Below are positions 1 through 64,000 of a stretch of 64,000 bases of DNA, one piece after another (positions within the stretch are counted from its first letter, which is position 1; each line of letters opens with the position of its first letter). The translations under genes and the position numbers were made by a program. The notes beneath the pieces are model-generated. The model had not been told where the DNA came from and ran no database searches. It worked only from the letters and a program-made list of their open reading frames with translations. Source of the DNA: Clostridia bacterium. Its GTDB lineage: Bacteria; Bacillota; Clostridia; TANB77; CAG-508. The stretch covers positions 160,229 to 224,228 of the forward strand of contig JAFUGK010000014.1 in the NCBI GenBank assembly GCA_017469445.1, in the 5' to 3' direction.

Positions 1-935
1 ATAGATTGATACATATTAGGTTTTGGAACAGCTATGTAATCTTTAAATCTCCCCGGCATTGGGCTATATAGTTCATGAACAACGCCAAGTGCTGCATAGC
101 AGTCTTTTACTGAATTTACCAATATTCTTATTGCAAATAAATCATAAATTTCATCTAATGTTTTATTGTCTCTTAGCATTTTTCTATAAATGCTGTATAA
201 ATGTTTTGCTCTTCCTTCTATTTCAAATTCTATATTTTCTTTTCTTAAACCATCTTTTACATTTTGTACAATTTTATCTAAGAATTTTAATCTTTCTTCT
301 CTTTTTTTATCTAATCCTTGAACAATTTCAAAAAATTCTTCTGGGTACAAATATCTAAAAGATAAATCTTCAAGTTCCCATTTTAATGTATAAATACCAA
401 GTCTATTTGCAAGTGGAGCATATAAATCCATAGTTTCTTTTGCATTAGCTATTTGTCTATCTCTAGATAAATATTTTAAAGTTCTCATATTATGTAGTCT
501 ATCTGCTAGTTTTATAAGTATAACTCTTATGTCTTTTCCCATTGCTAAAAACATTTTTCTATAATCTTCTACTTGTTGTTCTTGTGCACTGGTATAAGAT
601 AATGTATTTAACTTTGTTACTCCAGCAACCATTTCAGCTACTGATTCGCCAAAAAGTTTATTAATATCTTCTATTGTAACTGGTGTATCTTCAACAACAT
701 CATGAAGCAATGCTGCACAAATTGTATCTTCATCCATTTCAAGTTCAGCTAATATATTTGCTACTTCTAATGGGTGAATAATATATGGTTCACCAGATTT
801 TCTTAATTGATTTTCATGCTGTTTATTTGCAAACTCATATGCTTTCATTATTTTAGCATCATCTATTTTACTATTTTTTTGTTTGGCTTTAGCTATAACT
901 TCTTCAATAGTAACAACCTTTTTATCTTTTTTCAT
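1..935 (-). CDS. relA: RelA/SpoT-family (p)ppGpp synthetase/hydrolase, N-terminal part (gene runs off the window start)
   Basis: Hand translation of the minus strand from ATG at 935 gives MKKDKKVVTIEEVIAKAK... It contains the HD-domain motif LLHDVVEDT. The frame stays open to position 1. It is absent from the ORF track because it is truncated. Confidence 0.85.
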   Translation of the reverse strand, partial: MKKDKKVVTIEEVIAKAKQKNSKIDDAKIMKAYEFANKQHENQLRKSGEPYIIHPLEVANILAELEMDEDTICAALLHDVVEDTPVTIEDINKLFGESVAEMVAGVTKLNTLSYTSAQEQQVEDYRKMFLAMGKDIRVILIKLADRLHNMRTLKYLSRDRQIANAKETMDLYAPLANRLGIYTLKWELEDLSFRYLYPEEFFEIVQGLDKKREERLKFLDKIVQNVKDGLRKENIEFEIEGRAKHLYSIYRKMLRDNKTLDEIYDLFAIRILVNSVKDCYAALGVVHELYSPMPGRFKDYIAVPKPNMYQS

Positions 936-955
936 TATGCTCCCTTCCTTTAGAT

Positions 956-2644
956 TTAATATGTTTTCATTATATCTTTTATATTAATTTGAACAAATTC
1001 ATTTCCATTAAAATTATTTATTTCTAAAGAGCCTGCGATATCTACATTATCTCCAAGTTGATATTCATCTGCTAAATGTCCTAAATTAAATCCAATAGCA
1101 TCTATCCATTGGTTTTCACATTTTAAGGATAATTTTAAATGTTTTCCTTCAGATAAAGCTCTAATTGAATCAATTTTCAAATTTTTAAACAAAATAACTG
1201 GCATTTTATTTGCCTCACCAAATGGTTCTAATATTTGCATTTCATTTGCTAATTCTTTTTTTATTTCTTTTCCAGTTAATTGTCCATCTAAGTTTAGAAT
1301 GGGTACTGCTTCTGAAATATTGCTTTCTTCTACTATTCTCTCAAATTTTTCTTTAAAAGTCACAAAATATTTTTCTTCAAGTGTAAGTCCAACAGCCATT
1401 GCATGTCCACCATATTTTAATAAATAATCTCCGCATTTACATAGTGCTTCATGTAAATCAAAGCCAGTAATACTTCTTCCAGATCCTTTAAGTACGCCAT
1501 CCTCTGTTGCAAATAATAATGTAGGTTTATAGTATTGTTCTATAAGTTTAGAAGCTACTATTCCTATTACTCCATGATGCCAAGTATCACTTGCAAGTAC
1601 TATACTATTCCTATTTGCTTCACTCTTATCATTTAACTTTTCTTGTACCTCTTTAAAAATCCTTTTTTCTATATTTTGCCTTTCTAAATTGTATTCTTCT
1701 AATTTTTTAGTTATTTCTTGTGCTTCCACAATATTAGGTGTTAAAAATAGTTTTAATGCTTCTTCTGCATGTCCCATTCTACCACAAGCATTAATTCTTG
1801 GGGCTACTCCAAAAGAAACTGCAGATGAATCTATTTTTTTATATCTAGAAACTTTTATTAATTCTCGAAGTCCAACATTTTTAGTTACCTCAACTAACTT
1901 CAATCCAAGTTTTGTTATAACTCTGTTTTCATCTATTAAAGGAACAATATCTGAAATAGTACCCACGCAAACTAAATCTAGATATTTTAGGTATTCTTTC
2001 TCTTCTAATTCTAGCTTAATAGATATAGCTTGTATAAGCTTAAAAACTACTCCAACTCCGGCTAGTCCTCTAAAAGGATATGTGCTATCTTTTCTTTTAG
2101 GATTAATTACAGCTATTGCAGGTGGAAGTTTTTCTACTGGTTCGTGATGATCAGTTATTATAGTATTAATACCTAAGCTATTTGCATATTCAACTTCTTC
2201 AACTGCAGAAATACCACAATCAACTGTTACCATTAAATCATAGTTTTTTACTGCTATTTCTTCTAAAGTTTCTTTCTTTAATCCATATCCTTCACTTAAT
2301 CTATTTGGAATATGATAATCTACTTCTAACCCTAATTCAGCTAAAAACTTTTTTAAAACAGCAATACTTGTAATTCCATCAACATCATAATCGCCATATA
2401 TAAGCATTTTACCTTTCTTATTAACCACTTCAAGTATTTTATCTACTGCAATATCCATATCATTTAATAAAAAAGGATTATAGAAATCATTTCTAGTTGG
2501 ATTTAAAAAAATTTTTATTTTATCAGAATCAACAATACCTCTACTAACTAAAATTCCAGATATTAATTTTGATATTCCGAATTCATTTGATATTTTTTCT
2601 GTTAACTCTTTATCTGGTGAAATATATTCCCATTTTTTCTTCAT
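956..2644 (-). CDS. recJ: Single-stranded-DNA-specific exonuclease RecJ
   Basis: 562 aa. DHH-family motifs are present (DYDVDGITS, VDCG, ITDHHEP) plus a DHHA1-like GGHAMAVG. An AAGGAG RBS precedes the ATG. The recJ-relA adjacency is typical of Firmicutes. Confidence 0.9.
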   Translation of the reverse strand: MKKKWEYISPDKELTEKISNEFGISKLISGILVSRGIVDSDKIKIFLNPTRNDFYNPFLLNDMDIAVDKILEVVNKKGKMLIYGDYDVDGITSIAVLKKFLAELGLEVDYHIPNRLSEGYGLKKETLEEIAVKNYDLMVTVDCGISAVEEVEYANSLGINTIITDHHEPVEKLPPAIAVINPKRKDSTYPFRGLAGVGVVFKLIQAISIKLELEEKEYLKYLDLVCVGTISDIVPLIDENRVITKLGLKLVEVTKNVGLRELIKVSRYKKIDSSAVSFGVAPRINACGRMGHAEEALKLFLTPNIVEAQEITKKLEEYNLERQNIEKRIFKEVQEKLNDKSEANRNSIVLASDTWHHGVIGIVASKLIEQYYKPTLLFATEDGVLKGSGRSITGFDLHEALCKCGDYLLKYGGHAMAVGLTLEEKYFVTFKEKFERIVEESNISEAVPILNLDGQLTGKEIKKELANEMQILEPFGEANKMPVILFKNLKIDSIRALSEGKHLKLSLKCENQWIDAIGFNLGHLADEYQLGDNVDIAGSLEINNFNGNEFVQINIKDIMKTY

Positions 2645-2660
2645 TTATTTCTCCTTGCTA

Positions 2661-2742
2661 ATGTGAGGGGACGCATCTTTCCTATGGGCATTTCTCTGTT
2701 GCTAAGAAATGTCCCCCTTCCCTTATGATCTAGTAATGTCAT
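2661..2742. repeat. P1 intergenic hairpin repeat, copy a (GGGGACA arms), between the rseP stop and the recJ RBS
   Basis: The arms gaggggacgcatctttcc / gaaatgtccccctt are followed by ttatgatctagtaatgtca. The sequence aligns with the copies at 6675-6756 and 35874-35974. Confidence 0.7.
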
Positions 2743-2760
2743 TTTTCTAGCTGCTATTTT

Positions 2761-3772
2761 TCAAAATATTCTCAATATATCATTATATGCCACATATACA
2801 GAAAGTAAAATCATAAGTATAAAACCAGCTGTTTGTATATTTAATTCTAATTCTGCATTCATTTTTTTTCTTCTAATTGCCTCTATCAATAATATTACTA
2901 TTTTTCCTCCATCTAAAGGTGGAAATGGTAGTAAGTTTGTTATTCCTAATGATAATGATATTAAAGCTAAAATATATACAAACTCTCCAAATCCAGTAGT
3001 TTTTGAAACCATAGAAGATATTCCAATAGGACCTGTTAATTGATCAGCTCTAATACCTCCTTTTGCTAGCTCTTTTAAATTATCTATTATAGATGCAGAA
3101 AAATTTGCTGTACTTAAGAATCCATAATAAATGCTGTTTGCAAAAGTTTTTTCAAGTGGCTTAAAATTTAATCCTATATAATAAATACCATTTTCATCTG
3201 CTTTAGGAGTTATATTAATATTTATAATTTCGTTATTTCTTTTTATTTCAAAGCTAATTTCATTCTCTTTTTCAGTATTTACAATTTCATTAAGTTCAGA
3301 TACTAAATTAATTTTCTTCCCATTTGCACTTATAATTTCATCATCAACTTGTATACCTGCTATTTCTGCACCATATCCACTTGCGACATCCGAAACCACC
3401 ATAGAATAGTAATTTCCCATACTTGTAGCAATTATAAAATAAACTAAAAGTCCAAAAATAATATTAACAACTCCACCTGCTGCTACAATAATTATTCTTT
3501 TCCATATGCTAATATTATTAAACGCCCTTGGGTCACTAGATTCTTCTTCTTCTCCTTCAAGCATAACATATCCGCCTAATGGAACTGCCCTTAAAGCATA
3601 TAAGGTTTCCCCTTTTTGCTTTCCAAAAATTTTCTTGCCAAATCCTATAGAAAATTCATTGACTTTAACATTGAAAAGCTTTGCTACTGTATAATGTCCG
3701 TCCTTCATGTATTAGCACTAAGAAACCTAATAAAACTATAAATTTAATTGCTGTTATTAAAAAACTTAACAA
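2761..3772 (-). pseudogene. rseP: RseP/RasP-type site-2 (M50) zinc metalloprotease with PDZ domain; apparent +1 frameshift inside the HExxH motif
   Basis: The track ORF 2761-3708 begins MKDGHYTVAKLFNVKVNEFSIGFG. Upstream, in another frame, a TTG at 3772 (RBS AAGGAGG 8 nt before) encodes MLSFLITAIKFIVLLGFLVLIHEG. The two His codons of the expected HExxH are 13 nt apart instead of 12 (CAT GAA GGA C GGA CAT). PDZ-like GAEIAGIQVDDEIISANGKKI is present, and the position after cdsA is conserved. Confidence 0.7.
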
Positions 3773-3785
3773 CTAACAAGCCTCC

Positions 3786-4586
3786 TTACATTATAATCAA
3801 AAATAAAAATGTAAATGGTGCTACAAAAATTATACTATCTAATCTATCTAACATTCCTCCATGTCCTGGAATCAAATTACTAAAATCTTTAACACCTGCA
3901 TATCTTTTTATTGTAGAAGCTGCCAAGTCTCCAATTTGCCCTACTATGCTTAAACAAATTGCAACAATTGCTATATATAAATAAGATATATTAAAGTTTA
4001 AGTATGTATTAAGTACAAATGTATAACCAAGTGTTAACAATAATCCACCTAAAAGACCTCCTATACACCCTTCAATGCTCTTTTTAGGACTTATAGATGT
4101 AAATTTATGCTTACCACACATTTTTCCTATTAAATATGCAAATAAATCTGTTCCCCATGCTGATAAAATTGCATACCATACTAATAACTTTCCATTCTCC
4201 ATCTCTACAATTATTGGTAAAAATATTATAAGTCCAATTATATATATTATACCCAAAAACGTAATTGCAGCATCATAAATTGTAACTTTCATTTCTGTAA
4301 AAATTACTTTAGCAAAAATCCAAACAATTATAAATGGTATAAAAAACAACAAGTACATTTGTTGGCTTGAAGGTAATATATGTATAAATGGTATTATTAA
4401 AGCTGAAATATACCCAATTTCAACTATTGGTTTTGCCTTTCCTTTAAAGCATGAAAAATATTCATTTAAGCACATTATTGCAACAATTGTAAAAACTATA
4501 TTAATAATTAACTTATTTCCTAAAGTTAATACTGCAACAAGTAGTGGAAAGCCAAGAAGTCCAGATATCCATCTTTGCGTGTTCAT
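3786..4586 (-). CDS. cdsA: Phosphatidate cytidylyltransferase
   Basis: This is a multi-pass membrane protein with the C-terminal CTP-transferase signature SxxKRxxGVKDFSNLIPGHGGMLDRLDS. I prefer the ATG at 4586 (RBS AGGGGA) over the track start at 4616. It follows uppS. Confidence 0.85.
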   Translation of the reverse strand: MNTQRWISGLLGFPLLVAVLTLGNKLIINIVFTIVAIMCLNEYFSCFKGKAKPIVEIGYISALIIPFIHILPSSQQMYLLFFIPFIIVWIFAKVIFTEMKVTIYDAAITFLGIIYIIGLIIFLPIIVEMENGKLLVWYAILSAWGTDLFAYLIGKMCGKHKFTSISPKKSIEGCIGGLLGGLLLTLGYTFVLNTYLNFNISYLYIAIVAICLSIVGQIGDLAASTIKRYAGVKDFSNLIPGHGGMLDRLDSIIFVAPFTFLFLIIM

Positions 4587-4602
4587 TATTTTCCCCTTTC
4601 TA

Positions 4603-5319
4603 CTATTTGGCTCCAAATCTTCTGTTTCGTCTTTGATATTCTTTAATTGCTTCTATTAATGATTCTTCATCAAAATCAGGCCAATATTTTTCTACAAAAT
4701 AAAATTCAGAATAAACAATCTGCCATGGCAAGAAATTACTTGTTCTAAGTTCTCCACCTGTTCTTATCACTAAATCAGGATCAGGTTCTCCATGTGTATA
4801 TAATGAATTTGCGACTTCAGCTTCATTTATATCTTCTAAATTTATTTTTCCGTCTAACACTTTTTTAGATATATCTTTAACTGCTTTTACAATTTCTGCT
4901 CTTCCACCATAATTAAATGCAATATTAAGAGTTAATCCTGTATTATCTTTTGTTAACTCAATTGTTTCTTTCATTTTATTTTTTAGGCTTTCATTAAGTA
5001 CTTCTATATCTCCAAGCACACGAACTTGAATATTTTCTTCTTTTGCCCTCTTTGCAAATTTATTTAAATATGCTTCAAGCAAAATCATTAAAGCACCTAT
5101 TTCTTCTTCTGTTCTTTTCCAATTTTCTGTAGAAAAAGCATATACAGTTAAATATTTTATACCAATTTTATTTGCATATAGAGTTATTTTTTCTAATGCA
5201 TCTGCACCTGCTTTATGACCTAGTTTTGCCTCAAGTCCTTTTTGTTTTGCCCATCTTCTATTGCCATCCATAATAATCGCAATATGTTTAGGTAAATTAT
5301 TTAAATCTATTTCTTCCAT
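4603..5319 (-). CDS. uppS: Undecaprenyl-diphosphate synthase (cis-isoprenyl transferase)
   Basis: Motifs HIAIIMDGNRRWA, LTVYAFSTENWKR and RTGGELRTSNFLPWQ are present. The frr-uppS-cdsA order is conserved. Confidence 0.9.
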   Translation of the reverse strand: MEEIDLNNLPKHIAIIMDGNRRWAKQKGLEAKLGHKAGADALEKITLYANKIGIKYLTVYAFSTENWKRTEEEIGALMILLEAYLNKFAKRAKEENIQVRVLGDIEVLNESLKNKMKETIELTKDNTGLTLNIAFNYGGRAEIVKAVKDISKKVLDGKINLEDINEAEVANSLYTHGEPDPDLVIRTGGELRTSNFLPWQIVYSEFYFVEKYWPDFDEESLIEAIKEYQRRNRRFGAK

Positions 5320-5376
5320 ATATTTCTCCTTAAAAATAGTGTAATTATATTAATATATATTTTATAATTTATATAT

Positions 5377-5934
5377 CTATACCGACATAATTTCCTTTTC
5401 TTTATTTGCTAGTATACTGTCTATTTCGTCTATTTTGTCATCAGTTAGCTTTTGTATATCATTTTCGGCTTTTTTTAATTCATCTTCTGTTATAAGACTT
5501 TCTTTTTGCATATCTTTATATTCATCCATTCCTTCTCTTCTTATAGCTCTGATTGCAACTTTAGAATCTTCTGCTATTTTCTTAATGTCTTTGACCAATT
5601 CTTTTCTTCTCTCCTCTGTTAATTCTGGAAATGCTAATCTAATTACTTTTCCATCATTGTTAGGGTTTATTCCTATATCTGATTTTAATATTTCTTTTTC
5701 AATTTCTTTTAATATACTAGCATCCCATGGTTGTATTACTATTAACCTTGCTTCTGGCACAGATACACCAGCTACTTGAGTAATAGGTGTTGGTACCCCA
5801 TAGTAATCAACTTTAATTTTGTTTAATATAGCTGGGTTTGCTCTTCCAGCTCTTATTTCTGATAAATTTTCTTTGTAAACACTAATTGTTTTTTCCATTT
5901 TTTCTTTAATTTCTGTATAATCTGACATTTTCAT
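5377..5934 (-). CDS. frr: Ribosome recycling factor
   Basis: 185 aa with a typical RRF sequence (IRAGRANPAILNKIKVDYYG, LTEERRKELVK). It lies between pyrH and uppS. Confidence 0.9.
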   Translation of the reverse strand: MKMSDYTEIKEKMEKTISVYKENLSEIRAGRANPAILNKIKVDYYGVPTPITQVAGVSVPEARLIVIQPWDASILKEIEKEILKSDIGINPNNDGKVIRLAFPELTEERRKELVKDIKKIAEDSKVAIRAIRREGMDEYKDMQKESLITEDELKKAENDIQKLTDDKIDEIDSILANKEKEIMSV

Positions 5935-5939
5935 TCCTC

Positions 5940-6653
5940 CTAATTTTCTATTATAGTTCCAATATTTTCTCCTTTAACAACTCTTTCAATATTGCCAGGA
6001 GTATTCATTTCAAAGACAATTCCAGGTATGTTATTGTCCATACATAATGAAATTGCTGTTGAATCTAAAACCTTTAATTGTTTTTCTAATACTTCCATAT
6101 ATGATATTCTTTCGTATCTTGTTGCATTTTTATCTATTTTTGGATCTGCAGAATATACTGCATCTATTGTTTTTGCAAATAATATGACATCTGCTTCTAC
6201 TTCTGCCGCTCTTAATGCAGCTGCTGTATCTGTAGAAAAGTATGGATTTCCAGTTCCACATGCAAAAATTACAATTCTATTTTTATCTAAATGATGCATT
6301 GCTCTTCTACGTATATAAGGTTCTGCTACTTCTTTCATTTCTATAGCAGTTTGAACTCTTGTTGCAACACCTCTAGATTCTAGCTCAGATTGTATAGCTA
6401 AAGCATTTATAGATGTAGCAAGCATACCCATGTAATCTGATGTTGTTCTTTCTATTGTTGTACCAAATCTTCCTCTCCAGAAGTTTCCACCACCTACAAC
6501 TATTGTAATATCTACTCCAAGATCTTTTACATTTTTAATTTGCTCGCAAATTCTAGATAGTACTTCTGGATCTATTCCTGTCTTTTTTTCACCTGCTAGG
6601 GCTTCACCACTAAGTTTTAAAAGTATTCTATTGTATTTTAACTTTTCTCCCAA
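5940..6653 (-). CDS. pyrH: UMP kinase
   Basis: The N-terminus is [14 protein letters not shown], followed by [10 protein letters not shown]. It uses a TTG start with the RBS AAGGAGAG 8 nt upstream. Confidence 0.9.
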
Positions 6654-6674
6654 TAGTTACACTCTCCTTCTTAT

Positions 6675-6756
6675 TTGTAAGGGGACACATCTTTCCCTAT
6701 GGTCATTAGCATGCAGGATAAGATATGTCCCCTTACTTATGAGCTAATGATGTCAT
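6675..6756. repeat. P1 intergenic hairpin repeat, copy b, immediately upstream of the pyrH RBS
   Basis: gtaaggggacacatctttcc ... ggataagatatgtccccttac forms a stem of about 17-20 bp, followed by ttatgagctaatgatgtca. On the minus strand a mini-ORF, ATG ACA TCA TTA GCT CAT AAG TAA (6756-6733), ends at the stem base. Confidence 0.7.
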
Positions 6757-6865
6757 ATTTCAAAATGCTCTCCTATAATATATTTTTATTATTTTATCAT
6801 ATATTATTATAAATTGGAAAGGTTTTTTGAAAATAATTTAACATTTTTTAGAAAAAATAATGTTT

Positions 6866-6898
6866 AAGAGGAATACTCGAAAAACGAATATTCCTCTT
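6866..6898 (-). terminator. Hairpin terminator after CDS 6910-7344
   Basis: aagaggaatactcg / cgaatattcctctt inverted repeat. On the minus strand it is followed by a T-rich tract. Confidence 0.6.
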
Positions 6899-6909
6899 GG
6901 GGTTTTTAA

Positions 6910-7344
6910 CTATTTTTTTCTGTACATTGCAAAACATGAATTGCTTTTACGCATACTTGACATACGCAAATTAAATCTTTCCTTGCGATTTTCGTCAGCT
7001 ATAGTTTTTAAAGCTTTTATCTTTTCCATGCTTTTATCTTTCATCTCTGAATAAATTTCAATGTACTTTCGATTTTTCACAACCAGCCTTCTTAACTTCA
7101 TATACAAGGAACTATCTGTTATACCTTTTCTCTTAACGCATTTAGGTACAACACAATTGCCTCCCGCATAAATAACAAGAGCCTGTTTAACAATTTCATC
7201 AGGCGTTTTAAAGACTGTTGGGCTTTTTTTCATCTCATTTAAAACGATTTTCAGGAATTTGAACTTATTAAGTTCTATCCGTTCAATATTCCCATCCTCT
7301 GAAACCTTAACTATGCTGTTGCCAAAACAAAAAACCCTTTTCAA
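6910..7344 (-). CDS. Hypothetical protein, paralog A of a two-member family (no recognisable domain)
   Basis: 144 aa. It shares an N-terminal KRxFxxGNxI...V, a central SDSxFYxK...IV and a basic C-terminal A.KRKAL-type helix with CDS 7462-7857. It has its own promoter and terminator. Confidence 0.6.
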   Translation of the reverse strand: MKRVFCFGNSIVKVSEDGNIERIELNKFKFLKIVLNEMKKSPTVFKTPDEIVKQALVIYAGGNCVVPKCVKRKGITDSSLYMKLRRLVVKNRKYIEIYSEMKDKSMEKIKALKTIADENRKERFNLRMSSMRKSNSCFAMYRKK

Positions 7345-7383
7345 AATCTATACCCCCTTTTGGTAAGAATAAACTACATATAT

Positions 7384-7412
7384 ATTATAACATTTTTTTC
7401 TAGAATTTACAA
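7384..7412 (-). promoter_or_regulatory. Sigma-A-type promoter for CDS 6910-7344
   Basis: On the minus strand: TTGTAA, a 17-nt spacer, then TATAAT. Confidence 0.55.
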
Positions 7413-7423
7413 ATAGATGGGAA

Positions 7424-7453
7424 AAGGAAGTATTCGATTTCGAACACTTCCTT
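7424..7453 (-). terminator. Hairpin terminator after CDS 7462-7857
   Basis: aaggaagtattcga / tcgaacacttcctt inverted repeat, followed by T-rich sequence on the minus strand. Confidence 0.55.
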
Positions 7454-7461
7454 TCAAATGA

Positions 7462-7857
7462 CTATATTCTGTTTTTTTGTCCCCAGCAGCATGGCGAAAC
7501 ATTCCTTGCTTTTTCGTTTTCTTTACGTAAAGCTTTACGTTTTTCAGCATTTGCTTCAATTACTGCTTTTGCCACATTTTTAAAATCATACTCCTGAACT
7601 ATAATTTTTTTCCATTTAGCATAGAACTCACTGTCAGAAATGCTCTTTTTCTGATGTATTCTTTGTGGCAATTTTGCGCCTACATATTCAGCAATACACC
7701 CTCGAAGTAACAAATCTGGGTTATAGAATTTTTGAGATGCCAGCAAACTAATAATTATCTGCCGGAATTTTTCTTCATTAAATTCTACTACCGAAAAGAC
7801 TTTATTGTCGACTGTTCCAATTTCGTTGCCATATGCAAAATATCTTTTCATAGCCAT
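7462..7857 (-). CDS. Hypothetical protein, paralog B of the 6910-7344 family
   Basis: 131 aa, beginning MAMKRYFAYGNEIGTV... It shares motifs with paralog A and is visibly more GC-rich than the flanking core genes. Confidence 0.6.
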   Translation of the reverse strand: MAMKRYFAYGNEIGTVDNKVFSVVEFNEEKFRQIIISLLASQKFYNPDLLLRGCIAEYVGAKLPQRIHQKKSISDSEFYAKWKKIIVQEYDFKNVAKAVIEANAEKRKALRKENEKARNVSPCCWGQKNRI

Positions 7858-7891
7858 CCCCCTCCTAAAGCACTAAATTTAAGCGACTAAG

Positions 7892-7923
7892 TATATTATA
7901 TCATAAATTTACATAATATTCAA
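7892..7923 (-). promoter_or_regulatory. Consensus-like sigma-A promoter (32-nt repeat, copy 1) for CDS 7462-7857
   Basis: On the minus strand: TTGAAT, the 17-nt spacer attatgtaaatttatga, then TATAAT. All 32 nt are identical to 8404-8435. Confidence 0.7.
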
Positions 7924-7930
7924 GCAAAAA

Positions 7931-7963
7931 ATCAAGGCTTTACAATTACTGTAAAGCCTTGAT
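7931..7963 (-). terminator. Rho-independent terminator after CDS 7971-8366
   Basis: atcaaggctttaca / tgtaaagccttgat stem, followed by TTTTTTG on the minus strand. Confidence 0.75.
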
Positions 7964-7970
7964 TGTGTAC

Positions 7971-8366
7971 TTACCAATTTTCGTTATTTTCTTGGATTTC
8001 CAGTATATAGGCGAAAAACATAGCAAGGAACACTGAAATAACGCAAGAAAAAGTTAAAAACAAGCTTCCAATTGATTCAGGCATTCTTTTTTCTCCAAAG
8101 AAATACATGCTTGCCGCGCCAACAACTAACATCATAAAATAACTGCAAAATGTTATTTGGACCTCGTCTTTCAAGCAATCCTCGTATTTTCCCTTTTCCC
8201 TTGTGAAATACCGGACTAAAAAATACATTACTGCAAACACTAATGCAACAATCATTGTGCTGCCAACTCCATTAAATATAAGATTTCCTCCTAAAATTAA
8301 TGAAAAAGCTAACATCACAAATACTGCCACAAGTACTGCTAATCCAAATAATGCCGCTGTTGCCAT
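7971..8366 (-). CDS. Small integral membrane protein (about 4 predicted TM helices), unknown function
   Basis: 131 aa with four hydrophobic stretches (AALFGLAVLVAVFVMLAF, STMIVALVFAVMYFLV, FCSYFMMLVVGAASMYFF, LFLTFSCVISVFLAMFFAYIL). It has its own promoter and terminator. Confidence 0.6.
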   Translation of the reverse strand: MATAALFGLAVLVAVFVMLAFSLILGGNLIFNGVGSTMIVALVFAVMYFLVRYFTREKGKYEDCLKDEVQITFCSYFMMLVVGAASMYFFGEKRMPESIGSLFLTFSCVISVFLAMFFAYILEIQENNENW

Positions 8367-8403
8367 AGTACACCTCCGTAAGTTTTATTATTTTGAAACT
8401 ATA

Positions 8404-8435
8404 TATATTATATCATAAATTTACATAATATTCAA
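8404..8435 (-). promoter_or_regulatory. Consensus-like sigma-A promoter (32-nt repeat, copy 2) for CDS 7971-8366
   Basis: It is identical over 32 nt to 7892-7923 (TTGAAT-17-TATAAT on the minus strand). Confidence 0.7.
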
Positions 8436-8440
8436 ATATA

Positions 8441-8463
8441 AAGGACGACCAATGGTCGTCCTT
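8441..8463 (-). terminator. thrS terminator hairpin
   Basis: aaggacgacc..tggtcgtcctt stem directly after the thrS stop codon. Confidence 0.65.
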
Positions 8464-8468
8464 ACATT

Positions 8469-10400
8469 TTATTTAGAACGTTTTTCTACTTCTTCTACTA
8501 TCATTTTTACAAATTCATCTACTGGTTTTTGTCCTATGTCACCATCTTTTCTAGTTCTTATTCCAACTGCATTTGCCTCTACCTCTTTATCTCCTAATAC
8601 TAACATGTATGGGACTTTTTCTAATTGTGCTTCACGAATTTTGTAACCAATTTTTTCATTTCTATCATCTAATTCAACACGAATATCTTTTTCTTGTAGT
8701 TTTTCCATTACCTTTTTAGCATATTCTACATGCACATCTGCAATTGGTAAAATCTTAACTTGTACTGGTGCAAGCCATGTTGGAAAAGCACCTTTTGTTT
8801 CTTCTATTAAGAATGCCATAAATCTGTCAAATGTACCTAAAATAGCTCTATGAATTACAACTGGTCTGTGTTTCTTTCCATCTTCTCCTACAAACTCAAG
8901 TTCAAATCTTTCTGGTAATAAGAAGTCTAATTGACATGTAGAAACTGTTATATCATGTCCTAATGCTGTTTTTATTTGTACATCTAATTTAGGTCCATAG
9001 AACGCTGCTTCTCCTTCTGCTTCGTAGAAATCTAATCCTGATTCTACTAAAATTTCTCTTAATTCTGCTTCTGCTTTTTCCCACATTTCATCATCATCAA
9101 AATATTTTTCTTTATCATTTTTATCTCTTAATGATAATCTAAATGTATAATCTTTAAATCCAAAGTCTTCATATACAGAAAGAATTAAATCTACAACCTT
9201 TTTAAATTCCTCTTTAATTTGATCTGGTCTTACAAAAAGGTGAGCATCGTTTTGGCACATTTCTCTAACTCTTTCTAATCCACTAACACTTCCGCTATCT
9301 TCATATCTAAAGTCGTGAGCTAATTCGCCAATTCTAATTGGTAAATCTCTGTATGAACGCATTTTATTTTTATATACCAACATATGATGTGGACAATTCA
9401 TAGGTCTTAAAACTATTTCTTCTTCACCCATTTTCATTACTGGGAACATATCATCTTTATAATGCATCCAATGTCCGCTTGTCTTATATAATGCAACATT
9501 TGCAAGTGATGGTGTATACACATGGTTATATCCCATTTTTACTTCTTTATCTTGAATATATCTTTCAAGAATACGTCTTATTGTTGCACCTTTTGGTAAA
9601 TACATTGGAAGTCCTGATCCTACTAGCTCATGTGTCATAAATAAGTCTAAATCTTTTCCTATTTTCTTGTGGTCTCTTTCTTTTGCTTCTTCTAGTTTAA
9701 CTAAGTGTTCTTCCAATTCACTAGCTTTTGGAAAAGATATAGCATATATTCTTTGTAGCATTTTATTCTTCTCATCGCCTCTCCAATAAGCTCCAGCAGA
9801 ATTTAATAATTTTATTGCTTTTACTTTACCTGTACTCATTAAGTGTGGTCCTGCACAAAGATCTGTAAATTCACCTTGCTTGTAGAAAGATATTTCTTCT
9901 CCCTCTGGTAAATCTTCAATTAATTCAACTTTATATGTTTCATTTTTTTCTTTCATTAATTTAATAGCTTCATCTTTAGGAAGTGTAAATCTTTCAATTG
10001 GTAAATCTTCTTTAATTATTTTTCTCATTTCTTCTTCTAGCATTTCTTTATCTTCATCTGTAAAATGCTTTTCTACGTCAAAATCGTAGTAAAATCCCTC
10101 GTCTATTGCTGGCCCAATTGCAAGTTTAATATTAGGATTTATTCTTTTTAGTGCTTGAGCTAATATGTGAGATGTTGTATGCCAATATGCTTTTTTCCCT
10201 TCCAAATCACTATCAAAAGTATGAATTATTAGTTCACAATCTTCTTTTAATTCATATCTTAAATCTTTAACTTCTCCATTTACAGAAGCGCAAGTGGCAA
10301 CTCTAGCTAGTCCTTCACTTAATTTTTTTGCTACATCTAATACTGTAGCTCCTTGTTCTACTTCTAATATAGAACCATCTTTTAATGTAATTTTTATCAT
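8469..10400 (-). CDS. thrS: Threonyl-tRNA synthetase
   Basis: 643 aa with an N-terminal TGS domain (MIKITLKDGS), the editing-domain HTTSHILAQA, and a class II core (FRYEDSGSVSGLERVREMCQNDAH). It is preceded by a T-box leader. Confidence 0.95.
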   Translation of the reverse strand: MIKITLKDGSILEVEQGATVLDVAKKLSEGLARVATCASVNGEVKDLRYELKEDCELIIHTFDSDLEGKKAYWHTTSHILAQALKRINPNIKLAIGPAIDEGFYYDFDVEKHFTDEDKEMLEEEMRKIIKEDLPIERFTLPKDEAIKLMKEKNETYKVELIEDLPEGEEISFYKQGEFTDLCAGPHLMSTGKVKAIKLLNSAGAYWRGDEKNKMLQRIYAISFPKASELEEHLVKLEEAKERDHKKIGKDLDLFMTHELVGSGLPMYLPKGATIRRILERYIQDKEVKMGYNHVYTPSLANVALYKTSGHWMHYKDDMFPVMKMGEEEIVLRPMNCPHHMLVYKNKMRSYRDLPIRIGELAHDFRYEDSGSVSGLERVREMCQNDAHLFVRPDQIKEEFKKVVDLILSVYEDFGFKDYTFRLSLRDKNDKEKYFDDDEMWEKAEAELREILVESGLDFYEAEGEAAFYGPKLDVQIKTALGHDITVSTCQLDFLLPERFELEFVGEDGKKHRPVVIHRAILGTFDRFMAFLIEETKGAFPTWLAPVQVKILPIADVHVEYAKKVMEKLQEKDIRVELDDRNEKIGYKIREAQLEKVPYMLVLGDKEVEANAVGIRTRKDGDIGQKPVDEFVKMIVEEVEKRSK

Positions 10401-10690
10401 TTTTAAACCTCCCTTTGGACGACCTTTGGCCTGTCCTACATTTTAGCAACAAAAATCCCCTATATAGGACATTGTGCCTATATAGGGGTAAGATATTCTT
10501 ACGGTTCCACCCTAATTTTAACTTCATTTATGATTATAACGTAATCAACGTCTATTTTCATAGAAGACTCCGAGTTAGTTTTTCAAATACGTTTATTTAG
10601 GCTAACTTTCAGCTTATAATTAGCCCTCTCTAAAAACAACCTTTATTTTACTTTTTCTCTTCAACATCTTATATTATCTTACAACTTTTT
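10401..10690 (-). promoter_or_regulatory. T-box riboswitch leader of thrS
   Basis: The minus strand contains an AGAGA box, the conserved T-box sequence AATTAGGGTGGAACCGTAAG (10498-10517), and a terminator, CCCCTATATAGG..CCTATATAGGGG plus a T-run (10451-10488). Confidence 0.85.
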
Positions 10691-10708
10691 ATAGTTTTTG
10701 TCAATAGT

Positions 10709-11818
10709 TTACTTTAGATATTTAGTGTATGAATATCTGTAATTATTACTTGTTTGAGTTAACTGTTTTGTATCTAATTTAAAAGTATATGTTTTATAAT
10801 TTTCAGTTTCATTACCTTCATTTCTCTCAAGAAGAACTACATTATTAGGTAACATTGTTAGAGAATTAAAATTACCTTCATCTGTTAAAATTTGTGTGCT
10901 TTCATCATCACCAAGAAGCATTAGTTGGCCTTCTCCACTTATGTACAAATAGCCATTATTGTACCTTAATATTTCGTTTTTACCTATTGTGCCTCCCCAG
11001 CTTTCTGCTATTCTGGTTTTTTGCTTAGTTTTTAAATCATAATTCCAGTACCATGTCTCGTTATTTTCCAATTTCGTATATAATAATTTATCACCAAATT
11101 TATCTATTACACCTGAATTAGTATCAATAATATTTTCTTCATTTGTTTTCAAATTCATTGCTACTAAACTATTATCATTATTTACATAGTATATAGTATC
11201 ATTTTCATTATCAATTTTAAATATTATATTTTTTACTGTTGCAATAGTTGTAATTTGTTTATCTAATAAGTCTAAACTTAATAATTCGCCATTAAATGTA
11301 TAATAAAGTTTATTGTTATAATATTCCAAATTATCTGTAGTTCCATATCTATATTCAAAAGAATATACTTCACTTGGTTCAATACCATTTTCTAAGTCTA
11401 TCATATAAAATCTATGATATGAATTAGCTGTATTTTCATAAAAATATAATTTCCCGTCAGCATAATCATACGCACCAGATTTAAATTTCATTATATTAGT
11501 TTCTTTTCCATCATTTTTGCTTATTTCTACTAAATTATTCTCCATATCATATTGGCTTCCACCCATTATAGTTTTGCATGCAAAAGCATATGTATTGCTA
11601 ATATTTATCTTTGTTTCATCTTTTACTGTATTTGTTATTGTGTTATCTGTTCCTACTATCTTTGTTCCAATTGAATTATGTTTCTTTGGTTTGTTATTAA
11701 CATCTGATATATGGCTTAAATATATTGCTCCACATATTGTTACTACAACTAAAACAAAAGCTATTACTATAATTGTAAAGGTTCCAAGTCCCATTTTTAC
11801 TTCTTCTTTTTCTTCCAT
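10709..11818 (-). CDS. Membrane-anchored beta-propeller-like protein (DUF5050-like repeats)
   Basis: 369 aa. There is one N-terminal TM helix, followed by repeated LYY/IYY blades (KLYFYENT, KLYYTFNGELLSLDL, TIYYVNNDNSLVAMNL, YLYISGEGQLMLL). Confidence 0.5.
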   Translation of the reverse strand: MEEKEEVKMGLGTFTIIVIAFVLVVVTICGAIYLSHISDVNNKPKKHNSIGTKIVGTDNTITNTVKDETKINISNTYAFACKTIMGGSQYDMENNLVEISKNDGKETNIMKFKSGAYDYADGKLYFYENTANSYHRFYMIDLENGIEPSEVYSFEYRYGTTDNLEYYNNKLYYTFNGELLSLDLLDKQITTIATVKNIIFKIDNENDTIYYVNNDNSLVAMNLKTNEENIIDTNSGVIDKFGDKLLYTKLENNETWYWNYDLKTKQKTRIAESWGGTIGKNEILRYNNGYLYISGEGQLMLLGDDESTQILTDEGNFNSLTMLPNNVVLLERNEGNETENYKTYTFKLDTKQLTQTSNNYRYSYTKYLK

Positions 11819-11886
11819 AATCCTCTTTTCCCCTTTCAGTTATTTTTTAGTATTATACCATATTGTATTAATTTATAATAGCATTT

Positions 11887-11914
11887 TTGAAAAAAATTTT
11901 CCATTATTTATAAT
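11887..11914 (+). promoter_or_regulatory. Sigma-A-type promoter for CDS 12015-12776
   Basis: TTGAAA, a 16-nt spacer, then TATAAT on the plus strand. Confidence 0.5.
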
Positions 11915-11920
11915 AAACAT

Positions 11921-11977
11921 GTGTCCCAGATTGGGAATGATTCCCAATTTGGAAACGTCCCCAATTGGGAATATTTT
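11921..11977. promoter_or_regulatory. Array of three palindromic TCCCA-N-TTGGGAAT-type boxes (candidate operator or 5-prime UTR structure)
   Basis: The three boxes are tcccagattgggaat (11924-11938), attcccaatttggaa (11940-11954) and tccccaattgggaat (11958-11972). A perfect 9-bp inverted repeat, attgggaat-g-attcccaat, lies at 11930-11948. Confidence 0.5.
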
Positions 11978-12014
11978 ATGAAGTAGTTAAATAGATTATT
12001 GTTAGGAGGTTTTT

Positions 12015-12776
12015 ATGATTTACCTAAAGAAAAGCTTTTTTAAAATTGGTTTATTTGTTATTATTCTTATTTCAATTCTTCTTATAAATACAAATGTATT
12101 TGCTATTAAACCATATCAAAAATTAGATTTTTCGACTGGTTTGGTTACTGCAAGTTCCTTAAATGTAAGAAGTGGTCCTAGTACAGCATATAGCACTGTA
12201 ACAAGAGTCAATAAAAATGAATATGTTCGAGTTTTTGCTCAAGTTGGAACTTGGTATATTATTCAAACAGATTCAGATTATATAGGTGCAGTTAGCAAAC
12301 AATATATTAAGCCTATTTATCCAAATACATCTAACAATGCAAGTAATAAAACTACTACACCTAACCAAACCATTACTACAACAAATATTTCTTTAACAGA
12401 TGATGAAAAAGAAACCATAGATTTAATAAATGCAGAAAGAAAAAAAGCAGGGCTAAGCGCTCTTTCTATAGATAATGAATTGCAAAGAGTTGCAAGAATA
12501 AAAGCTCAAGATATGGTAGATAATAATTATTTTTCTCATACTTCTCCTACCTATGGTTCTCCTTTTGATATGATGCAAAGTTTTAAAATAACTTATAAAA
12601 CTGCAGGAGAAAATATCGCAGGGAATTCTACAAATCAAGGTGCTGTTACTGCTTGGATGAATTCTCCTGGGCATAAAGCAAATATTCTAAATAGTAGTTT
12701 TACTCATACAGGCTTAGGAGTTGTAAAAAGCAATAAATATGGAAAGATTTATGTTCAAATGTTTATTGGAAGATAA
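12015..12776 (+). CDS. Secreted SH3b + CAP/SCP (YkwD-like) domain protein
   Basis: It has a signal/TM N-terminus, an SH3_3 domain (SLNVRSGPSTAYSTVTRVNKNEYVRV...WYIIQ) and a CAP domain (INAERKKAGLSAL..., YFSHTSPTYGSPFDM, AWMNSPGHKANIL). Confidence 0.75.
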   Translation: MIYLKKSFFKIGLFVIILISILLINTNVFAIKPYQKLDFSTGLVTASSLNVRSGPSTAYSTVTRVNKNEYVRVFAQVGTWYIIQTDSDYIGAVSKQYIKPIYPNTSNNASNKTTTPNQTITTTNISLTDDEKETIDLINAERKKAGLSALSIDNELQRVARIKAQDMVDNNYFSHTSPTYGSPFDMMQSFKITYKTAGENIAGNSTNQGAVTAWMNSPGHKANILNSSFTHTGLGVVKSNKYGKIYVQMFIGR

Positions 12777-12804
12777 AATGGAGAGGTTTTCCCTCTCCAT
12801 TTTA
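12776..12804. terminator. Bidirectional terminator between convergent genes
   Basis: aaaatggagagg tttt ccctctccatttt perfect hairpin, flanked by A and T runs. Confidence 0.8.
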
Positions 12805-12805
12805 C

Positions 12806-13759
12806 CTATGCAAATATTACATATGAATAATACACCACAAATATTGTAAGCATAATTATTCCTTCTTTTTTATTTATTTTTCTATCTCTTAATCCAAATA
12901 TAAATATTAATAAAGCAGCTAATAGCATTACTGCTAAATCAACCATACTAAATGTTATATTGCTTATTCCTCCTAGCAATGCTACTGGTAATCCTAAAAC
13001 AATTCCTATATTAAATATATTACTTCCTACAACATTTCCTATTGCTATATCATACTCACCTTTTTTAGTTGCTGTAACAGATGTTACTAATTCTGGAAGA
13101 GATGTTCCTAGTGCTACGATGGTTAATGCAACCATTCTTTCGCTTACACCTAATGCTAATGCTATATTAGATGCACTATCTACAACAAAATTACTTCCTA
13201 CAATTATTCCTATTAAACCAATTGCTACAAATAGTAAAGATTTCGGAATGCTATATTTTATTTCACCTTCTTCTGTTTCTGGATCTTTTTTATTTCTCAT
13301 CATACGTATTAAATAATAAATGAACACTAAGAAGAATAGGCAAACTGTAACTCCATCTTGCCTTGTAAAACTATTAGCACCTAATCCAAAGATTGAATCA
13401 TTCATTAAAACTATTAGTAATGTTGATATTAATAATATTATTGGTATTTCCTTTTTTACTGTATCATTTTTAACCGTTAAAAAATGTACCATTGCAGATA
13501 CTCCAACTATTAAAAGTATATTTAGAATATTACTTCCTATAACATTTCCTAAAACTATATCTCCGCTTCCTTTTAGTAAAGATTGCACACTAACTGCAAA
13601 TTCTGGTGCACTAGTACCAAAAGATACTATTGTAAGTCCTATAAACATTGCAGATAATTTAAAATTTCTAGCTAATGATGATGCGCCATCTACAAGGATA
13701 TCAGCTCCTTTAATTAGCATTACAAAGCCAATAATTAATAATATAATATTTAAAAACAT
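12806..13759 (-). CDS. Ca2+/Na+ antiporter family (CaCA, YrbG-like) membrane protein
   Basis: 317 aa. Two alpha-repeats are present (GTSAPEFAVS...GNVIGSNILN and GTSLPELVTS...GNVVGSNIFN). Confidence 0.8.
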   Translation of the reverse strand: MFLNIILLIIGFVMLIKGADILVDGASSLARNFKLSAMFIGLTIVSFGTSAPEFAVSVQSLLKGSGDIVLGNVIGSNILNILLIVGVSAMVHFLTVKNDTVKKEIPIILLISTLLIVLMNDSIFGLGANSFTRQDGVTVCLFFLVFIYYLIRMMRNKKDPETEEGEIKYSIPKSLLFVAIGLIGIIVGSNFVVDSASNIALALGVSERMVALTIVALGTSLPELVTSVTATKKGEYDIAIGNVVGSNIFNIGIVLGLPVALLGGISNITFSMVDLAVMLLAALLIFIFGLRDRKINKKEGIIMLTIFVVYYSYVIFA

Positions 13760-13776
13760 AAATCCTCCATATGTAA

Positions 13777-15504
13777 TTATATTCTAGTTCCTATTATTTT
13801 TTTCATTTCTTCATGTCTTTTTACTTTTTTTGTTGTAGTTTTAATTAGTTCTTCTGAGGTTAATATCATATTTTTTATATGTTTATACTTAGGAAAAGTT
13901 GTATTTACTTTTTTAATTTGTTCCCAAATTATTTTTCGCAACTCTTCTTCTGTTTTTCCAGCATATTTTTCCTCTGCAATTTCTTTGCTATATACCACTT
14001 TAACAGATAAAGTAATATCGTTTTTATCTTCTTCATCCGGCATACCAAAAACCATACATTCTTCAACTAACTCTATTCTATTAACTAATGATTCTAATTC
14101 TTCTGGAAATACTTTTTTACCATTTTTTAGTACTATCATATTTTTATTTCTTCCTGTTATAGTTAGATATCCATCTTTATCTAAATAGCCTAAATCACCT
14201 GTATAGAACCATCCATCTTTTAAAACTCTTTCTGTTTCTTCTGGCATTTCATAATATCCAATCATTATGTTTGGACCTTTTACTCTAATTTCTCCTATTC
14301 CGTTTTCGTCTGGATTCACTATTTCTATTGTATCGTTTATCATAGGTAACCCAACAGTTCCTGGTTTCATATTTAAATAATCTTCACCAGCTATAACAGG
14401 AGATGTTTCTGTTAATCCATAACCTTGTACAGTTTTTATTCCCATATCATTAAATTGTTTTGCAATTTTTGCATCTGCAGGTGCTCCACCAGATACAACA
14501 AATCTTAATTCTCCTCCTAATTGATCTAGGATCTGTTTAAACAATTTTCTTCTCACATCAATATGAAGTTTCATTAAAAAGCTACTTAATCTAAGTGCAA
14601 AATTTATTAGTTTTGTTTTGCCTTGTTTTTCTACTTCACGCATTATTGCTTTGTGAATGCTTTCTATTAAAATTGGTACTCCTACAAATACTGTAACTTT
14701 GTATTCATTTAAATTTTGTTTTATATATCTTAATCCATCTGGAAATACATTTCTTAACCCACAAGCCAATGTCCATACTATGCAAGATGAACCAAATATA
14801 TGGTGAAATGGTAAAAATGCTATATTTGTATCTGTTGATCTAATATCTTCTACACATTGCAATGCATAAATGTTTGAAGCTATATTTCTTTGAGATAACA
14901 TTACTGCTTTAGATTTTGATGTTGTACCAGATGTAAATAATAAAATATTCATTTCATTATTATCTATTTTATTATCTATATATTCTTTATTTCCTTTTTT
15001 TATTATTTCTTTTCCCTTTTTTAATAAATCTGGAATATTAGTGTACCCTTCTATTTTATCCATAGCAATATATTCTTTTATAGAAGTATTGTTTCTTTTC
15101 TTTATTTCCTCTATTAAGTCTAGTAATTTCTTATCAAAAATTATTGCTTCTGCTTTGCTTCTTATTAAAGAGCTTTCTAGTTCTTCTAATTGTAAATCTT
15201 TGTCTAGAGGAACAGAGACCATACTTCCCAAAAGATTACTTAAATGCGTTAATATCCACTCGTATCTATTTTTACCAATTACTGCAACTCTTTTTTCTTT
15301 TAATCCTATTGAATAAAAAGCTGTTCCTAGTGCATTTATATCATCCAAAAATTGATTATATGAAATATCTACATATGTAGTTTTACCTTCTTCTTTATCT
15401 TTCAAAGTAAATGCTGTTTTATTTCCAAATTCTTTTGCAGAATTATATATTATATCTTTAATATTATTAAATTCTTTTGGATTAAAAAGCTTTTTTCTAA
15501 CCAT
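13777..15504 (-). CDS. AMP-binding long-chain acyl-CoA synthetase-like enzyme
   Basis: 575 aa. The AMP-binding signature is LLFTSGTTSKSKAVMLS, with GYGLTETS and TGDLGYLDKDGYLTITGRNK also present. Confidence 0.8.
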   Translation of the reverse strand: MVRKKLFNPKEFNNIKDIIYNSAKEFGNKTAFTLKDKEEGKTTYVDISYNQFLDDINALGTAFYSIGLKEKRVAVIGKNRYEWILTHLSNLLGSMVSVPLDKDLQLEELESSLIRSKAEAIIFDKKLLDLIEEIKKRNNTSIKEYIAMDKIEGYTNIPDLLKKGKEIIKKGNKEYIDNKIDNNEMNILLFTSGTTSKSKAVMLSQRNIASNIYALQCVEDIRSTDTNIAFLPFHHIFGSSCIVWTLACGLRNVFPDGLRYIKQNLNEYKVTVFVGVPILIESIHKAIMREVEKQGKTKLINFALRLSSFLMKLHIDVRRKLFKQILDQLGGELRFVVSGGAPADAKIAKQFNDMGIKTVQGYGLTETSPVIAGEDYLNMKPGTVGLPMINDTIEIVNPDENGIGEIRVKGPNIMIGYYEMPEETERVLKDGWFYTGDLGYLDKDGYLTITGRNKNMIVLKNGKKVFPEELESLVNRIELVEECMVFGMPDEEDKNDITLSVKVVYSKEIAEEKYAGKTEEELRKIIWEQIKKVNTTFPKYKHIKNMILTSEELIKTTTKKVKRHEEMKKIIGTRI

Positions 15505-15621
15505 TTACATTTCATTCCTTTTCTCTTGAATTCTATATACTAATTTTAAAAAGAATTTAGCAATTTTTTTAAATTATATAATAAGACTAAAAAAAAGTCA
15601 TTAGTCTTACTGGTCAGTTTT

Positions 15622-16317
15622 TTAATCTTCTTTTAAATAGTAATGCCTAATTGGTTTTAAATTATCATCTAATTCATAGCAAATTGGGTTTCCAGTTTGA
15701 AGTTCTAAATTTATTATATCTTCATCGCTAACATCATCCAAGTATTTTATTAATCCCCTTAAACTGTTTCCATGTGCAGCTATTATTACTTTTCTCCCTT
15801 GTTCTAAATCTTTCTTTATATCTGAATTCCATAGCACCATTACTCTATTTATTGTATCTATTAAATTTTCTGTTTTAGGTAGTTCATCTGGCTTTAATTC
15901 TGCATACTTAGGATCATTTCCTGGATATCTTGGGTCATCTTCAGATAATTCTGGTGGCTTAACATCTGTACTTCTTCTCCATAAAAGTACTTGTTCTGCC
16001 CCATATTTTTCACGTGTTTCATCTTTGTTTAATCCTTGTAATGCTCCATAATGTCTTTCGTTTAATCTCCAACTTCTTTTTATTTCTAAGTCTGTTTGTC
16101 CCATTTCTTGTAATATATAATCTAATGTATCTTCTGCTCTTTTTAATACAGAAGTATATGCTACATCAAATTCGAAACCTTTTTCTTTTAAAACTCTTCC
16201 TGCTTCTTTTGCTTCATTTATACCTTTTTCAGATAATTCAACATCTGTCCAGCCTGTAAATTTGTTTTCTAAGTTCCACTTACTTTGTCCGTGTCTAACT
16301 AATACTAACTTTAACAT
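15622..16317 (-). CDS. gpmA: 2,3-bisphosphoglycerate-dependent phosphoglycerate mutase
   Basis: [23 protein letters not shown] and AAHGNSLR are present. Confidence 0.9.
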
Positions 16318-16415
16318 TTTAAAACCTCCACTTTTTTTTTTGTTAATATATCACAAATATAAATATTATTCAACAAAAATTAAAGAGGCACTAAAAATGC
16401 CCCTTAATTTTATTG

Positions 16416-16943
16416 CTAATTTGTTACAAATGTTTTTCCTTCTTCTTTTTCTACTAAAGAAGTAACTTTAATTACAGGTATCTCATCTCCAAAAACCACT
16501 TCTTTATCTACTACTCCAATTACTTCAACCCATTTATTTTCTTTTGGGTATTCTCCTTCATATCTAATATCAAGTCCTGCTAATCCGTCTGAGCCACAAC
16601 ACCCTGGTGTATTTCTAACCACTGCATAATATATTTCATTTTCATCTCCATAGGTGTAGATTAAACCTTCCATTTTTATTTTCTTTCCAAGATAGTCATT
16701 CATATTATAGAAAACATCGTTTGTAGCTTCTATAAAAAATCTATCTGTAATAACTATCATGTCACTTGCTTTTTGTGTCGTTTTTTCTTTTTCTTCCTTT
16801 ACTTCAGTAGAACTATTAGCAACTCGTGTATTGCTTTGATCTAGTTTTTGAACTGCTGTATTATTTATATTGGCAAATGTAATTCCTAAAATTGCTACAA
16901 AAGCTATTAAAACTACTACCATAAAAATTTTTTTCTTAGTCAT
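16416..16943 (-). CDS. Membrane-anchored protein with a DUF1980/TIGR03943-like CC-motif domain (possible metal-related accessory protein)
   Basis: 175 aa with an N-terminal TM helix. The C-terminal GKKIKMEGLIY...VVRNTPGCCGSDG resembles the YcgQ-type C-terminal domain. It lies directly downstream of the zinc ABC operon. Confidence 0.4.
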   Translation of the reverse strand: MTKKKIFMVVVLIAFVAILGITFANINNTAVQKLDQSNTRVANSSTEVKEEKEKTTQKASDMIVITDRFFIEATNDVFYNMNDYLGKKIKMEGLIYTYGDENEIYYAVVRNTPGCCGSDGLAGLDIRYEGEYPKENKWVEVIGVVDKEVVFGDEIPVIKVTSLVEKEEGKTFVTN

Positions 16944-16961
16944 TTTTATACGCTCCTAACT

Positions 16962-17783
16962 TTATTCATGTATTATTTTTTCAATAATAGTGAACAATAC
17001 AAAAATTACTAAATTTACAATTACTATCATTGCACCTGTACTTATATTATAAATATATGATAAATATATTCCAATTAAAAATGAAATCACACTAATTACT
17101 GCTGAGCTTATTACTACTCCTTTGAATGATTTAAATATTCTCATTGAAGTTAATGCAGGGAATATAATAATACTACTAATAAGCATTACTCCCATCATTC
17201 TCATTCCAATAACAATTATAAGTGCTGTAAGCACTGCTATTATATTAGTATATCTTTTTGCTCTCAATCCACTTGCTTTTGCAAATTCTTCATCAAATGT
17301 AACTATAAATAATTTTCTATAATATATAATAAATAATATAGCAACTATTATACTTACAATTATACTTAAAATTACATCTGTCTTATTCATTGCCAAAATG
17401 CTACCAAACATAAAGTTACATACATCTGTATTCATTCCTGTTGTAACAGAAGTGGCAGCAACACCAATTGCTAAAGCAGAACTAGCTATTAATGCTATTG
17501 CACTATCACTTTTTATTTTACTATTATTACCAATTTTTAATAATATTATTGCTGAAATTGTTACACATGGAATTGCTATGTATAAAGGAGTTGTTGCCCC
17601 AAATGCTGTAGCTACTGTTAGTACTCCAAATCCAACATGAGATAATCCATCACCAATCATACTATATCTTTTAAGCACAAGACTTACTCCAAGAAGTGCA
17701 GCACATACACTTATTAAAGTACCTACTAATACAGCTCTTTGAATAAATAAATGTGACATCATTTCTGCTATTGTTTCAAACAT
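16962..17783 (-). CDS. znuB: Metal (Zn/Mn) ABC transporter permease
   Basis: 273 aa polytopic ABC-3 family permease. Its start overlaps the stop of the ATPase gene. Confidence 0.75.
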   Translation of the reverse strand: MFETIAEMMSHLFIQRAVLVGTLISVCAALLGVSLVLKRYSMIGDGLSHVGFGVLTVATAFGATTPLYIAIPCVTISAIILLKIGNNSKIKSDSAIALIASSALAIGVAATSVTTGMNTDVCNFMFGSILAMNKTDVILSIIVSIIVAILFIIYYRKLFIVTFDEEFAKASGLRAKRYTNIIAVLTALIIVIGMRMMGVMLISSIIIFPALTSMRIFKSFKGVVISSAVISVISFLIGIYLSYIYNISTGAMIVIVNLVIFVLFTIIEKIIHE

Positions 17784-18454
17784 TAGTTAGCACCTCCCAG
17801 CTTAAAGTCTTGTGGTTTTCCATTAAATACAATTTCACCATTTAAAAGTTCTACTACAGTATCTGCATAATTTAAAGCTCTTTCTACATCATGTGACACC
17901 ATAAATATTGTAATTTTATCTTCTTTTTTTAATTTGTCTAATAATTCGTATATTTGCTTGCTAATAGAAGGGTCTAGCCCATTTGTTGGCTCATCTAAAA
18001 TTATAATATCTTTTGTAGCACATAATGCCCTTGCTATTAAAACCCTTTGTTGTTGACCACCAGATATATTAGCAAAACATTTTTTTCTTATATCATATAT
18101 TCCAAGCTTTTGCATAACATCTTTAGCTTTTTCCTTATCTTCTTTTTTATAAAAAACACTTCTTACATTATTAGATATTGTTCCAGATAAAACAACCTCT
18201 TCTATAGTTGCTGGGAAGTTAGTTTGAATATCACTTTTTTGTGGCAAGTATCCAATATGAGTTTCTTTTATTATTTCCCCTGTATATCCTTTATTTAATC
18301 CCAATATACATTTTAGTAAAGTGCTTTTCCCTGATCCATTTTCTCCAACTATACATGTAAATGTTCCTTTTTCTATATTTAAATTAATATGTTTTAATGC
18401 ATCTTTTTTAGATGCATAACTAAAGCTTAAATCTTTAATTTGTATTAAGTACAT
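17783..18454 (-). CDS. znuC: Metal ABC transporter ATP-binding protein
   Basis: Walker A GENGSGKST, signature ISGGQQQR and Walker B IIILDEP. Confidence 0.8.
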   Translation of the reverse strand: MYLIQIKDLSFSYASKKDALKHINLNIEKGTFTCIVGENGSGKSTLLKCILGLNKGYTGEIIKETHIGYLPQKSDIQTNFPATIEEVVLSGTISNNVRSVFYKKEDKEKAKDVMQKLGIYDIRKKCFANISGGQQQRVLIARALCATKDIIILDEPTNGLDPSISKQIYELLDKLKKEDKITIFMVSHDVERALNYADTVVELLNGEIVFNGKPQDFKLGGAN

Positions 18455-18496
18455 CGTGTATTCCCACCTTTTCTAGAACTACTTTGGATATATTTA

Positions 18497-19486
18497 TTAC
18501 TGCAATGCTTTCTTTAGCACATCTATATTTCTAGTCATTAAGCTAACCCATGTCTCTCCATTTCTATAATCATCTAAACTTATATTATGAAGAGTTTGAA
18601 TTTGCATTGTTTCACAGCCATTTCCTATATCATTTGCAATTGTTCTTGCCACTATACCAGGATTTAATTCTATGTATAATACAACTGGTATATTCTCTTC
18701 TCTTACTTTATTTTCTAAATATGCAATTGTTTTTGCAGAAGGATCTGTTTCTGAGCTACATCCATTAAATGCAGCGCTTACTTTTAAATTATAATAATCT
18801 ATAAAATATTGCATTGGCATTTTATCAGCAAAAATTAATCTATCTCTTACTTTATTATCTACAATATTTTGAATTTTTTCATCAACCTCTTTAATTTGCT
18901 CAATATATTTATCTGCATTTTCTTTATACTTATTAGCATTTTCTTCATCAATATCTTCCATTGTTTTTTCTAATGCAGTTATCATTTTTATTGCATTTTC
19001 TGGTGATGTCCATATATGCTCATCAAAAGCGCCTTCCTTATGTTCCTCGTGATGTTCTTCTCCTTCTTCATGATGTTCATTATCATCTTCAGCGCCATCA
19101 ATTTCTTTTTCTTCTATTGTTTCTACAAAATCTGCTATACATACTATTTTGTTTCCTTCTGTATTTAGAGATTCTAAAACTTTATCAGACCATTTTTCCA
19201 TTTCTCCGCCTACATATACAAATAAATCTGAATTTTGTATTTTTATTAAATCTTGTGCTGTTGGATCATAACTATGTGCATCTTTACCAGGCCCTAATAA
19301 AAATGATAATTCCACATCTTTGTTATCTCCTATAATTGCTCTTAAAAAATCGTAACTGGCAAAATTGCTTGAAACCACTTTGAATTTTGTTTTTGCATTT
19401 TCCTTGTTGTTTCCTCCAATAGCAATTGCAATTACTGATCCTATTACAATAACTATCGCTAATACAATTAAAACTATTTTTTTCAT
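18497..19486 (-). CDS. znuA: Zinc ABC transporter substrate-binding protein with a His/acidic loop
   Basis: It has a cluster A-I SBP fold. The loop DDNEHHEEGEEHHEEHKEGAFDEH is characteristic of ZnuA/AdcA-type zinc binders. A Fur-family box lies upstream. Confidence 0.8.
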   Translation of the reverse strand: MKKIVLIVLAIVIVIGSVIAIAIGGNNKENAKTKFKVVSSNFASYDFLRAIIGDNKDVELSFLLGPGKDAHSYDPTAQDLIKIQNSDLFVYVGGEMEKWSDKVLESLNTEGNKIVCIADFVETIEEKEIDGAEDDNEHHEEGEEHHEEHKEGAFDEHIWTSPENAIKMITALEKTMEDIDEENANKYKENADKYIEQIKEVDEKIQNIVDNKVRDRLIFADKMPMQYFIDYYNLKVSAAFNGCSSETDPSAKTIAYLENKVREENIPVVLYIELNPGIVARTIANDIGNGCETMQIQTLHNISLDDYRNGETWVSLMTRNIDVLKKALQ

Positions 19487-19508
19487 TATATAATACCTCT
19501 GTTCAATT

Positions 19509-19551
19509 TGAAAATCGTTTTCATTTTACTACTTTTTTTAGTTTTTGTCAA
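19509..19551 (-). promoter_or_regulatory. znuA promoter with an overlapping Zur/Fur-family box
   Basis: On the minus strand: TTGACA (19551-19546), a 17-nt spacer, then TAAAAT (19528-19523). This is immediately followed by the palindrome TGAAAACGATTTTCA (19523-19509; 6-bp arms with a 3-nt spacer). Confidence 0.6.
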
Positions 19552-19609
19552 TATTTATCCATTATTATATTTACCATAAATAAATAATTTTTATTTTATT
19601 ATCTATATC

Positions 19610-19730
19610 TTGAATTACATTTGAAATAATATTATAATAAATGAAAAGAAAAGGAATGATACAAATGATGTTTTATATAGAATCTGAAAATATTTATAAA
19701 AAACCTATTCTAAAAAATAGAATAGGTTTT
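19610..19730 (+). other. Possible small plus-strand transcription unit (sRNA or micro-ORF)
   Basis: TTGAAT (19610-19615), a 17-nt spacer, then TATAAT (19633-19638). About 60 nt later there is a perfect hairpin, aaaacctattct..agaataggtttt (19700-19730), followed by a T-run. The only reading frames are very short (for example MMFYIESENIYKKP...). Confidence 0.25.
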
Positions 19731-19864
19731 TCCTTTAAATGTTAATTTTTTTACATTTTTTCTAAACTTGATTAGATAAATACATTAAAAATATCATAAC
19801 TATTGCTATAAGTATTAAAAAAATTATAATTTTAATATGCTTCTTCTTTTCTGCAAAAATTGTT

Positions 19865-19969
19865 AATAATTAATAGTGAATAATACAAATGTGCTTCTTT
19901 GAGCCATGTTCAAATTATTCACTATTAATTATTCATTATTCACTATTCATTGCGATACGAAGTATCGCA
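19865..19969 (-). terminator. tRNA-Leu 3-prime module: a GC hairpin plus a 20-bp AT-rich perfect inverted repeat
   Basis: The GC hairpin is tgcgatac-gaa-gtatcgca (19951-19969), 4 nt after the CCA end. The inverted repeat is aataattaatagtgaataat (19865-19884) / attattcactattaattatt (19914-19933), followed by a T-run on the minus strand. Confidence 0.55.
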
Positions 19970-19973
19970 CATT

Positions 19974-20056
19974 TGGTGCCCGAGGTGGGACTCGAACCCA
20001 CATGGTTTCCCGCACGATTTTGAGTCGTGTGCGTCTGCCAATTCCGCCACTTGGGC
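19974..20056 (-). tRNA. tRNA-Leu (anticodon CAA), long variable arm, CCA encoded
   Basis: The minus-strand sequence is GCCCAAGTGGCGGAATTGGCAGACGCACACGACTCAAAATCGTGCGGGAAACCATGTGGGTTCGAGTCCCACCTCGGGCACCA. It has a T-arm GTGGG-TTCGAGT-CCCAC and an anticodon loop CTCAAAA. One A-C mismatch occurs in the acceptor stem. Confidence 0.85.
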
Positions 20057-20060
20057 ATTT

Positions 20061-20085
20061 AAAGGAATGAGAAACTCATTCCTTT
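20061..20085. terminator. Hairpin between the surface-protein gene and tRNA-Leu
   Basis: aaaggaatgag aaa ctcattccttt perfect 11-bp stem. Confidence 0.6.
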
Positions 20086-20120
20086 AATATATTAACATAT
20101 TTTTTATTTGTTGTCTAGAC

Positions 20121-21455
20121 CTATTCCTCTTTATTTTCTGTTTCACTTTCTTTATTTTCTTCAGTTTCAGATATTTCTTCTTCAACTTCTACATTATTTT
20201 TTCTTTTGCTTCTAACTATTGCTATTATTAATGCTATTATTGCAACTATAATTGCTGTTGCAATTGCAGCTATTATTGCAAGTTGTGTAATTAATGTATC
20301 TGATAATGCTGAAGTAGGTTTCATTTCTACTTTATTTACCACAATTTGATATATTTTTGTATCTTCGCCAATTTTAACCATAACAGTAACATTATTTATA
20401 CCATCTTTTAATTCTTTATTTCCCATAACTTCGATACTTGCTTGGCTTCCTGCTTCTACATTTACTTCTACTTCTGTTGCAGTTAAAGGAACTGCAACTT
20501 GATATTCATATTCATTTTCATTAAATACTGGCATTAATTCTGGTTCAAATGTTTTTCCATCTTCTACTTTTGCAATTACATTTAACCCTGTTATTCCTAA
20601 TACCTTTTGTTCAGTTGGTTCTTCTTCTTTTTCTGGTTCTTCGGCTGGGATTTCTTCTACTGGTGTTTCTTCAATAGGTTGTTCTTCTACAGGCTCTTCT
20701 ACTTTGTTTTCTTCTTCTCTAGTTATATACATAGTATATGTTTTTGTTGTTCCATCTTCTGCTGTACATGTTACTTTTACTGTATTACTTCCTACTTTTA
20801 ATGACTCATTTCCTGTTCCAGATATTTTTTGAGAGCTCTCTTGCTTTTCTGCATAAACTTCTACTTCAGATGTTTCATATGGCACTGTAACATAATATGT
20901 TGTTACTGAAGGTTTAAAATTTTTAAAATCATTTGGTCTAATTCCTAGCATTTTTAATTTATTATTACTTGATTTAGAAGATTCTTTAGGCTCTTGTGTT
21001 GTTGGTTTATTTTCAGCTGGTTTCTCTGTTGTTGTGGAAGTATCTGGTTTTTCTTCTGCTGGTTTTGGTTCTTCTGCTGGCTTTTCAACTGGTTTATTTA
21101 CTGTAACAGTTACAGATTGATCTGGATATGCTTTTGTTTCATTTGCATCTGTTACATTTCCAGAAATTTTAACTACATAAGTTCCTGCACTAGATGTATC
21201 TAGTGAATATGTTTTTGTTGTTTTTTGATTTTCAGCATCCCCATTATAACCTACTATTGAATCTGTTATACCACTTCCATTTACTTTTACATCCCAAGCT
21301 GCTGCATTTATATTAACTGTTATTGTTACACTTTCTCCAACATTTACACTAGTTTTATTTGCACTTATATTGGCTGTTGCAGCTTTTACATTTGTTATTC
21401 CAAATGCAAGTAAAATAAGTAAAGTAAATAATAATATTTTTATTGATTTTTTCAT
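20121..21455 (-). CDS. Cell-surface protein: signal peptide, Ig-like N-domain, Pro/Glu/Thr linkers, two cadherin-like beta-sandwich domains, C-terminal TM anchor
   Basis: The cadherin-like domains read LKMLGIRPNDFKNFKPSVTTYYVTVPYETSEVEVYAEK...TYTMYITRE and ITGLNVIAKV...YEYQVAVPLTATEVEVNVEA...IYQIVVNK. The C-terminal anchor is IIAAIATAIIVAIIALIIAIV, followed by an acidic tail. I prefer the ATG at 21455. Confidence 0.65.
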   Translation of the reverse strand: MKKSIKILLFTLLILLAFGITNVKAATANISANKTSVNVGESVTITVNINAAAWDVKVNGSGITDSIVGYNGDAENQKTTKTYSLDTSSAGTYVVKISGNVTDANETKAYPDQSVTVTVNKPVEKPAEEPKPAEEKPDTSTTTEKPAENKPTTQEPKESSKSSNNKLKMLGIRPNDFKNFKPSVTTYYVTVPYETSEVEVYAEKQESSQKISGTGNESLKVGSNTVKVTCTAEDGTTKTYTMYITREEENKVEEPVEEQPIEETPVEEIPAEEPEKEEEPTEQKVLGITGLNVIAKVEDGKTFEPELMPVFNENEYEYQVAVPLTATEVEVNVEAGSQASIEVMGNKELKDGINNVTVMVKIGEDTKIYQIVVNKVEMKPTSALSDTLITQLAIIAAIATAIIVAIIALIIAIVRSKRKNNVEVEEEISETEENKESETENKEE

Positions 21456-21486
21456 TAATAACATCCTTTCTACACTATAACCTATT

Positions 21487-23652
21487 TTATATTGTTATAG
21501 TAGCTGTTCCTTTAAGGTATTTTACTATTCTTAGTAAATCAGCAGAATCTACCATACCATCATTATTAGCATCTCCAGATTTTTCTATTTCAATAAGCTT
21601 AATACCTTTTAAATGTTTTACTATTTTTAATAAATCTGATGAATCTATTGTGCCATCCCCATCAGCATCTCCTAGTTTTATTACTACATATTCTACTTCA
21701 TCAATTAAAACTTTATTCCCTGTTGCCAGTAATTTTGTAGAATCTTCAATTTTATTTCCATCTTTATCTTTTGCAATAGCATTTTCACTTTTAGCTATCA
21801 AATCGCTTACTTTTGCCGTTGGTTCACATTTAATAATTTTATTTTCTGCATCAATCGCTATCATATCAGTATTTGGCTTAGGTTCTTCTTTTTTCTTTAC
21901 TAGTTGTAAATATTCTGATGATGCATATCCAACAACTCCATCAAATGTTTTTACTTTTGACCACTGCACTCCATTTGCATTTGAAACATTTTCTTCTAGT
22001 CTAATTGCTAATGCGCCTTTTGGTATCTTGCATAAAATATTTTTATCTGTACCTGGTTCTTCTCTTAATGATAATGGATAATTTTGTGTTATTACTTTTA
22101 CAATATCGCCCTCATAACTCTTAATTTCATTTACAAGAGCTACTGAAATTATATAGCCCTGCACTCCATCTGGTAATTTAACCCTGTCCCATGTATATCC
22201 ATCTAATGTATATTTTGCCTTGTCTATTATTGTTAATTGCTCTCCTATTGCAATATTTTTTACAATTTCAGTTTGAGAACTACCTGGACCATTTCTTAAA
22301 TTAGTTATAGCATTTGTATATGCTACCTCATTGCATGTAATAACATCATTAATTTTTTCTACAAATTGATTTGAAATATATCCTATTGTTCCATTAGGCA
22401 AAACAACTTTATCCCAAACATATCCATTTACCTGCTCTAAGCCTTGCTCAATTCTAAGTAAAATATCTCCTCCATTTACTTTAGCAATTGCTTCAGAATT
22501 TGTAGTTTTATCCTTTCTAATATTTATATCTGTATGTCCTGATTTTATAATAATATTATCTGTTACTATTCTACTTACTGTAGTTGGCATAGCACATGGA
22601 TAATATGGCATATTTTCATACACTGGAATAATAAAATTATAATTATTATCTAAAACTCCTAAAGAATTATATGATCTATATATTGACTTTCCCTCTGATT
22701 CTGCTGCTTGAATATTTGCTTGATATTGATGCCTATATAGTGAACCACTTTCTTGGCTTACATTAAATTTTTCTAAATATAATGTATCCTGTCCCTTAGA
22801 TATGTATGATGATGCAATTATTTCAGCTCCACCTTTTATAGCAGCCTCTGGGCTTGTCCAGCCGTGGTCATTTGCATATTTTAAACCTCTTGTAATTGCT
22901 CCTTGCCCTGTTGATGCTCCAATATTAAAAAAGTTATATAATCCTTTATATCCATCAACATTTCCTGTTGCAGAATTGCTTGGGCCTCCACCTTGTATTA
23001 CAATTTCTTGTCTTATTCTTGCAGCCAAATGATATGGGCTTACTCTTTTAGTTATTCCTGCCTCATTAATTATTTGAGCAAATGTACTATCTGTATAGTT
23101 TGCATTATTATAATAACTTCTTGGTGAAGTATTTGCCATAAATGTTCCTGCTAGTATTTTTTCAATTCCTGTCTCTGTATACAAATCATCTGTATAAGAT
23201 AATCTTTCAAATTGGAAAATTTGGTTTTCATATAAGAAATTTCTTGGATCTATATAATAACTAATTGCTTTTATAGATGGGCAATGCCAATCGCTTCCTT
23301 CGTATACTCTTGGTGTACCATCATCATTTAAGCAAGATGCTTCTGTACATAACCATGCCCCAGACTTTCCTTCAATTAAGTTATCTCCATGATTTAGCAT
23401 TTCGTTATATATAACATCATTCCAATTTAAACCTGTATAAAAAAGTGTAAAATTCCAGCTAGAATGTGCAGCCTTTAAATTTTTTAGTAGAGCTTTATAT
23501 CCTGGATATCTTGATTCATCTATATTATCTAAATTAGTATTTTCTCTATATTGACTTCCATAAGAAATAATAGGAAGCATAATTGACATTATTAGAATTA
23601 AAACTAGAACTATTGCTATATTTTTCATAAAAATACTAGCCTTTTTTCTCAT
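21487..23652 (-). CDS. Cell-wall hydrolase: GH73-type N-acetylglucosaminidase + three SH3b domains + C-terminal type I dockerin
   Basis: 721 aa. A glucosaminidase region (SPYHLAARIRQE, GLYNFFNIGA) is followed by repeated SH3_3 modules (GY.WDKV.LP.G..GY). The dockerin duplicated EF-hand is GDADGDGTIDSSDLLKIVKHLKG / GDANNDGMVDSADLLRIVKYLKG. Confidence 0.75.
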   Translation of the reverse strand: MRKKASIFMKNIAIVLVLILIMSIMLPIISYGSQYRENTNLDNIDESRYPGYKALLKNLKAAHSSWNFTLFYTGLNWNDVIYNEMLNHGDNLIEGKSGAWLCTEASCLNDDGTPRVYEGSDWHCPSIKAISYYIDPRNFLYENQIFQFERLSYTDDLYTETGIEKILAGTFMANTSPRSYYNNANYTDSTFAQIINEAGITKRVSPYHLAARIRQEIVIQGGGPSNSATGNVDGYKGLYNFFNIGASTGQGAITRGLKYANDHGWTSPEAAIKGGAEIIASSYISKGQDTLYLEKFNVSQESGSLYRHQYQANIQAAESEGKSIYRSYNSLGVLDNNYNFIIPVYENMPYYPCAMPTTVSRIVTDNIIIKSGHTDINIRKDKTTNSEAIAKVNGGDILLRIEQGLEQVNGYVWDKVVLPNGTIGYISNQFVEKINDVITCNEVAYTNAITNLRNGPGSSQTEIVKNIAIGEQLTIIDKAKYTLDGYTWDRVKLPDGVQGYIISVALVNEIKSYEGDIVKVITQNYPLSLREEPGTDKNILCKIPKGALAIRLEENVSNANGVQWSKVKTFDGVVGYASSEYLQLVKKKEEPKPNTDMIAIDAENKIIKCEPTAKVSDLIAKSENAIAKDKDGNKIEDSTKLLATGNKVLIDEVEYVVIKLGDADGDGTIDSSDLLKIVKHLKGIKLIEIEKSGDANNDGMVDSADLLRIVKYLKGTATITI

Positions 23653-23805
23653 TGTATCCTCCTAATTTATCGAAATATGTAATTTTTCATAATTAGAGTA
23701 TACCATTGTTATAAATATTAAGTCAATAGAATATTCTTCCTTTACAAAAATGTAAAGAAAATGTAACATTTTAGACATAAAAATTTAAATATTAACAAAA
23801 GCCAT

Positions 23806-23887
23806 GAGGATGTTTTAAGGGACACCTACCAAAAACAGCTTGGAAAAATCCAAGCTGTTTTTGGTAGGTGTCCCTTAAAACATCCTC
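23806..23887. repeat. P2 palindromic repeat, copy a: perfect hairpin with a stem of about 39 bp, 6 nt after the tsf stop
   Basis: gaggatgttttaagggacacctaccaaaaacagcttgga aaaa tccaagctgtttttggtaggtgtcccttaaaacatcctc. The core GGGACACCTACC(A/G)AAAACAG is shared with 33072-33140 and, in diverged form, with 25766-25831. Confidence 0.85.
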
Positions 23888-23893
23888 GTTAAA

Positions 23894-24772
23894 CTATTTA
23901 ATTTGTTTCATAACTTCTTCAGCAAAGTTTTCTTCTCTTTTTTCTAGTCCTTCACCTTTTTCCATTCTAACAAATCTTACAATTTCGCCATCTTCTTGTT
24001 TTAATAAATCTTTTACTTTAATATCTGGATTTTTAACAAAAGCTTGATCTACTAAACAAATTTCTCCATAGAATTTTCCAATTCTACCTTGAACCATTTT
24101 TTCAGCTATTTCAGCAGGTTTTCCTTCATTCATAGCTTGTGCTTTTAATATTTCCATTTCTTTTGCTAGTACGTCTGCAGGAACTGCTTGTTCATCTAAA
24201 TATTCTGGTCTTGCTGCTGCTATTTGCATACAAATATCTTTAGCTAAGTTATCATTTCCTTTAGGCATATCTACTAATACACCTATTTTTCCATCTCCAT
24301 GTATATAGCTTCCAACTAATCCTGTGCTTTCATATCTAACAAATCTTCTTATAGACATATTTTCACCGATTGTTGCTATTTTATCTGTTAAAACTTCTTG
24401 TACTGTTTTTCCAGCTTCAAATATAGCTTCTTGTGCTAGTAAAGCATCTACATCTGCTGGATTTTTATCTACAACTTGTTTTGCAACATTTGCAACAAAA
24501 TCTCTAAATTCTTGGTTTTTAGCGACAAAGTCTGTTTCAGCATTAACTTCAACAACTGCTCCTATTTTTTTATCATCAGAAACTAGAGCATATACTAAAC
24601 CTTCTGCTGCTATTCTATCAGATTTCTTTGCAGCTTTTGCAATTCCTCTTTCACGTAAAAGTTCCATTGCTTTTTCCATATCTCCATCAGTTTCTGTTAA
24701 AACTTTTTTGCAGTCCATCATTCCTGCACCTGTTTTTTCTCTTAAAGATTTTACTTGTTCTGCTGTAATCAT
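23894..24772 (-). CDS. tsf: Elongation factor Ts
   Basis: The N-terminal UBA-like sequence is MITAEQVKSLREKTGAGMMDCKKVL. It follows rpsB. Confidence 0.95.
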   Translation of the reverse strand: MITAEQVKSLREKTGAGMMDCKKVLTETDGDMEKAMELLRERGIAKAAKKSDRIAAEGLVYALVSDDKKIGAVVEVNAETDFVAKNQEFRDFVANVAKQVVDKNPADVDALLAQEAIFEAGKTVQEVLTDKIATIGENMSIRRFVRYESTGLVGSYIHGDGKIGVLVDMPKGNDNLAKDICMQIAAARPEYLDEQAVPADVLAKEMEILKAQAMNEGKPAEIAEKMVQGRIGKFYGEICLVDQAFVKNPDIKVKDLLKQEDGEIVRFVRMEKGEGLEKREENFAEEVMKQIK

Positions 24773-24797
24773 AAGTAAATCCCCCTCTACATATTTA

Positions 24798-25586
24798 TTA
24801 TTCTTCTTCGTTTGCTACAACTTCTTCAATTGTTGTAGGTTCTTCAGCTACTTCTTCTTGTTGTTCTGCAGTTTCTTCTACCATAGTTGTATCTTGTACA
24901 ACTTCACCTTGTCTTCCTTCAATAACTGCATTTGCCATAACATCTGCTATTAATTTAACAGCACGAATTGCATCATCATTTCCAGGTATTGCATAGTCAA
25001 CATCTTCTGGATTACAGTTTGTATCAACTAATCCTACTACTGGAATGTGTAATTTTCTAGCTTCTAATATTGCTATTCTTTCTTTTTTAGGATCAACTAT
25101 GAAAAGTGCTCCTGGTAATTTTGTCATTTCTTTAATTCCACCAAGGTTCTTTTCTAACTTTTCCATTTCTTTCTTTAAAACAATTACTTCTTTTTTAGGT
25201 AACATATCAAATGTTCCATCTGCTTGCATTGTTTCTAATTTTTTTAGTCTTTCTACTCTATTTCTAATAGTATCAAAGTTTGTAAGCATTCCACCTAACC
25301 ATCTTTGGTCAACATAGAACATATTGCATCTTAAAGCTGCATCTTTAACACATTCTTGTGCTTGTTTCTTTGTACCTACAAATAGAATATCCTTTCCTTC
25401 CTCAGCTTGCTCTTTTATAAAAGCATAAGCCTCGTCTAATTTTTTTGATGTTTTTTGTAAATCGATAATATGGATTCCATTTCTAGCTTGAAATATGTAT
25501 TCAGCCATTTTAGGATCCCATCTTCTTGTTTGATGTCCAAAATGAACACCTGCTTCTAAAAGTTGTTTCATAGCTACTACTGCCAT
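24798..25586 (-). CDS. rpsB: 30S ribosomal protein S2 (with an acidic C-terminal tail)
   Basis: [19 protein letters not shown] is present, along with other typical S2 motifs. The C-terminal 40 aa are Glu-rich. Confidence 0.95.
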
Positions 25587-25738
25587 TTTAAAATTCCTCC
25601 CTTTTTGTTATACATCCATAGACCTTTAAATTCGCTAAAAGCTCACTTATTATATATAAGCACAAACCCTAGCTAAGCCTATGTGTTTATTTTAACTGTT
25701 ATAGTATATCAAATTTTTTTAGATTTAGCAATACTTTG

Positions 25739-25760
25739 GTGAAAAATAATTGTGTTTTTC
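25739..25760. repeat. 22-bp perfect direct repeat, right copy (gtgaaaaataattgtgtttttc)
   Basis: It is identical to 27555-27576 and lies 6 nt upstream of the putative rpsB -35 element (TTGCTA on the minus strand). Confidence 0.85.
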
Positions 25761-25765
25761 GACCA

Positions 25766-25831
25766 AAAATTGGACACACCCCAAAATCTGGTTAATATTT
25801 CCTAACATGTTTTTGGTATGTGTCCAATTTT
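25766..25831. repeat. P2 palindromic repeat, copy c (diverged), downstream of the pilin-like gene
   Basis: aaaattggacacaccccaaaa ... ttttggtatgtgtccaatttt. The right arm reads GGACACATACCAAAAACATG on the minus strand and resembles the P2 core. Confidence 0.65.
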
Positions 25832-25906
25832 CGCTTTTTACACTTAAGCATGCAAATCCATTGTCCTGCTATTCTTATTTATTTATAAACTCTGGTTCGT
25901 TACTCT

Positions 25907-27421
25907 TCATACTGTATCGCTACCAGAGGTCATTGCTACAAGTAAAAACTGAAACGAAAACCGTGTGCTAGCGATGTTTGTTCTCGATTCATCATTATAG
26001 CCACGAGTAGCTACTGGATAATAACCACCACTGTTGCCGTAAGATTCACCTCGTTCAACTCGATAGATTCCTGTTGAATATTTTTCTTGGGTCCATTCAG
26101 ATACATTTCCTGCTAAATCGTAAATATTATTTGCTTTCCAATATTCACTTGCTGCTACATTTTGATTTTCTCTATATGCCCATGGTGAATTGTTTGCTGG
26201 TGATATTGAATCAGAGTGATTTCCCCAATTTCTACTATCTGTTGCTGACAACTCTGTTGTATCTTCTATCCAACTTAGTACACTATCCCATTCTATTCCA
26301 TACATTAAATGTGTATTTGCTATACTATTTGCACTACTTGCTCTTATTGCATCTGTATCTTTACTTGAATTATTTTGCGCTATACTTACCCATTGTGTTT
26401 CTCCTCTTTTACTTTGTGCTACATTGCCTGTTCCTTGACTAGCTTCATAACGTGATATATAGAACCCTTTATTTGTATTTACACTACTTACCATATTAGT
26501 ATATTCTGTTGTACCTGTTTCTTCCCAATATGCATTTTCTGTTGATGTATCTGCTAATGTTTGTGTTTTTGTACTATTTTTATATGTCCATGTCCATGCC
26601 GTTCTTGCAAAATTGCTTGAACTTGGTATTGGTACCCATACAAATTCTTCCCCTGCTGCATTTTTTACTACTACACCTGCATTTATTTGTGCTGCTGTAA
26701 TACTACTCCATTGGGCTGCTGGCATTACACTCTTTACACTTCCATCCTCGCCTGGTGCACTTGTTGTTGAATTGCTTCCATTTAATATTGCTGGTGCAAA
26801 TCCTATTGGTATTACTATTTGTATGTTATTGGTTGCATCTGCTACTATTCTTGTGTTTACTGTAGCATATCCATTTTCATCTACACTTGCATTTTGTCCT
26901 GTACTTAATGTTGTTACTGGTACTCCCCATATTGCATATAATGTTAAATCTGATGTAACTTCTGCTCCTTCTGCATAACTTGTTCCACTTCCATCGGCTA
27001 GCGTATTCCATCCCCTAAATACTTTCCCACTTGGTGCTGTAAATCCATTTGTTCCTGTTGCTGATGCTGTTTCTGAATTCATTATTCCTGTTCCACCATT
27101 TGCATTATATGTTATTGTGTATGTTTGTGCTGGTGGTGTATCATCGTCATCATCATTTTCTGTTCCTCCAGCTTGTTCTCCTCCCATGTATTTTGCAAAT
27201 AAGTCTTTTACTTGGTTTAATACCTTTTGGTCTTCATCTGCTGATTTGTTATATCTTTCTACTGCATTATTTGCATTATCTATTATGCTAGTGTTTCCCG
27301 TTAATGTAGCTAGTGCTACTCCTGCTAGTATTAATAGCACTATTATTGTAATTACAAGTGCTATTAATGTTATACCTAAGTTATGTTTAAATATTTTTGT
27401 TTTTTCTTTTTGTTTATCCAT
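25907..27421 (-). CDS. Pilin-like-anchored protein with a Flg_new (Listeria-Bacteroides) repeat and a C-terminal FGE-sulfatase/C-lectin-fold domain; candidate DGR variable protein
   Basis: 504 aa. The N-terminus is KHNLGITLIALVITIIVLLILAGVA. The Flg_new repeat reads TYTITYNANGGTG...FRGWNTLADGSG...LTLYAIW. The FGE-type motifs are FYISRYEAS, MYGIEWDSVLSW, YDLAGNVSEWTQ and RGES. The RBS is AAAGGAG. Confidence 0.7.
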   Translation of the reverse strand: MDKQKEKTKIFKHNLGITLIALVITIIVLLILAGVALATLTGNTSIIDNANNAVERYNKSADEDQKVLNQVKDLFAKYMGGEQAGGTENDDDDDTPPAQTYTITYNANGGTGIMNSETASATGTNGFTAPSGKVFRGWNTLADGSGTSYAEGAEVTSDLTLYAIWGVPVTTLSTGQNASVDENGYATVNTRIVADATNNIQIVIPIGFAPAILNGSNSTTSAPGEDGSVKSVMPAAQWSSITAAQINAGVVVKNAAGEEFVWVPIPSSSNFARTAWTWTYKNSTKTQTLADTSTENAYWEETGTTEYTNMVSSVNTNKGFYISRYEASQGTGNVAQSKRGETQWVSIAQNNSSKDTDAIRASSANSIANTHLMYGIEWDSVLSWIEDTTELSATDSRNWGNHSDSISPANNSPWAYRENQNVAASEYWKANNIYDLAGNVSEWTQEKYSTGIYRVERGESYGNSGGYYPVATRGYNDESRTNIASTRFSFQFLLVAMTSGSDTV

Positions 27422-27554
27422 TTTTATCTCCTTTCTTTTGTTGTGCGTTTGCTTATTTAAAATATGTTTCTCAATTTTTTTCCATTATACACATATTTAT
27501 TTATTTATTTTTTTCTGCAATAGTTTTTTATTAATTTATGTATAACTAAAATTA

Positions 27555-27576
27555 GTGAAAAATAATTGTGTTTTTC
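27555..27576. repeat. 22-bp perfect direct repeat, left copy (gtgaaaaataattgtgtttttc)
   Basis: It is identical to 25739-25760, and the two copies are 1816 bp apart. Confidence 0.85.
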
Positions 27577-27595
27577 CATGAAAAAGTCATATTTC

Positions 27596-27695
27596 AAAGT
27601 TATCTCCTTATCTTATTTAGGTAACACTGTAGCCCAACGTAGGCGATGCGGCATGACCCCATCGCCGGCTAAGATTGGGCGGACTTTTGTGCTAT
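27596..27695 (-). repeat. P3 GC-rich two-stem element, copy a (candidate structured RNA or recombination site), directly after the KAP NTPase stop
   Basis: The outer stem is gcccaa (27632-37) / ttgggc (27675-80). The inner stem is ggcgatg (27642-48) / catcgcc (27660-66). The flanks aaagttatctccttat and gggcggac.ttt.tg are shared with the copy at 35980-36094. Confidence 0.65.
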
Positions 27696-27728
27696 TTTTA
27701 ACGAGCAATGTACGCCCCTACATTTATA

Positions 27729-29711
27729 TCAGTCTACTTCTTCTACAACTTGTGTTATTGATGGTACATCAACATTGTACTTAGCCAAAATTTTTTCTAA
27801 ATCTTTAGAAAGTTCTTTTAACATAACAATTTTAATACCAATTTCTTTTCCTTCAATATAGTTATCTACAACAGTTTTTAGTTTCTTTATGTTTTCCATT
27901 TCTGGTTCTATTTCATTTTTGTGCTTCTCTACTCTTCTCATTAGCATCTCACGTATTGTAACAATATCTTCATTGTTAGCACATGAAATTCTTTGGAACA
28001 TTTGGTATACATCATAATACTTAAATATTGGTATATCCATACATTCTTGGTCAAATCTTGCAAAAAATGTTTCCATTCTCATTGGTATACATTTGAATAT
28101 ATCTTCAGCTTTTTCTTTATACATTTTGTCTTTTAAAGTTTGATTTATCATTTCAAAATGATCCAATATTTCTTTTATGTCTGATGTTACATTTGTTAGC
28201 CCTATTTGTGCTAATTGTTCATTTACATTATCACAATATGTTGATGTTAATGACGCAACATTCATTCCATTTAAAAAAGTAGTTTTAACTGTTCTCATAT
28301 CATATTTAATTAAATTCTTATCTATAAAGTATGTGAAGTACACAAATAGTTTTACCATGTCTATAACTTCTATTTGACCATTTTTAACAGTTTCCATTAC
28401 TTCATCTATTACGCCTTCAAATTGATCATCTGCAATTTTCCAATATTCTTCAGTAAGCAAGCGCTTATATCCAGGTAATTTTTCTGTATCTATTGTATTT
28501 ATAATAACTTCCATATCATTTTTGAAAGTTTTCATATCAAATATTCTTGTACGCACATATATTTCGATAAATTTAAAGAATCTATATTCAGCTTTGAAAT
28601 TGTAATAGTAATTATTATCAAATTCTTTTATATAAAATTGTCTATTATCCATTAAAACCCTTGATGAAACTAATATTGCTTTATACTCCTCGTTATTCTC
28701 AATGTTTACAAATTTATCTTTTGTTATTTTACCTGCTTTAATCTCAAAAGATACAGCTATTGTAAATATTAGCATTGTTTTCAATACTTTTAAGTTTGTA
28801 TTTGGATAATATTTATTTACCATTTCGAATATTTTTCTAAAATCATTTAATGCATGTTTTAAAATTCTTAAGTTTCTTGTTCCACTCTTGTTAAAAGTAG
28901 AAAGAATTAACTGAACATTTTCTCGTAAAAACCTTATTAAATCTGGATTTACTTCGTATCGCATTAACAATCCATTTATTATATACGTAAATTCTGGAGC
29001 ATATTCAAAAGTTTCACCTATAAGCTTTTCTTTTATTCTTTCATAATCATTTGCTTTGTCGAAAACATATTCTATTTTATCTCGTATTTTTTCAACCATT
29101 GGCTTATCTGTTTTTGCTAAATCGCCTTCTTTATCTAATAGATAAGTTGCAATAAATGTTTTCATTTCTAAGTTACTACTTTTTAATTTTGTAGATAATT
29201 CTTTTTCATTACATATTATTATTGTTTTAATATGGTCATGTTCAACAAAATTATTTATATATCCTAGTATATCTATAACGTCTACATTTGCCCTCTCCAA
29301 GTCATCAAAGCAAAGAACTTTATCATCAGTAGAGAAGAAATTAGCATAATCTATTCTATCTCCATTTTGTGTTACGCCAAAGAAGTTTGCCATATCCAAT
29401 CCTGTTTTTGCATATTCTGGTATTGTTGTTTGGTTATGTGCATTCATATATTTTTTTAAATTCTTATCCATTAATTGTGTTGTTTCAATAAATATTTTTT
29501 TGCTTATATCTTCAAGGTTTGATATTCCATAAAGTGACATATATATTGTTGTATATTGTTTTCCATTTAATTCTAATGATTCTATTTTATTTCTAATTTT
29601 ATTGTTCCAAAAGTATGTTTTTCCGCTTCCCCACTCACCATTAATCATTATTGCATAATCTGTATATTCAGCTCTTACATAATCTAATATGCTTTCTACT
29701 AAATCCTCCAC
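27729..29711 (-). CDS. KAP-family P-loop NTPase (soluble form, no obvious TM insert)
   Basis: 660 aa. Walker A is INGEWGSGKTYFWNN and Walker B is VLCFDDLERAN, followed by a long helical C-terminal region. A GTG start with the RBS AAAGGAGG lies 17 nt after the comFC stop. Confidence 0.7.
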   Translation of the reverse strand: MEDLVESILDYVRAEYTDYAIMINGEWGSGKTYFWNNKIRNKIESLELNGKQYTTIYMSLYGISNLEDISKKIFIETTQLMDKNLKKYMNAHNQTTIPEYAKTGLDMANFFGVTQNGDRIDYANFFSTDDKVLCFDDLERANVDVIDILGYINNFVEHDHIKTIIICNEKELSTKLKSSNLEMKTFIATYLLDKEGDLAKTDKPMVEKIRDKIEYVFDKANDYERIKEKLIGETFEYAPEFTYIINGLLMRYEVNPDLIRFLRENVQLILSTFNKSGTRNLRILKHALNDFRKIFEMVNKYYPNTNLKVLKTMLIFTIAVSFEIKAGKITKDKFVNIENNEEYKAILVSSRVLMDNRQFYIKEFDNNYYYNFKAEYRFFKFIEIYVRTRIFDMKTFKNDMEVIINTIDTEKLPGYKRLLTEEYWKIADDQFEGVIDEVMETVKNGQIEVIDMVKLFVYFTYFIDKNLIKYDMRTVKTTFLNGMNVASLTSTYCDNVNEQLAQIGLTNVTSDIKEILDHFEMINQTLKDKMYKEKAEDIFKCIPMRMETFFARFDQECMDIPIFKYYDVYQMFQRISCANNEDIVTIREMLMRRVEKHKNEIEPEMENIKKLKTVVDNYIEGKEIGIKIVMLKELSKDLEKILAKYNVDVPSITQVVEEVD

Positions 29712-29728
29712 TTTATCTTTTCCTCCTT

Positions 29729-30370
29729 TTAATCTTTTGCTATTGTTAAAACTGCTACTTCTAATGCTCCCGCTTGTTTTAACACCTTAGAGCATTCATT
29801 TACAGTACTTCCTGTTGTATATATATCGTCTATAAGTAGAACTTTTTTATTATTTATTTTTTCTGCATTTTTAACCATATATACATTTTTTACATTATTT
29901 ATTCTATCTGCCTTATTTAAATTCATTTGTGCGACATTATATTTTGTTTTTTCTAATGAATTTTTCACTTCTTGTATTTCAAGTTCTCGTGCTAGATAAG
30001 AGCATAAAAGTCCACTTTGGTTATATCCTCTTTCTTTTTTTCTTTTTTTGTGTATCGGAACTGAAGTTATTATATCATATTTTTTTATAAATCTACATAT
30101 TTTTTTATTTTTAATTATAATCTCCGCAAAAGTCCTATATAGGTATGCTTTATCATTAAATTTATAGTCAATTATTTTATCTCTTATCATTCCTTTATAC
30201 TCAAACATATATGCATGATACGCAAAATTCTTATTGGATATCTTTCTTATTTCAGCTTTTGTAATTTCTTTTAATTTAATATTACATTTAGGGCATAAAC
30301 TATTTTTATTTATTTTTCCGCAAATACCACAAACATTTGGAAAAATAAATTCTAATATTTTTTCTAGCAT
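29729..30370 (-). CDS. comFC: ComF-family (ComFC) phosphoribosyltransferase-like competence protein
   Basis: The N-terminal zinc finger is CGICG...CPKC. The PRTase motif is KVLLIDDIYTTGSTV. I prefer the ATG at 30370. Confidence 0.8.
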   Translation of the reverse strand: MLEKILEFIFPNVCGICGKINKNSLCPKCNIKLKEITKAEIRKISNKNFAYHAYMFEYKGMIRDKIIDYKFNDKAYLYRTFAEIIIKNKKICRFIKKYDIITSVPIHKKRKKERGYNQSGLLCSYLARELEIQEVKNSLEKTKYNVAQMNLNKADRINNVKNVYMVKNAEKINNKKVLLIDDIYTTGSTVNECSKVLKQAGALEVAVLTIAKD

Positions 30371-30397
30371 AAAATTCCTTTCTGCCCCCAATAAATT

Positions 30398-32620
30398 TTA
30401 AAAATTATTCATTAAATTATTTCTTAATTTATATTCTAATCCTGTATTTCTTTCTTTTATATCAGCATTTTGTACCATAAAGTTTACAGTATCTTTTCCC
30501 CCTATAACTATTAGTAGTTTTTTTGCTCTAGTCAAAGCTGTATAAAGCAAATTACGTGTAAGTAACATTTGGTATGCTTTTGGTAATACTAATATTACAA
30601 CATCAAATTCGCTTCCTTGAGATTTATGTATTGTTATTGCATATGCATGTTCTATTTGGTCTAACTCGCTATAACTATACATAGCTTGTTTTTCATCATC
30701 AAACTCTATTTTTACATATTTTTCTTTATGGTTTATTTCTACTATTTTTCCTATTTCTCCATTAAAAATTCCTACACCTGTTTCATATTTTTCTGCATTT
30801 TTCTCCCAATATATATCATAGTTATTCTTAATTTGCATTACTCTGTCGCCTTCTCTATACATTGTTTCTCCATACGCTTTTTCGTTTTTCAAATCACTTT
30901 CTGGATTTAATGCAGATTGAAGCTTTTTATTTAATTCTTTTGTTCCTAGCATTCCTTTTTTGGTTGGTGTTAATACTTGTATATTTTCAAAGAAATCATA
31001 ATTACCATATTTTTTTAATCTTCCTGTAGATAGTGAAATAACTGTTTCTAATATGCTTTCTTGAATAGGATTGTTTATATAGAAAAAGTCTTCCTGTTCT
31101 TCTTCACTTTTTTCTCTTCCTATAAATGTTGTTCCATTATTTACATTATGTGCGTTTACTACAATTTGGCTTTTAGCAGCTTGCCTAAATATTTTCTTTA
31201 AACTTACAGTTGGAATTTTTTCTGATGCAATTATATCTTTAAGTACAGATCCTGGTCCTACAGATGGAAGCTGATTTTCGTCTCCAACTAGTATTAGTTT
31301 TGTTCCTAAATAAATAGCTTTCATTAGATAATTCATTATATATACATCTACCATAGACATTTCATCTATTATAATTATGTCTGCATCTATTGGTGCTACA
31401 TCATATTCTATCATATTTCTGTCTTCTTCTAGTTTTCCAATTTCTAAAAGTCTATGTATAGTTTTAGCTTCTTCACCTGTTGTTTCTTGCATTCTTTTTG
31501 CAGCTCGTCCCGTTGGTGCACAAAGTACCGCCTTTTTGTTCTGTGCTTTATATATTTCAATTATGTTTTTTATTATAGTAGTTTTTCCTGTTCCAGGTCC
31601 ACCTGTTATAATACAAACATTATTATCATTTACAAGCTCTATTGCTTCTTTTTGTTCCTCTGAAAGTATTATATCTAATGCTTTTTCTTGTTTTAAAATT
31701 TCTGCTTTTATATTTTGTATTTTTTTGGTATTCTTAGATTTTTGAAGTCTTAATAGTTTTTCTGCAATGTTTTCTTCTGCAGTATATGCAGTATATAAAT
31801 ACATCCATGTATATTCTTCTCGTATTTCTTCTACAATTTGTTTTTTTGCTTTTAAATTGATTATTGCTTCTTCTACACTTTCTTTGCTGACTCCCGTTAA
31901 ATCCATAACAAATACAATTAAATTTTCTTTTAATGCACAGGTATGCCCATTATTTCCAATTAAATTTAAGGCATACTTTATTGCGCTTCCGATTCTACTA
32001 GAGCTGTTTATATCTATACCTATTTCAAGTGCCATTTTATCTATTTTCTTAAAATCTACTCCATATGTTATATCTACTAATATGTATGGGTTTTCTTTTA
32101 TTTTTTCTACTGCATTTGTACCTAGTTCGTCATATACTTTTTTGCAACTCGAAGCACTTATTCCAAATTGCTCTAAAAATCCTACTATTTGCCATAATTC
32201 CCATTTTTCATTAAATTCCGCAACTATATCTTCTGCTCTTTCATACGTAATTCCTTTAATTTGGCAAAGTCTATTAGGGTTTTCACGAAGTATTTCTAAA
32301 GTTTCTTTTCCAAAAGTTGATACTATTTTTTTTGCAGTTGCTGGTCCTACTCCTTTTATTACACCACCTGCTAAGTATCTTTCTAAGCCATCTAAAGTTT
32401 CTGGCATACATTTTTCAAAAGTTTCTATTTTAAATTGCTCTCCATATTCTTTATGTACAACATAATTCCCTGTTATTTTTAATGTATCTCCAACATTTAT
32501 AAATGGCAAATATCCTACAGCTGTAATTAATTCTTCGTCATTTATATAAAATTCACAAATACTATATCCATTTACTTCATTTTGATATATAAATTCTCCA
32601 ACTTGCCCTTTTAATTCCAT
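30398..32620 (-). CDS. recD2: RecD2-type ATP-dependent 5-prime to 3-prime DNA helicase
   Basis: 740 aa. It has HhH-like GVGPATAKKIV, Walker A ITGGPGTGKTT, DEMSMVD, and the C-terminal AITIHKSQGSEF and LLYTALTRAKK. Confidence 0.9.
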   Translation of the reverse strand: MELKGQVGEFIYQNEVNGYSICEFYINDEELITAVGYLPFINVGDTLKITGNYVVHKEYGEQFKIETFEKCMPETLDGLERYLAGGVIKGVGPATAKKIVSTFGKETLEILRENPNRLCQIKGITYERAEDIVAEFNEKWELWQIVGFLEQFGISASSCKKVYDELGTNAVEKIKENPYILVDITYGVDFKKIDKMALEIGIDINSSSRIGSAIKYALNLIGNNGHTCALKENLIVFVMDLTGVSKESVEEAIINLKAKKQIVEEIREEYTWMYLYTAYTAEENIAEKLLRLQKSKNTKKIQNIKAEILKQEKALDIILSEEQKEAIELVNDNNVCIITGGPGTGKTTIIKNIIEIYKAQNKKAVLCAPTGRAAKRMQETTGEEAKTIHRLLEIGKLEEDRNMIEYDVAPIDADIIIIDEMSMVDVYIMNYLMKAIYLGTKLILVGDENQLPSVGPGSVLKDIIASEKIPTVSLKKIFRQAAKSQIVVNAHNVNNGTTFIGREKSEEEQEDFFYINNPIQESILETVISLSTGRLKKYGNYDFFENIQVLTPTKKGMLGTKELNKKLQSALNPESDLKNEKAYGETMYREGDRVMQIKNNYDIYWEKNAEKYETGVGIFNGEIGKIVEINHKEKYVKIEFDDEKQAMYSYSELDQIEHAYAITIHKSQGSEFDVVILVLPKAYQMLLTRNLLYTALTRAKKLLIVIGGKDTVNFMVQNADIKERNTGLEYKLRNNLMNNF

Positions 32621-32657
32621 CTAATTCCTCTTTTCGATTTTCTTTTTATTAGTTATA

Positions 32658-33011
32658 TCATTTATTATTAATTTTTTCAATCACTTCTTTGCATTCCTTC
32701 CAACTTAATACTTCTATCATTTCATAATCTTTCTTTATTTTACTAAGTATTGCTACAGTATCATCTGTTGATCCTAAATCTGCTACTATGATATTATCTA
32801 TATTTTCTTCTTTTCCATATATAAATCTGAAAAGTAAACTTCGTAAAACACCTTCTATTTTTTCTTCTTGGTTTTTAACAGCCAGAATAAGATAAATTCC
32901 ATTGTTTCTACATTTTGTATTTATAAATGTAAAATATATAGTTTTTATTATTTCTATAAATCCATAAATAGCAAGCACCCATAATATACCGAATAATATA
33001 AAATCAAACAT
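32658..33011 (-). CDS. Small membrane-anchored hypothetical protein
   Basis: 117 aa with an N-terminal TM helix. There is weak resemblance to the first strands of a GT2 fold (ILAVKNQEEKIEGVLRSL, VADLGSTDDT). It is too short for a confident call. Confidence 0.3.
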   Translation of the reverse strand: MFDFILFGILWVLAIYGFIEIIKTIYFTFINTKCRNNGIYLILAVKNQEEKIEGVLRSLLFRFIYGKEENIDNIIVADLGSTDDTVAILSKIKKDYEMIEVLSWKECKEVIEKINNK

Positions 33012-33071
33012 TTTTTCCTCCGGTATATTTTATTCGATTATATTAAAATGGTTACACCTGCTTTTTGGGAT

Positions 33072-33140
33072 GCTTTTGGGGACACCTACCGAAAACAGAT
33101 TGGATTTTCCAAGCTGTTTTCGGTAGGTGTCCCCAAAAGC
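33072..33140. repeat. P2 palindromic repeat, copy b, 5 nt after the hydrolase stop
   Basis: gcttttggggacacctaccgaaaacagattgga ttt tccaagctgttttcggtaggtgtccccaaaagc. There is one mismatch near the loop. Its orientation is opposite to copy a, judged from the loop. Confidence 0.85.
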
Positions 33141-33144
33141 ATTA

Positions 33145-34038
33145 TTATTTGCCCTGTAAAAATTCAACTATTTCATCTGCTAGTTCTTGTTCATGTTCTG
33201 CATATCCATGGTTTGCACCTGGTATATATCCTATATCTAATTTTTTATTATTTACTTTGTTTTTCACTATTTCAACTAATTTTGAAGCTTTTTGTTCTAT
33301 CATTTCAAAAGTATCTCCCCATCTCATAAATAGAGGTATTTGTATGTTATTAAGCTCTGGATATTCATATTCTTCGTCCCAATATCTAGCAAAATCTATT
33401 GGGTTAAATTCATTATTAAAGTATTTTAAATATGTTCTAACACTCATTGGATGTATAAAGCTATCTAGTGGCATTAATTCATCTGCTTTTCCTTGTTCTT
33501 TTTTCTCTAAAGCATATTCTAAAACCTCATCAAATCTTTCTCCTAAATATACTTTTTGAACTCTTGGTATATCTATTAAGGAAAGTAAAATTACTGATTT
33601 GATTTTATTTAAGTATTCCTTTTCATTGTTATTTTTTAATTTGTTATACGTATATACAATTTTTGTACATCCTAAACTATGACCTTGTAAATATATTTCT
33701 TCATAATTATGTCTTATCATCTCATCTATTGCTGCTTTTATATCATAATATGAATCTTCAATATTTTCGTAAGCTGTTCCTGCTTTTTCTTTTGTATATG
33801 TTCCAGTTTTAAATGTAGTAAAATATGATATTACATCATGTCCCCTATTATTAAATGTAAAATAATCTATTCCGTTTTCAAGCATAGTTTTTGCTACTAT
33901 ATCATCCCTTCTTCTTAAGCAATTGCTTGTCATACCATGTATAGATATTACTACTTTCTTACTATTATTATTTGTATGCAATAATCCTACTAATTCTGCT
34001 TTATCTTCTGTTTCAAAAAATATTTTTTCTAAGTTCAT
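33145..34038 (-). CDS. Alpha/beta-fold hydrolase
   Basis: 297 aa. The nucleophile elbow is GHSLGC and the oxyanion region is VISIHGMTSN. Confidence 0.65.
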   Translation of the reverse strand: MNLEKIFFETEDKAELVGLLHTNNNSKKVVISIHGMTSNCLRRRDDIVAKTMLENGIDYFTFNNRGHDVISYFTTFKTGTYTKEKAGTAYENIEDSYYDIKAAIDEMIRHNYEEIYLQGHSLGCTKIVYTYNKLKNNNEKEYLNKIKSVILLSLIDIPRVQKVYLGERFDEVLEYALEKKEQGKADELMPLDSFIHPMSVRTYLKYFNNEFNPIDFARYWDEEYEYPELNNIQIPLFMRWGDTFEMIEQKASKLVEIVKNKVNNKKLDIGYIPGANHGYAEHEQELADEIVEFLQGK

Positions 34039-34089
34039 TTTTTATTTCCCTCTTTTTTATGTTTTTATACAACAATTAATATATAAAAT

Positions 34090-34899
34090 TTAAAATGGAA
34101 GTAATAACCTCAAAGCCATTTTCCAAACCTCCATCCCATGAGACGTATTAAGTCTTGGAATAATATAATTATCATCTTCTCTTGATGCTTTTCTATACTC
34201 CTTTTTGGTTGGTCCATATATAAAAGCCATTTTAATCTTTTCTTCTTTTAGTGCTTGTATCATATTATCATTAAATTTTCCAAAAGGATAACAATATACA
34301 TCTGTTTCTTTTATACTAGTATTAAATTTTTTTACATCATCTTTTAATATTTCTACGCTTTGCTCTATTGCTCCATCTTTGTGTAATCCATATGAGTGTG
34401 AACATATTTCAATATTTGGATATTCTTCTTTTACTTTTTCTAATACTTCTTTGCTCATATATGTTTTTACATTTCCTGTCCATCCTGTTTCTTTAGAATT
34501 ATCAATAAATTCTCCAATAACAAATACTGTTGCATTCATATTATATTTTTTAAGAAGTGGAAATGCATAATGTGCATTAGATAAAAATCCATCGTCAAAT
34601 GTTATTAAAATACTTTTATATGGCAAATCTATTTTCCCCTGTTTCCAATTGTAGAATTCTTCAGTTGTAAGAGTTTTATATCCATGATTTTTTAAATATT
34701 TTAAATGTTCTTCAAAATTATCTACAGTAATTATCCAATCTTTTTCATCTGGAAACTTCTCCTTTTCTTCTGCTGTAGCAATATTATGATAACAAACCAC
34801 TGCAATCGTTGGATTTCGCTTTACATATATTATTCCAGAAACAAGAGCAATTAATATAATAACTAATACTATAATTAATATTTTTTTTTCTACTTTCAT
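34090..34899 (-). CDS. Polysaccharide deacetylase (NodB homology domain), membrane-anchored
   Basis: LITFDDGF and HSYGLH motifs are present, with an N-terminal TM helix. Confidence 0.75.
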   Translation of the reverse strand: MKVEKKILIIVLVIILIALVSGIIYVKRNPTIAVVCYHNIATAEEKEKFPDEKDWIITVDNFEEHLKYLKNHGYKTLTTEEFYNWKQGKIDLPYKSILITFDDGFLSNAHYAFPLLKKYNMNATVFVIGEFIDNSKETGWTGNVKTYMSKEVLEKVKEEYPNIEICSHSYGLHKDGAIEQSVEILKDDVKKFNTSIKETDVYCYPFGKFNDNMIQALKEEKIKMAFIYGPTKKEYRKASREDDNYIIPRLNTSHGMEVWKMALRLLLPF

Positions 34900-34901
34900 T
34901 A

Positions 34902-35858
34902 TTACCTCTTATTCTTTTCTTTGTTTCTTTTATCGTTTATAATATCAACTTCTTTTTCTGTAATTAATGTAACATTATTTTCTTTTGCCCAAGACACACA
35001 ACCTTTTAACACTGTATTTAGAAATACTCTTGGTACTTTTACAAATCTCATACATGCTTCATCTGTAAATTTGATTTCTGGGTCAATTCTAGATGCAGCA
35101 TATTTTACAGAATCTAGGCTAATTCCTTTGTTTTCTGGAATTGGTTCTGAAATAGGATTTTTAAATTTTGTATACCAAAAATTCTTGCTATCTCTATAGC
35201 CATAATCAACTGGTACAGATGGGAAGCCGTTTGATGTAACTCCATTTATTATAGAATTATAGTATTTCTCTTTCATTAAAATATTATCTACTTTTAATAT
35301 GAAGTGTGCACCAAATTTGCTAGTTATACCATTAAAATTATGGTATGGTGGCAAATATTCTTCTTGAACTTTATCATCTTGCGCATTATCCAATTCTCTT
35401 ACCCATGTACACTCAAATACTTGAAATGCCTCTTTTACAATTTTAGGATAAGTTTCATTTGGATTTTCTCTTGCTCTTTTTCCATCTACTAAAGTAAAAA
35501 TAGTATCTTTCATTTTTTCTTCAGTAGTTTCACCAGGAAAGCCCAGTCTTACCGCCTCTTTAAAATACTTTCTTTTATCTGGTATAAAGTTTATAGCACA
35601 CTTTCCATTTCTTAAAATATTTTGTGCTGTATTAGAGCTATTTCTACAACATAGTAGCATTGCATAATAGTCTTTTCCAGCTATATAATATGGAAAGCAT
35701 AATGAATATGAACCAATATTAGTTAATCCATTTTCACTTAAAGTTGCTATTTCACAAGTTGGCATAGGAAAAAAGCTAGATGTTTGATAAAAATTATCTA
35801 CAATTCTTAAATTCTTAAATCCTTCCAATTCTTCAATTTGCTTATGTTCTTCACTCAT
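34902..35858 (-). CDS. Flavin-reductase-like domain protein with a C-terminal extension
   Basis: The N-terminal half resembles FMN-binding split-barrel flavin reductases (FFPMPTCEIATLSENGLTNIGSYS, NTAQNILRNGKCAINFI). I prefer the ATG at 35858 (RBS AGGAGG) over the track start at 35897. Confidence 0.4.
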   Translation of the reverse strand: MSEEHKQIEELEGFKNLRIVDNFYQTSSFFPMPTCEIATLSENGLTNIGSYSLCFPYYIAGKDYYAMLLCCRNSSNTAQNILRNGKCAINFIPDKRKYFKEAVRLGFPGETTEEKMKDTIFTLVDGKRARENPNETYPKIVKEAFQVFECTWVRELDNAQDDKVQEEYLPPYHNFNGITSKFGAHFILKVDNILMKEKYYNSIINGVTSNGFPSVPVDYGYRDSKNFWYTKFKNPISEPIPENKGISLDSVKYAASRIDPEIKFTDEACMRFVKVPRVFLNTVLKGCVSWAKENNVTLITEKEVDIINDKRNKEKNKR

Positions 35859-35873
35859 TTTAATTCCTCCTAT

Positions 35874-35974
35874 TTGTAAGGGGATACTTCTTTCCAAGCC
35901 TAGGACACTTCTTTTCCTATGGTCATTCCTCTTATGATAAGAAATGTCCCCTACTTATGAGCTAGTGATGTCAG
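35874..35974. repeat. P1 intergenic hairpin repeat, copy c (with an internal partial arm duplication), immediately upstream of the RBS of CDS 34902-35858
   Basis: tttgtaaggggatacttctttcc aagccta ggacacttcttttcctatggtcatt ... ataagaaatgtcccctacttatgagctagtgatgtca. It aligns with the copies at 2661-2742 and 6675-6756. Confidence 0.7.
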
Positions 35975-35979
35975 TTTTT

Positions 35980-36094
35980 AAAGTTATCTCCTTATTTTAT
36001 TTTGGCACAAAATAGCCCAACGTAGGCATTGCATTTTTCTTTCGAATACTTAAACATCCAATGCCGGCTAAGATTGGGCGGACCTTTATGATAT
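35980..36094 (-). repeat. P3 GC-rich two-stem element, copy b
   Basis: The outer stem is gcccaa (36015-20) / ttgggc (36074-79). The inner stem is ggcattg (36025-31) / caatgcc (36059-65), which has two compensatory base-pair changes relative to copy a. Confidence 0.65.
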
Positions 36095-36184
36095 GTTAAT
36101 CTTGATTTTTAATAAAAAGTTCTTTTCTATAATATACTTAATTTTAAAATTTGTAAATATATTTTCGTAATAAAAACAAAAAAA

Positions 36185-36216
36185 TCATGTGAACTAAGCT
36201 ATCTTAATTCACATGA
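36185..36216 (-). terminator. ATP synthase operon terminator
   Basis: tcatgtgaa ... ttcacatga stem after the atpC stop, followed on the minus strand by TTTTTTTG. Confidence 0.7.
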
Positions 36217-36227
36217 CCTTTTATATA

Positions 36228-36641
36228 TTATTGTCTTAATGTTCTTGCAGTTTTAATTCTACTTGCAGCTCTTTCAATTGAAGCTTGTAATTGTGCTTTC
36301 ATCTGTAAGTCTTCTTTAGCATTAATCAATTGTTCCTCTGCCCATTTCTTATCTCTCATTGCTCTCTCAACATCTATTTCTTCTGCCCATTGAGCATTAT
36401 CTACAATTGCTGTAACCTTTTCTTTGGTTACTTCTATGAATCCCTCACTTATAAAAGCATATTTCTTTTCTCCGTTTTTGCTCATTGTTAATACACATGG
36501 TTTATGTGCAATTAACATTGGAACATGTCCTGCCATTACACCCATTTCTCCATTTTCAGTATTAAAAGTAATCATTTCAACTTCATCTGAATAGAAAATA
36601 CGTTTCGGTGCAACAACTTCAAATTTAAATAATGTTGCCAT
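36228..36641 (-). CDS. atpC: F1 ATP synthase epsilon subunit
   Basis: 137 aa at the last position of the atp operon, with a typical N-terminal beta-sandwich sequence (FEVVAPKRIFYSDEVEMI). Confidence 0.9.
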   Translation of the reverse strand: MATLFKFEVVAPKRIFYSDEVEMITFNTENGEMGVMAGHVPMLIAHKPCVLTMSKNGEKKYAFISEGFIEVTKEKVTAIVDNAQWAEEIDVERAMRDKKWAEEQLINAKEDLQMKAQLQASIERAASRIKTARTLRQ

Positions 36642-36659
36642 AAACTCACCTACTTTTAA

Positions 36660-38965
<2,306 letters not shown>

Positions 38966-38986
38966 TCCATTCTTTAAAAATTATTA

Positions 38987-40498
38987 TTAGGCATTAAATA
39001 ATTCTAAAAATTCTTTTATTACCTTATCTAAATTTTCTTTTATTCCATCTTCTAGAACTTTCTTTTCTGCTATTTCTTTTAATAAGTCTGGATATTTTTC
39101 TTCAACAAATTGTACTAATTCATCATTGAATCTTCCAACATTTTTCTTGTCTACTGTTACTAAATATCCTTGTGTTAAAGCATAAAGAATAACAACTTGT
39201 TTTTCCATAGACAATGTTTTATATTGTTGTTGTTTTATTGCTTCTAGAGCTCTTTCACCTTGTGCTAACTTGTTTGTTGTAGCTTGGTCAAGCTCTGAAC
39301 CAAATTGAGCAAATGATGCAAGTTCTCTATATTGTGTTAAATCTAGTCTTAGAGTTCCTGCTAGCTTTTTAATAGCCTTAGTTTGAGCAGAACCACCAAC
39401 ACGAGATACAGATAGACCTGCGTTAACAGCTGGTCTTTGACCTGCGAAGAATAATTCGCTCTCTAGATAAATTTGTCCGTCTGTTATAGAAATAACGTTT
39501 GTAGGAATATACGCTGAAACATCTCCTCCAAGTGTTTCTATAATTGGAAGTGCAGTTATAGAACCGCCTCCATGTTCTTTATCTAATTTTGCAGCACGCT
39601 CTAATAGTCTAGAATGTAAATAGAATACGTCACCTGGATATGCTTCACGTCCTGGTGGTCTTCTTAATATAAGAGACATTGCTCTATATGCTTGAGCATG
39701 TTTAGATAAATCATCATAAACTATTAAAACATCTTTATGTTTTTCATACATAAAATATTCTGCTATTGCACAACCTGCATATGGTGCAATATATTGTACT
39801 GGAGCTAGTTCACTTGCTGTAGATGATACAACAACTGTATAATCCATTGCCCCGTTCTTTCTTAATGTATCAACTATACTTGCAACAGATGAACCTTTTT
39901 GACCAATTGCAACATATATGCATATTACATCTTGATCTTTTTGGTTTAATATTGTATCTATTGCTATAGCTGTTTTTCCTGTTTGTCTATCACCTATAAT
40001 TAACTCTCTTTGTCCTCTTCCTATTGGAACCATAGCGTCTATTGCCAAAATTCCTGTTTGAAGTGGTTGATTTACAGACTCTCTTGACATAACACCTGGT
40101 GCCAAGAATTCAACATCCCTGTAAGCGTCAATTTTATAAGGCTCTTTTCCATCCAATGGCTCTCCTAATGGATTAACAACTCTACCAATAATGTCGTCTC
40201 CAACACCTATAGTAACTGTTTTTCCTGTTCTTTTAGCCATTGTTCCTTCTTTTACTTCTGTTTCTCCTCCTAAAAGAACGCATCCAACACATTCTTTCTC
40301 AAGGTTTAAAGCCATACCAAAAATGTTATCCCCAAAGTCTATAAGCTCGCCACTCATGCAATTCTCAATTCCATGAACTTTGGCAATACCGTCACTAGCT
40401 TGAATAACATATCCGACTTCATCAACTTGCATTTTTTCTTCGTAATTATCTATTTTCTTTCTGATAATACTACTAATTTCTTCAGGTTTTACTAACAC
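38987..40498 (-). CDS. atpA: F1 ATP synthase alpha subunit
   Basis: Walker A is [14 protein letters not shown], in a typical alpha-subunit sequence. Confidence 0.95.
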
Positions 40499-40537
40499 TC
40501 TATTTCCTCCTTCTAAAAGATTATATCTTAAGCGAGA

Positions 40538-41182
40538 TTAGAATATCTGTCTTAATCGAGTATCTATTGTGTTATCATAAATTGTGTTACCAACACAAAC
40601 TTTAATTCCGCCAATTATACTTTTATCTATTTCTATTGTATATTGTACTGTCTCTGCTTTATACATGTCTTTAAATTTATTTACAATGCCTTTTAATTGT
40701 TCATCACTTAATTCGCTTGCTACTATAATTTTTATTTTTAATTCTTTATTTGAAGATTTTCCTGATGTATTTCCTTCCATACTTTCAATTTGTTCAACTT
40801 TATCTTTTCTTAAAAGTTCTGTTAGAAAGTTGGTGAATGAACTATTTTTTCCATACTCTGGGAATTTTTCTTTTACTTCTGCTACTTTTTCATTTAAAGA
40901 ATTGTTTAATCTTGAATATTCATCAGAGATTTCTTCTATTTCGCCTATTCTGTTTCTTCTAACTAATTCAGTTAACCATTCTGCAAACTTTGCATCTTTG
41001 TAGTATTCTGGTATTATTTCTTTTATTACATCTAGTTTCTCATTATCTTTGAAACTAGGATTTAATAACATATTTTTGAATTCTTGATTAGAAGCAAATA
41101 AATCAGAAATAGCTTTTAATCCCTTTTGATAATTTAAAGATTCTTCAAAATTTTCAGATAAAGCAAATAGTGTTCCGAACAA
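40538..41182 (-). CDS. atpH: F1 ATP synthase delta (OSCP) subunit, unusually long with an internal duplication; the start is uncertain
   Basis: It lies between atpF and atpA, and its C-terminus is typical (IIGGIKVCVGNTIYDNTIDTRLRQI). The track start is a TTG without a good RBS. An ATG at 41207 opens a different frame (see findings). Confidence 0.75.
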   Translation of the reverse strand: MFGTLFALSENFEESLNYQKGLKAISDLFASNQEFKNMLLNPSFKDNEKLDVIKEIIPEYYKDAKFAEWLTELVRRNRIGEIEEISDEYSRLNNSLNEKVAEVKEKFPEYGKNSSFTNFLTELLRKDKVEQIESMEGNTSGKSSNKELKIKIIVASELSDEQLKGIVNKFKDMYKAETVQYTIEIDKSIIGGIKVCVGNTIYDNTIDTRLRQIF

Positions 41183-41229
41183 CTTGTCTACTTGTGTTCA
41201 TAGCCATATTCTAAATACACCATCTTTCT

Positions 41230-41721
41230 TTATGACACGCTTTTTTCATTTATAAATTCAGAAATAAGTTTTCTATTTGTGTCATCATCAATATTTTTCT
41301 TTAATACCTTTTCACTGGCAGCAAATACTAATTCTGCTAATTCTTCTTTCATGCTTGTAATAAGTTGTTCTTTTTCAACTTTTAATTCTGTCTTAGCATT
41401 TTCAATTATTTGATCAGCTTCTGCTTTAGCTGAATCTATAATTCCATTATATTCTTTTTCTGCCATTCCTCTATACATTTCTATGACTTTTTGGCCTTCT
41501 TCTTTAGCCTCTTTTATTTTTTCGTCATATTCAACTTTCATCTGTCTTACCATTTTTTGTGACTCTTCTGCTGCTTTAAGTGCATCCTCTATTTTTTTAT
41601 TACGATTATCTATATGTTTTGTAACTGGTTTAAATAGAAGTAATCTTAAAACTACGAATAAAACAACGATATTTAAAACGGTAATTCCCAATGTGACAAA
41701 AAATTCATTATTTAATTCCAT
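41230..41721 (-). CDS. atpF: Fo ATP synthase b subunit
   Basis: 163 aa. A single N-terminal TM helix is followed by a long charged helix. Confidence 0.85.
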   Translation of the reverse strand: MELNNEFFVTLGITVLNIVVLFVVLRLLLFKPVTKHIDNRNKKIEDALKAAEESQKMVRQMKVEYDEKIKEAKEEGQKVIEMYRGMAEKEYNGIIDSAKAEADQIIENAKTELKVEKEQLITSMKEELAELVFAASEKVLKKNIDDDTNRKLISEFINEKSVS

Positions 41722-41761
41722 TTATCTCTCACTCCCATTATTATTATTTTATGCAACTTAA

Positions 41762-41802
41762 GATTAGTATCATTAAGATTAACTCTAATTATGATACTAA
41801 TC
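41762..41802 (-). other. Intra-operon stem-loop between atpE and atpF
   Basis: gattagtatcat / atgatactaatc perfect 12-bp inverted repeat with a 17-nt loop. It may be an mRNA-stability or partial-termination element. Confidence 0.5.
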
Positions 41803-41814
41803 CTCATTTATAAT

Positions 41815-42767
<953 letters not shown>

Positions 42768-42926
42768 ACCTTCTACTTATATTTTGCATTTTTTATTTGC
42801 AATGACTACGTAATTATATCATATTATGTTGAGTTTGTAAATTTATTTTTGAAATTTTTGTGAATTCTTGTGAGCATTTGCAATAATATGAACACTTTTT
42901 CATTTTTTACTGCAAAGGCTTTGCAT

Positions 42927-43430
42927 TTATTTTTGCAAAGCTTTCAACTCTTCAAATATTCTGAATATCTCATTTACACTTCGTTGAATTTCCGGCGGAT
43001 ACATTAATATTGCTCTAATCGTTAAATTCTTATCTATTATGTACACATTTCTTGTTGTTTCACAATTATTTATATTTGAAGATATCATTCCATACTTTCT
43101 TCCAATAGCCGAACTTCTGTCTGCTATTAATGGGAAAGAAACTTTTATTCCTGTTTTTTGATATATCTCATTTATCCAAGCATAATGTGAATTAATACTA
43201 TCTATGCTTAAACCTAAAATTAAAATATCCTCTCTTATACCACTTTCCATTGTAAATTCTATTATTTCTTTTGTACATATTGCATTAAAATCTCCTGGAT
43301 AAGAAAAAAGTATTATCCACTTTCCTTTATAGTCTTCTAAATTTATATTTCCTATTGTAGTTGTTGCTTCAAAATTTGGAGCCTTATCACCTATTTTTAC
43401 TATACCATTTTGCATTAATTCGTAATCCAT
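42927..43430 (-). CDS. Peroxiredoxin (AhpC/TSA family)
   Basis: 167 aa with a thioredoxin fold. The active-site region is FSYPGDFNAICTKE, and the sequence WxxxxxxxxxxxFPLIAD is also present. Confidence 0.7.
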   Translation of the reverse strand: MDYELMQNGIVKIGDKAPNFEATTTIGNINLEDYKGKWIILFSYPGDFNAICTKEIIEFTMESGIREDILILGLSIDSINSHYAWINEIYQKTGIKVSFPLIADRSSAIGRKYGMISSNINNCETTRNVYIIDKNLTIRAILMYPPEIQRSVNEIFRIFEELKALQK

Positions 43431-43436
43431 AATAAA

Positions 43437-43470
43437 AAACTCCTTTCATAACATACTATGAAAGGAGTTT
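43437..43470. terminator. Hairpin between the surface-protein gene and the peroxiredoxin gene
   Basis: aaactcctttcata / tatgaaaggagttt perfect 14-bp stem. On the minus strand the 3-prime arm contains the peroxiredoxin RBS (AAAGGAG). Confidence 0.6.
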
Positions 43471-43488
43471 AATTTAGTTTCTTTTTAA

Positions 43489-44688
43489 TTAGAATAAATT
43501 TCCTGAGTCTCCATAATTGAATTTATCTTTATTCTTTGATTTTTTCTCTTTTTTAAATCCACTTTTGTTATTTTTGATTCTTTTAACCAATAAATAGATT
43601 AAAGCAATAAGTGAATTTTCGAAAATTACAATCCATAATATTACCCAAAGGAAATCACGTACATTAATTAGCATATATTGTGACTTCTTTCTAACTGGTT
43701 TTACATTTTCTAATTCTTCAGTATTTTCTTCATTTTGCTCATTTAGCAAATCATCTTCTGTTTTTTCTGATTCTTCTTTTATTGCTCTTATTACATATTG
43801 TTTGCTTCTTCCATTTCCATCATCCATAGAAATTCTTATTATGTTCTCGCCCTCTTTTATTTCGTCAGGTGATTCCACTTTAACTAAATCTTTATATTCG
43901 TTTGCTTGTATTTCTACATTTATGTTTACCATTTCTTTAGTTAATTTGCATGAATAAACTGGTTGATTTAAATCAAATTGTGGCGTGTATTCTAATTCTA
44001 CTTTAGCCCCCTCTGGCATTACTCCATAAATACGCATTTCTGTAATTCCAAATTCTGATGGTGTTCCTTGATCTTCTTCAGCAGGTATAATTTCTTGTGC
44101 TGGTTTTTCTGGCTCTGGTGCCGGTTGTGTTGGTTCTGTTTTCTTCGGTGTTGTTTTTGATGTATTATTGGCAGGCTTTGGTGTCTCTGTTTTAGTTTCT
44201 GCTGGTTTTGTTTCTGTAGGTTTTGCTGGTTCAGGATTTGATGTTGTTGCAGGAGTAGTTGGCTCTGGTGTTGCTACTGGTACGGGTACTTCTACTTCCT
44301 TTTCTTTTATTTCTATAGTTATAGATTTACTTTCTGTTATTTTTTCTTCAGGGTTTGAGCCACTTTCCAACGTTTTAGGTGTTGCAGTAATTTCTGCTTT
44401 TTCTCCACTTTTCCCAGTTATTCTGCCACTAATCTCTTTTATATATGTCGTTTCTTCGCTTGATTCTAGCGATATTTTCTCTTCACTAAGTTTTATATTT
44501 GTTCCCTTTAACTCTAATTCACCTTTTAAATTATTGCCAGTTATTGTTATTTTTATCTCACTATTTGGCTTAGCAATGTCTTCCGATGCCACTAGATAAA
44601 ATGCAGGTTTTGTAGCATATGATTTTATTTCAAGTGCTATCAACATTAATAATAATACAAATAAAACTTTTAAAACTTTGTTTTTCAT
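43489..44688 (-). CDS. Cell-surface protein: signal peptide, Ig-like domain, Pro/Thr/Glu linker, one cadherin-like beta-sandwich domain, C-terminal TM anchor
   Basis: Its architecture parallels CDS 20121-21455. The linker is PVATPEPTTPATTSNPEPAKPTETKPAETKTETPKP, the domain is ITEMRIYGV...YSCKLTKEMVNINVEIQA...YVIRAIKE, and the anchor is FLWVILWIVIFENSLIALIYLLV. Confidence 0.6.
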   Translation of the reverse strand: MKNKVLKVLFVLLLMLIALEIKSYATKPAFYLVASEDIAKPNSEIKITITGNNLKGELELKGTNIKLSEEKISLESSEETTYIKEISGRITGKSGEKAEITATPKTLESGSNPEEKITESKSITIEIKEKEVEVPVPVATPEPTTPATTSNPEPAKPTETKPAETKTETPKPANNTSKTTPKKTEPTQPAPEPEKPAQEIIPAEEDQGTPSEFGITEMRIYGVMPEGAKVELEYTPQFDLNQPVYSCKLTKEMVNINVEIQANEYKDLVKVESPDEIKEGENIIRISMDDGNGRSKQYVIRAIKEESEKTEDDLLNEQNEENTEELENVKPVRKKSQYMLINVRDFLWVILWIVIFENSLIALIYLLVKRIKNNKSGFKKEKKSKNKDKFNYGDSGNLF

Positions 44689-44728
44689 TATTATCTTTCC
44701 CTTCTAAAAATATATGGCAATAATAGTT

Positions 44729-45955
44729 TTAAATTTCTAATTTATGATAACTCTTTTTCCCTTTTCTTATTATTGCACGTCCATCTTTAAAGTCAGCCTC
44801 ATTTAATGTATATGTTACGTCATCAATTTTTACATCATTCAAAGTAATTCCGCCTTGTGCTATTAATGTTTTAGCCTGTCCCTTTGATGCAACCAATCCA
44901 GTTTTTACTAATGCATCTAAAATAGAAATATTTGTATTTTCAATTTTTGTTGAAGGCATATTTTCTGCAATTCCATTTCCATTAAATAATGCTTCAGCTG
45001 CTTGTTCTGCTTTAATTGCTTCTTCTTCACCATGAATTAATTTTGTTATTTCGAAGGCAGCTGTCTTTTTAGCTTCATTTATTTGCTCTCCCGGTAAAGA
45101 ACTTAACCTGTTTACTTCATCCATTGGTAAGAAAGTTAGAAGAGATAATACTTTATGTACATCTTCATCATCTATATTTCTCCAATATTGATAAAATTCA
45201 TATGGAGAAGTTTTAGATGCATCTAGCCATAAAGCACCTTTTTCTGTTTTTCCCATTTTCTTTCCTTCTTTAGTTGTAAGAAGCTTAAATGTTAATCCAA
45301 ATGAGTCATCTTTTCCTATTCTTCTAATTAATTCTACACCACCAATAATATTAGACCATTGATCATTTCCTCCTAATTGAAGTTTGCAGTTATATGTTTC
45401 GTATAAATGTAAAAAGTCATAAGATTGCATAAGCATATAGCTTAATTCAAAAAAAGTAAGTCCTTTTTCCATTCTTTGTTTATAGCATTCTGCTGCAAGC
45501 ATTTTATTTACTGAAAAATGTACACCTATATTACGCACAAATTCAATAAATTTTAAGTCTAACAACCAATCAGCATTATTAACAACAATTGCTGCATTTT
45601 CGCCTTCGAAGCTTAAAAATCTAGCAAATTGTTTTTTAAATTGTGAAACATTATAATCTATTTCTTCTCTAGACATCATCCTTCTCATATCAGTTTTACC
45701 AGATGGATCTCCTATTGTTGCAGTTCCACCACCAATTAATAATATTGGTTTATGTCCTGCTTTTTGCATATGAGATGCTACCATTAAAGAAATAAAGTGT
45801 CCTACATGCAAGCTATCTGCAGTAGGATCAAAACCTATATAAAATGGTACACTCTCTTTTGCAAATAATTCCTTTACTTCTTTTTCATGAGTAATTTGTT
45901 CAATAAATCCTCTTTCTTCTAAAATCTTAAAAACGTCTGTCATCGTTATTTTCAT
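44729..45955 (-). CDS. tyrS: Tyrosyl-tRNA synthetase
   Basis: The HIGH motif is HVGH, the KMSKS-type motif is KMGKT, and there is a C-terminal S4 domain. Confidence 0.95.
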
Positions 45956-45976
45956 TCCTTTCTAATTGTATATAAA

Positions 45977-46255
45977 TTATAATGAAATACTTATGTTATT
46001 AAACCCTTCTCCAGAAGAACTTTTAGATAAAGTTTTATATATGCTTTTAAATTCATCAGCTTGAATGTGTCTAGCCAAATTAGCAGGTGTTATTGAAAGA
46101 TTACTAGCTAATTCATCTAATGAAATAACATCATTGTCATTTAAATAATTTCTTAATTTTATTATTTCAAAGTTGTCTTTTGGTTCGCATTTTGAGCACA
46201 CTTCACTATTTGACACAAAAAAGCAACCACATCTTTTACACTTTTTAAATTCCAT
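45977..46255 (-). CDS. Small zinc-ribbon protein (YvyF/TIGR03826-like)
   Basis: 92 aa with CKRCG...CSKC near the N-terminus, followed by an HTH-like segment. The assignment rests on pattern only. Confidence 0.35.
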   Translation of the reverse strand: MEFKKCKRCGCFFVSNSEVCSKCEPKDNFEIIKLRNYLNDNDVISLDELASNLSITPANLARHIQADEFKSIYKTLSKSSSGEGFNNISISL

Positions 46256-46343
46256 TTTTATATACCCCCAAATAATTTTTGTTTTATTGTATCACAATAT
46301 GGTGAAAAATAAAACTAAAAATCAGAAAAAAAATACAAATTTA

Positions 46344-47093
46344 TTATCTTTGTTTTAAAGCTTCATAAATTATAATTCCTGCAGAAACTGATGCATTTAA
46401 AGATTGGACTTTCCCTTTCATAGGAATTTTTACAAGAAAATCACAATTTTCCTTTACAATTTTGCTCATTCCAAATCCTTCACTTCCTATTACAATTGCA
46501 ATATCTCCTGTATAATCTTGCTTATCATAACTAACTTCTGTTTGCAAATCTGTTCCAATTATCCATAATCCATTTTCTTTTAATCTTTTAATTGTTTCAG
46601 TTAAGTTATTTACTCTTGCTATCTTCATGTGCTCTACTGCTCCTGCAGATGTTTTATTTACTGTTGCATTAACAGATGCTGCTCTTCTTTTAGGAATAAT
46701 AACTCCATGTATTCCAGCTGTTTCAGCAGTTCTTATAATTGAACCTAAATTGTGAACATCTTCTATTCCATCTAAAATTAAGATAAAGGCCTTTTCATTT
46801 TTACTTTTTGCATAATCTAATATATCTTCTACGTCACAATAATTAAATGGTGGCACTATAGCTATTACACCTTGATGATTATGCGTTTCAGACATTAAAT
46901 CTAATTTTGATTTTTCTGCTTCAACTATTAAGATCTTCTTTTCTTTTGCAATAGCAATAATTTTATTTATAGAGCCATGCTTTTCACCCTTTGCAACAAA
47001 TATTTTATTTATATCTTTATCACTTTCAAGCAATTCTAAAACAGGATTTCTCCCTTCAACTTTATCAATATAAGATTCATTATTTTCTTTCAT
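46344..47093 (-). CDS. TrmH/SpoU-family RNA 2'-O-methyltransferase (RlmB-like)
   Basis: 249 aa. An N-terminal substrate-binding domain (VEGRNPVLELL) precedes the SPOUT motifs LDGIEDVHNLGSIIRTAE, IVIGSEGFGMS and IPMKGKVQSLNASVSAGI. Confidence 0.8.
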   Translation of the reverse strand: MKENNESYIDKVEGRNPVLELLESDKDINKIFVAKGEKHGSINKIIAIAKEKKILIVEAEKSKLDLMSETHNHQGVIAIVPPFNYCDVEDILDYAKSKNEKAFILILDGIEDVHNLGSIIRTAETAGIHGVIIPKRRAASVNATVNKTSAGAVEHMKIARVNNLTETIKRLKENGLWIIGTDLQTEVSYDKQDYTGDIAIVIGSEGFGMSKIVKENCDFLVKIPMKGKVQSLNASVSAGIIIYEALKQR

Positions 47094-47148
47094 ATCTTTA
47101 TCTTCCTTTTACTTATAATATCCAACATCAGATTAGATTGGAAGGTTT

Positions 47149-48960
47149 CTAGTTTTCATCATCCAATTTAAGCACACTTAAAAATGCTTCTTGCGGTATA
47201 TCCACACTTCCTATTTGTCTCATCTTCTTTTTACCTTTTTTCTGCTTTTCTAGTAACTTCTTCTTTCTAGTTATATCTCCACCATAGCATTTTGCAAGTA
47301 CATCTTTTCTCATGGCTGAAATTGTTTCCCTTGCAATTATTTTTCCACTAACAACTGCTTGAAGTGGTATTTCGAACAATTGTCTTGGTATTACAGTTTT
47401 AAGTTTTTCTATCATTTTTCTTCCTCTAGTATATGCTGAATCTTTGTGTACTATAAATGACAAAGCATCTACACTTTCATTATTTATGTGTATATCCAAC
47501 TTAACTAAATCTGATTTTTTATATTCTTTAAATTCATAATCAAATGAAGCATATCCTTTTGTTTTTGATTTTAAAATATCGAAGAAATCATAAATAATTT
47601 CATTTAAAGGCAAATCATATTCTAGTATAACTCTTGTTGTGTCTATATATTTCATATCTATGTAAGTCCCTCTTCTGTTTTGGCATACTTCCATTACATT
47701 ACCCACAAATTCTTTAGGAAGCATTATTTCAGCCTTAACTATTGGTTCTTCAATATATTTTATTTCTTGGTTTGGAGGTAATTCAGATGGATTATATAAA
47801 TCAATTATGCTTCCATCTGTCTTATATACTTTATATATAACTGATGGAGATGTTGTAATTAGTCCTAAATCAAACTCTCTATCTAGTCTTTCCTGTATAA
47901 TTTCTAAATGTAGTAATCCTAAAAATCCACATCTAAATCCAAAGCCAAGTGCAACAGATGTTTCCGGTTCATATTCTAATGCTGCATCATTCAATTTTAA
48001 CTTTTCTAGTGCAACTTTTAAATTATCATATTCACTACCATCTATAGGATATATTCCGCAATACACCATTGGATTTGCTTTTTTATAACCTGGAAGTGGT
48101 TCTTTTGCAGGATTTAAAGCATTTGTAATTGTATCTCCAACATGCAAATCTGTTACATTTTTTACACTTGCTGCAATGTAGCCAACTTCCCCTGCTGAAA
48201 GATTTTCACATGGCAAATATTCACCAGCTCCAAAATATCCTACTTCTGTAACAGTAAATATTTTGTTTGTTGCCATAAATAATATTTCATCACCGGGTTT
48301 TACAGTCCCATTTTTTATTCTAACATGGCTAACTGCCCCTTTATAATTATCATAAAAAGAGTCGAAGATTAATGCTTGTAAACTTTCACTTTCGTTTCCA
48401 CTAGGTGCAGGTATATCTTTTATAATTCTTTCTAAAACTTCTTCTACATTCAGTCCAGACTTTGCAGAAATACATGGTGCATCTTCTGCTGGAAGACCTA
48501 TTACATCTTCTATTTCTTTTTTTACCTCATCTGGTCTGGCATTAGGTAAATCTATTTTATTTATTACTGGTATTATTTCTAAGTTATTATCTAATGCTAA
48601 ATAAACATTTGCAAGAGTTTGCGCTTCAATTCCTTGACTACTATCCACAACTAAAATTGCGCCTTCACATGCTGCTAAGCTTCTTGAGACCTCATAGTTA
48701 AAATCAACATGTCCAGGTGTATCTATTAAATTTAGTATATATTCATTTCCATCTTTAGCTTTGTATATCATTCTTACAGCTTGTGCCTTTATTGTTATAC
48801 CTCTTTCTTTTTCTATATCCATATTATCTAAAACTTGACTTTCCATTTCACGTTTAGATAATACTCCTGTAAGTTCTATTAGCCTGTCTGCAAGAGTAGA
48901 TTTTCCATGATCTATGTGTGCTATTATACTAAAATTTCTTATATTTTTTTGATTATTCAT
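47149..48960 (-). CDS. lepA: Elongation factor 4 (LepA)
   Basis: The G domain is [18 protein letters not shown], with DTPGHVDF and NKIDL. The LepA-specific C-terminus is present. Confidence 0.95.
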
Positions 48961-49134
48961 CAGTTTTATTGCCTCCCATTTTGTTTTATTGTATCATATA
49001 ATAGTTTAATTGTCTATCAAAAGAAAATAGCGAATATTTAAAAATATATTCTATAATATATTCTTAGATATTCGCTTTGTAACAATTTCTGTATTATTGA
49101 TTTTTTGCCTATTTTAGGATATAATATTTACATT

Positions 49135-51453
49135 ATGGAAAGAAAATATTTAGATAAAATTGATTATTTTGAAATAGCTAAAAATTTAAGTAATTATGCA
49201 ATTACATCTGTTGGAAAAGAAATATGTTTTAGTCTTTTCCCTTGCGCCGATAAAGAAAAGGTAAAACATATGATTAAAGAAACCACAGAAGCAATTACAT
49301 TAAAATACAGGAAAGGGAATCCTCCTATTTCTGAAATAGCTAATATTAATAACTATATAAAAACTTTAAAAAGCAATTCATCTTTAACAAGTATTGCTCT
49401 TCTTAATCTTGCAACAATTTTAAAAATTTCACGAGAGTTAAAGATGTATATTTCAGAAAATGTAGAATTAGAAAATATAGAAATTATTAATAAATATTTT
49501 GAAAATTTATATTCTAATAATAAAATTGAGAATGCTATTTTCACATCTATTATAGATGAAAATAGCATAGACGATAAAGCTTCTTCAACTCTTAATAATA
49601 TTAGAAAAAGCAAGAAAAAATTAGAAGGAGATATAAAAAAATCTTTGTCTAGTCTATTAAATAGCAAATATATACAAGAACCTATTGTAACAATTAGGAA
49701 TGATAGATATGTAATTCCTGTAAAAAATGAATATCGAAACGAAATAAAAGGGTTCATTCATGATATTTCTTCAAGTGGCTCTACAGTTTTTATTGAGCCG
49801 TTTTCCGTATTTGATCTTAACAATCAACTAAATACTTTACGTTTAAAAGAGAATATTGAAATAGAAAAAATTCTATACAACCTTTCTAGCTTATTTTTTA
49901 ATATAACTGAAGAATTAGAAAATAATGTAAGATTAATTAGTATGATAGATTTTGCTTTTGCAAAAGCAAATTACGCAATTAGCATTGAAGCAACAGAGCC
50001 AATAATAAATGATGAAAAATTTATAAATTTAAAATTAGCAAGACATCCTCTTATTCCTAAGGAAATTGTAGTTCCTATAAATATTAATATTGGGAAAAAT
50101 TATAATACTCTTGTTATTACAGGCCCAAATACCGGCGGAAAAACAGTTACTTTAAAAACAGTTGTGCTTTTAACTTGTATGGCAATGAGTGGGCTATATA
50201 TACCAACTGCTGAACATAGTTCTATATATGTTTTCAAAAACATATTTGTTGATATTGGTGATGAACAAAGCATATCTGAATCGCTTAGCACTTTTTCTTC
50301 TCATATGACTAACATAGTTGAAATAACTGATAATGCAGATGATGAAAGCTTAATAGTTTTAGACGAGCTTGGTTCAGGAACTGATCCAGTTCAAGGTGCT
50401 AATTTAGGAATAAGTATTTTAGATTATTTAAACACTAAAAACTCTATAACATTAACCACTACTCATTATCCAGAAATAAAACATTATGCTTTAGTAACTG
50501 ATAACTTTGAAAATGCAAGTTCTGAATTTGATTTAGACTCTCTTTCACCTACATATAGATTACTCATTGGTATTCCTGGTAAAAGTATGGCTTTTGAAAT
50601 TGCAGAAAAACTTGGATTAAATTCACAAATTCTAAAAAATGCTAAATCTAACCTAAGTTCTAACAATATTAGTATTGAAGAATTGCTTAAAAATATTTAT
50701 GATGATAAGGTTGTAATTGAAAAAGAAAAAGAGAATATTTTAGCATCTTCTTCAGAAATAACAGAATTAAAAAACAAGCTAAAATCAGAAAGAATAGAAT
50801 TAGAGAATTCTAAAAAAGATATTTTATATAAAGCAAAACTAGAAGCTAGAGACATTCTTATAAATGCAAAAGAAGATGCTAATAGCATTATTAAAGAACT
50901 ATCTACTTCAAGAAATATAGAAAACCTTCGTAAAAACTTGAATAAAAAAATACAAGAATTAGATATAAATGATATTTCTACTAATGCACCTATTACCAGT
51001 GTTAATATTGGAATGAAAGTATATATTCCTACTTTAAATCAAGAAGGAACTATTTTATCTATGCCAAATAAAGATAATTTAGTAAATATTCAAGTAGGGA
51101 ATGCTAAAATGCATATACCTTTAAATAAATTAGAAAGCTCAACAGTCCCTACTAATACTAAATCAAACATTACTTATAGTCACACTGCTACTAATTTAAA
51201 GACAAAATTTGTAAGTCAAGAAATAAATGTTATAGGATATAATGTTGACGAAGCTATTTTTGTGATAGATAAATTTTTAGATGACTGTTCAATTGCAAAA
51301 ATACAAACAGCAAGAATTGTTCATGGTAAAGGAACAGGTGCATTACGCAAAGGAATTCATAACTTTTTAAAAAATCATCCTCACGTAGCAAGTTTTAGGC
51401 TTGGTACTTTTGGTGAGGGTGAAATGGGTGTTACAGTTGTTGAGATTAAATAA
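49135..51453 (+). CDS. mutS2: Endonuclease MutS2
   Basis: Walker A is ITGPNTGGKT and Walker B is VLDELGSGTDP, followed by a coiled-coil and a C-terminal Smr domain (EINVIGYNVDEAI...RIVHGKGTGALR). I prefer the ATG at 49135. Confidence 0.9.
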   Translation: MERKYLDKIDYFEIAKNLSNYAITSVGKEICFSLFPCADKEKVKHMIKETTEAITLKYRKGNPPISEIANINNYIKTLKSNSSLTSIALLNLATILKISRELKMYISENVELENIEIINKYFENLYSNNKIENAIFTSIIDENSIDDKASSTLNNIRKSKKKLEGDIKKSLSSLLNSKYIQEPIVTIRNDRYVIPVKNEYRNEIKGFIHDISSSGSTVFIEPFSVFDLNNQLNTLRLKENIEIEKILYNLSSLFFNITEELENNVRLISMIDFAFAKANYAISIEATEPIINDEKFINLKLARHPLIPKEIVVPININIGKNYNTLVITGPNTGGKTVTLKTVVLLTCMAMSGLYIPTAEHSSIYVFKNIFVDIGDEQSISESLSTFSSHMTNIVEITDNADDESLIVLDELGSGTDPVQGANLGISILDYLNTKNSITLTTTHYPEIKHYALVTDNFENASSEFDLDSLSPTYRLLIGIPGKSMAFEIAEKLGLNSQILKNAKSNLSSNNISIEELLKNIYDDKVVIEKEKENILASSSEITELKNKLKSERIELENSKKDILYKAKLEARDILINAKEDANSIIKELSTSRNIENLRKNLNKKIQELDINDISTNAPITSVNIGMKVYIPTLNQEGTILSMPNKDNLVNIQVGNAKMHIPLNKLESSTVPTNTKSNITYSHTATNLKTKFVSQEINVIGYNVDEAIFVIDKFLDDCSIAKIQTARIVHGKGTGALRKGIHNFLKNHPHVASFRLGTFGEGEMGVTVVEIK

Positions 51454-51494
51454 TTTTTTCAAAAAAAGCCATAATACTCTTTGAGGTGTATTTG

Positions 51495-54074
51495 ATGGAT
51501 ATCGAAAAAATGTATGGCAAATATTCTATTTCTTCTGCTGATGAAGTTCTTAATAATTTAGGAACTAGTAAAAATGGTTTATCTCAAGAGCAAGCAGAAA
51601 AAAACATAAAAGACTTTGGCATAAATAAAATTACTCATAATAAACAAAAAAGATGGTATAATTATTTTTTTGCTAGTCTATTTAGTCCATTTAACAGCAT
51701 TTTGCTTGGTATTACATTAGTATTAATTTATACAGATATACTTATTCCAGATACACCAAATTATTCTAATATAGTTGTAATTATAGTATTAGTTTTAATT
51801 AGTACTTTACTAGAATTTTTCGAAGAATTTCGTTCAAATAAGGCTGCTGAAAAACTAAAAGAACTTGTTGAAGTTAAATCAACTGTAAAAAGAGATAATA
51901 TAAAGGTATCAATTTCAGTTAAACAAATTACTATTGGAGATATTGTTATGCTTTCAGCAGGTGATATGATTCCTTCTGATTTAAGAATTATAGAGTCAAC
52001 TGATTTTTATGTTAGCCAGTCCGCTCTTACAGGAGAATCTGATGCAATAAAAAAACAAGTTAATTGTAGTACAACTGAATTTGAAAGCATCCCTGATTTA
52101 GATAATATATGTTTTATGGGAACTAATGTAATAAGTGGAAGTGCCTTAGGTGTTGTAATTAAAATTGCTGATAACACATATTTGGGTAAAATTGCTAGCA
52201 CTATAACTTCTGGCAAGCCTAAAACTGCTTTTCAAAAAGGAATTGAAAGTATTAGCAAACTACTTATAAAATTTATGTTAGTACTTATTCCACTTGTGTT
52301 TCTTTTAAATGCCTGGAAACACAATATTTTATTAGCCTTCACTTTTGCAGTAGCTATTGCAATTGGTATAACTCCCCTGCTTCTTCCAGTTATATTATCT
52401 TCAAGCTTATCTAAAGGTGCAATTAGAATGTCTAAAAAGAAAACCATTGTAAAAAAATTAGACTCAATTCAAAGTTTTGGTTCAATGAATATATTATGCA
52501 CAGATAAAACAGGAACATTAACAGAAGATAAAATTGTTTTAGAAAAATACTTAAATATAAATGGTGAAGAAGATGAAAGAATATTAAAATCTGTTTTTTT
52601 AAATTCATATTTTCAAACAGGTTTAAAAGGGAACATAGATGAGGCTATTATTGCTAGAGGTATTACCCATGGTTTAGAAGAATATGCTAATAAATTTACC
52701 AAAATTGATGAGGTACCTTTTGATTTTTCTAGAAGAAGATTATCTATTGCTGTTACTGATGGCACAAATAAGCAATTTATTACAAAAGGTGCTATTGAAG
52801 AAATTTTGAGTATTTGTACAATGGCAGACTTAAATGGATCTGTTTCTCCTATTACTAATGCAATAAAGCAGAACATACGAAATTTAAGTAAAGGATTAAA
52901 TAAAGATGGTCTTCGTGTTCTTGCAGTATGCCAAAAAAAAGAAGTTGAAGATAAAACAGACTTTGATATAAATGATGAAAAAGATATGGTATTATTAGGT
53001 TTTGTAGGCTTTCTTGATCCACCTAAGGAAAGTGCAAAAATAGCAATTGAAAGGCTTAACAATTCAGGAATTAGAGTTATAGTATTAACTGGTGATAATG
53101 CAGATATAACAAGATGTATATGCAATAAAGTTGGTATTAACACTGAAAAAATAGTTCTTGGAAGTCAAATAGATAAATTGCAAGATCTAGGTGTAAAAAG
53201 ACTACTTAGAAAATATAATGTATTTGCAAAACTAAGTCCTATACAAAAGTCTAGAATTATACGCCTTTTAAAAGAAATGGATAATATTGTTGGGTATATG
53301 GGAGATGGTATAAATGATAGCCCATCCTTAATTAATTCTGATGTTGGAATTTCAGTAGATACAGCTGTTGATATTGCAAAAGAATCTGCTGATATAATCT
53401 TACTTGAAAAAGATTTAAATGTGCTATTAGATGGTGTTACAGAAGGAAGAAGAACATTTGCAAATCTAATGAAATATATAAAAATGGCTATAAGCTTTAA
53501 CTTTGGCGAGGTCTCTTCTGTTATTATTGCAAGTGTTCTTTTACCCTTCTTCCCTATTACTCCAATTCAATTGCTTGTACAAAGTTTATTATATGATTTT
53601 GGGCAATTGACACTTCCGTTTGATAATGTCGATAAGGAATATTTAGAATCTCCTTCTAATTGGAAACTCTCAGACTTAAAACACTTTATGCTATTTATGG
53701 GACCACTAAGTTCATGTTTTGATTTAATAGTTTTTGCTTCAATTTGGTTTATATTTGGCATTAGAGAAGCTGCAATTTTTCAAACTATTTGGTTCGTATA
53801 TGGAGTTGTTTCTAATTTACTAGGTATGCATGTTATAAGAACTGCAAAATTACCATTTGTACAAAGCAATGCTTCTAAATTAGTGTATACTTCTTCACTT
53901 GGTTTAAGTCTTGTTGCTATACTTATACCATTTACTTTTATAGGTGAGTTTATTGGACTTACACAGATATCTTTAAAATATTTAAGCATTATAATCGGTG
54001 TACCGCTTCTATATTGCATAATTGCTTTATTTGTTAAGAAGGTGTATATAAAGAAATATGGTAATTGGATATAA
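51495..54074 (+). CDS. mgtA: Mg2+-importing P-type ATPase (MgtA-like)
   Basis: The phosphorylation site is ICTDKTGTLT, with TGES, MGDGINDSP and 10 TM segments. I prefer the ATG at 51495 with the RBS GAGGTG. Confidence 0.8.
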   Translation: MDIEKMYGKYSISSADEVLNNLGTSKNGLSQEQAEKNIKDFGINKITHNKQKRWYNYFFASLFSPFNSILLGITLVLIYTDILIPDTPNYSNIVVIIVLVLISTLLEFFEEFRSNKAAEKLKELVEVKSTVKRDNIKVSISVKQITIGDIVMLSAGDMIPSDLRIIESTDFYVSQSALTGESDAIKKQVNCSTTEFESIPDLDNICFMGTNVISGSALGVVIKIADNTYLGKIASTITSGKPKTAFQKGIESISKLLIKFMLVLIPLVFLLNAWKHNILLAFTFAVAIAIGITPLLLPVILSSSLSKGAIRMSKKKTIVKKLDSIQSFGSMNILCTDKTGTLTEDKIVLEKYLNINGEEDERILKSVFLNSYFQTGLKGNIDEAIIARGITHGLEEYANKFTKIDEVPFDFSRRRLSIAVTDGTNKQFITKGAIEEILSICTMADLNGSVSPITNAIKQNIRNLSKGLNKDGLRVLAVCQKKEVEDKTDFDINDEKDMVLLGFVGFLDPPKESAKIAIERLNNSGIRVIVLTGDNADITRCICNKVGINTEKIVLGSQIDKLQDLGVKRLLRKYNVFAKLSPIQKSRIIRLLKEMDNIVGYMGDGINDSPSLINSDVGISVDTAVDIAKESADIILLEKDLNVLLDGVTEGRRTFANLMKYIKMAISFNFGEVSSVIIASVLLPFFPITPIQLLVQSLLYDFGQLTLPFDNVDKEYLESPSNWKLSDLKHFMLFMGPLSSCFDLIVFASIWFIFGIREAAIFQTIWFVYGVVSNLLGMHVIRTAKLPFVQSNASKLVYTSSLGLSLVAILIPFTFIGEFIGLTQISLKYLSIIIGVPLLYCIIALFVKKVYIKKYGNWI

Positions 54075-54082
54075 TAAAAATT

Positions 54083-54110
54083 GTGAGGCAAAAAATGTCT
54101 CGCATTTTTT
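54083..54110 (+). terminator. mgtA terminator
   Basis: The gtgaggc..gtctcgc stem pairs well only as plus-strand RNA (G-U pairs). It is followed by atttttt. Confidence 0.6.
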
Positions 54111-54111
54111 A

Positions 54112-54570
54112 TTATCTTCTGAATAATACTTTAAACCAATTCTTTATTCTTGTAATTATATCCTCTTTATATTCCACCATAGCTGTTTCTTGCACAATTT
54201 GCTTATTTTGAATAGATTCTTCCTTCTCTTCCTTATTTTTAAATATATTATTTGGATTATATATTTCTCTTTTTTCTTGCTCAGCTTTTTCTAAATCTTT
54301 CCTGTATTGTGCATTTATTGCTCTTTTTTGCTCTTCATTTGCCCAATAATTTAAGAAAACATATGAAAAAATCGCCTTTGTTTCCCTTAATATCCCCTGA
54401 TCTTTAAAACTACGATTAACATCATATTCAAATTCATATTCTTTATTCATTCTAGCTTTAATTGTATCTTTAAAATCTTGCGGAATTAGTTTTAGATCAT
54501 CTTCATCAACATACTTTAAAATTGTATAAACTTCTTTATATGCATTTGGAAAATTTGATACTTCTATCAT
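54112..54570 (-). CDS. Hypothetical protein
   Basis: 152 aa with no motif I recognise. It is the last gene of the three-gene cluster that begins at 56716. Confidence 0.5.
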   Translation of the reverse strand: MIEVSNFPNAYKEVYTILKYVDEDDLKLIPQDFKDTIKARMNKEYEFEYDVNRSFKDQGILRETKAIFSYVFLNYWANEEQKRAINAQYRKDLEKAEQEKREIYNPNNIFKNKEEKEESIQNKQIVQETAMVEYKEDIITRIKNWFKVLFRR

Positions 54571-54579
54571 AGATTTTAC

Positions 54580-54987
54580 CTACACTTTCTTATTCAAATA
54601 CTCTATTAGTATGACTTTTGCATATTTATTTACTATTATATAATTGTCGCTAATTTTTGATTTATCTATATCTTTTAAGAATTCATTAGCATCAACTCTC
54701 TCAAGTAATACAATTTTATTCATCATTAATAATGATAGTATATATGTTATTTCATCTTTTATTATAAATTTTCCATCTAAATTTGTTTCTTGATTTTCCT
54801 TAATATCTTCTAATATTTCTATCCCATTATTCATACAATTAGCTATTGCAAGCATTTTTATTTTATTTTTTCTTTCTTCTGCTGGAAGTTCATAATAATT
54901 ATTATCTATTAACTTTTCTGCAATATCTTTTACTGTATTACACTGATATTTTTCATTTCCTTCTAGTATTATTAATCCTTTTAACAT
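54580..54987 (-). CDS. Hypothetical protein
   Basis: 135 aa with no motif I recognise. It is tightly spaced between the flanking genes (gaps of 14 and 9 nt). Confidence 0.5.
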   Translation of the reverse strand: MLKGLIILEGNEKYQCNTVKDIAEKLIDNNYYELPAEERKNKIKMLAIANCMNNGIEILEDIKENQETNLDGKFIIKDEITYILSLLMMNKIVLLERVDANEFLKDIDKSKISDNYIIVNKYAKVILIEYLNKKV

Positions 54988-55001
54988 TTGTAATTCTCCT
55001 T

Positions 55002-56558
55002 TTATTCTATTGATATATCTCTCAAGAAACTAATCATTTTTTTCATTTCTTCTGATAAAACTTCTTCTGTCTGTTGGTTTTCCTCTCCTGTAATTCTATC
55101 TTCACCTGTAAATATTTCTTTACCTATTCTGTTTTTTGATATTTTTACACTTCCTTTTGCTGTCTTAGTTCTTATTCCACGTTCTATTATTGGATTTTGT
55201 TTTAATAATTCACTATTTGTTTCATATCTTTTTCTATAACTATTTCTGCTTTTTTCCGGCACTACTATTTCAAGTAATTGTTCAAAAGTTTCTTTTTCAT
55301 CTAACTCTTTATTTCTTATTTTTTCAAAACACTCTAATAAATGCTGTTCTTGTTCTGTCCTTTCAGATATATTTTTTGCTTGAATAACAGATAAATCTTG
55401 TGCTGATTTTACTATTCCTCCAAATAAATTTATATTCTCTATCCATGTATTTGCATCTACTGCTCCATTAGGAAGTCTAAATTCTATTGTCCCCTTTCCC
55501 CCTTGTGCAAGATTTTTAAAATTAATTCCTTTATACCTATCTTCCTGAGTTCTTACAAGTTTCTCTTGAAATTTTTCTAAATCTGTTTCGTCCTCTAGAT
55601 TTATAGAACCTGAACCTAATAACTCTTCCAAATCTCCAGATATTGGACTTGCATAATATGGGACTCCAAGCCTTGGAATTTCACCTTCTTCGTTACTTAC
55701 TATATATAATGCCTGTTCTGTATTCGCCCATAATTCTAATAAATTTTTCCAAGCTTGTACATTAGTTAAATAATTTGCCCCAATATGTATATGTCCTCCA
55801 CATGTTTCATTAGTATATTGATCCAAGTTTTCCAATATTGTACATGTCTTTCTTACTTCTTCTGTAATTACTATATTCCCTGCTAATATAGGTGATATAA
55901 CTTCTACGCCTGTCTCATTTGAGTTTTTAGATTTAAGAGATCCATCTCCCTTGCACTTCCATCCGCCAATTGTTTTTCTATCTTTTAACCATTTTGACTC
56001 TTTGCCTACTGTTTCAATTTCTATCCCTATTGTCATATTGGCCGGTAAATCTGTTTGAACTCCTTCTTGTTTTGTTATCTCTCTTATATATTTTTCATTA
56101 TCTATTGCTATTTTCATTACATCACTTTTCTCAAGTCCAAACTCTTCTCTGTTTTGTATACATTTATCTATAAATTCGGGATTCTCTGTTCCTATTATTA
56201 AATCTAGTATGTCTTCTTTATTAAATCCTAGCTCTTCTCTTCTTTCTATACATTTATTTATATACTCTGTATTGCTTGTGCCTAATATTAAATATACTAA
56301 AGCTTTATTATTAAATCCAAACTCTTCTCTTTTTCCTATATATTTATCTACATATTGTGGATCTTTTATCCTTACTATTAAATCAATTGCTATACCTTCT
56401 ATTCCTAGTTCTTTTCTTCTTTCTATATATTTATCTATATATTCTGGATTATCTGTATCTCCTATTAATTCTAATATTTGTTCTTCACTAAATCCAAACT
56501 CATTTCCTCTTTCTATATATTTATCTCTATATTTTATATTATCTATTTTTGTATACAT
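55002..56558 (-). CDS. Putative amidoligase (glutamine-synthetase-like Amidoligase_2-type) with N-terminal 30-aa tandem repeats
   Basis: The C-terminal half carries IGIEIETVG, KCKGDGSL, GVEVISPIL, CGGHIHIGANYL and GTIEFRLPNG, a pattern I associate with the putative amidoligase family. The N-terminal half has five repeats of about 30 aa (NPE[YF]IDK[YC]IE.R.E[LF]G...LI.GT). Confidence 0.5.
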   Translation of the reverse strand: MYTKIDNIKYRDKYIERGNEFGFSEEQILELIGDTDNPEYIDKYIERRKELGIEGIAIDLIVRIKDPQYVDKYIGKREEFGFNNKALVYLILGTSNTEYINKCIERREELGFNKEDILDLIIGTENPEFIDKCIQNREEFGLEKSDVMKIAIDNEKYIREITKQEGVQTDLPANMTIGIEIETVGKESKWLKDRKTIGGWKCKGDGSLKSKNSNETGVEVISPILAGNIVITEEVRKTCTILENLDQYTNETCGGHIHIGANYLTNVQAWKNLLELWANTEQALYIVSNEEGEIPRLGVPYYASPISGDLEELLGSGSINLEDETDLEKFQEKLVRTQEDRYKGINFKNLAQGGKGTIEFRLPNGAVDANTWIENINLFGGIVKSAQDLSVIQAKNISERTEQEQHLLECFEKIRNKELDEKETFEQLLEIVVPEKSRNSYRKRYETNSELLKQNPIIERGIRTKTAKGSVKISKNRIGKEIFTGEDRITGEENQQTEEVLSEEMKKMISFLRDISIE

Positions 56559-56716
56559 TTATCTATAAATTCTGGATTCTTTGTCCCTATTATTAAGTCT
56601 ATTATAGTTTTTTTATTAAATTGAATTTTTTCCTTATTTTCTAAAACTTTAGGCATTGCTTCTTCATTATCATTCATAATTTCTTCAAATAGTCTATCTA
56701 TTTCATTTGCATTCAT
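56543..56716 (-). pseudogene. Out-of-frame 5-prime fragment of the amidoligase gene (57 codons), separated by an apparent 1-nt homopolymer frameshift
   Basis: MNANEIDRLFEEIMNDNEEAMPKVLENKEKIQFNKKTIIDLIIGTKNPEFIDKCIQK then stops. It ends in another repeat unit. One extra A in the A5 run (plus-strand ttttt at 56546-56550) would fuse it in frame to CDS 55002-56558. Confidence 0.55.
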
Positions 56717-56902
56717 AGTTCTATCCTACTTTCATTGATATATTAGTTTGCCTATTTAATTATATATTAGCTATTTTTGGTTTTTATAAATACAATTACC
56801 CTATTATAATTATATTTTATATATAAAATATAATCTTTACAATATTTTTTTACATAAATGTAATGCAATTGATAAATTTCTGTAATAATCAACTACAAAT
56901 GG

Positions 56903-56983
56903 AAAAATGAATAATAGAAATCTGTAGAGTAGCACATTTCTATTATTCATTTTTCATTATTAACTGCAATACGAAGTATCGCA
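56903..56983 (-). terminator. tRNA-Glu 3-prime module: a GC hairpin plus a 19-bp AT-rich perfect inverted repeat
   Basis: The GC hairpin is tgcaatac-gaa-gtatcgca (56965-56983), 4 nt after the CCA end. The inverted repeat is aaaaatgaataatagaaat (56903-56921) / atttctattattcattttt (56936-56954). The layout matches the module after tRNA-Leu. Confidence 0.55.
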
Positions 56984-56987
56984 TATT

Positions 56988-57062
56988 TGGTGACCCGTAC
57001 GGGAATCGAACCCATGATTCCACCTTGAGAGGGTGGCGTCTTAGCCGCTTGACCAACGGGCC
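56988..57062 (-). tRNA. tRNA-Glu (anticodon CUC), CCA encoded
   Basis: The minus-strand sequence is GGCCCGTTGGTCAAGCGGCTAAGACGCCACCCTCTCAAGGTGGAATCATGGGTTCGATTCCCGTACGGGTCACCA. The acceptor stem is 7 bp with one G-U pair, the anticodon loop is CTCTCAA, and the T-loop is TTCGATT. Confidence 0.9.
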
Positions 57063-57077
57063 ATTTAACAAATATAG

Positions 57078-57512
57078 TTATACCATATTTTCACCCTGTT
57101 CGTCAAGCTTTTTGATACTTATATCTAATATTTCTTTTAATCTTTTATCTTGTTTAGTTAGGTATAAGTAACCTATTAATCCTTCATATGCAGTAGCATA
57201 CATATAATCTTGTGGCTCTGCATTTTTTGGTAAATGATGATTTTCTGTATTTCTTGTTCTTCTTACCACATCTTTTTCTTCTTCAGATAATATTTCTTGA
57301 ATATCTTGTAGTATTTTTGCCTGTGATTGAGCTTTTACATAATGTATTGCTTCTATATGAAGTTTATGAGGCTTTAATCTTGTTTTATTCACTAAAGAAG
57401 TTCTTACATATAATTCATAAACGCAATCACCTACATATGCCCAAGTTAGCGGAGATAAAGTTTTTACATCTAATTCATCTTTTTCAATTTTAAATATTTC
57501 ATATAAATCCAA
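57078..57512 (-). CDS. mrnC: Mini-ribonuclease III
   Basis: 144 aa with LTWAYVGDCVYELYVR and EGLIGYLYL. Confidence 0.8.
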   Translation of the reverse strand: MDLYEIFKIEKDELDVKTLSPLTWAYVGDCVYELYVRTSLVNKTRLKPHKLHIEAIHYVKAQSQAKILQDIQEILSEEEKDVVRRTRNTENHHLPKNAEPQDYMYATAYEGLIGYLYLTKQDKRLKEILDISIKKLDEQGENMV

Positions 57513-57513
57513 T

Positions 57514-58365
57514 TTATTTCACCTTCTCTAATGTTATTCTTCCTAATTTTCCTGTTCTAAAATCTTCTAGTATTATTCTTGCTGTTTTTTCTAAATCTAC
57601 TTTTCCACCAGATACTAATGCTCCTCTTTTTTGTCCAATCAATTCCATCAGTTCTGCTATATTGTTGTTAATATCACTTTCATTTAGATTATATCTATCT
57701 ATTAAATCTTGTTTATAAGCTGTGCTTAATTTTTTAAGCAATTCATACACTACTTCTGTTCTTTCTATCACATCATCTTTGATTGTTCCTGTAAAAGCTA
57801 GGTTTAAAGCTATCTCATCATTTTGAAACTTTGGCCACAATACACCTGGCGTATCTAACATTTCTATTTGCTTGTCTAATTTAATCCATTGTTTTTGAAC
57901 TGTAACTCCAGGTTTATTTCCAACCTTAGCAGATATTTTTTTAGTTGCTCTATTTATATATGAAGACTTACCCACATTAGGAATTCCTATAATCATTATT
58001 CTAATACTCTTTCCTATCTTACCTTTAGCTGCTTCCTGCTCTAATTTTTCCTTCATTATATCTTTAATTGCTTTAATAGATAAATCTATCCCTTTACCAG
58101 AATTTGCATCTACAATAACTGCAGTTACATTATTCTTTTTATAGTAATCTACCCATTTTTTAGTATCATTCTCTTGTGCTAAATCACTTTTATTTAATAA
58201 TACAATTCTTTTTTTATTTTTTATTATATTATCTAAATCAGGATTATGGCTAGATATAGGAATTCGTGCATCTAAAACTTCTACCACTACATCTATTAAT
58301 TTTAAATTCTCTATAATCTCTCTTTTGGTTTTTGCCATATGTCCCGGGAAATAATTCGCTATCAT
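57514..58365 (-). CDS. rbgA: Ribosome biogenesis GTPase A (YlqF/RbgA)
   Basis: This is a circularly permuted GTPase with FPGHMAKT, LNKSDL, GIPNVGKSS and DTPG. Confidence 0.9.
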   Translation of the reverse strand: MIANYFPGHMAKTKREIIENLKLIDVVVEVLDARIPISSHNPDLDNIIKNKKRIVLLNKSDLAQENDTKKWVDYYKKNNVTAVIVDANSGKGIDLSIKAIKDIMKEKLEQEAAKGKIGKSIRIMIIGIPNVGKSSYINRATKKISAKVGNKPGVTVQKQWIKLDKQIEMLDTPGVLWPKFQNDEIALNLAFTGTIKDDVIERTEVVYELLKKLSTAYKQDLIDRYNLNESDINNNIAELMELIGQKRGALVSGGKVDLEKTARIILEDFRTGKLGRITLEKVK

Positions 58366-58399
58366 TTTTTCACTTCCTTACACCCCTATATTTTAGCAT

Positions 58400-58430
58400 A
58401 AAAGCAAGTAATTATCAATTACTTGCTTTT
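58400..58430 (-). terminator. Terminator after CDS 58437-58904
   Basis: aaaagcaagtaatt atc aattacttgctttt perfect 14-bp stem. Confidence 0.7.
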
Positions 58431-58436
58431 AATCGA

Positions 58437-58904
58437 CTATAGTCTATATTGATTCTTATCAGCCCTCTCATCCAATTCCCTATCATATTTCTTATTCTTG
58501 TAAAACCAAAATGTGTCTTTATTATCTTTTCCTTCATGTCTGTCCTTATTTAAAGCTAAATCTAATAAAATTGCTACTGCTAATATAAGTGCAACCATAG
58601 CTACAAATAAATCTGGTACAGAATCAATTGTTATATTACTTCCTGATTCAGAAATAAATTTATATGCATATGTACCAAAATAATATATATTAGTAGCAGC
58701 ATATATTATTCCACCAATTAGGCTTCTTTTTACAATAAGTAATATTGCAAAAAAAGTTACAAACAATGATATCATTTCTACTGTTAAATCTATTGGTTTT
58801 ATAGGAAAATTTAATTCCATGCTACTTGCAAATGCTACAATTAATCTAAAAGCCCAAAACATTATTATAAATATTGTTATGAGCCAACTACTCATTTTCT
58901 TCAT
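58437..58904 (-). CDS. Integral membrane protein (4 TM), unknown function
   Basis: 155 aa with four hydrophobic helices and a basic C-terminal tail. Confidence 0.5.
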   Translation of the reverse strand: MKKMSSWLITIFIIMFWAFRLIVAFASSMELNFPIKPIDLTVEMISLFVTFFAILLIVKRSLIGGIIYAATNIYYFGTYAYKFISESGSNITIDSVPDLFVAMVALILAVAILLDLALNKDRHEGKDNKDTFWFYKNKKYDRELDERADKNQYRL

Positions 58905-58931
58905 TTTTTATAACATCCCTTTTAACTAATA

Positions 58932-59249
58932 TTATTCTTCTGAAAAATTAAATTCATCTTTAAATTTTTCTTTAAACTTTTCAAATACTTTATTTAATAC
59001 TTCTTCATCATCTACACTAACATATGATTCTTCATCTTCAGATTCAGTATCATCAACTTTTAGTATTACAACTTCTCCTTCTTCTTCCTCACTTTCCTCT
59101 GTTGGTAATAATACTACATATTCTTCTGAATCTAATTCAACTAAATCTAAAAATTCAAATTTTACCTCATTTCCATTTTCATCATTTAATATAACAATAT
59201 TGTCTAATTCCTCTCCATTTTCTTGGATATTATTTCCTTCTTCGTTCAT
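58932..59249 (-). CDS. DUF1292-family acidic protein
   Basis: 105 aa with IVILNDENGNEVKFEFLDLVELDSEEYVVLLP. The position after ruvX is conserved. Confidence 0.75.
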   Translation of the reverse strand: MNEEGNNIQENGEELDNIVILNDENGNEVKFEFLDLVELDSEEYVVLLPTEESEEEEGEVVILKVDDTESEDEESYVSVDDEEVLNKVFEKFKEKFKDEFNFSEE

Positions 59250-59294
59250 TATTTATTTTCTCCTTTCAAATATATATTACTAAATGTTAATAAC

Positions 59295-59711
59295 TTATTT
59301 AATACTACCTATATAGGTTTCAAGTATGTATACTGCAGATATAGTGTCTACTAAATTTTTTTTCTTTTTTTTATCTATGTCCAGGTAATTCATTGTTTTA
59401 TGTGCCTCTACAGTAGTTAATCTTTCATCAACTGTTTTTACATCAATCTTTCCTAATCTAGATTTTAGCTTATGAATAAATTTTTCAGTAACTTCTACTC
59501 TTTCTGCTTTAGTTCCATTCATGTTTAAAGGCATTCCAACAACAATTATTTTTACTTCATATTCTTGTACAATTTCTTCTATTCTTTTAAGTAAGATTTT
59601 ATCATTCCCATTATAATTAATTGTTTCCATCCCTTGTGCAGTAATACATAATGGATCTGTTATTGCTATACCAACTCTACTATCTCCATAGTCTATACCT
59701 AATATTCTCAT
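59295..59711 (-). CDS. ruvX: Putative pre-16S rRNA nuclease / Holliday-junction resolvase-like YqgF
   Basis: MRILGIDYGDSRVGIAITD, VVGMPLNMNG and DERLTT are present. Confidence 0.9.
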   Translation of the reverse strand: MRILGIDYGDSRVGIAITDPLCITAQGMETINYNGNDKILLKRIEEIVQEYEVKIIVVGMPLNMNGTKAERVEVTEKFIHKLKSRLGKIDVKTVDERLTTVEAHKTMNYLDIDKKKKKNLVDTISAVYILETYIGSIK

Positions 59712-59721
59712 GAAAATACCT

Positions 59722-59976
59722 CTAATCTTCTATACCTATATAGTATTTCACTAATTTTTCTAATAATTCATCTCTTTCTAAAGTTCTAATCTTTTGTCTT
59801 GCTTCATTATGGTTTGTTATATATGTTGGGTCTCCTGATAAAATATATCCTACTATTTGGTTAATTGAATTATACCCCTTTTCTTGCAATGCATCATATA
59901 CCTCTTTTAGTAGTATTTGTGTTTTTGAATCCTTATTTTTTTCGATTTTAAAACTCATTGTCTCATCAAAAGACAT
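59722..59976 (-). CDS. ireB: IreB-family regulatory phosphoprotein (UPF0297)
   Basis: 84 aa with [29 protein letters not shown]. It lies immediately upstream of ruvX. Confidence 0.85.
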
Positions 59977-59991
59977 TGTATAACCTCCATT

Positions 59992-61104
59992 CTAAATATA
60001 ATTTATTTTATTTTCATTAGGATCTGCATTATCTAAATATTCTTCTAACTTTTTGGTTATTCCATCTAATGCAGTTCCTTTATAATATGTAGAAAGAACA
60101 CAATTTATTTTAGGTGTAGCTACTTCTTCAGGTGTTTTCTTTTTGGTTTTTTTCTTGGTCGTAGCCACTTCAACTTTTGGTACTTTTATATTCTCTACAT
60201 ATTTTTTTACATCTTTTACAAATGGTATTACAGAATCTTGCTCTACTCCAGTAAATACTATTACAAATTTAGGCCCCATGTACCTAACAAATACATAGTT
60301 TTTAGATAAACTTGGTATAATTGCTCTACTTACCTCTGTAACAATCTTATTTCCTGTTTTTCGTCCATACACATCATTTATTTCAGGTAAATTTGTAATT
60401 TTGAACATCATTACTGTTGAAATAACATGTCTATCTATTATTTTTTTGCCTTTTCCATATAAATATTCAGCAGACTGTAAATTTGTAAACAAATCTGTTC
60501 TATTAATATTTTCCATTGTACTTTGATAATTTACTGTTTTTAATATTGCAACTATATTGTCTTTTACTACATCTAAAATAGCTGTATCTAAATCGTCAAA
60601 AGCATGTTTTTCGCCACTTTCAATTAGCCAATATCCAATATATACACTGTCGATGTATAATGGAAAAAACATTGCAGACTTAGCTCTACCAAATTCTGAT
60701 TTTTGGTAAGACAATTTTTCATCATCACTGTCTATTGTTATATATTTAGGTGTTGCATTTGCTATACTATTTTTAAAGACATCTTCTGTGTGCATATTTT
60801 TTAATGTTTCAAAATGCTTTTCATCAACATTAGTTGCTTTAATAGCATACTCAGCTCCGTCAAACGCTATTATGCTAGAATACTTAATATTAAATCTTTC
60901 TAGCAATATTTCGTTTACTCTCTTAATTTTATCTTCAACAGATGTTTCTTCTCCAACAGCATTCATAAAATCTTGTAAAACATTTAAACTATTTATTTTT
61001 TGATTTATGCCAGTAAAAGTCTTAACTTTATTGTGTATAGACATATTGTATACCATTAAGGCAATTACTACTCCTACCAGTATTAGTATTACTAATAAAG
61101 CCAA
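59992..61104 (-). CDS. Membrane-anchored sensor protein with a GAF-like region and a degenerate GGDEF domain
   Basis: 370 aa. The GGDEF-fold cues are TDLFTNLQSAEYL and INDVYGRKTGNKIV, but the active-site position reads RYMGPKFVIVF instead of GGDEF. Confidence 0.5.
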   Translation of the reverse strand: MALLVILILVGVVIALMVYNMSIHNKVKTFTGINQKINSLNVLQDFMNAVGEETSVEDKIKRVNEILLERFNIKYSSIIAFDGAEYAIKATNVDEKHFETLKNMHTEDVFKNSIANATPKYITIDSDDEKLSYQKSEFGRAKSAMFFPLYIDSVYIGYWLIESGEKHAFDDLDTAILDVVKDNIVAILKTVNYQSTMENINRTDLFTNLQSAEYLYGKGKKIIDRHVISTVMMFKITNLPEINDVYGRKTGNKIVTEVSRAIIPSLSKNYVFVRYMGPKFVIVFTGVEQDSVIPFVKDVKKYVENIKVPKVEVATTKKKTKKKTPEEVATPKINCVLSTYYKGTALDGITKKLEEYLDNADPNENKINYI

Positions 61105-61127
61105 CTCTTATTTCACCTCTTTTATGT

Positions 61128-63518
61128 TTAATTACCAAAGAAATTTCTTCCTTTATTTGCTTTACTATAATCTACTCCACTTCCATTATATCCATAACTT
61201 TGCTTATTTAATAATGGATATACCATGTCTGCCAAGTTTTTCAAATTAGACATAAACACTTTTGTATAACCTTTTGTTGAAATTTCACAATCTACTAATT
61301 CTTCCAAATATCTTGAATAATTCTCTATTTCAAAAGGTATTGTACAATATTTAACCTTATCCTTATCAAATAGTTCTGTCATAAAAGTCATAGCAGGTTC
61401 ATTATAATATGCCATACCTCCAATTAGAACTTTTGGAGACAAGCTTTTTACCCTTAATTCTTTATTTATAACAATTCTTAATTTTTGTGAATCTAGTACA
61501 TGTTTAGATTTTAAATCTCGTAAAAAGGCTGTTAATGGTTGTATTGTTAAAATATCCATACTCTGCACTAAATATATTTCCTGTGCTAATTGGAAATATT
61601 TAGCTGGAGTATCGAAATCAGCATCTATTAATACCAACGAATGTCTTGTTGCAAGTGTTTGAAGAATCATATTTACATCTTCATCTGACTCCTCTACATT
61701 TGTAGGAAGTGCGGTGTAAACTGTTAGTGTTCTAGTGGCAGGTATTCCTTGAGCCACTCCATTTTTTAATTTTTTCATACATTCATATGATATTTTTCTT
61801 AAACTTTCTTCATTTTTTGTATAGATATAATAAGCATTTTTATTTTTTGTTAAATCTAATATTGCTGTATCAATTCCTGATTCTGAAAGCATTGCCGCTA
61901 AATTATTAACTAAAAATGATGTTCCATTTTTTGGTGCTCCAACAAAAGCAACAATTTTTTTATCATTAGTTAATAAATTTGATAAATTTTCTACTTGTGG
62001 CTGTTTATTGGTTGTTAAGAAATAGTCTTCTTCTTCATTCTCATATGAATTAACTGCTTTTTTAGGTTCTTCATCTGAATCTTCAATTTCATCTATAATA
62101 TTTTCGCTTTCTTCATCATCAGATAAATTGAATAGATCTACCGCATCATCATTATCTTCTTTTTCATTTTCTTCATCTGACAATTCAAATAAATCCACTG
62201 GTTCATCTTCTTCATTAGAATCATCATTTGATAAATTAAACAAATCTTCTGGTTCTTCTTGTTCTGTAGTTTCAACTTGTTTCTTAGGTCTACCTCTTCG
62301 TTTTGGTGTTGCCTTTTTACGTTCAAGCTCTGCCTGTTCTTCTTCAGTTAATACTTTTTTTGGTCTTCCTCTTCGTTTCTTTGGAGCTTCTTCTATTTCT
62401 GGAATATCGTTTAGTTCTTCTTGATCATTTAGCTTATTCATTACTTCATTTTCATCTTCATCTGATAAATCAAATAAATCTATTGGTTGTTCTTCATTTT
62501 CTTCTTTATTTTCGTCCGGTATATTGAATTTTAAATCTGTTTCTTCTTCACTATCGATATCTTCATTCATCTGTTTTACATTTCTACTATCAAATGCATT
62601 TGGAACTATAAAATTCTTTCCAACATTTTCTTCTGCCTTTGGTGTATCTAATATATCAAGATTTATATCTTCAACATTTGGCTCTTTCTCTTTTTTAGGT
62701 TTTGCTTTAAATCCTTTTTCCTTTTTCTCTTTTTTAGTTTTTTCCTTTTCTTCAGGCATATTATCTAAAGGAGTATAAGCATTTCTTGGATTCATAGAAA
62801 CAGCTGCCTTTTTCTTTCCAGATGTAAATGTCATAAGCTCTTGATACTTAGGAGATTCTGCTTCCAAAACAGCTTTTACATTTAAAGGTAAGAACTTAAT
62901 TATTACCTTTAATTGTTGATCTGTATACTGTGAAGCAATATTATTAAAGCTATCTACATACCTATCTTCATTTTTCCCTAATTTTTTATAATGAGTTATA
63001 ATATTCTGAATTTCAACTTCATTTACGTTTTCTTCGTTTTCTGCTTGATAACTTGCATCCTCTGCCTCTATTTTATAATAAACCTTTGCATCTTTTTTTG
63101 TTCTAGGTTTATTTATTAATCTACATACTTCTTCTATATTTCTATCTGGACCAATAATTGCATTATACACGCCTATACTAAATAACTTTAATAAAATTGA
63201 ATCACCTTTAGCTCTTCTATCTGTTGAAATTAAAATTATTGGTATATCTGTTCCTTCTACATCTGAAGATTCATCACTAATACTATCTAATTTTTCAAAT
63301 AAAAACCTATCTATTGTATCATAATTATTATTAGCAAATGGCTCTAAATCTTCGCTTATAACAATTCTGTTATATGATTTATCCTTTTGTATTTCTTTTA
63401 AAATTGCATTAAAGTAATAAACATTTTTATAAGATATTATTTCTTTATAATCTTTTTGATACTGCTTAACAATAGCTTCCGAAACACTCTCATTACTTAC
63501 TGCAAATAAAACTTTCAT
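61128..63518 (-). CDS. Receiver-like + acidic/AT-hook linker + ParA/MinD/CpaE-like ATPase-domain protein
   Basis: 796 aa. The N-terminal receiver-like fold reads MKVLFAVSNES...IVISEDL...IILIST. The C-terminal deviant Walker A is IVAFVGAPKNGTSFLVNNLA, with LVLIDADFD. The central region has two RRGRPKK AT-hooks and four DLFxLSDxE motifs. Confidence 0.55.
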   Translation of the reverse strand: MKVLFAVSNESVSEAIVKQYQKDYKEIISYKNVYYFNAILKEIQKDKSYNRIVISEDLEPFANNNYDTIDRFLFEKLDSISDESSDVEGTDIPIILISTDRRAKGDSILLKLFSIGVYNAIIGPDRNIEEVCRLINKPRTKKDAKVYYKIEAEDASYQAENEENVNEVEIQNIITHYKKLGKNEDRYVDSFNNIASQYTDQQLKVIIKFLPLNVKAVLEAESPKYQELMTFTSGKKKAAVSMNPRNAYTPLDNMPEEKEKTKKEKKEKGFKAKPKKEKEPNVEDINLDILDTPKAEENVGKNFIVPNAFDSRNVKQMNEDIDSEEETDLKFNIPDENKEENEEQPIDLFDLSDEDENEVMNKLNDQEELNDIPEIEEAPKKRRGRPKKVLTEEEQAELERKKATPKRRGRPKKQVETTEQEEPEDLFNLSNDDSNEEDEPVDLFELSDEENEKEDNDDAVDLFNLSDDEESENIIDEIEDSDEEPKKAVNSYENEEEDYFLTTNKQPQVENLSNLLTNDKKIVAFVGAPKNGTSFLVNNLAAMLSESGIDTAILDLTKNKNAYYIYTKNEESLRKISYECMKKLKNGVAQGIPATRTLTVYTALPTNVEESDEDVNMILQTLATRHSLVLIDADFDTPAKYFQLAQEIYLVQSMDILTIQPLTAFLRDLKSKHVLDSQKLRIVINKELRVKSLSPKVLIGGMAYYNEPAMTFMTELFDKDKVKYCTIPFEIENYSRYLEELVDCEISTKGYTKVFMSNLKNLADMVYPLLNKQSYGYNGSGVDYSKANKGRNFFGN

Positions 63519-63521
63519 TCG

Positions 63522-63947
63522 TTAACCCCTCCAACCTTTTACTACTATTGCAAATATAAGTGGCAATACTTGGCATATTATAAGAATAGTTACAAAAGCA
63601 ATTAATAAGCTAAAGCCTTTATCTCTAACATCTAATTTTCTTATTCCTATTACATATTGATATATTGCTCCTATTGCAATTCCTACAAAGCAAAATGGTA
63701 TACTATAAATTCTTACTTTATTTAAAATATACGCTGTAAATCCATATGTCTCTGAGCCATATCTATCTGTATAATCTTGTAATTCTTGTGATGCTTTATC
63801 TTTCATGCTTGTTAATTCACCATTTTGATTTGCTGATAATACATTTGTACTATTATCGGCTGTAGCAAATATTGGTTGTGGTAAAAAAGCCATACCAATT
63901 ACTAGAACAGCAAATATAATAATGCAGCCTACTAGCACTTTTTTCAT
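63522..63947 (-). CDS. Small secreted/membrane protein (signal peptide + 2 C-terminal TM helices)
   Basis: 141 aa with the signal-like N-terminus MKKVLVGCIIIFAVLVIGMAF and two C-terminal hydrophobic helices. It is translationally coupled (3-nt gap) to the downstream 796-aa gene. Confidence 0.45.
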   Translation of the reverse strand: MKKVLVGCIIIFAVLVIGMAFLPQPIFATADNSTNVLSANQNGELTSMKDKASQELQDYTDRYGSETYGFTAYILNKVRIYSIPFCFVGIAIGAIYQYVIGIRKLDVRDKGFSLLIAFVTILIICQVLPLIFAIVVKGWRG

Positions 63948-64000
63948 AGTATTCCTCCTCTTTTTATTCCATTATTTTCTATATTTTTATACTATATATC

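Follow-up and report, generated by a model that had tools for sequence, protein, structure and literature searches.

The window, by which we mean the whole 64-kb stretch of DNA that was analyzed, carries on its minus strand an intact open reading frame (ORF) for a protein of 504 amino acids (aa), as established from the ORF list and the sequence. An earlier note, made from the sequence alone, had described a three-part protein whose C terminus resembled the variable region (VR) of a diversity-generating retroelement (DGR); the ORF lies where that note had placed it, and the C-terminal codons it quoted were correct when checked against the sequence. The features considered here are as follows.

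25907..27421, minus strand: membrane-anchored, multi-domain, lectin-like protein of a DGR-target family, 504 aa (ORF list, 6,505 homologs)
27311..27385, minus strand: prepilin-like N-terminal segment, aa 13-37 (HNLG followed by ITLIALVITIIVLLILAGVA), with Gly at -1 and Ala in place of Glu at +5
26933..27121, minus strand: Flg_new (Listeria-Bacteroides repeat, PF09479), aa 101-163 (Pfam, above cutoff)
26045..26290, minus strand: core of an FGE-sulfatase / C-type-lectin-like domain, aa 378-459 (Pfam below cutoff, family profile, fold matches)
25947..26074, minus strand: variable region encoding ...TGIYRVERGESYGNSGGYYPVATRGYNDESRTNIASTRFSFQ, homologous to the family template repeat (TR of locus L049)
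25840..25946, minus strand: conserved 3' DNA element (TTTTACTTGTAGCA.TG.C.TCTGGTAGCGAT...), just beyond the TR homology
27583..27695, minus strand: copy of a G+C-rich intergenic repeat (blastn, alignment A5; G+C 0.47)
25719..27790, no strand: 2.07-kb segment (upstream repeat, gene, 3' element) absent from a syntenic locus (L044 alignment)

The protein and its locus

At the N terminus, a glycine precedes a hydrophobic stretch (G16-ITLIA, with Ala at +5) in which G16, I17, T18, and L19 are invariant among the aligned homologs, and the AlphaFold model predicts a helix at aa 15-41. The class III signal is therefore represented by its glycine and hydrophobic helix and lacks the Glu at +5. The prepilin-like anchor that had been proposed holds as a sequence feature, but Pfam N_methyl remained below threshold (E 0.15; 12.1 bits vs. 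a cutoff of 21.2), none of the pilin models in NCBIfam matched the protein, and the family profile matched type IV pilin N termini at just E 0.009-0.8. A Pfam scan of eight neighboring ORFs revealed no pilus-related domain among them. The Flg_new repeat, also recognized at first reading, passed Pfam at aa 101-163 (E 4.3e-10; 40 bits vs. a cutoff of 27); it is missing in most homologs, few of which carry one (alignment A1), and the InlB B-repeat was the top Foldseek match of the modeled protein. The assignment of the C terminus to the FGE/C-lectin fold was partly borne out: in the single protein, FGE-sulfatase (PF03781, aa 378-459) fell below the Pfam cutoff (17.4 bits vs. 23.3; E 0.0038), but the family profile matched human SUMF2 (1y4j) across the variable region (E 0.0014). 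PF03781 is present in several homologs, in some of them above the Pfam cutoff, and the domain extends past aa 459 into the variable region. TvpA (2Y3C), EgtB, and PorK were among the top PDB matches of the AlphaFold model (pLDDT 75.7), all three weak (E 0.2-0.5). The profile and fold-level predictions support an FGE-type fold, but not membership among the enzymes.

The comF-KAP-rpsB locus of uncultured Clostridium sp. UMGS1864 (L044) lacks the 2.07-kb segment; it aligns only to window positions 30376-27790 and 25719-24588, with 163 nt between the KAP NTPase gene and rpsB. The G+C-rich intergenic repeat also precedes two paralogs described below, P0005 (L001) and P0002 (L049), and has three further copies in the window; Rfam searches around the gene, this repeat included, returned no family and just chance-level miRNA matches. 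The paralogs are mosaics, with the window gene and the P0002 gene having exact matches of 164, 104, and 98 nt in common.

The last ~40 codons (26074-25947) are of the NNY type and enriched in C-ending codons, in agreement with the earlier note, which had called these codons atypical: 8 of the 41 codons at positions 451-491 end in C, vs. 26 of 463 in the rest of the gene (Fisher p = 0.0036). The bump of ~45% G+C that the note had counted by hand is present (43% at 25950-26099 vs. 28.9% over the window) but is not unique within the gene, as other parts of the ORF also reach 44%; because of these equally G+C-rich stretches, G+C was dropped as a marker of the variable region.

A large family with an adenine footprint

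The 504-aa protein has 6,505 homologs, a family size of >6,500 that counts clusters at 90% identity. The family is recorded almost wholly in metagenome assemblies, and related contigs are labeled "Clostridia bacterium" or "uncultured Clostridium sp. UMGS1864." Alignments of 25 and 121 homologs revealed that hypervariability is limited to the last ~40 residues while the scaffold is fixed; a C-terminal variable region with an AAY repertoire on a C-type-lectin/FGE-type fold, whose scaffold is common to 120 homologs, was thus found. The footprint was examined in 61 distinct family variable regions at the 13 columns that are AAY-templated in the TR of L049 (TR49). Within these columns, Lys, Glu, Gln, Met, and Trp together made up 10 of 793 residues (1.3%). 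Codons with a single adenine gave the expected four-residue sets (TAC: Y35, C14, F6, S3; GAC: D40, G9, V4, A3), and the adenine-free GCT column held Ala in 58 of the 61 variable regions.

Of the 120 best homologs, 39 belong to a second frame class. In several homologs the end is frameshifted or cut short, and at locus L045 a fragmented family copy upstream of lepA consists of five consecutive ORF pieces. Third-position adenines (CGA, CCA, GCA, GGA) are invariant; most of them also occur in TR49 and are retained in the few variable regions compared. At first sight this invariance might argue against adenine mutagenesis, and the retention remains puzzling.

A cognate cassette beside the closest homolog

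The earlier note had seen no reverse transcriptase (RT), Avd, or TR in the 64 kb, and four tests agree. Blastn-short of the variable region and an adenine-tolerant sliding scan for a TR within the window gave chance matches only, a regex scan for the DGR-RT motif found none in the window and 43 related loci (434 kb), and tblastn with cognate-family proteins detected no RT, Avd, or MutS-like gene in the window. The lack of the motif at the 43 related loci shows that the majority of the family is located at a distance from any cassette; self-blasting each of the related loci likewise revealed no TR-VR repeats adjoining family genes. Viral contigs contained no match to patterns built from the variable-region tail and the predicted TR end, nor was a family relative found among them, and the variable region had no match in phage and plasmid collections. 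The predicted TR 3' end, which later turned out to match TR49 exactly, was without a match in a species-representative genome collection that includes neither the organism nor its DGR, and a degenerate VR/TR pattern retrieved from the genome collection a single class-A variable region, that of Clostridium sp. UMGS1864. No ORF resembling a TR in the family's 5' context turned up in the protein database; querying with an artificial poly-Asn "TR peptide" brought back family fragments and ORFs encoded by the TRs of other low-G+C DGRs (P0127-P0136) but did not retrieve the family's own TR.

The closest homolog, P0002 (77-79% at the aa level), lies directly upstream of a complete DGR cassette at locus L049, arranged as the P0002 target, a MutS_I ORF, bAvd, an RVT_1 RT, and the TR. 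The RT carries the GNYTSQ...YMDD motif, and the Avd matches NCBIfam DivGenRetAVD at E 1.9e-19. Of the 21 mismatches between the TR (4031-4144) and the P0002 variable region (1935-2048), 20 fall at the 44 TR adenines and a single one among the remaining 70 bases. At an rpsL locus without an RT within 10 kb, the paralog P0005 (L001) matches the TR at 70/70 non-adenine sites and is changed at 22 of the 44 A-sites; P0009 matches TR49 at 69/70 non-adenine sites. Because family members distant from any RT match the TR at non-adenine sites, trans targeting occurs in the family. Cassettes of the MutS-like (MSL)-Avd-RT-TR type were assembled only on contigs of at most 5.2 kb. The adenine-only footprint across the hypervariable-tip family, the cassette beside the closest homolog, the adenine-biased TR-VR differences, and the perfect non-adenine matches of paralogs are direct observations, and the family, the cassette, and the TR-VR differences uphold the earlier proposal of a DGR variable region.

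Divergence and invariance of the window copy

Relative to TR49, the window variable region is changed at 19 of 44 A-sites (43%) and at 17 of 70 non-A-sites (24%), an excess with a p of only 0.04 for the window copy alone, and it has a 3-nt insertion that adds an in-frame codon. Non-adenine mismatches to the same template number 1 in P0002, 0 in P0005, and 1 in P0009. Differences from the only family TR lineage recovered (L049, L054) are thus not confined to TR adenines in the window copy. The non-adenine changes comprise C>T (9), G>A (4), T>A (2), C>A (1), and C>G (1). Most of these states (about 10/17) are private to the window copy among 14 variable regions of both classes, including a Gly>Glu within the near-invariant RGG motif and two C>T in CGGTTTCCGTTTCAGCT, both in the last 17 nt of the 3' TR homology. 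Sites 37, 49, 51, and 70 among the 17 are common to other TR lineages or equal a known TR polymorphism. At the protein level, the scaffold substitutions read RGE for RGG and PVA for PAA.

The 3' element contains an inverted repeat with arms at 25922-25929 and 25888-25896, a 25-nt loop, and a 7-bp stem; its DNA fold is modest (z = -1.6). Both frame classes conserve the DNA of the element, irrespective of whether it is translated, and in the frame class of the window its first 40 nt (25907-25946) are translated into the tail LLVAMTSGSDTV and a stop codon. Homology between the window and L049 stops at 25840. We take this element to be a putative analogue of an IMH plus hairpin.

The exact 504-aa protein was found on 7 contigs, and five assemblies that come from different samples have the same window variable region, although consensus assemblies hide minority variants. 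At L005, L006, and L007 the DNA of the gene is unchanged, with the L006 flanks differing at 32/6,151 nt (0.5%), and the L003 gene has two differing sites, neither of them in the variable region. Between-strain variation is therefore not concentrated in the variable region of the window copy. Both P0002, the target in cis, and P0005, the remote target with the perfect match, are likewise invariant between the assemblies compared, so strain invariance alone does not separate live from dead targets. Sample ERZ27270723 contains an RT 98% identical to that of L049, together with an Avd and a TR differing at 1 nt; it also holds the window strain, but a shared sample does not prove a shared genome. 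P0005 and the window gene both lie on long contigs of sample ERZ27256838, for which RT-cluster members were sought; the members examined all came from other samples. The earlier note had named two observations as counting jointly against its idea: an identical C terminus in related strains, which was found, and a genome free of TR and RT, against which stands the near-identical RT and TR in the sample of the strain, ERZ27270723.

Discussion

We consider it likely, with a probability of roughly 0.7, that the window variable region is a fossil, a long-unrefreshed DGR target within an intact, strain-conserved gene. Among the remote, orphan, and fossil options raised at first reading, the last fits best, given the 17/70 non-adenine mismatches plus an indel. 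The gene product would be a surface-exposed ligand-binding protein in which a prepilin-like membrane helix is probably followed by a helical stalk, an acidic linker, Flg_new, and an FGE-type C-lectin domain, and the C-terminal 128 nt of the gene were probably once written by a DGR of the MutS-like/Avd/RT/TR type. That DGR would sit elsewhere and work in trans on several paralogs. The variable region would then have gone unrewritten for long, so that ordinary AT-biased point mutations could build up where the template would restore the sequence, an in-frame extra codon was gained, and two C>T arose in the 3' part of the TR-VR homology, at the expected start of cDNA integration. The AT-biased non-template mutations, the extra codon, and the two 3' changes lead us to read the region as frozen. 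The non-adenine divergence of the window copy and its invariance between strains are observed; the cognate DGR presumably resides in the same genome as the window gene, homing into the window copy is now probably impaired, and the protein is probably still made and displayed. The retained downstream inverted repeat suggests that target recognition might still be possible in this copy.

An unlikely alternative is that the window gene is a live remote target in a genome that has a matching TR, belonging to a second diverged DGR or a TR variant, and that diversification is episodic and too rare for consensus assemblies to show. Remote targets are known from the literature (PMC5758913) as well as from the family (P0005), targets that look live show no differences between assemblies either, and the family clearly has other TR lineages with CCA and "ES" states; however, the sole RT/TR lineage found in the sample of the strain is nearly identical to TR49, from which the variable region departs by its non-adenine mismatches and one indel. 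The frame, scaffold, and downstream inverted repeat of the window copy are intact and its A-sites have changed more often than its non-A-sites, but about 10 of its states are private among the 14 variable regions, one of them breaking the near-invariant RGG, and neither a TR-like ORF in family context from the protein database nor a TR from the genome or viral collections emerged.

Decay of the whole gene, whose frame would then have stayed open although the duplicated target had lost its function, appears improbable. The frame of 504 codons is intact, the gene sequence does not change across strains despite the 0.5% flank difference, all family-invariant residues are kept in the remainder of the protein, and the AlphaFold model is confident across the conserved domains, even though fragmented copies exist in related species (the five ORF pieces of L045), the ends of several homologs are frameshifted or cut short, and the window copy itself changes conserved scaffold residues (RGE, PVA). 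It is hardly credible that the region is unrelated to DGRs, with ordinary positive selection or paralog recombination at work and a codon pattern due to chance, and for the family this explanation is already refuted. The paralogs are indeed recombining mosaics, and RT and TR are lacking in the window and within 10 kb of most homologs; nevertheless, the residues found in the family are exactly those that adenine-only mutagenesis of the recovered TR would give, the TR and variable region of L049 differ at 20 adenines and a single other base, and P0005 matches at every one of the 70 non-adenine sites. A window copy that was never TR-derived is implausible in view of the shared scaffold and third-codon positions.

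DGRs with an MSL accessory gene constitute "Architecture D" of Wu et al. 2018, of which a Legionella DGR is an example (PMC5758913). The L049 cassette resembles them in its MutS_I ORF, Avd, SQ-motif RT, TR, and adenine-specific TR-VR differences; unlike in that comparison, no cassette part lies in the window, the L049 TR is located 3' of the RT, and the hosts are gut Clostridia of ~29% G+C. TvpA of Treponema denticola (2Y3C) similarly has a C-terminal variable region on an FGE-type C-lectin fold, and the T. denticola DGR uses one TR for several targets remote from the RT. However, the fold match of TvpA to the modeled window protein is weak (E 0.27; TM 0.17-0.29), TvpA is a lipoprotein whereas the window family begins with a pilin-like helix, sometimes accompanied by Flg_new, and the window copy does not match the family TR throughout the non-adenine sites. 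In Thiohalocapsa PB-PSB1, trans-diversified and "degenerate" DGR loci have been described, some of whose targets are not visibly diversifying (PMC10907252); a non-varying target there still matched a TR perfectly (PMC10907252), whereas the window copy has drifted at 24% of non-adenine sites. The N terminus recalls type IV pilins and pseudopilins in its short basic leader, Gly, and ~20-residue hydrophobic helix, with a weak family profile match, and differs from type IV pilins in the Ala replacing the hallmark Glu at +5, the sub-cutoff N_methyl score, and a length of 504 aa with lectin domains.

A broader reading, which we offer tentatively and hold to be less probable than not, is that gut Clostridia keep a huge family of lectins with pilin-like anchors, diversified in trans by one small MSL-Avd-RT-TR cassette. 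Three traits would then set the family apart from what is usual for DGRs. Within this family, a one-base, TR-borne insertion may have made the second frame class (39/120 best homologs), in which translation of the conserved 3' recognition DNA may supply a new tail to the protein. Copies may have been parked repeatedly directly upstream of translation operons (rpsB-tsf, rpsL-fusA-tuf, rpsF-ssb-rpsR, lepA), and single copies, such as the window gene, may have been uncoupled from the template and retained as hard-wired receptors. An orphan-looking variable region in 64 kb can be assigned to its retroelement via the cassette beside the closest homolog, and the count of non-adenine mismatches separates targets that are still rewritten from those that have dropped out. 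The family provides candidate diversified surface receptors or adhesins of poorly known low-G+C Clostridia, and the frozen copy offers a natural comparison for the fate of a DGR target after diversification ends. If the broader reading is true, the window copy would represent a selected, fixed specificity from a hypervariable ancestor rather than junk.

Architecture of the window gene and its family

The sequence and codons that the earlier note quoted for the window gene were correct on the minus strand, where the reading frame is intact.

Features of the window gene
25907-27421, minus strand: intact ORF of 504 codons
aa 101-163 of the product: Flg_new repeat (Pfam, above cutoff, E 4.3e-10)
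aa 378-459 of the product: FGE-sulfatase match (Pfam, below cutoff, 17.4 bits vs 23.3)

The proposed Flg_new repeat was thus confirmed, whereas for the single protein both FGE-sulfatase and N_methyl (E 0.15) fell below the Pfam cutoffs. The prepilin-like N-terminus is present, reading KHNLG and then ITLIALVITIIVLLILAGVA with Ala at +5, and its residues G16, I17, T18, and L19 are invariant across the aligned homologs. A family profile built from 89 members matched human SUMF2 (1y4j) at E 0.0014, exactly over YDLAGN...RG...GFR, and pilin N-terminal helices at E 0.009-0.8. The AlphaFold model (mean pLDDT, 75.7) had as its top PDB matches InlB (for the Flg_new part), TvpA (2Y3C), which is a Treponema variable protein of a diversity-generating retroelement (DGR), EgtB, and PorK, all at E > 0.1. 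Because the evidence comprises a sub-cutoff Pfam match, a profile match to SUMF2, and PDB matches of this level, the FGE/C-lectin fold assignment for the window protein alone is consistent but weak.

A protein search recovered 6,505 relatives, and alignments of homologs revealed a strongly conserved body and hypervariability restricted to the last ~40 residues, arranged on the fixed scaffold STG-xx-RA-x-RGG-x5-GD-xx-PAA-x-R-x4-(AS/E[ST])-x-T-x4-5. In the DNA of these variable regions (VRs), codon positions 1 and 2 are scrambled and position 3 is mostly retained. Among the 120 best matches, 73 end in GFRxSFYL and a stop (class A), 39, including the window gene, end in R[FV]PFQLLLVA... (class B), and 6 have truncated or frameshifted ends. 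Relative to class A, class B carries a single added base immediately ahead of GGTTTCCGT and reads the conserved DNA ...CAGCTTTTACTTGTAGCACTG.ACTCTGGTAGCGATG..., common to both classes, in another frame. This 3' element is kept both where it is coding and where it lies beyond the stop codon, so what is conserved is the DNA rather than the protein.

Composition bore out the earlier note in part: codons 451-491 have an excess of C-ending codons (8/41 vs 26/463 in the rest of the gene; p = 0.0036), and G+C there is 43% vs 28.9% for the window, but this peak is not peculiar, since G+C reaches 44% elsewhere in the gene.

A retroelement cassette beside the closest homolog

Searches of the whole 64-kb window for a template repeat (TR), a reverse transcriptase (RT), Avd, and a MutS-like gene found none, as the earlier note had stated for the first three. 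Most relatives sit amid housekeeping genes and have no RT closer than 10 kb. A complete DGR cassette, however, lies on contig L049 directly downstream of P0002, the closest homolog, which shares the window protein's architecture (77-79% amino acid and 85% nucleotide identity).

Components of the L049 cassette
MutS_I-domain ORF
bAvd (NCBIfam DivGenRetAVD, E 1.9e-19)
RVT_1 RT with the DGR-type motif GNYTSQ...YMDD
4031-4144: TR of 114 nt (TR49), 35 nt past the RT

The combination of a MutS-like gene with avd is what Wu et al. 2018 (PMC5758913) call "Architecture D"; remote targets are documented in the same paper. The peptide encoded by the class-B template had been predicted from the VRs before the cassette was found, and the translation of TR49, GTNRANRGGNYNNNGDNNPAANRNNNNETNTNNNKRFPFQL, agrees with it near-exactly. 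TR49 and the P0002 VR differ at 21 positions, of which 20 are TR adenines (A>G 12, A>T 7, A>C 1), and their homology stops at ...CGGTTTCCGTTTCAGCT. The class-B base is present in the TR itself (L049 4031-4144) as well as in class-B VRs (window 25947-25966); hence, in 39 of the 120 best homologs, the conserved DNA GGTTTCCGTTTCAGC...TAG is translated as RFPFQLLLVA... rather than as GFRFSFYL and a stop. Class B members are not pseudogenes; they form a heritable frame class.

A second low-G+C DGR lineage (L050-L053) has the same order, MutS_I-bAvd-RT-TR, with a TR encoding RGGNYNNNGSNNPAANRNNNNTTNANNNIGFRVTL; its RT is split or truncated on 2/4 contigs (135-aa and 122-aa pieces).

Adenine footprint across the family

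With TR49 as the key to 61 distinct VRs, the 13 AAY-templated columns contained K, E, Q, M, or W in just 10/793 residues. The TAC column held Y35 C14 F6 S3, the GAC column D40 G9 V4 A3, and the ACC column T44 A7 P3 S1, while the GCT column, which has no adenine, was Ala in 58/61. Judged from these sequences, the family's variability is that of adenine-only mutagenesis, not general hypervariability. Together with the P0002 cassette and the TR49 differences, confined to adenines but for one base, this footprint supports the earlier proposal of a DGR-type VR on an FGE/C-lectin scaffold.

In the VRs examined, few in number, adenines of AAY and AAA codons were altered about half the time relative to TR49, and third-position adenines of the scaffold codons CGA, CCG/CCA, GCA, and GGA/GGC almost never. 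Uniform adenine mutagenesis in its simple form does not appear to explain this retention in so few sequences.

The window VR as a probable fossil target

VRs projected on TR49 (44 A-sites, 70 non-A sites)
P0002: A-sites changed 20/44; non-A 1/70, at a site polymorphic (C/A) among TR copies
P0005 (paralog upstream of rpsL-rpsG-fusA-tuf, ~64% protein identity): 22/44; 0/70
P0009 (family member): 18/44; 1/70
Window: 19/44; 17/70, with one codon more than TR49

The window VR's differences are thus not confined to TR adenines. Its non-A changes (C>T 9, G>A 4, T>A 2, C>A 1, C>G 1) run nearly all toward A/T, the direction in which drift, in a genome of 29% G+C, would take a stretch no longer reset from a G+C-richer template. 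They include GGC>GAA within the near-invariant RGG motif and two C>T changes in the terminal homology, CGGTTTTCGTTTCAGTT. Most of the 17 non-A states are private among 14 VRs of both classes. A perfect match at non-adenine sites is the accepted mark of trans diversification (PMC10907252). The main rival explanation, in which a second, unseen TR would still diversify this VR, is considered unlikely. Among the remote, orphan, and fossil options left by the earlier note, the mismatches and the extra codon favor the fossil: the VR would have been written in the past by a TR49-type template and since left long without refreshing, in a gene otherwise intact (probability about 0.7).

An identical C-terminus in related strains, combined with the lack of any TR or RT in the genome, had been named as evidence against a DGR target. 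The exact protein occurs on 7 contigs from several samples, and the gene's DNA is identical across L005, L006, and L007, while the L006 flanks differ at 32/6,151 nt; the copy on L003 (P0001) differs at two positions, neither inside the VR. The P0002 and P0005 VRs are likewise unchanged among their respective assemblies, so that the diagnostic feature is the number of non-adenine mismatches and not invariance by itself.

Whereabouts of the retroelement

The cassette beside P0002 and its absence from the window agree with the earlier placement of the retroelement outside the window. The window organism is absent from the species-representative genome collection. Sample ERZ27270723, which contains the window strain, yielded a 1.9-kb contig whose RT shares 98% identity with the L049 RT and whose TR differs by one base, and sample ERZ27256838 holds both P0005 and the window gene on long contigs (211 kb and 477 kb). 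The window, P0002, and P0005 genes are mosaics sharing long exact matches (164, 104, and 98 nt between window and P0002; 94-98% identity with P0005 across the first ~240 nt). These shared samples and mosaic genes, with a common intergenic repeat, are indirect evidence that a TR49-type DGR may reside in the window organism. All contigs of the RT cluster (L049, L054-L058) are ≤5.2 kb, compared with 200-480 kb for those bearing remote targets; a binned genome would therefore easily miss the cassette. It seems to break assemblies, probably owing to repeated target and TR sequences, and would then be lost in binning.

Genomic setting of the targets

Family copies directly 5' of translation genes, same orientation
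Window 24798-27421: window gene, rpsB-tsf
L001 10001-16128: P0005, rpsL-rpsG-fusA-tuf
L004 10001-13490: P0010, rpsF-ssb-rpsR
L045 7726-12367: fragmented copy, lepA

This siting could reflect insertion preference or co-transcription. The syntenic locus of uncultured Clostridium sp. UMGS1864 has its comF-like, KAP-NTPase, and rpsB genes side by side and lacks a 2.07-kb segment (window 27790-25719) comprising the upstream repeat, gene, and 3' element. In a related species with ~80% nucleotide synteny to the window around lepA, the copy (L045 7726-10330) is split into five consecutive ORFs (140, 133, 154, 111, and 109 aa) and, by its sequence, is a pseudogenised target. Copies thus come, go, and decay at various housekeeping loci. 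The VR of the L045 copy has 10/70 non-adenine mismatches to TR49. UMGS1864 also encodes a distant 532-aa paralog (L044 2410-4008). It shares the N-terminal helix (KGITLI...), and its FGE-like C-terminus, …VRGGRAGHGENAGIFAFSYDKGGAIKNTSFRPCL, does not appear to be templated by a DGR.

A G+C-rich intergenic repeat, …AGCACAAAAGTCCGCC.AATCTTAGCCGGC.TTGG…GCCTACGTT.GGCTAC…, without a match in Rfam, precedes the window gene, P0005, and P0002, as well as three unrelated window genes (recJ-like, amino-acid kinase, and a 331-aa ORF).

Occurrences of the G+C-rich repeat
Window: 27583-27695, 35903-36094, 6663-6795, 2649-2747
L001: 9776-9964
L049: 357-450

Near the window gene, no tRNA or Rfam family was found. 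A near-palindrome between it and rpsB (25766-25831; 29-nt arms, 83% complementary, 8-nt spacer), found also in L003 and L005-L007, may act as a terminator or belong to an rpsB leader. Downstream of tsf, window 19865-23890 is strain-variable relative to L006 6341-10297 (86-96% identity, additional genes in L006; flanks 99.4-99.5% identical) and encodes an SH3_3/dockerin protein (721 aa) and a cadherin-like protein (447 aa).

The system falls within the known MutS-like/Avd DGRs with remote targets. Its interest lies in the size of the family, the pilin-like anchor, a frame class borne by the TR, the siting of copies upstream of translation operons, and a clear case of a target out of diversification.

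What the first reader, a model, noticed from the sequence alone, without database searches (positions are those of the whole stretch)
27596..27695. P3: GC-rich two-stem element present twice, with compensatory base-pair changes (candidate structured RNA or recombination site)
Two copies in the same orientation (27596-27695 and 35980-36094) share about 100 nt. On the plus strand the shared sequence is aaagttatctccttat...tagcccaacgtaggc[stem-loop]gccggctaagattgggcggac.ttt.tg.

The outer helix GCCCAA/TTGGGC is identical in both copies. The inner helix is GGCGATG/CATCGCC in copy a and GGCATTG/CAATGCC in copy b. Two positions therefore changed on both strands so that pairing is kept, while the loop is unrelated in sequence and length (11 versus 27 nt). 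Conservation of pairing rather than sequence argues for a functional fold in RNA or single-stranded DNA.

Read on the minus (gene) strand, the element ends in a strong Shine-Dalgarno-like TAAGGAGATAACTTT. Copy a sits immediately after the KAP NTPase stop and before the direct-repeat-bounded cassette. Copy b sits in the long leader of the flavin-reductase-like operon. I do not recognise it as any known riboswitch or ribozyme class.
Basis: seen in the sequence. Interest (0 to 1): 0.6.

Follow-up and report, generated by a model that had tools for sequence, protein, structure and literature searches.

The report
Dispersed hairpin repeat, not a riboswitch
The two GC-rich hairpins are worn copies of a roughly 100-base palindromic repeat that occurs about 40 times in this uncultured gut bacterium, so they are most likely small mobile DNA rather than a dedicated regulatory RNA.

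Summary
Both copies exist as described, on the minus strand, with the stated helices and paired changes.

They are not a two-copy element. The genome (1.53 Mb, 28% GC) holds about 40-44 copies of this ~105-nt imperfect palindrome, here called E1. A covariance model finds E1 in 22 of 151 genomes of the same family and in 0 of 4 congeners.

- **Structure:** the hairpin base is conserved and the apex varies. 98.5% of stem cells pair, almost all as Watson-Crick pairs.
- **Rfam:** no match.
- **Neighbouring genes:** downstream genes are unrelated housekeeping genes.
- **Turnover:** in genome pairs 94-98% identical, E1-bearing elements are present or absent, replaced or inverted at the same loci.

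Best reading: a REP/MITE-like mobile hairpin repeat whose stem pairing is kept by whatever mobilises it. It probably also acts incidentally as an RNA hairpin in untranslated regions.

The mobilising enzyme and insertion junctions for this genome's own form are not shown. This is a new member of a known kind. Earlier notes of this scan recorded related hairpin repeats elsewhere in this genome.

The parts
27612..27699 (-). E1 copy a. A hairpin repeat unit of the short-apex variant. The core model match is 27625-27685.
   Evidence: (55.1 bits, E 7.7e-12). RNA fold -31.9 kcal/mol, z -2.3.
27586..27621 (-). Linker plus a truncated 5' module of the second repeat (E2). It carries the SD-like AAGGAGA and TTG. 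The E2 hairpin is missing here.
   Evidence: Homology to other composites stops after ...TATGAC.
27700..27723 (-). Small GTAG-type REP hairpin between the KAP NTPase stop and E1 copy a.
   Evidence: a family of about 20 such hairpins. Four E1 copies have one just upstream.
36008..36098 (-). E1 copy b. The core model match is 36008-36084. It lacks 9 nt of the 5' strand of the apical helix.
   Evidence: (71.4 bits, E 4.2e-16). RNA fold -25.6 kcal/mol, z -1.2.
35868..36007 (-). Linker plus a complete E2 leader repeat. It comprises the SD-like box, a conserved 19-nt motif at 35955-35973, and a GGGGA...TCCCC hairpin at about 35876-35954. It ends just before the AGGAGG and ATG (35858) of the flavin-reductase-like gene.
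36129..36222 (-). Intrinsic terminator of atpC (36222-36179) followed by a promoter-like site (36157-36129, 10 of 12 consensus positions). Both lie upstream of E1 copy b.

Best explanation
The two elements are members of E1. E1 is a family of non-coding, GC-rich, imperfect-palindrome intergenic repeats of about 105 nt, of the REP/MITE kind, which has multiplied to about 40 copies in this genome.

The conserved hairpin base is the cis-acting part. It consists of helix P1, two asymmetric internal loops, helix P2 and a GCTAC tail, and it is copied with the element. The apex is dispensable cargo.

Stem pairing is kept because the mobilising or copying machinery needs the two arms to match, either as an inverted repeat or as a folded single strand. 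This yields paired ('compensatory') differences between subfamilies without any regulatory RNA function.

- **Shown:** copy number, structure, covariation, patchy spread, unrelated neighbours, and locus turnover between close relatives.
- **Inferred:** that E1 itself, and not only its carrier, is mobile in this genome; the enzyme that moves it; and any effect as a transcribed hairpin (terminator or mRNA stabiliser) in untranslated regions.
For: **Copy number and shape**
- 44 5'-arm hits, 39 with a 3' arm. 25 of these are the canonical 79-nt core.
- The model gives 40 matches in the loci held.
- Conservation ends about 14 nt before and about 13 nt after the core.

**Pairing**
- 98.5% of 866 cells pair. 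10 of 24 pairs changed on both sides. Slid controls pair at only 42-57%.
- 845 Watson-Crick pairs, 8 G-U, 2 A-C, 11 other.
- Both strands fold about equally well: -33.5 and -31.0 kcal/mol.

**Spread**
- E1 is in 22 of 151 family genomes and 14 of 50 genera, many of them multi-copy. It is in 0 of 4 congeners.
- All named records are uncultured gut or rumen Clostridia MAGs.

**Base conserved, apex variable**
- The apex varies from 60 to 138 nt across genera.
- Four copies in this genome carry the same foreign hairpin at the apex.

**Turnover**
- G160 has 31 copies and G090 has 14, with flanks 93-98% identical.
- 5 of 6 G160 loci tested lack the element in G090.
- 2 of 4 shared loci hold it in opposite orientation.
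- In G138 versus G087 (94-95% identical) the same intergenic slot holds E1 in one genome and an unrelated hairpin element in the other.
- Metagenome relatives carry E1 where this genome has an empty 76-nt spacer.

**No regulon**
- Downstream genes include SleB-like, TatD, RlmB, peptide deformylase, Tgt, an Rrf2 regulator, FtsW, YfmF, an acyl-CoA ligase, MnmA and a surface lectin.
Against: - **No junctions in this genome.** No target-site duplication at any fixed offset. No terminal repeat beyond the short outer helix. No strain close enough for an empty-site comparison; the congeners are only about 73% identical.
- **The clean junctions belong to a carrier.** The 7-8-bp duplications in genus g38 belong to an outer terminal repeat (GTTACAATTCACAGC). 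That repeat occurs in 125 of 401 family genomes. These include genomes with no E1 match among those scored, such as G049 with 44 hits, and it has 0 hits in this genome. There, E1 may be only cargo.
- **No partner gene.** No transposase gene flanked by E1 was found.
- **Orientation bias.** 36 of 43 copies are co-oriented with the downstream gene. This could mean an RNA-level role.
- **Conserved core.** The core is more conserved across genera than the outer ends, which is unusual for a plain MITE.
- **No expression data.** No RNA data were available.
Confidence: 0.7

Rival explanations
1. E1 is a long, GTAG-tailed REP-type element mobilised as a folded single strand by one of the genome's RAYT-like Y1 (HUH) transposases. 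Insertion would occur on the lagging-strand template. That would explain the strand-specific loops, the orientation bias and the lack of target duplications.
For: - Read on the opposite strand, the element starts with GTAG followed by a palindrome. The GCTA(C) tail is nearly invariant across genera.
- The genome has 3 Y1_Tnp genes above the Pfam cut-off. One of them is bracketed by inverted GGGGACAC repeats.
- 37 of 44 copies have the sense strand on the leading strand.
- No target duplication was found in this genome.
- Pairs are almost all Watson-Crick.
- 17 of 22 E1-positive genomes have a Y1 gene, against 61 of 129 others.
- GTAG repeats and RAYT or TIRYT systems are described in PMC3733652 (sections 5 and 16 read).
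Against: - None of the 3 Y1 genes is flanked by E1; the nearest copy is about 2 kb away.
- G024 has 28 copies and G095 has 19 copies, yet neither has a Y1 match.
- E1 is 2-4 times longer than described REPs and mostly stands alone, not in inverted dimers.
- The leading-strand bias (84%) equals that of the genes (1172 of 1400), so replication and transcription cannot be told apart.
- G160 shows no bias relative to genes: 6 copies co-oriented with both flanking genes against 5 opposed to both, among the 16 of its 31 loci examined.
Confidence: 0.15
2. E1 acts mainly at the RNA level as a host-useful module. It would be a hairpin in 3' or 5' untranslated or intercistronic regions that ends transcription, or that protects or processes mRNA. 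It would be kept in the sense orientation by selection. Its spread would be secondary.
For: - 36 of 43 copies are co-oriented with the downstream gene.
- The canonical copy folds at -33.5 kcal/mol, z -5.4.
- An A-rich run precedes the hairpin and a U-rich run follows it.
- About 10 copies end 14-45 nt before a start codon.
- In 30 co-directional spacers holding a sense-orientation copy, another terminator-like site lies upstream in 5 and downstream in 0.
- In G138 the element sits between a stop codon and the next -10 box, a slot filled by another hairpin element in G087.
- At one orthologous 5' region, relatives carry E1 where this genome carries E2.
- bcr1 of the Bacillus cereus group is a transcribed mobile repeat with compensatory changes (PMC3184786, passages read).
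Against: - G-U pairs are rare, and hardly more frequent than A-C: 8 against 2 in this genome and 9 against 7 across genera.
- Both strands fold alike.
- 5 copies are antisense to both neighbouring genes.
- Orientation flips at shared loci.
- G160 shows no orientation bias in the 16 of its 31 loci examined.
- Copy b has lost half of the apical helix.
- E1 is not found in the 4 congeners.
Confidence: 0.12
3. E1 is a site for a site-specific recombinase. It would be either an attC-like folded site or an invertible switch. This would explain the two helices separated by an unpaired spacer, the variable apex and the orientation flips.
For: - The architecture (basal helix, asymmetric spacer, second helix, variable top, 60-138 nt) resembles attC.
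- The 3' arm GTTGGGC of the window copies fits the recalled R' consensus GTTRRRY.
- Orientation differs at 2 of 4 shared loci between G090 and G160, and at one locus between this genome and metagenome relatives.
Against: - The copies are dispersed singly, about one per 35 kb, among housekeeping genes and not in cassette arrays.
- No integron integrase reaches the NCBIfam cut-off in 0 of 5 genomes of the genus.
- The majority form (GTTTGGC) and other genera (GTGGAGC) do not fit the box consensus.
- No reads were available to show both orientations within one population (one search gave contigs only).
Confidence: 0.03

Closest known systems
bcr1 and other group A repeats of the Bacillus cereus group (Okstad 2004; Klevan 2007; Kristoffersen 2011, as summarised in PMC3184786; passages read)
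   Same: Both are found in Bacillota. Both are small non-coding dispersed repeats (about 155 nt for bcr1). Their distribution between related strains is not conserved. Both have a folded structure kept by compensatory base-pair changes, with copies that lose stability.
   Different: bcr1 has 5-bp direct repeats at its ends and is shown to be transcribed. For E1 in this genome no duplication was found and no RNA data exist. Sequence relatedness to bcr1 was not tested.
GTAG-tagged REP elements and RAYT or TIRYT systems (Di Nocera et al. 2013, PMC3733652; abstract and sections 5 and 16 read)
   Same: Both are intergenic palindromes with complementary stem variants that define subfamilies. Both have a conserved unpaired tail (GTAG when E1 is read on the opposite strand). 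Both can have complex loops, and several repeat families coexist in one genome. Y1 transposase genes are present.
   Different: Described REPs are 20-40 bp, often occur in inverted dimers, and flank their RAYT gene. E1 is 80-138 nt, mostly stands alone, and flanks none of the 3 Y1 genes.
Bacterial MITEs that form long RNA hairpins: ERIC, Correia/nemis, RUP, BOX (reviews PMC2229807 and PMC10969869, seen only in a search listing; properties recalled)
   Same: Size is about 100-190 nt. The element is an imperfect palindrome over its whole length. It lies in intergenic regions inside transcription units and shows bursts of near-identical copies. In genus g38 the carrier has terminal inverted repeats and 7-8-bp duplications.
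   Different: For the form in this genome there is no target duplication and no matching insertion sequence. The inner core, not the termini, is the part conserved across genera.

Membership tests
MITE (non-autonomous DNA transposon) | Small, non-coding, many dispersed near-identical copies | tested here: met
   About 40-44 copies with a 79-nt core (105 nt with flanks). Many are 90-100% identical.
MITE (non-autonomous DNA transposon) | Terminal inverted repeats | tested here: met
   The whole unit is an imperfect palindrome with 24 modelled pairs plus a short outer helix. The arms differ by conserved asymmetric loops.
MITE (non-autonomous DNA transposon) | Target-site duplication at the junctions | tested here: not met
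   In this genome no direct repeat stands above the shuffled-pair control at any offset, for k = 6-8 over 39 copies. The 7-8-bp duplications seen in G160 belong to an outer carrier repeat.
MITE (non-autonomous DNA transposon) | Presence/absence at orthologous sites in close relatives | tested here: inconclusive
   Met for E1-bearing elements in G160 versus G090 (5 of 6 loci) and for slot replacement in G138 versus G087. For this genome's lineage, only relatives 72-83% identical were available.
MITE (non-autonomous DNA transposon) | A full-length insertion sequence with the same ends | tested here: not met
   - No arm pairs at insertion-sequence spacing in this genome.
- In G160 and G090 all outer-repeat hits sit in pairs about 160-175 nt apart.
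- E1 pairs 1-2 kb apart flank housekeeping genes.
REP / REPIN with RAYT | Unpaired GTAG (or CGTC) tag at one end of the palindrome | tested here: met
   The GCTA(C) tail directly after helix P1 is nearly invariant in 45 sequences from three genera and is kept in further genera. On the other strand it reads GTAG.
REP / REPIN with RAYT | Short 20-40-bp palindrome, often in inverted dimers | tested here: not met
   Units are 60-138 nt and nearly all stand alone.
REP / REPIN with RAYT | The repeats flank a RAYT (Y1) gene | tested here: not met
   Three Y1_Tnp genes are present but none is flanked by E1. G024 has 28 copies and no Y1 match.
Integron attC site | Arrays of cassettes next to an integron integrase, with R''/R' boxes fitting the consensus | tested here: not met
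   The copies are dispersed singly. TIGR02249 is over the cut-off in 0 of 5 genomes of the genus. The box consensus (recalled) fits only the minority variant.
Riboswitch or other curated cis-regulatory RNA | Match to a curated family, conserved position before functionally related genes | tested here: not met
   No Rfam match beyond weak, far-below-threshold hairpin (microRNA-precursor) look-alikes. Downstream genes are unrelated. E1 is not found in the 4 congeners.
Intrinsic transcription terminator | GC-rich stem directly followed by a U-tract, at the end of transcription units | tested here: inconclusive
   The GC-rich basal helix is followed by UAC and 3-4 U. The opposite strand has a better U run. 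The scan tool flags only a mini-stem in copy b. No 3'-end data exist.

The most novel reading that the evidence does not exclude
The conserved E1 core may be the real functional unit. It is kept across at least 14 genera, while its outer ends and apex are swapped freely. It would be a protein-recognised hairpin module, as single-stranded DNA or RNA, that hops between intergenic 'slots' and even into other hairpin repeats. It would be interchangeable with E2 and other hairpin elements as a portable terminator or UTR cassette.

If so, this lineage has a modular, self-spreading toolkit for intergenic signals rather than mere junk repeats. It may be driven by its RAYT-like Y1 proteins.
Probability: 0.15. 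Interest if true: 0.55.

Novelty: new member of a known kind. Interest (0 to 1): 0.3.

Why it matters
- **It removes a false lead.** The paired base changes that looked like riboswitch-type covariation arise within a family of selfish or semi-selfish palindromic repeats. Covariation between a few copies in one genome is therefore not evidence for a regulatory RNA.
- **It documents a dense repeat ecology.** These uncultured small-genome gut and rumen Clostridia carry a nested set of hairpin repeats: E1, the E2 leader repeat, GTAG REPs, and a widespread 15-nt terminal-repeat MITE. These fill and exchange the short spacers between housekeeping genes. That bears on MAG assembly breaks, on promoter and terminator annotation, and on how compact genomes renew intergenic signals.
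- **It gives a working tool.** The covariance model and the conserved asymmetric core allow these elements to be masked or tracked.

Tried and rejected
- **Rfam.** Gathering and E-value modes were run on the window copies, on canonical copies and on the G160 form. Only weak microRNA-precursor look-alikes came up, far below threshold.
- **Sequencing runs.** No RNA holder was listed. Laying four DNA runs gave Logan contigs only. These break at the repeats and show neither an empty site nor an inversion (one search was unanswered).
- **Congeners for empty sites.** Coding DNA is only about 73% identical, so the spacers cannot be aligned.
- **Metagenome scan with this genome's exact core.** 0 matches.
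- **Viral contigs with the family pattern.** 0 matches.
- **Locus-specific palindromes around the copies in this genome.** None beyond the control.
- **Target duplications in this genome.** None.
- **Lenient BLAST extension of flanks.** Uninformative in AT-rich DNA.
- **Search for a parent insertion sequence.** Nothing from orphan arms, outer-repeat spacing or E1 pairs.
- **Promoter inside the 5' flank.** No convincing -10/-35 was seen in the sequences. The idea was dropped.
- **The two window copies as ends of an 8.4-kb island.** Rejected. The genes between them are housekeeping (RecD2, ComF-like and others), and copies 0.2-1.2 kb apart occur elsewhere.
- **One locus (L153).** It falls on a contig break in G090 and was not counted as empty.

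Full report
**1. The observation**

Both stretches exist as described.
- On the minus strand, which is the gene strand here, each has a basal helix GCCCAA/TTGGGC, an asymmetric internal loop and a second helix.
- The second helix is GGCGATG/CATCGCC in copy a and GGCATTG/CAATGCC in copy b.
- The tops are unrelated, at 11 and 27 nt.
- An alignment with a third genomic copy shows that the shared ~100 nt are a composite. They consist of the hairpin unit (E1), a conserved linker, and the first part of a second repeat (E2) that supplies the SD-like AAGGAGA.
- Rfam has nothing for either place, at gathering or at permissive thresholds.

**2. Not two copies but a family**

- The assembly has 1.53 Mb in 26 contigs, 28% GC and 94% completeness.
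- The 5' arm occurs 44 times at up to 4 mismatches. 39 of these have a 3' arm within 200 nt.
- 25 have the canonical 79-nt core, 4 are 130-131 nt, and the rest are shorter.
- Column conservation falls to background about 14 nt before and about 13 nt after the core, so the unit is about 105 nt.
- The canonical top is a 9-bp pyrimidine/purine helix. Copy b has lost 9 nt of it. Copy a carries a rarer short top.
- A covariance model (R1) finds only the two reported places in the window.

**3. Structure**

- On 34 sequences from three genera, 99.0% of cells pair and 11 of 24 pairs show changes on both sides.
- On the 39 distinct copies of this genome, 98.5% of 866 cells pair and 10 of 24 pairs changed on both sides. 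0 of 500 shuffles reach this, and slid partners pair at only 42-57%.
- The variation sits in three central pairs of the second helix. At least eight fully complementary variants exist.
- The same foreign apex occurs with three different variants. These positions therefore change or recombine quickly.
- Pairs are almost all Watson-Crick: 845, with 8 G-U, 2 A-C and 11 other.
- Both strands fold about equally well: -33.5 kcal/mol (z -5.4) and -31.0 kcal/mol (z -4.6).
- This pattern fits complementarity kept at the DNA level, or in a folded single strand, at least as well as an RNA.

**4. Spread**

- BLAST finds E1 in 2 of 40 relatives.
- The model finds it in 22 of 151 genomes of the family and 14 of 50 genera, counting this genome. 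It finds it in none of 4 congeners.
- Counts reach 28 per genome, although only 29 candidates per genome were scored.
- A pattern scan of species-representative genomes returns 24 stretches. All come from uncultured gut or rumen Clostridia MAGs.
- Metagenome contigs give 38 more stretches, and viral contigs give none.
- Across genera the conserved part is the base: UCCGC, helix P1, UCUYR on the 5' side, a short RCG loop on the 3' side, helix P2 and a GCUA(C) tail.
- The apex ranges from a few bases to nested hairpins.

**5. Context in this genome**

- Copies lie between predicted genes. In 6 cases they overlap an unverified ORF call.
- 36 of 43 are co-oriented with the downstream gene. 31 lie between two co-oriented genes, and 5 are antisense to both.
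- 37 of 44 have the sense strand on the leading strand. So do 84% of genes, which confounds the two causes.
- Downstream genes have no common theme.
- At copy b, a canonical terminator and a promoter-like site lie upstream of E1.
- In 30 co-directional spacers holding a sense-orientation copy, another terminator-like site lies upstream in 5, downstream in 0, and is absent in 21.

**6. Evidence for turnover**

*G160 versus G090 (same genus, flanks 93-98% identical).*
- They hold 31 and 14 model matches.
- Of 6 G160 loci tested, 5 have both flanks adjacent in G090 without the element. One falls on a contig break.
- The junctions show:
  - an exact 8-nt repeat in one case (7 nt in the empty allele);
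  - an exact 7-nt repeat in a second case;
  - a T-run overlap of at least 4 nt in a third;
  - complex replacements in the remaining two, one of which still carries a 7-nt repeat in the filled allele.
- These ends are a 15-nt terminal inverted repeat. One search shows that this repeat is a widespread carrier:
  - it occurs in 125 of 401 family genomes;
  - its inner lengths run from about 35 to 350 nt;
  - it is present in genomes with no E1 match among those scored;
  - it has 0 hits in this genome.
- So in that genus E1 rides inside another MITE. The duplications cannot be credited to E1 itself.
- Of the 4 loci shared by G090 and G160, 2 hold the core in opposite orientation.

*Other comparisons.*
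- G138 versus G087 (94-95% identical): the same stop-to-promoter spacer holds E1 in one genome and an unrelated ~190-nt hairpin element in the other.
- Against metagenome relatives that are 72-83% identical:
  - this genome has an empty 76-nt spacer where they carry E1;
  - it has E2 where they carry E1 just before a ribosome-binding site;
  - it has one copy in the opposite orientation.

*Limits for this genome.*
- I found no target duplication, no locus-specific palindrome and no insertion-sequence-sized pair of arms.

**7. Candidate enzymes**

- Three Y1_Tnp genes pass the Pfam cut-off, and none is flanked by E1.
- One is bracketed by inverted GGGGACAC repeats.
- Across the family, 17 of 22 E1-positive genomes have a Y1 match, against 61 of 129 others. 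G024 (28 copies) and G095 (19 copies) have none.
- No integron integrase reaches its cut-off in the genus.

**8. Reading**

- The best-supported account is a REP/MITE-like repeat family with a conserved hairpin base and a variable, cargo-bearing apex.
- The paired changes are subfamily differences in an element that must keep its arms complementary.
- The closest described parallel is bcr1 of the Bacillus cereus group. It is mobile, transcribed, and has compensatory changes and decaying copies (PMC3184786, passages read). GTAG-tagged REPs are also close (PMC3733652).
- It is not shown how E1 moves in this genome, or whether its sense bias reflects an RNA role, a polarity cost, or strand-specific insertion.
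- I put 0.7 on the general reading. The rest is shared among a RAYT-driven single-strand element, a host-useful RNA hairpin and a recombination site.
- Earlier notes of this scan (e1-699758, e1-1222865) recorded related hairpin repeats on other pieces of this genome.

Noticed in passing
window 35868-36007(-), with further copies at about 6736-6756(-) and 2722-2742(-); 53 places in the genome: A second repeat, E2.
- Its parts are an SD-like box, TTG, a conserved 19-nt motif, and a GGGGA...TCCCC hairpin that contains G-U pairs.
- 52 of 53 copies are co-oriented with the next gene.
- In 20 of 52 copies the start codon lies 75-84 nt after the motif.
- The reversed control motif gives 1 hit.
- It may be a tiny leader ORF or a promoter followed by a 5' hairpin.
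- The motif is nearly confined to this genome: 36 hits here, and 1-3 hits in 5 of 150 other family genomes.
   Followed up: partly
window 27700-27723(-); about 20 places in the genome: A classical small GTAG-type REP (GTAG plus a 7-8-bp GC stem with a 3-nt loop). It sits directly upstream of 4 E1 copies. In G005, REP-E1-REP units are tandemly duplicated.
   Followed up: partly
window about 5949-6025 (contig C21:166177-166253): A 76-nt spacer that is empty here but holds an E1 copy in two metagenome contigs whose flanking genes are about 77% identical.
   Followed up: partly
G000 contig C5:128123-128920, outside the window: A RAYT/TIRYT-like Y1 gene bracketed by inverted GGGGACACCTACC... repeats. 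The E2 hairpin stem begins with a related GGGGACA motif.
   Followed up: partly
L073, L131, L133, L135 (G160) and 125 of 401 family genomes: A MITE superfamily defined by the 15-nt terminal repeat GTTACAATTCACAGC.
- It has 7-8-bp AT-rich target duplications.
- Its inner cargo runs from about 35 to 350 nt.
- It reaches up to about 70 hits per genome.
- It has none in the window's genome.
- No insertion-sequence-sized partner was seen in G160 or G090.
   Followed up: partly
G000 contigs C5:50823, C5:146862, C5:53555 and C26:114158: Four E1 copies carry the same E2-like GGGGACAC...GTGTCCCC hairpin at their apex, but with three different stem variants below it. This points to nested insertion followed by copying or recombination.
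   Followed up: no
window 34902-35897(-): The listed ORF starts at an upstream TTG inside the E2 hairpin. The ATG at 35858, preceded by AGGAGG, is the more likely start.
   Followed up: no
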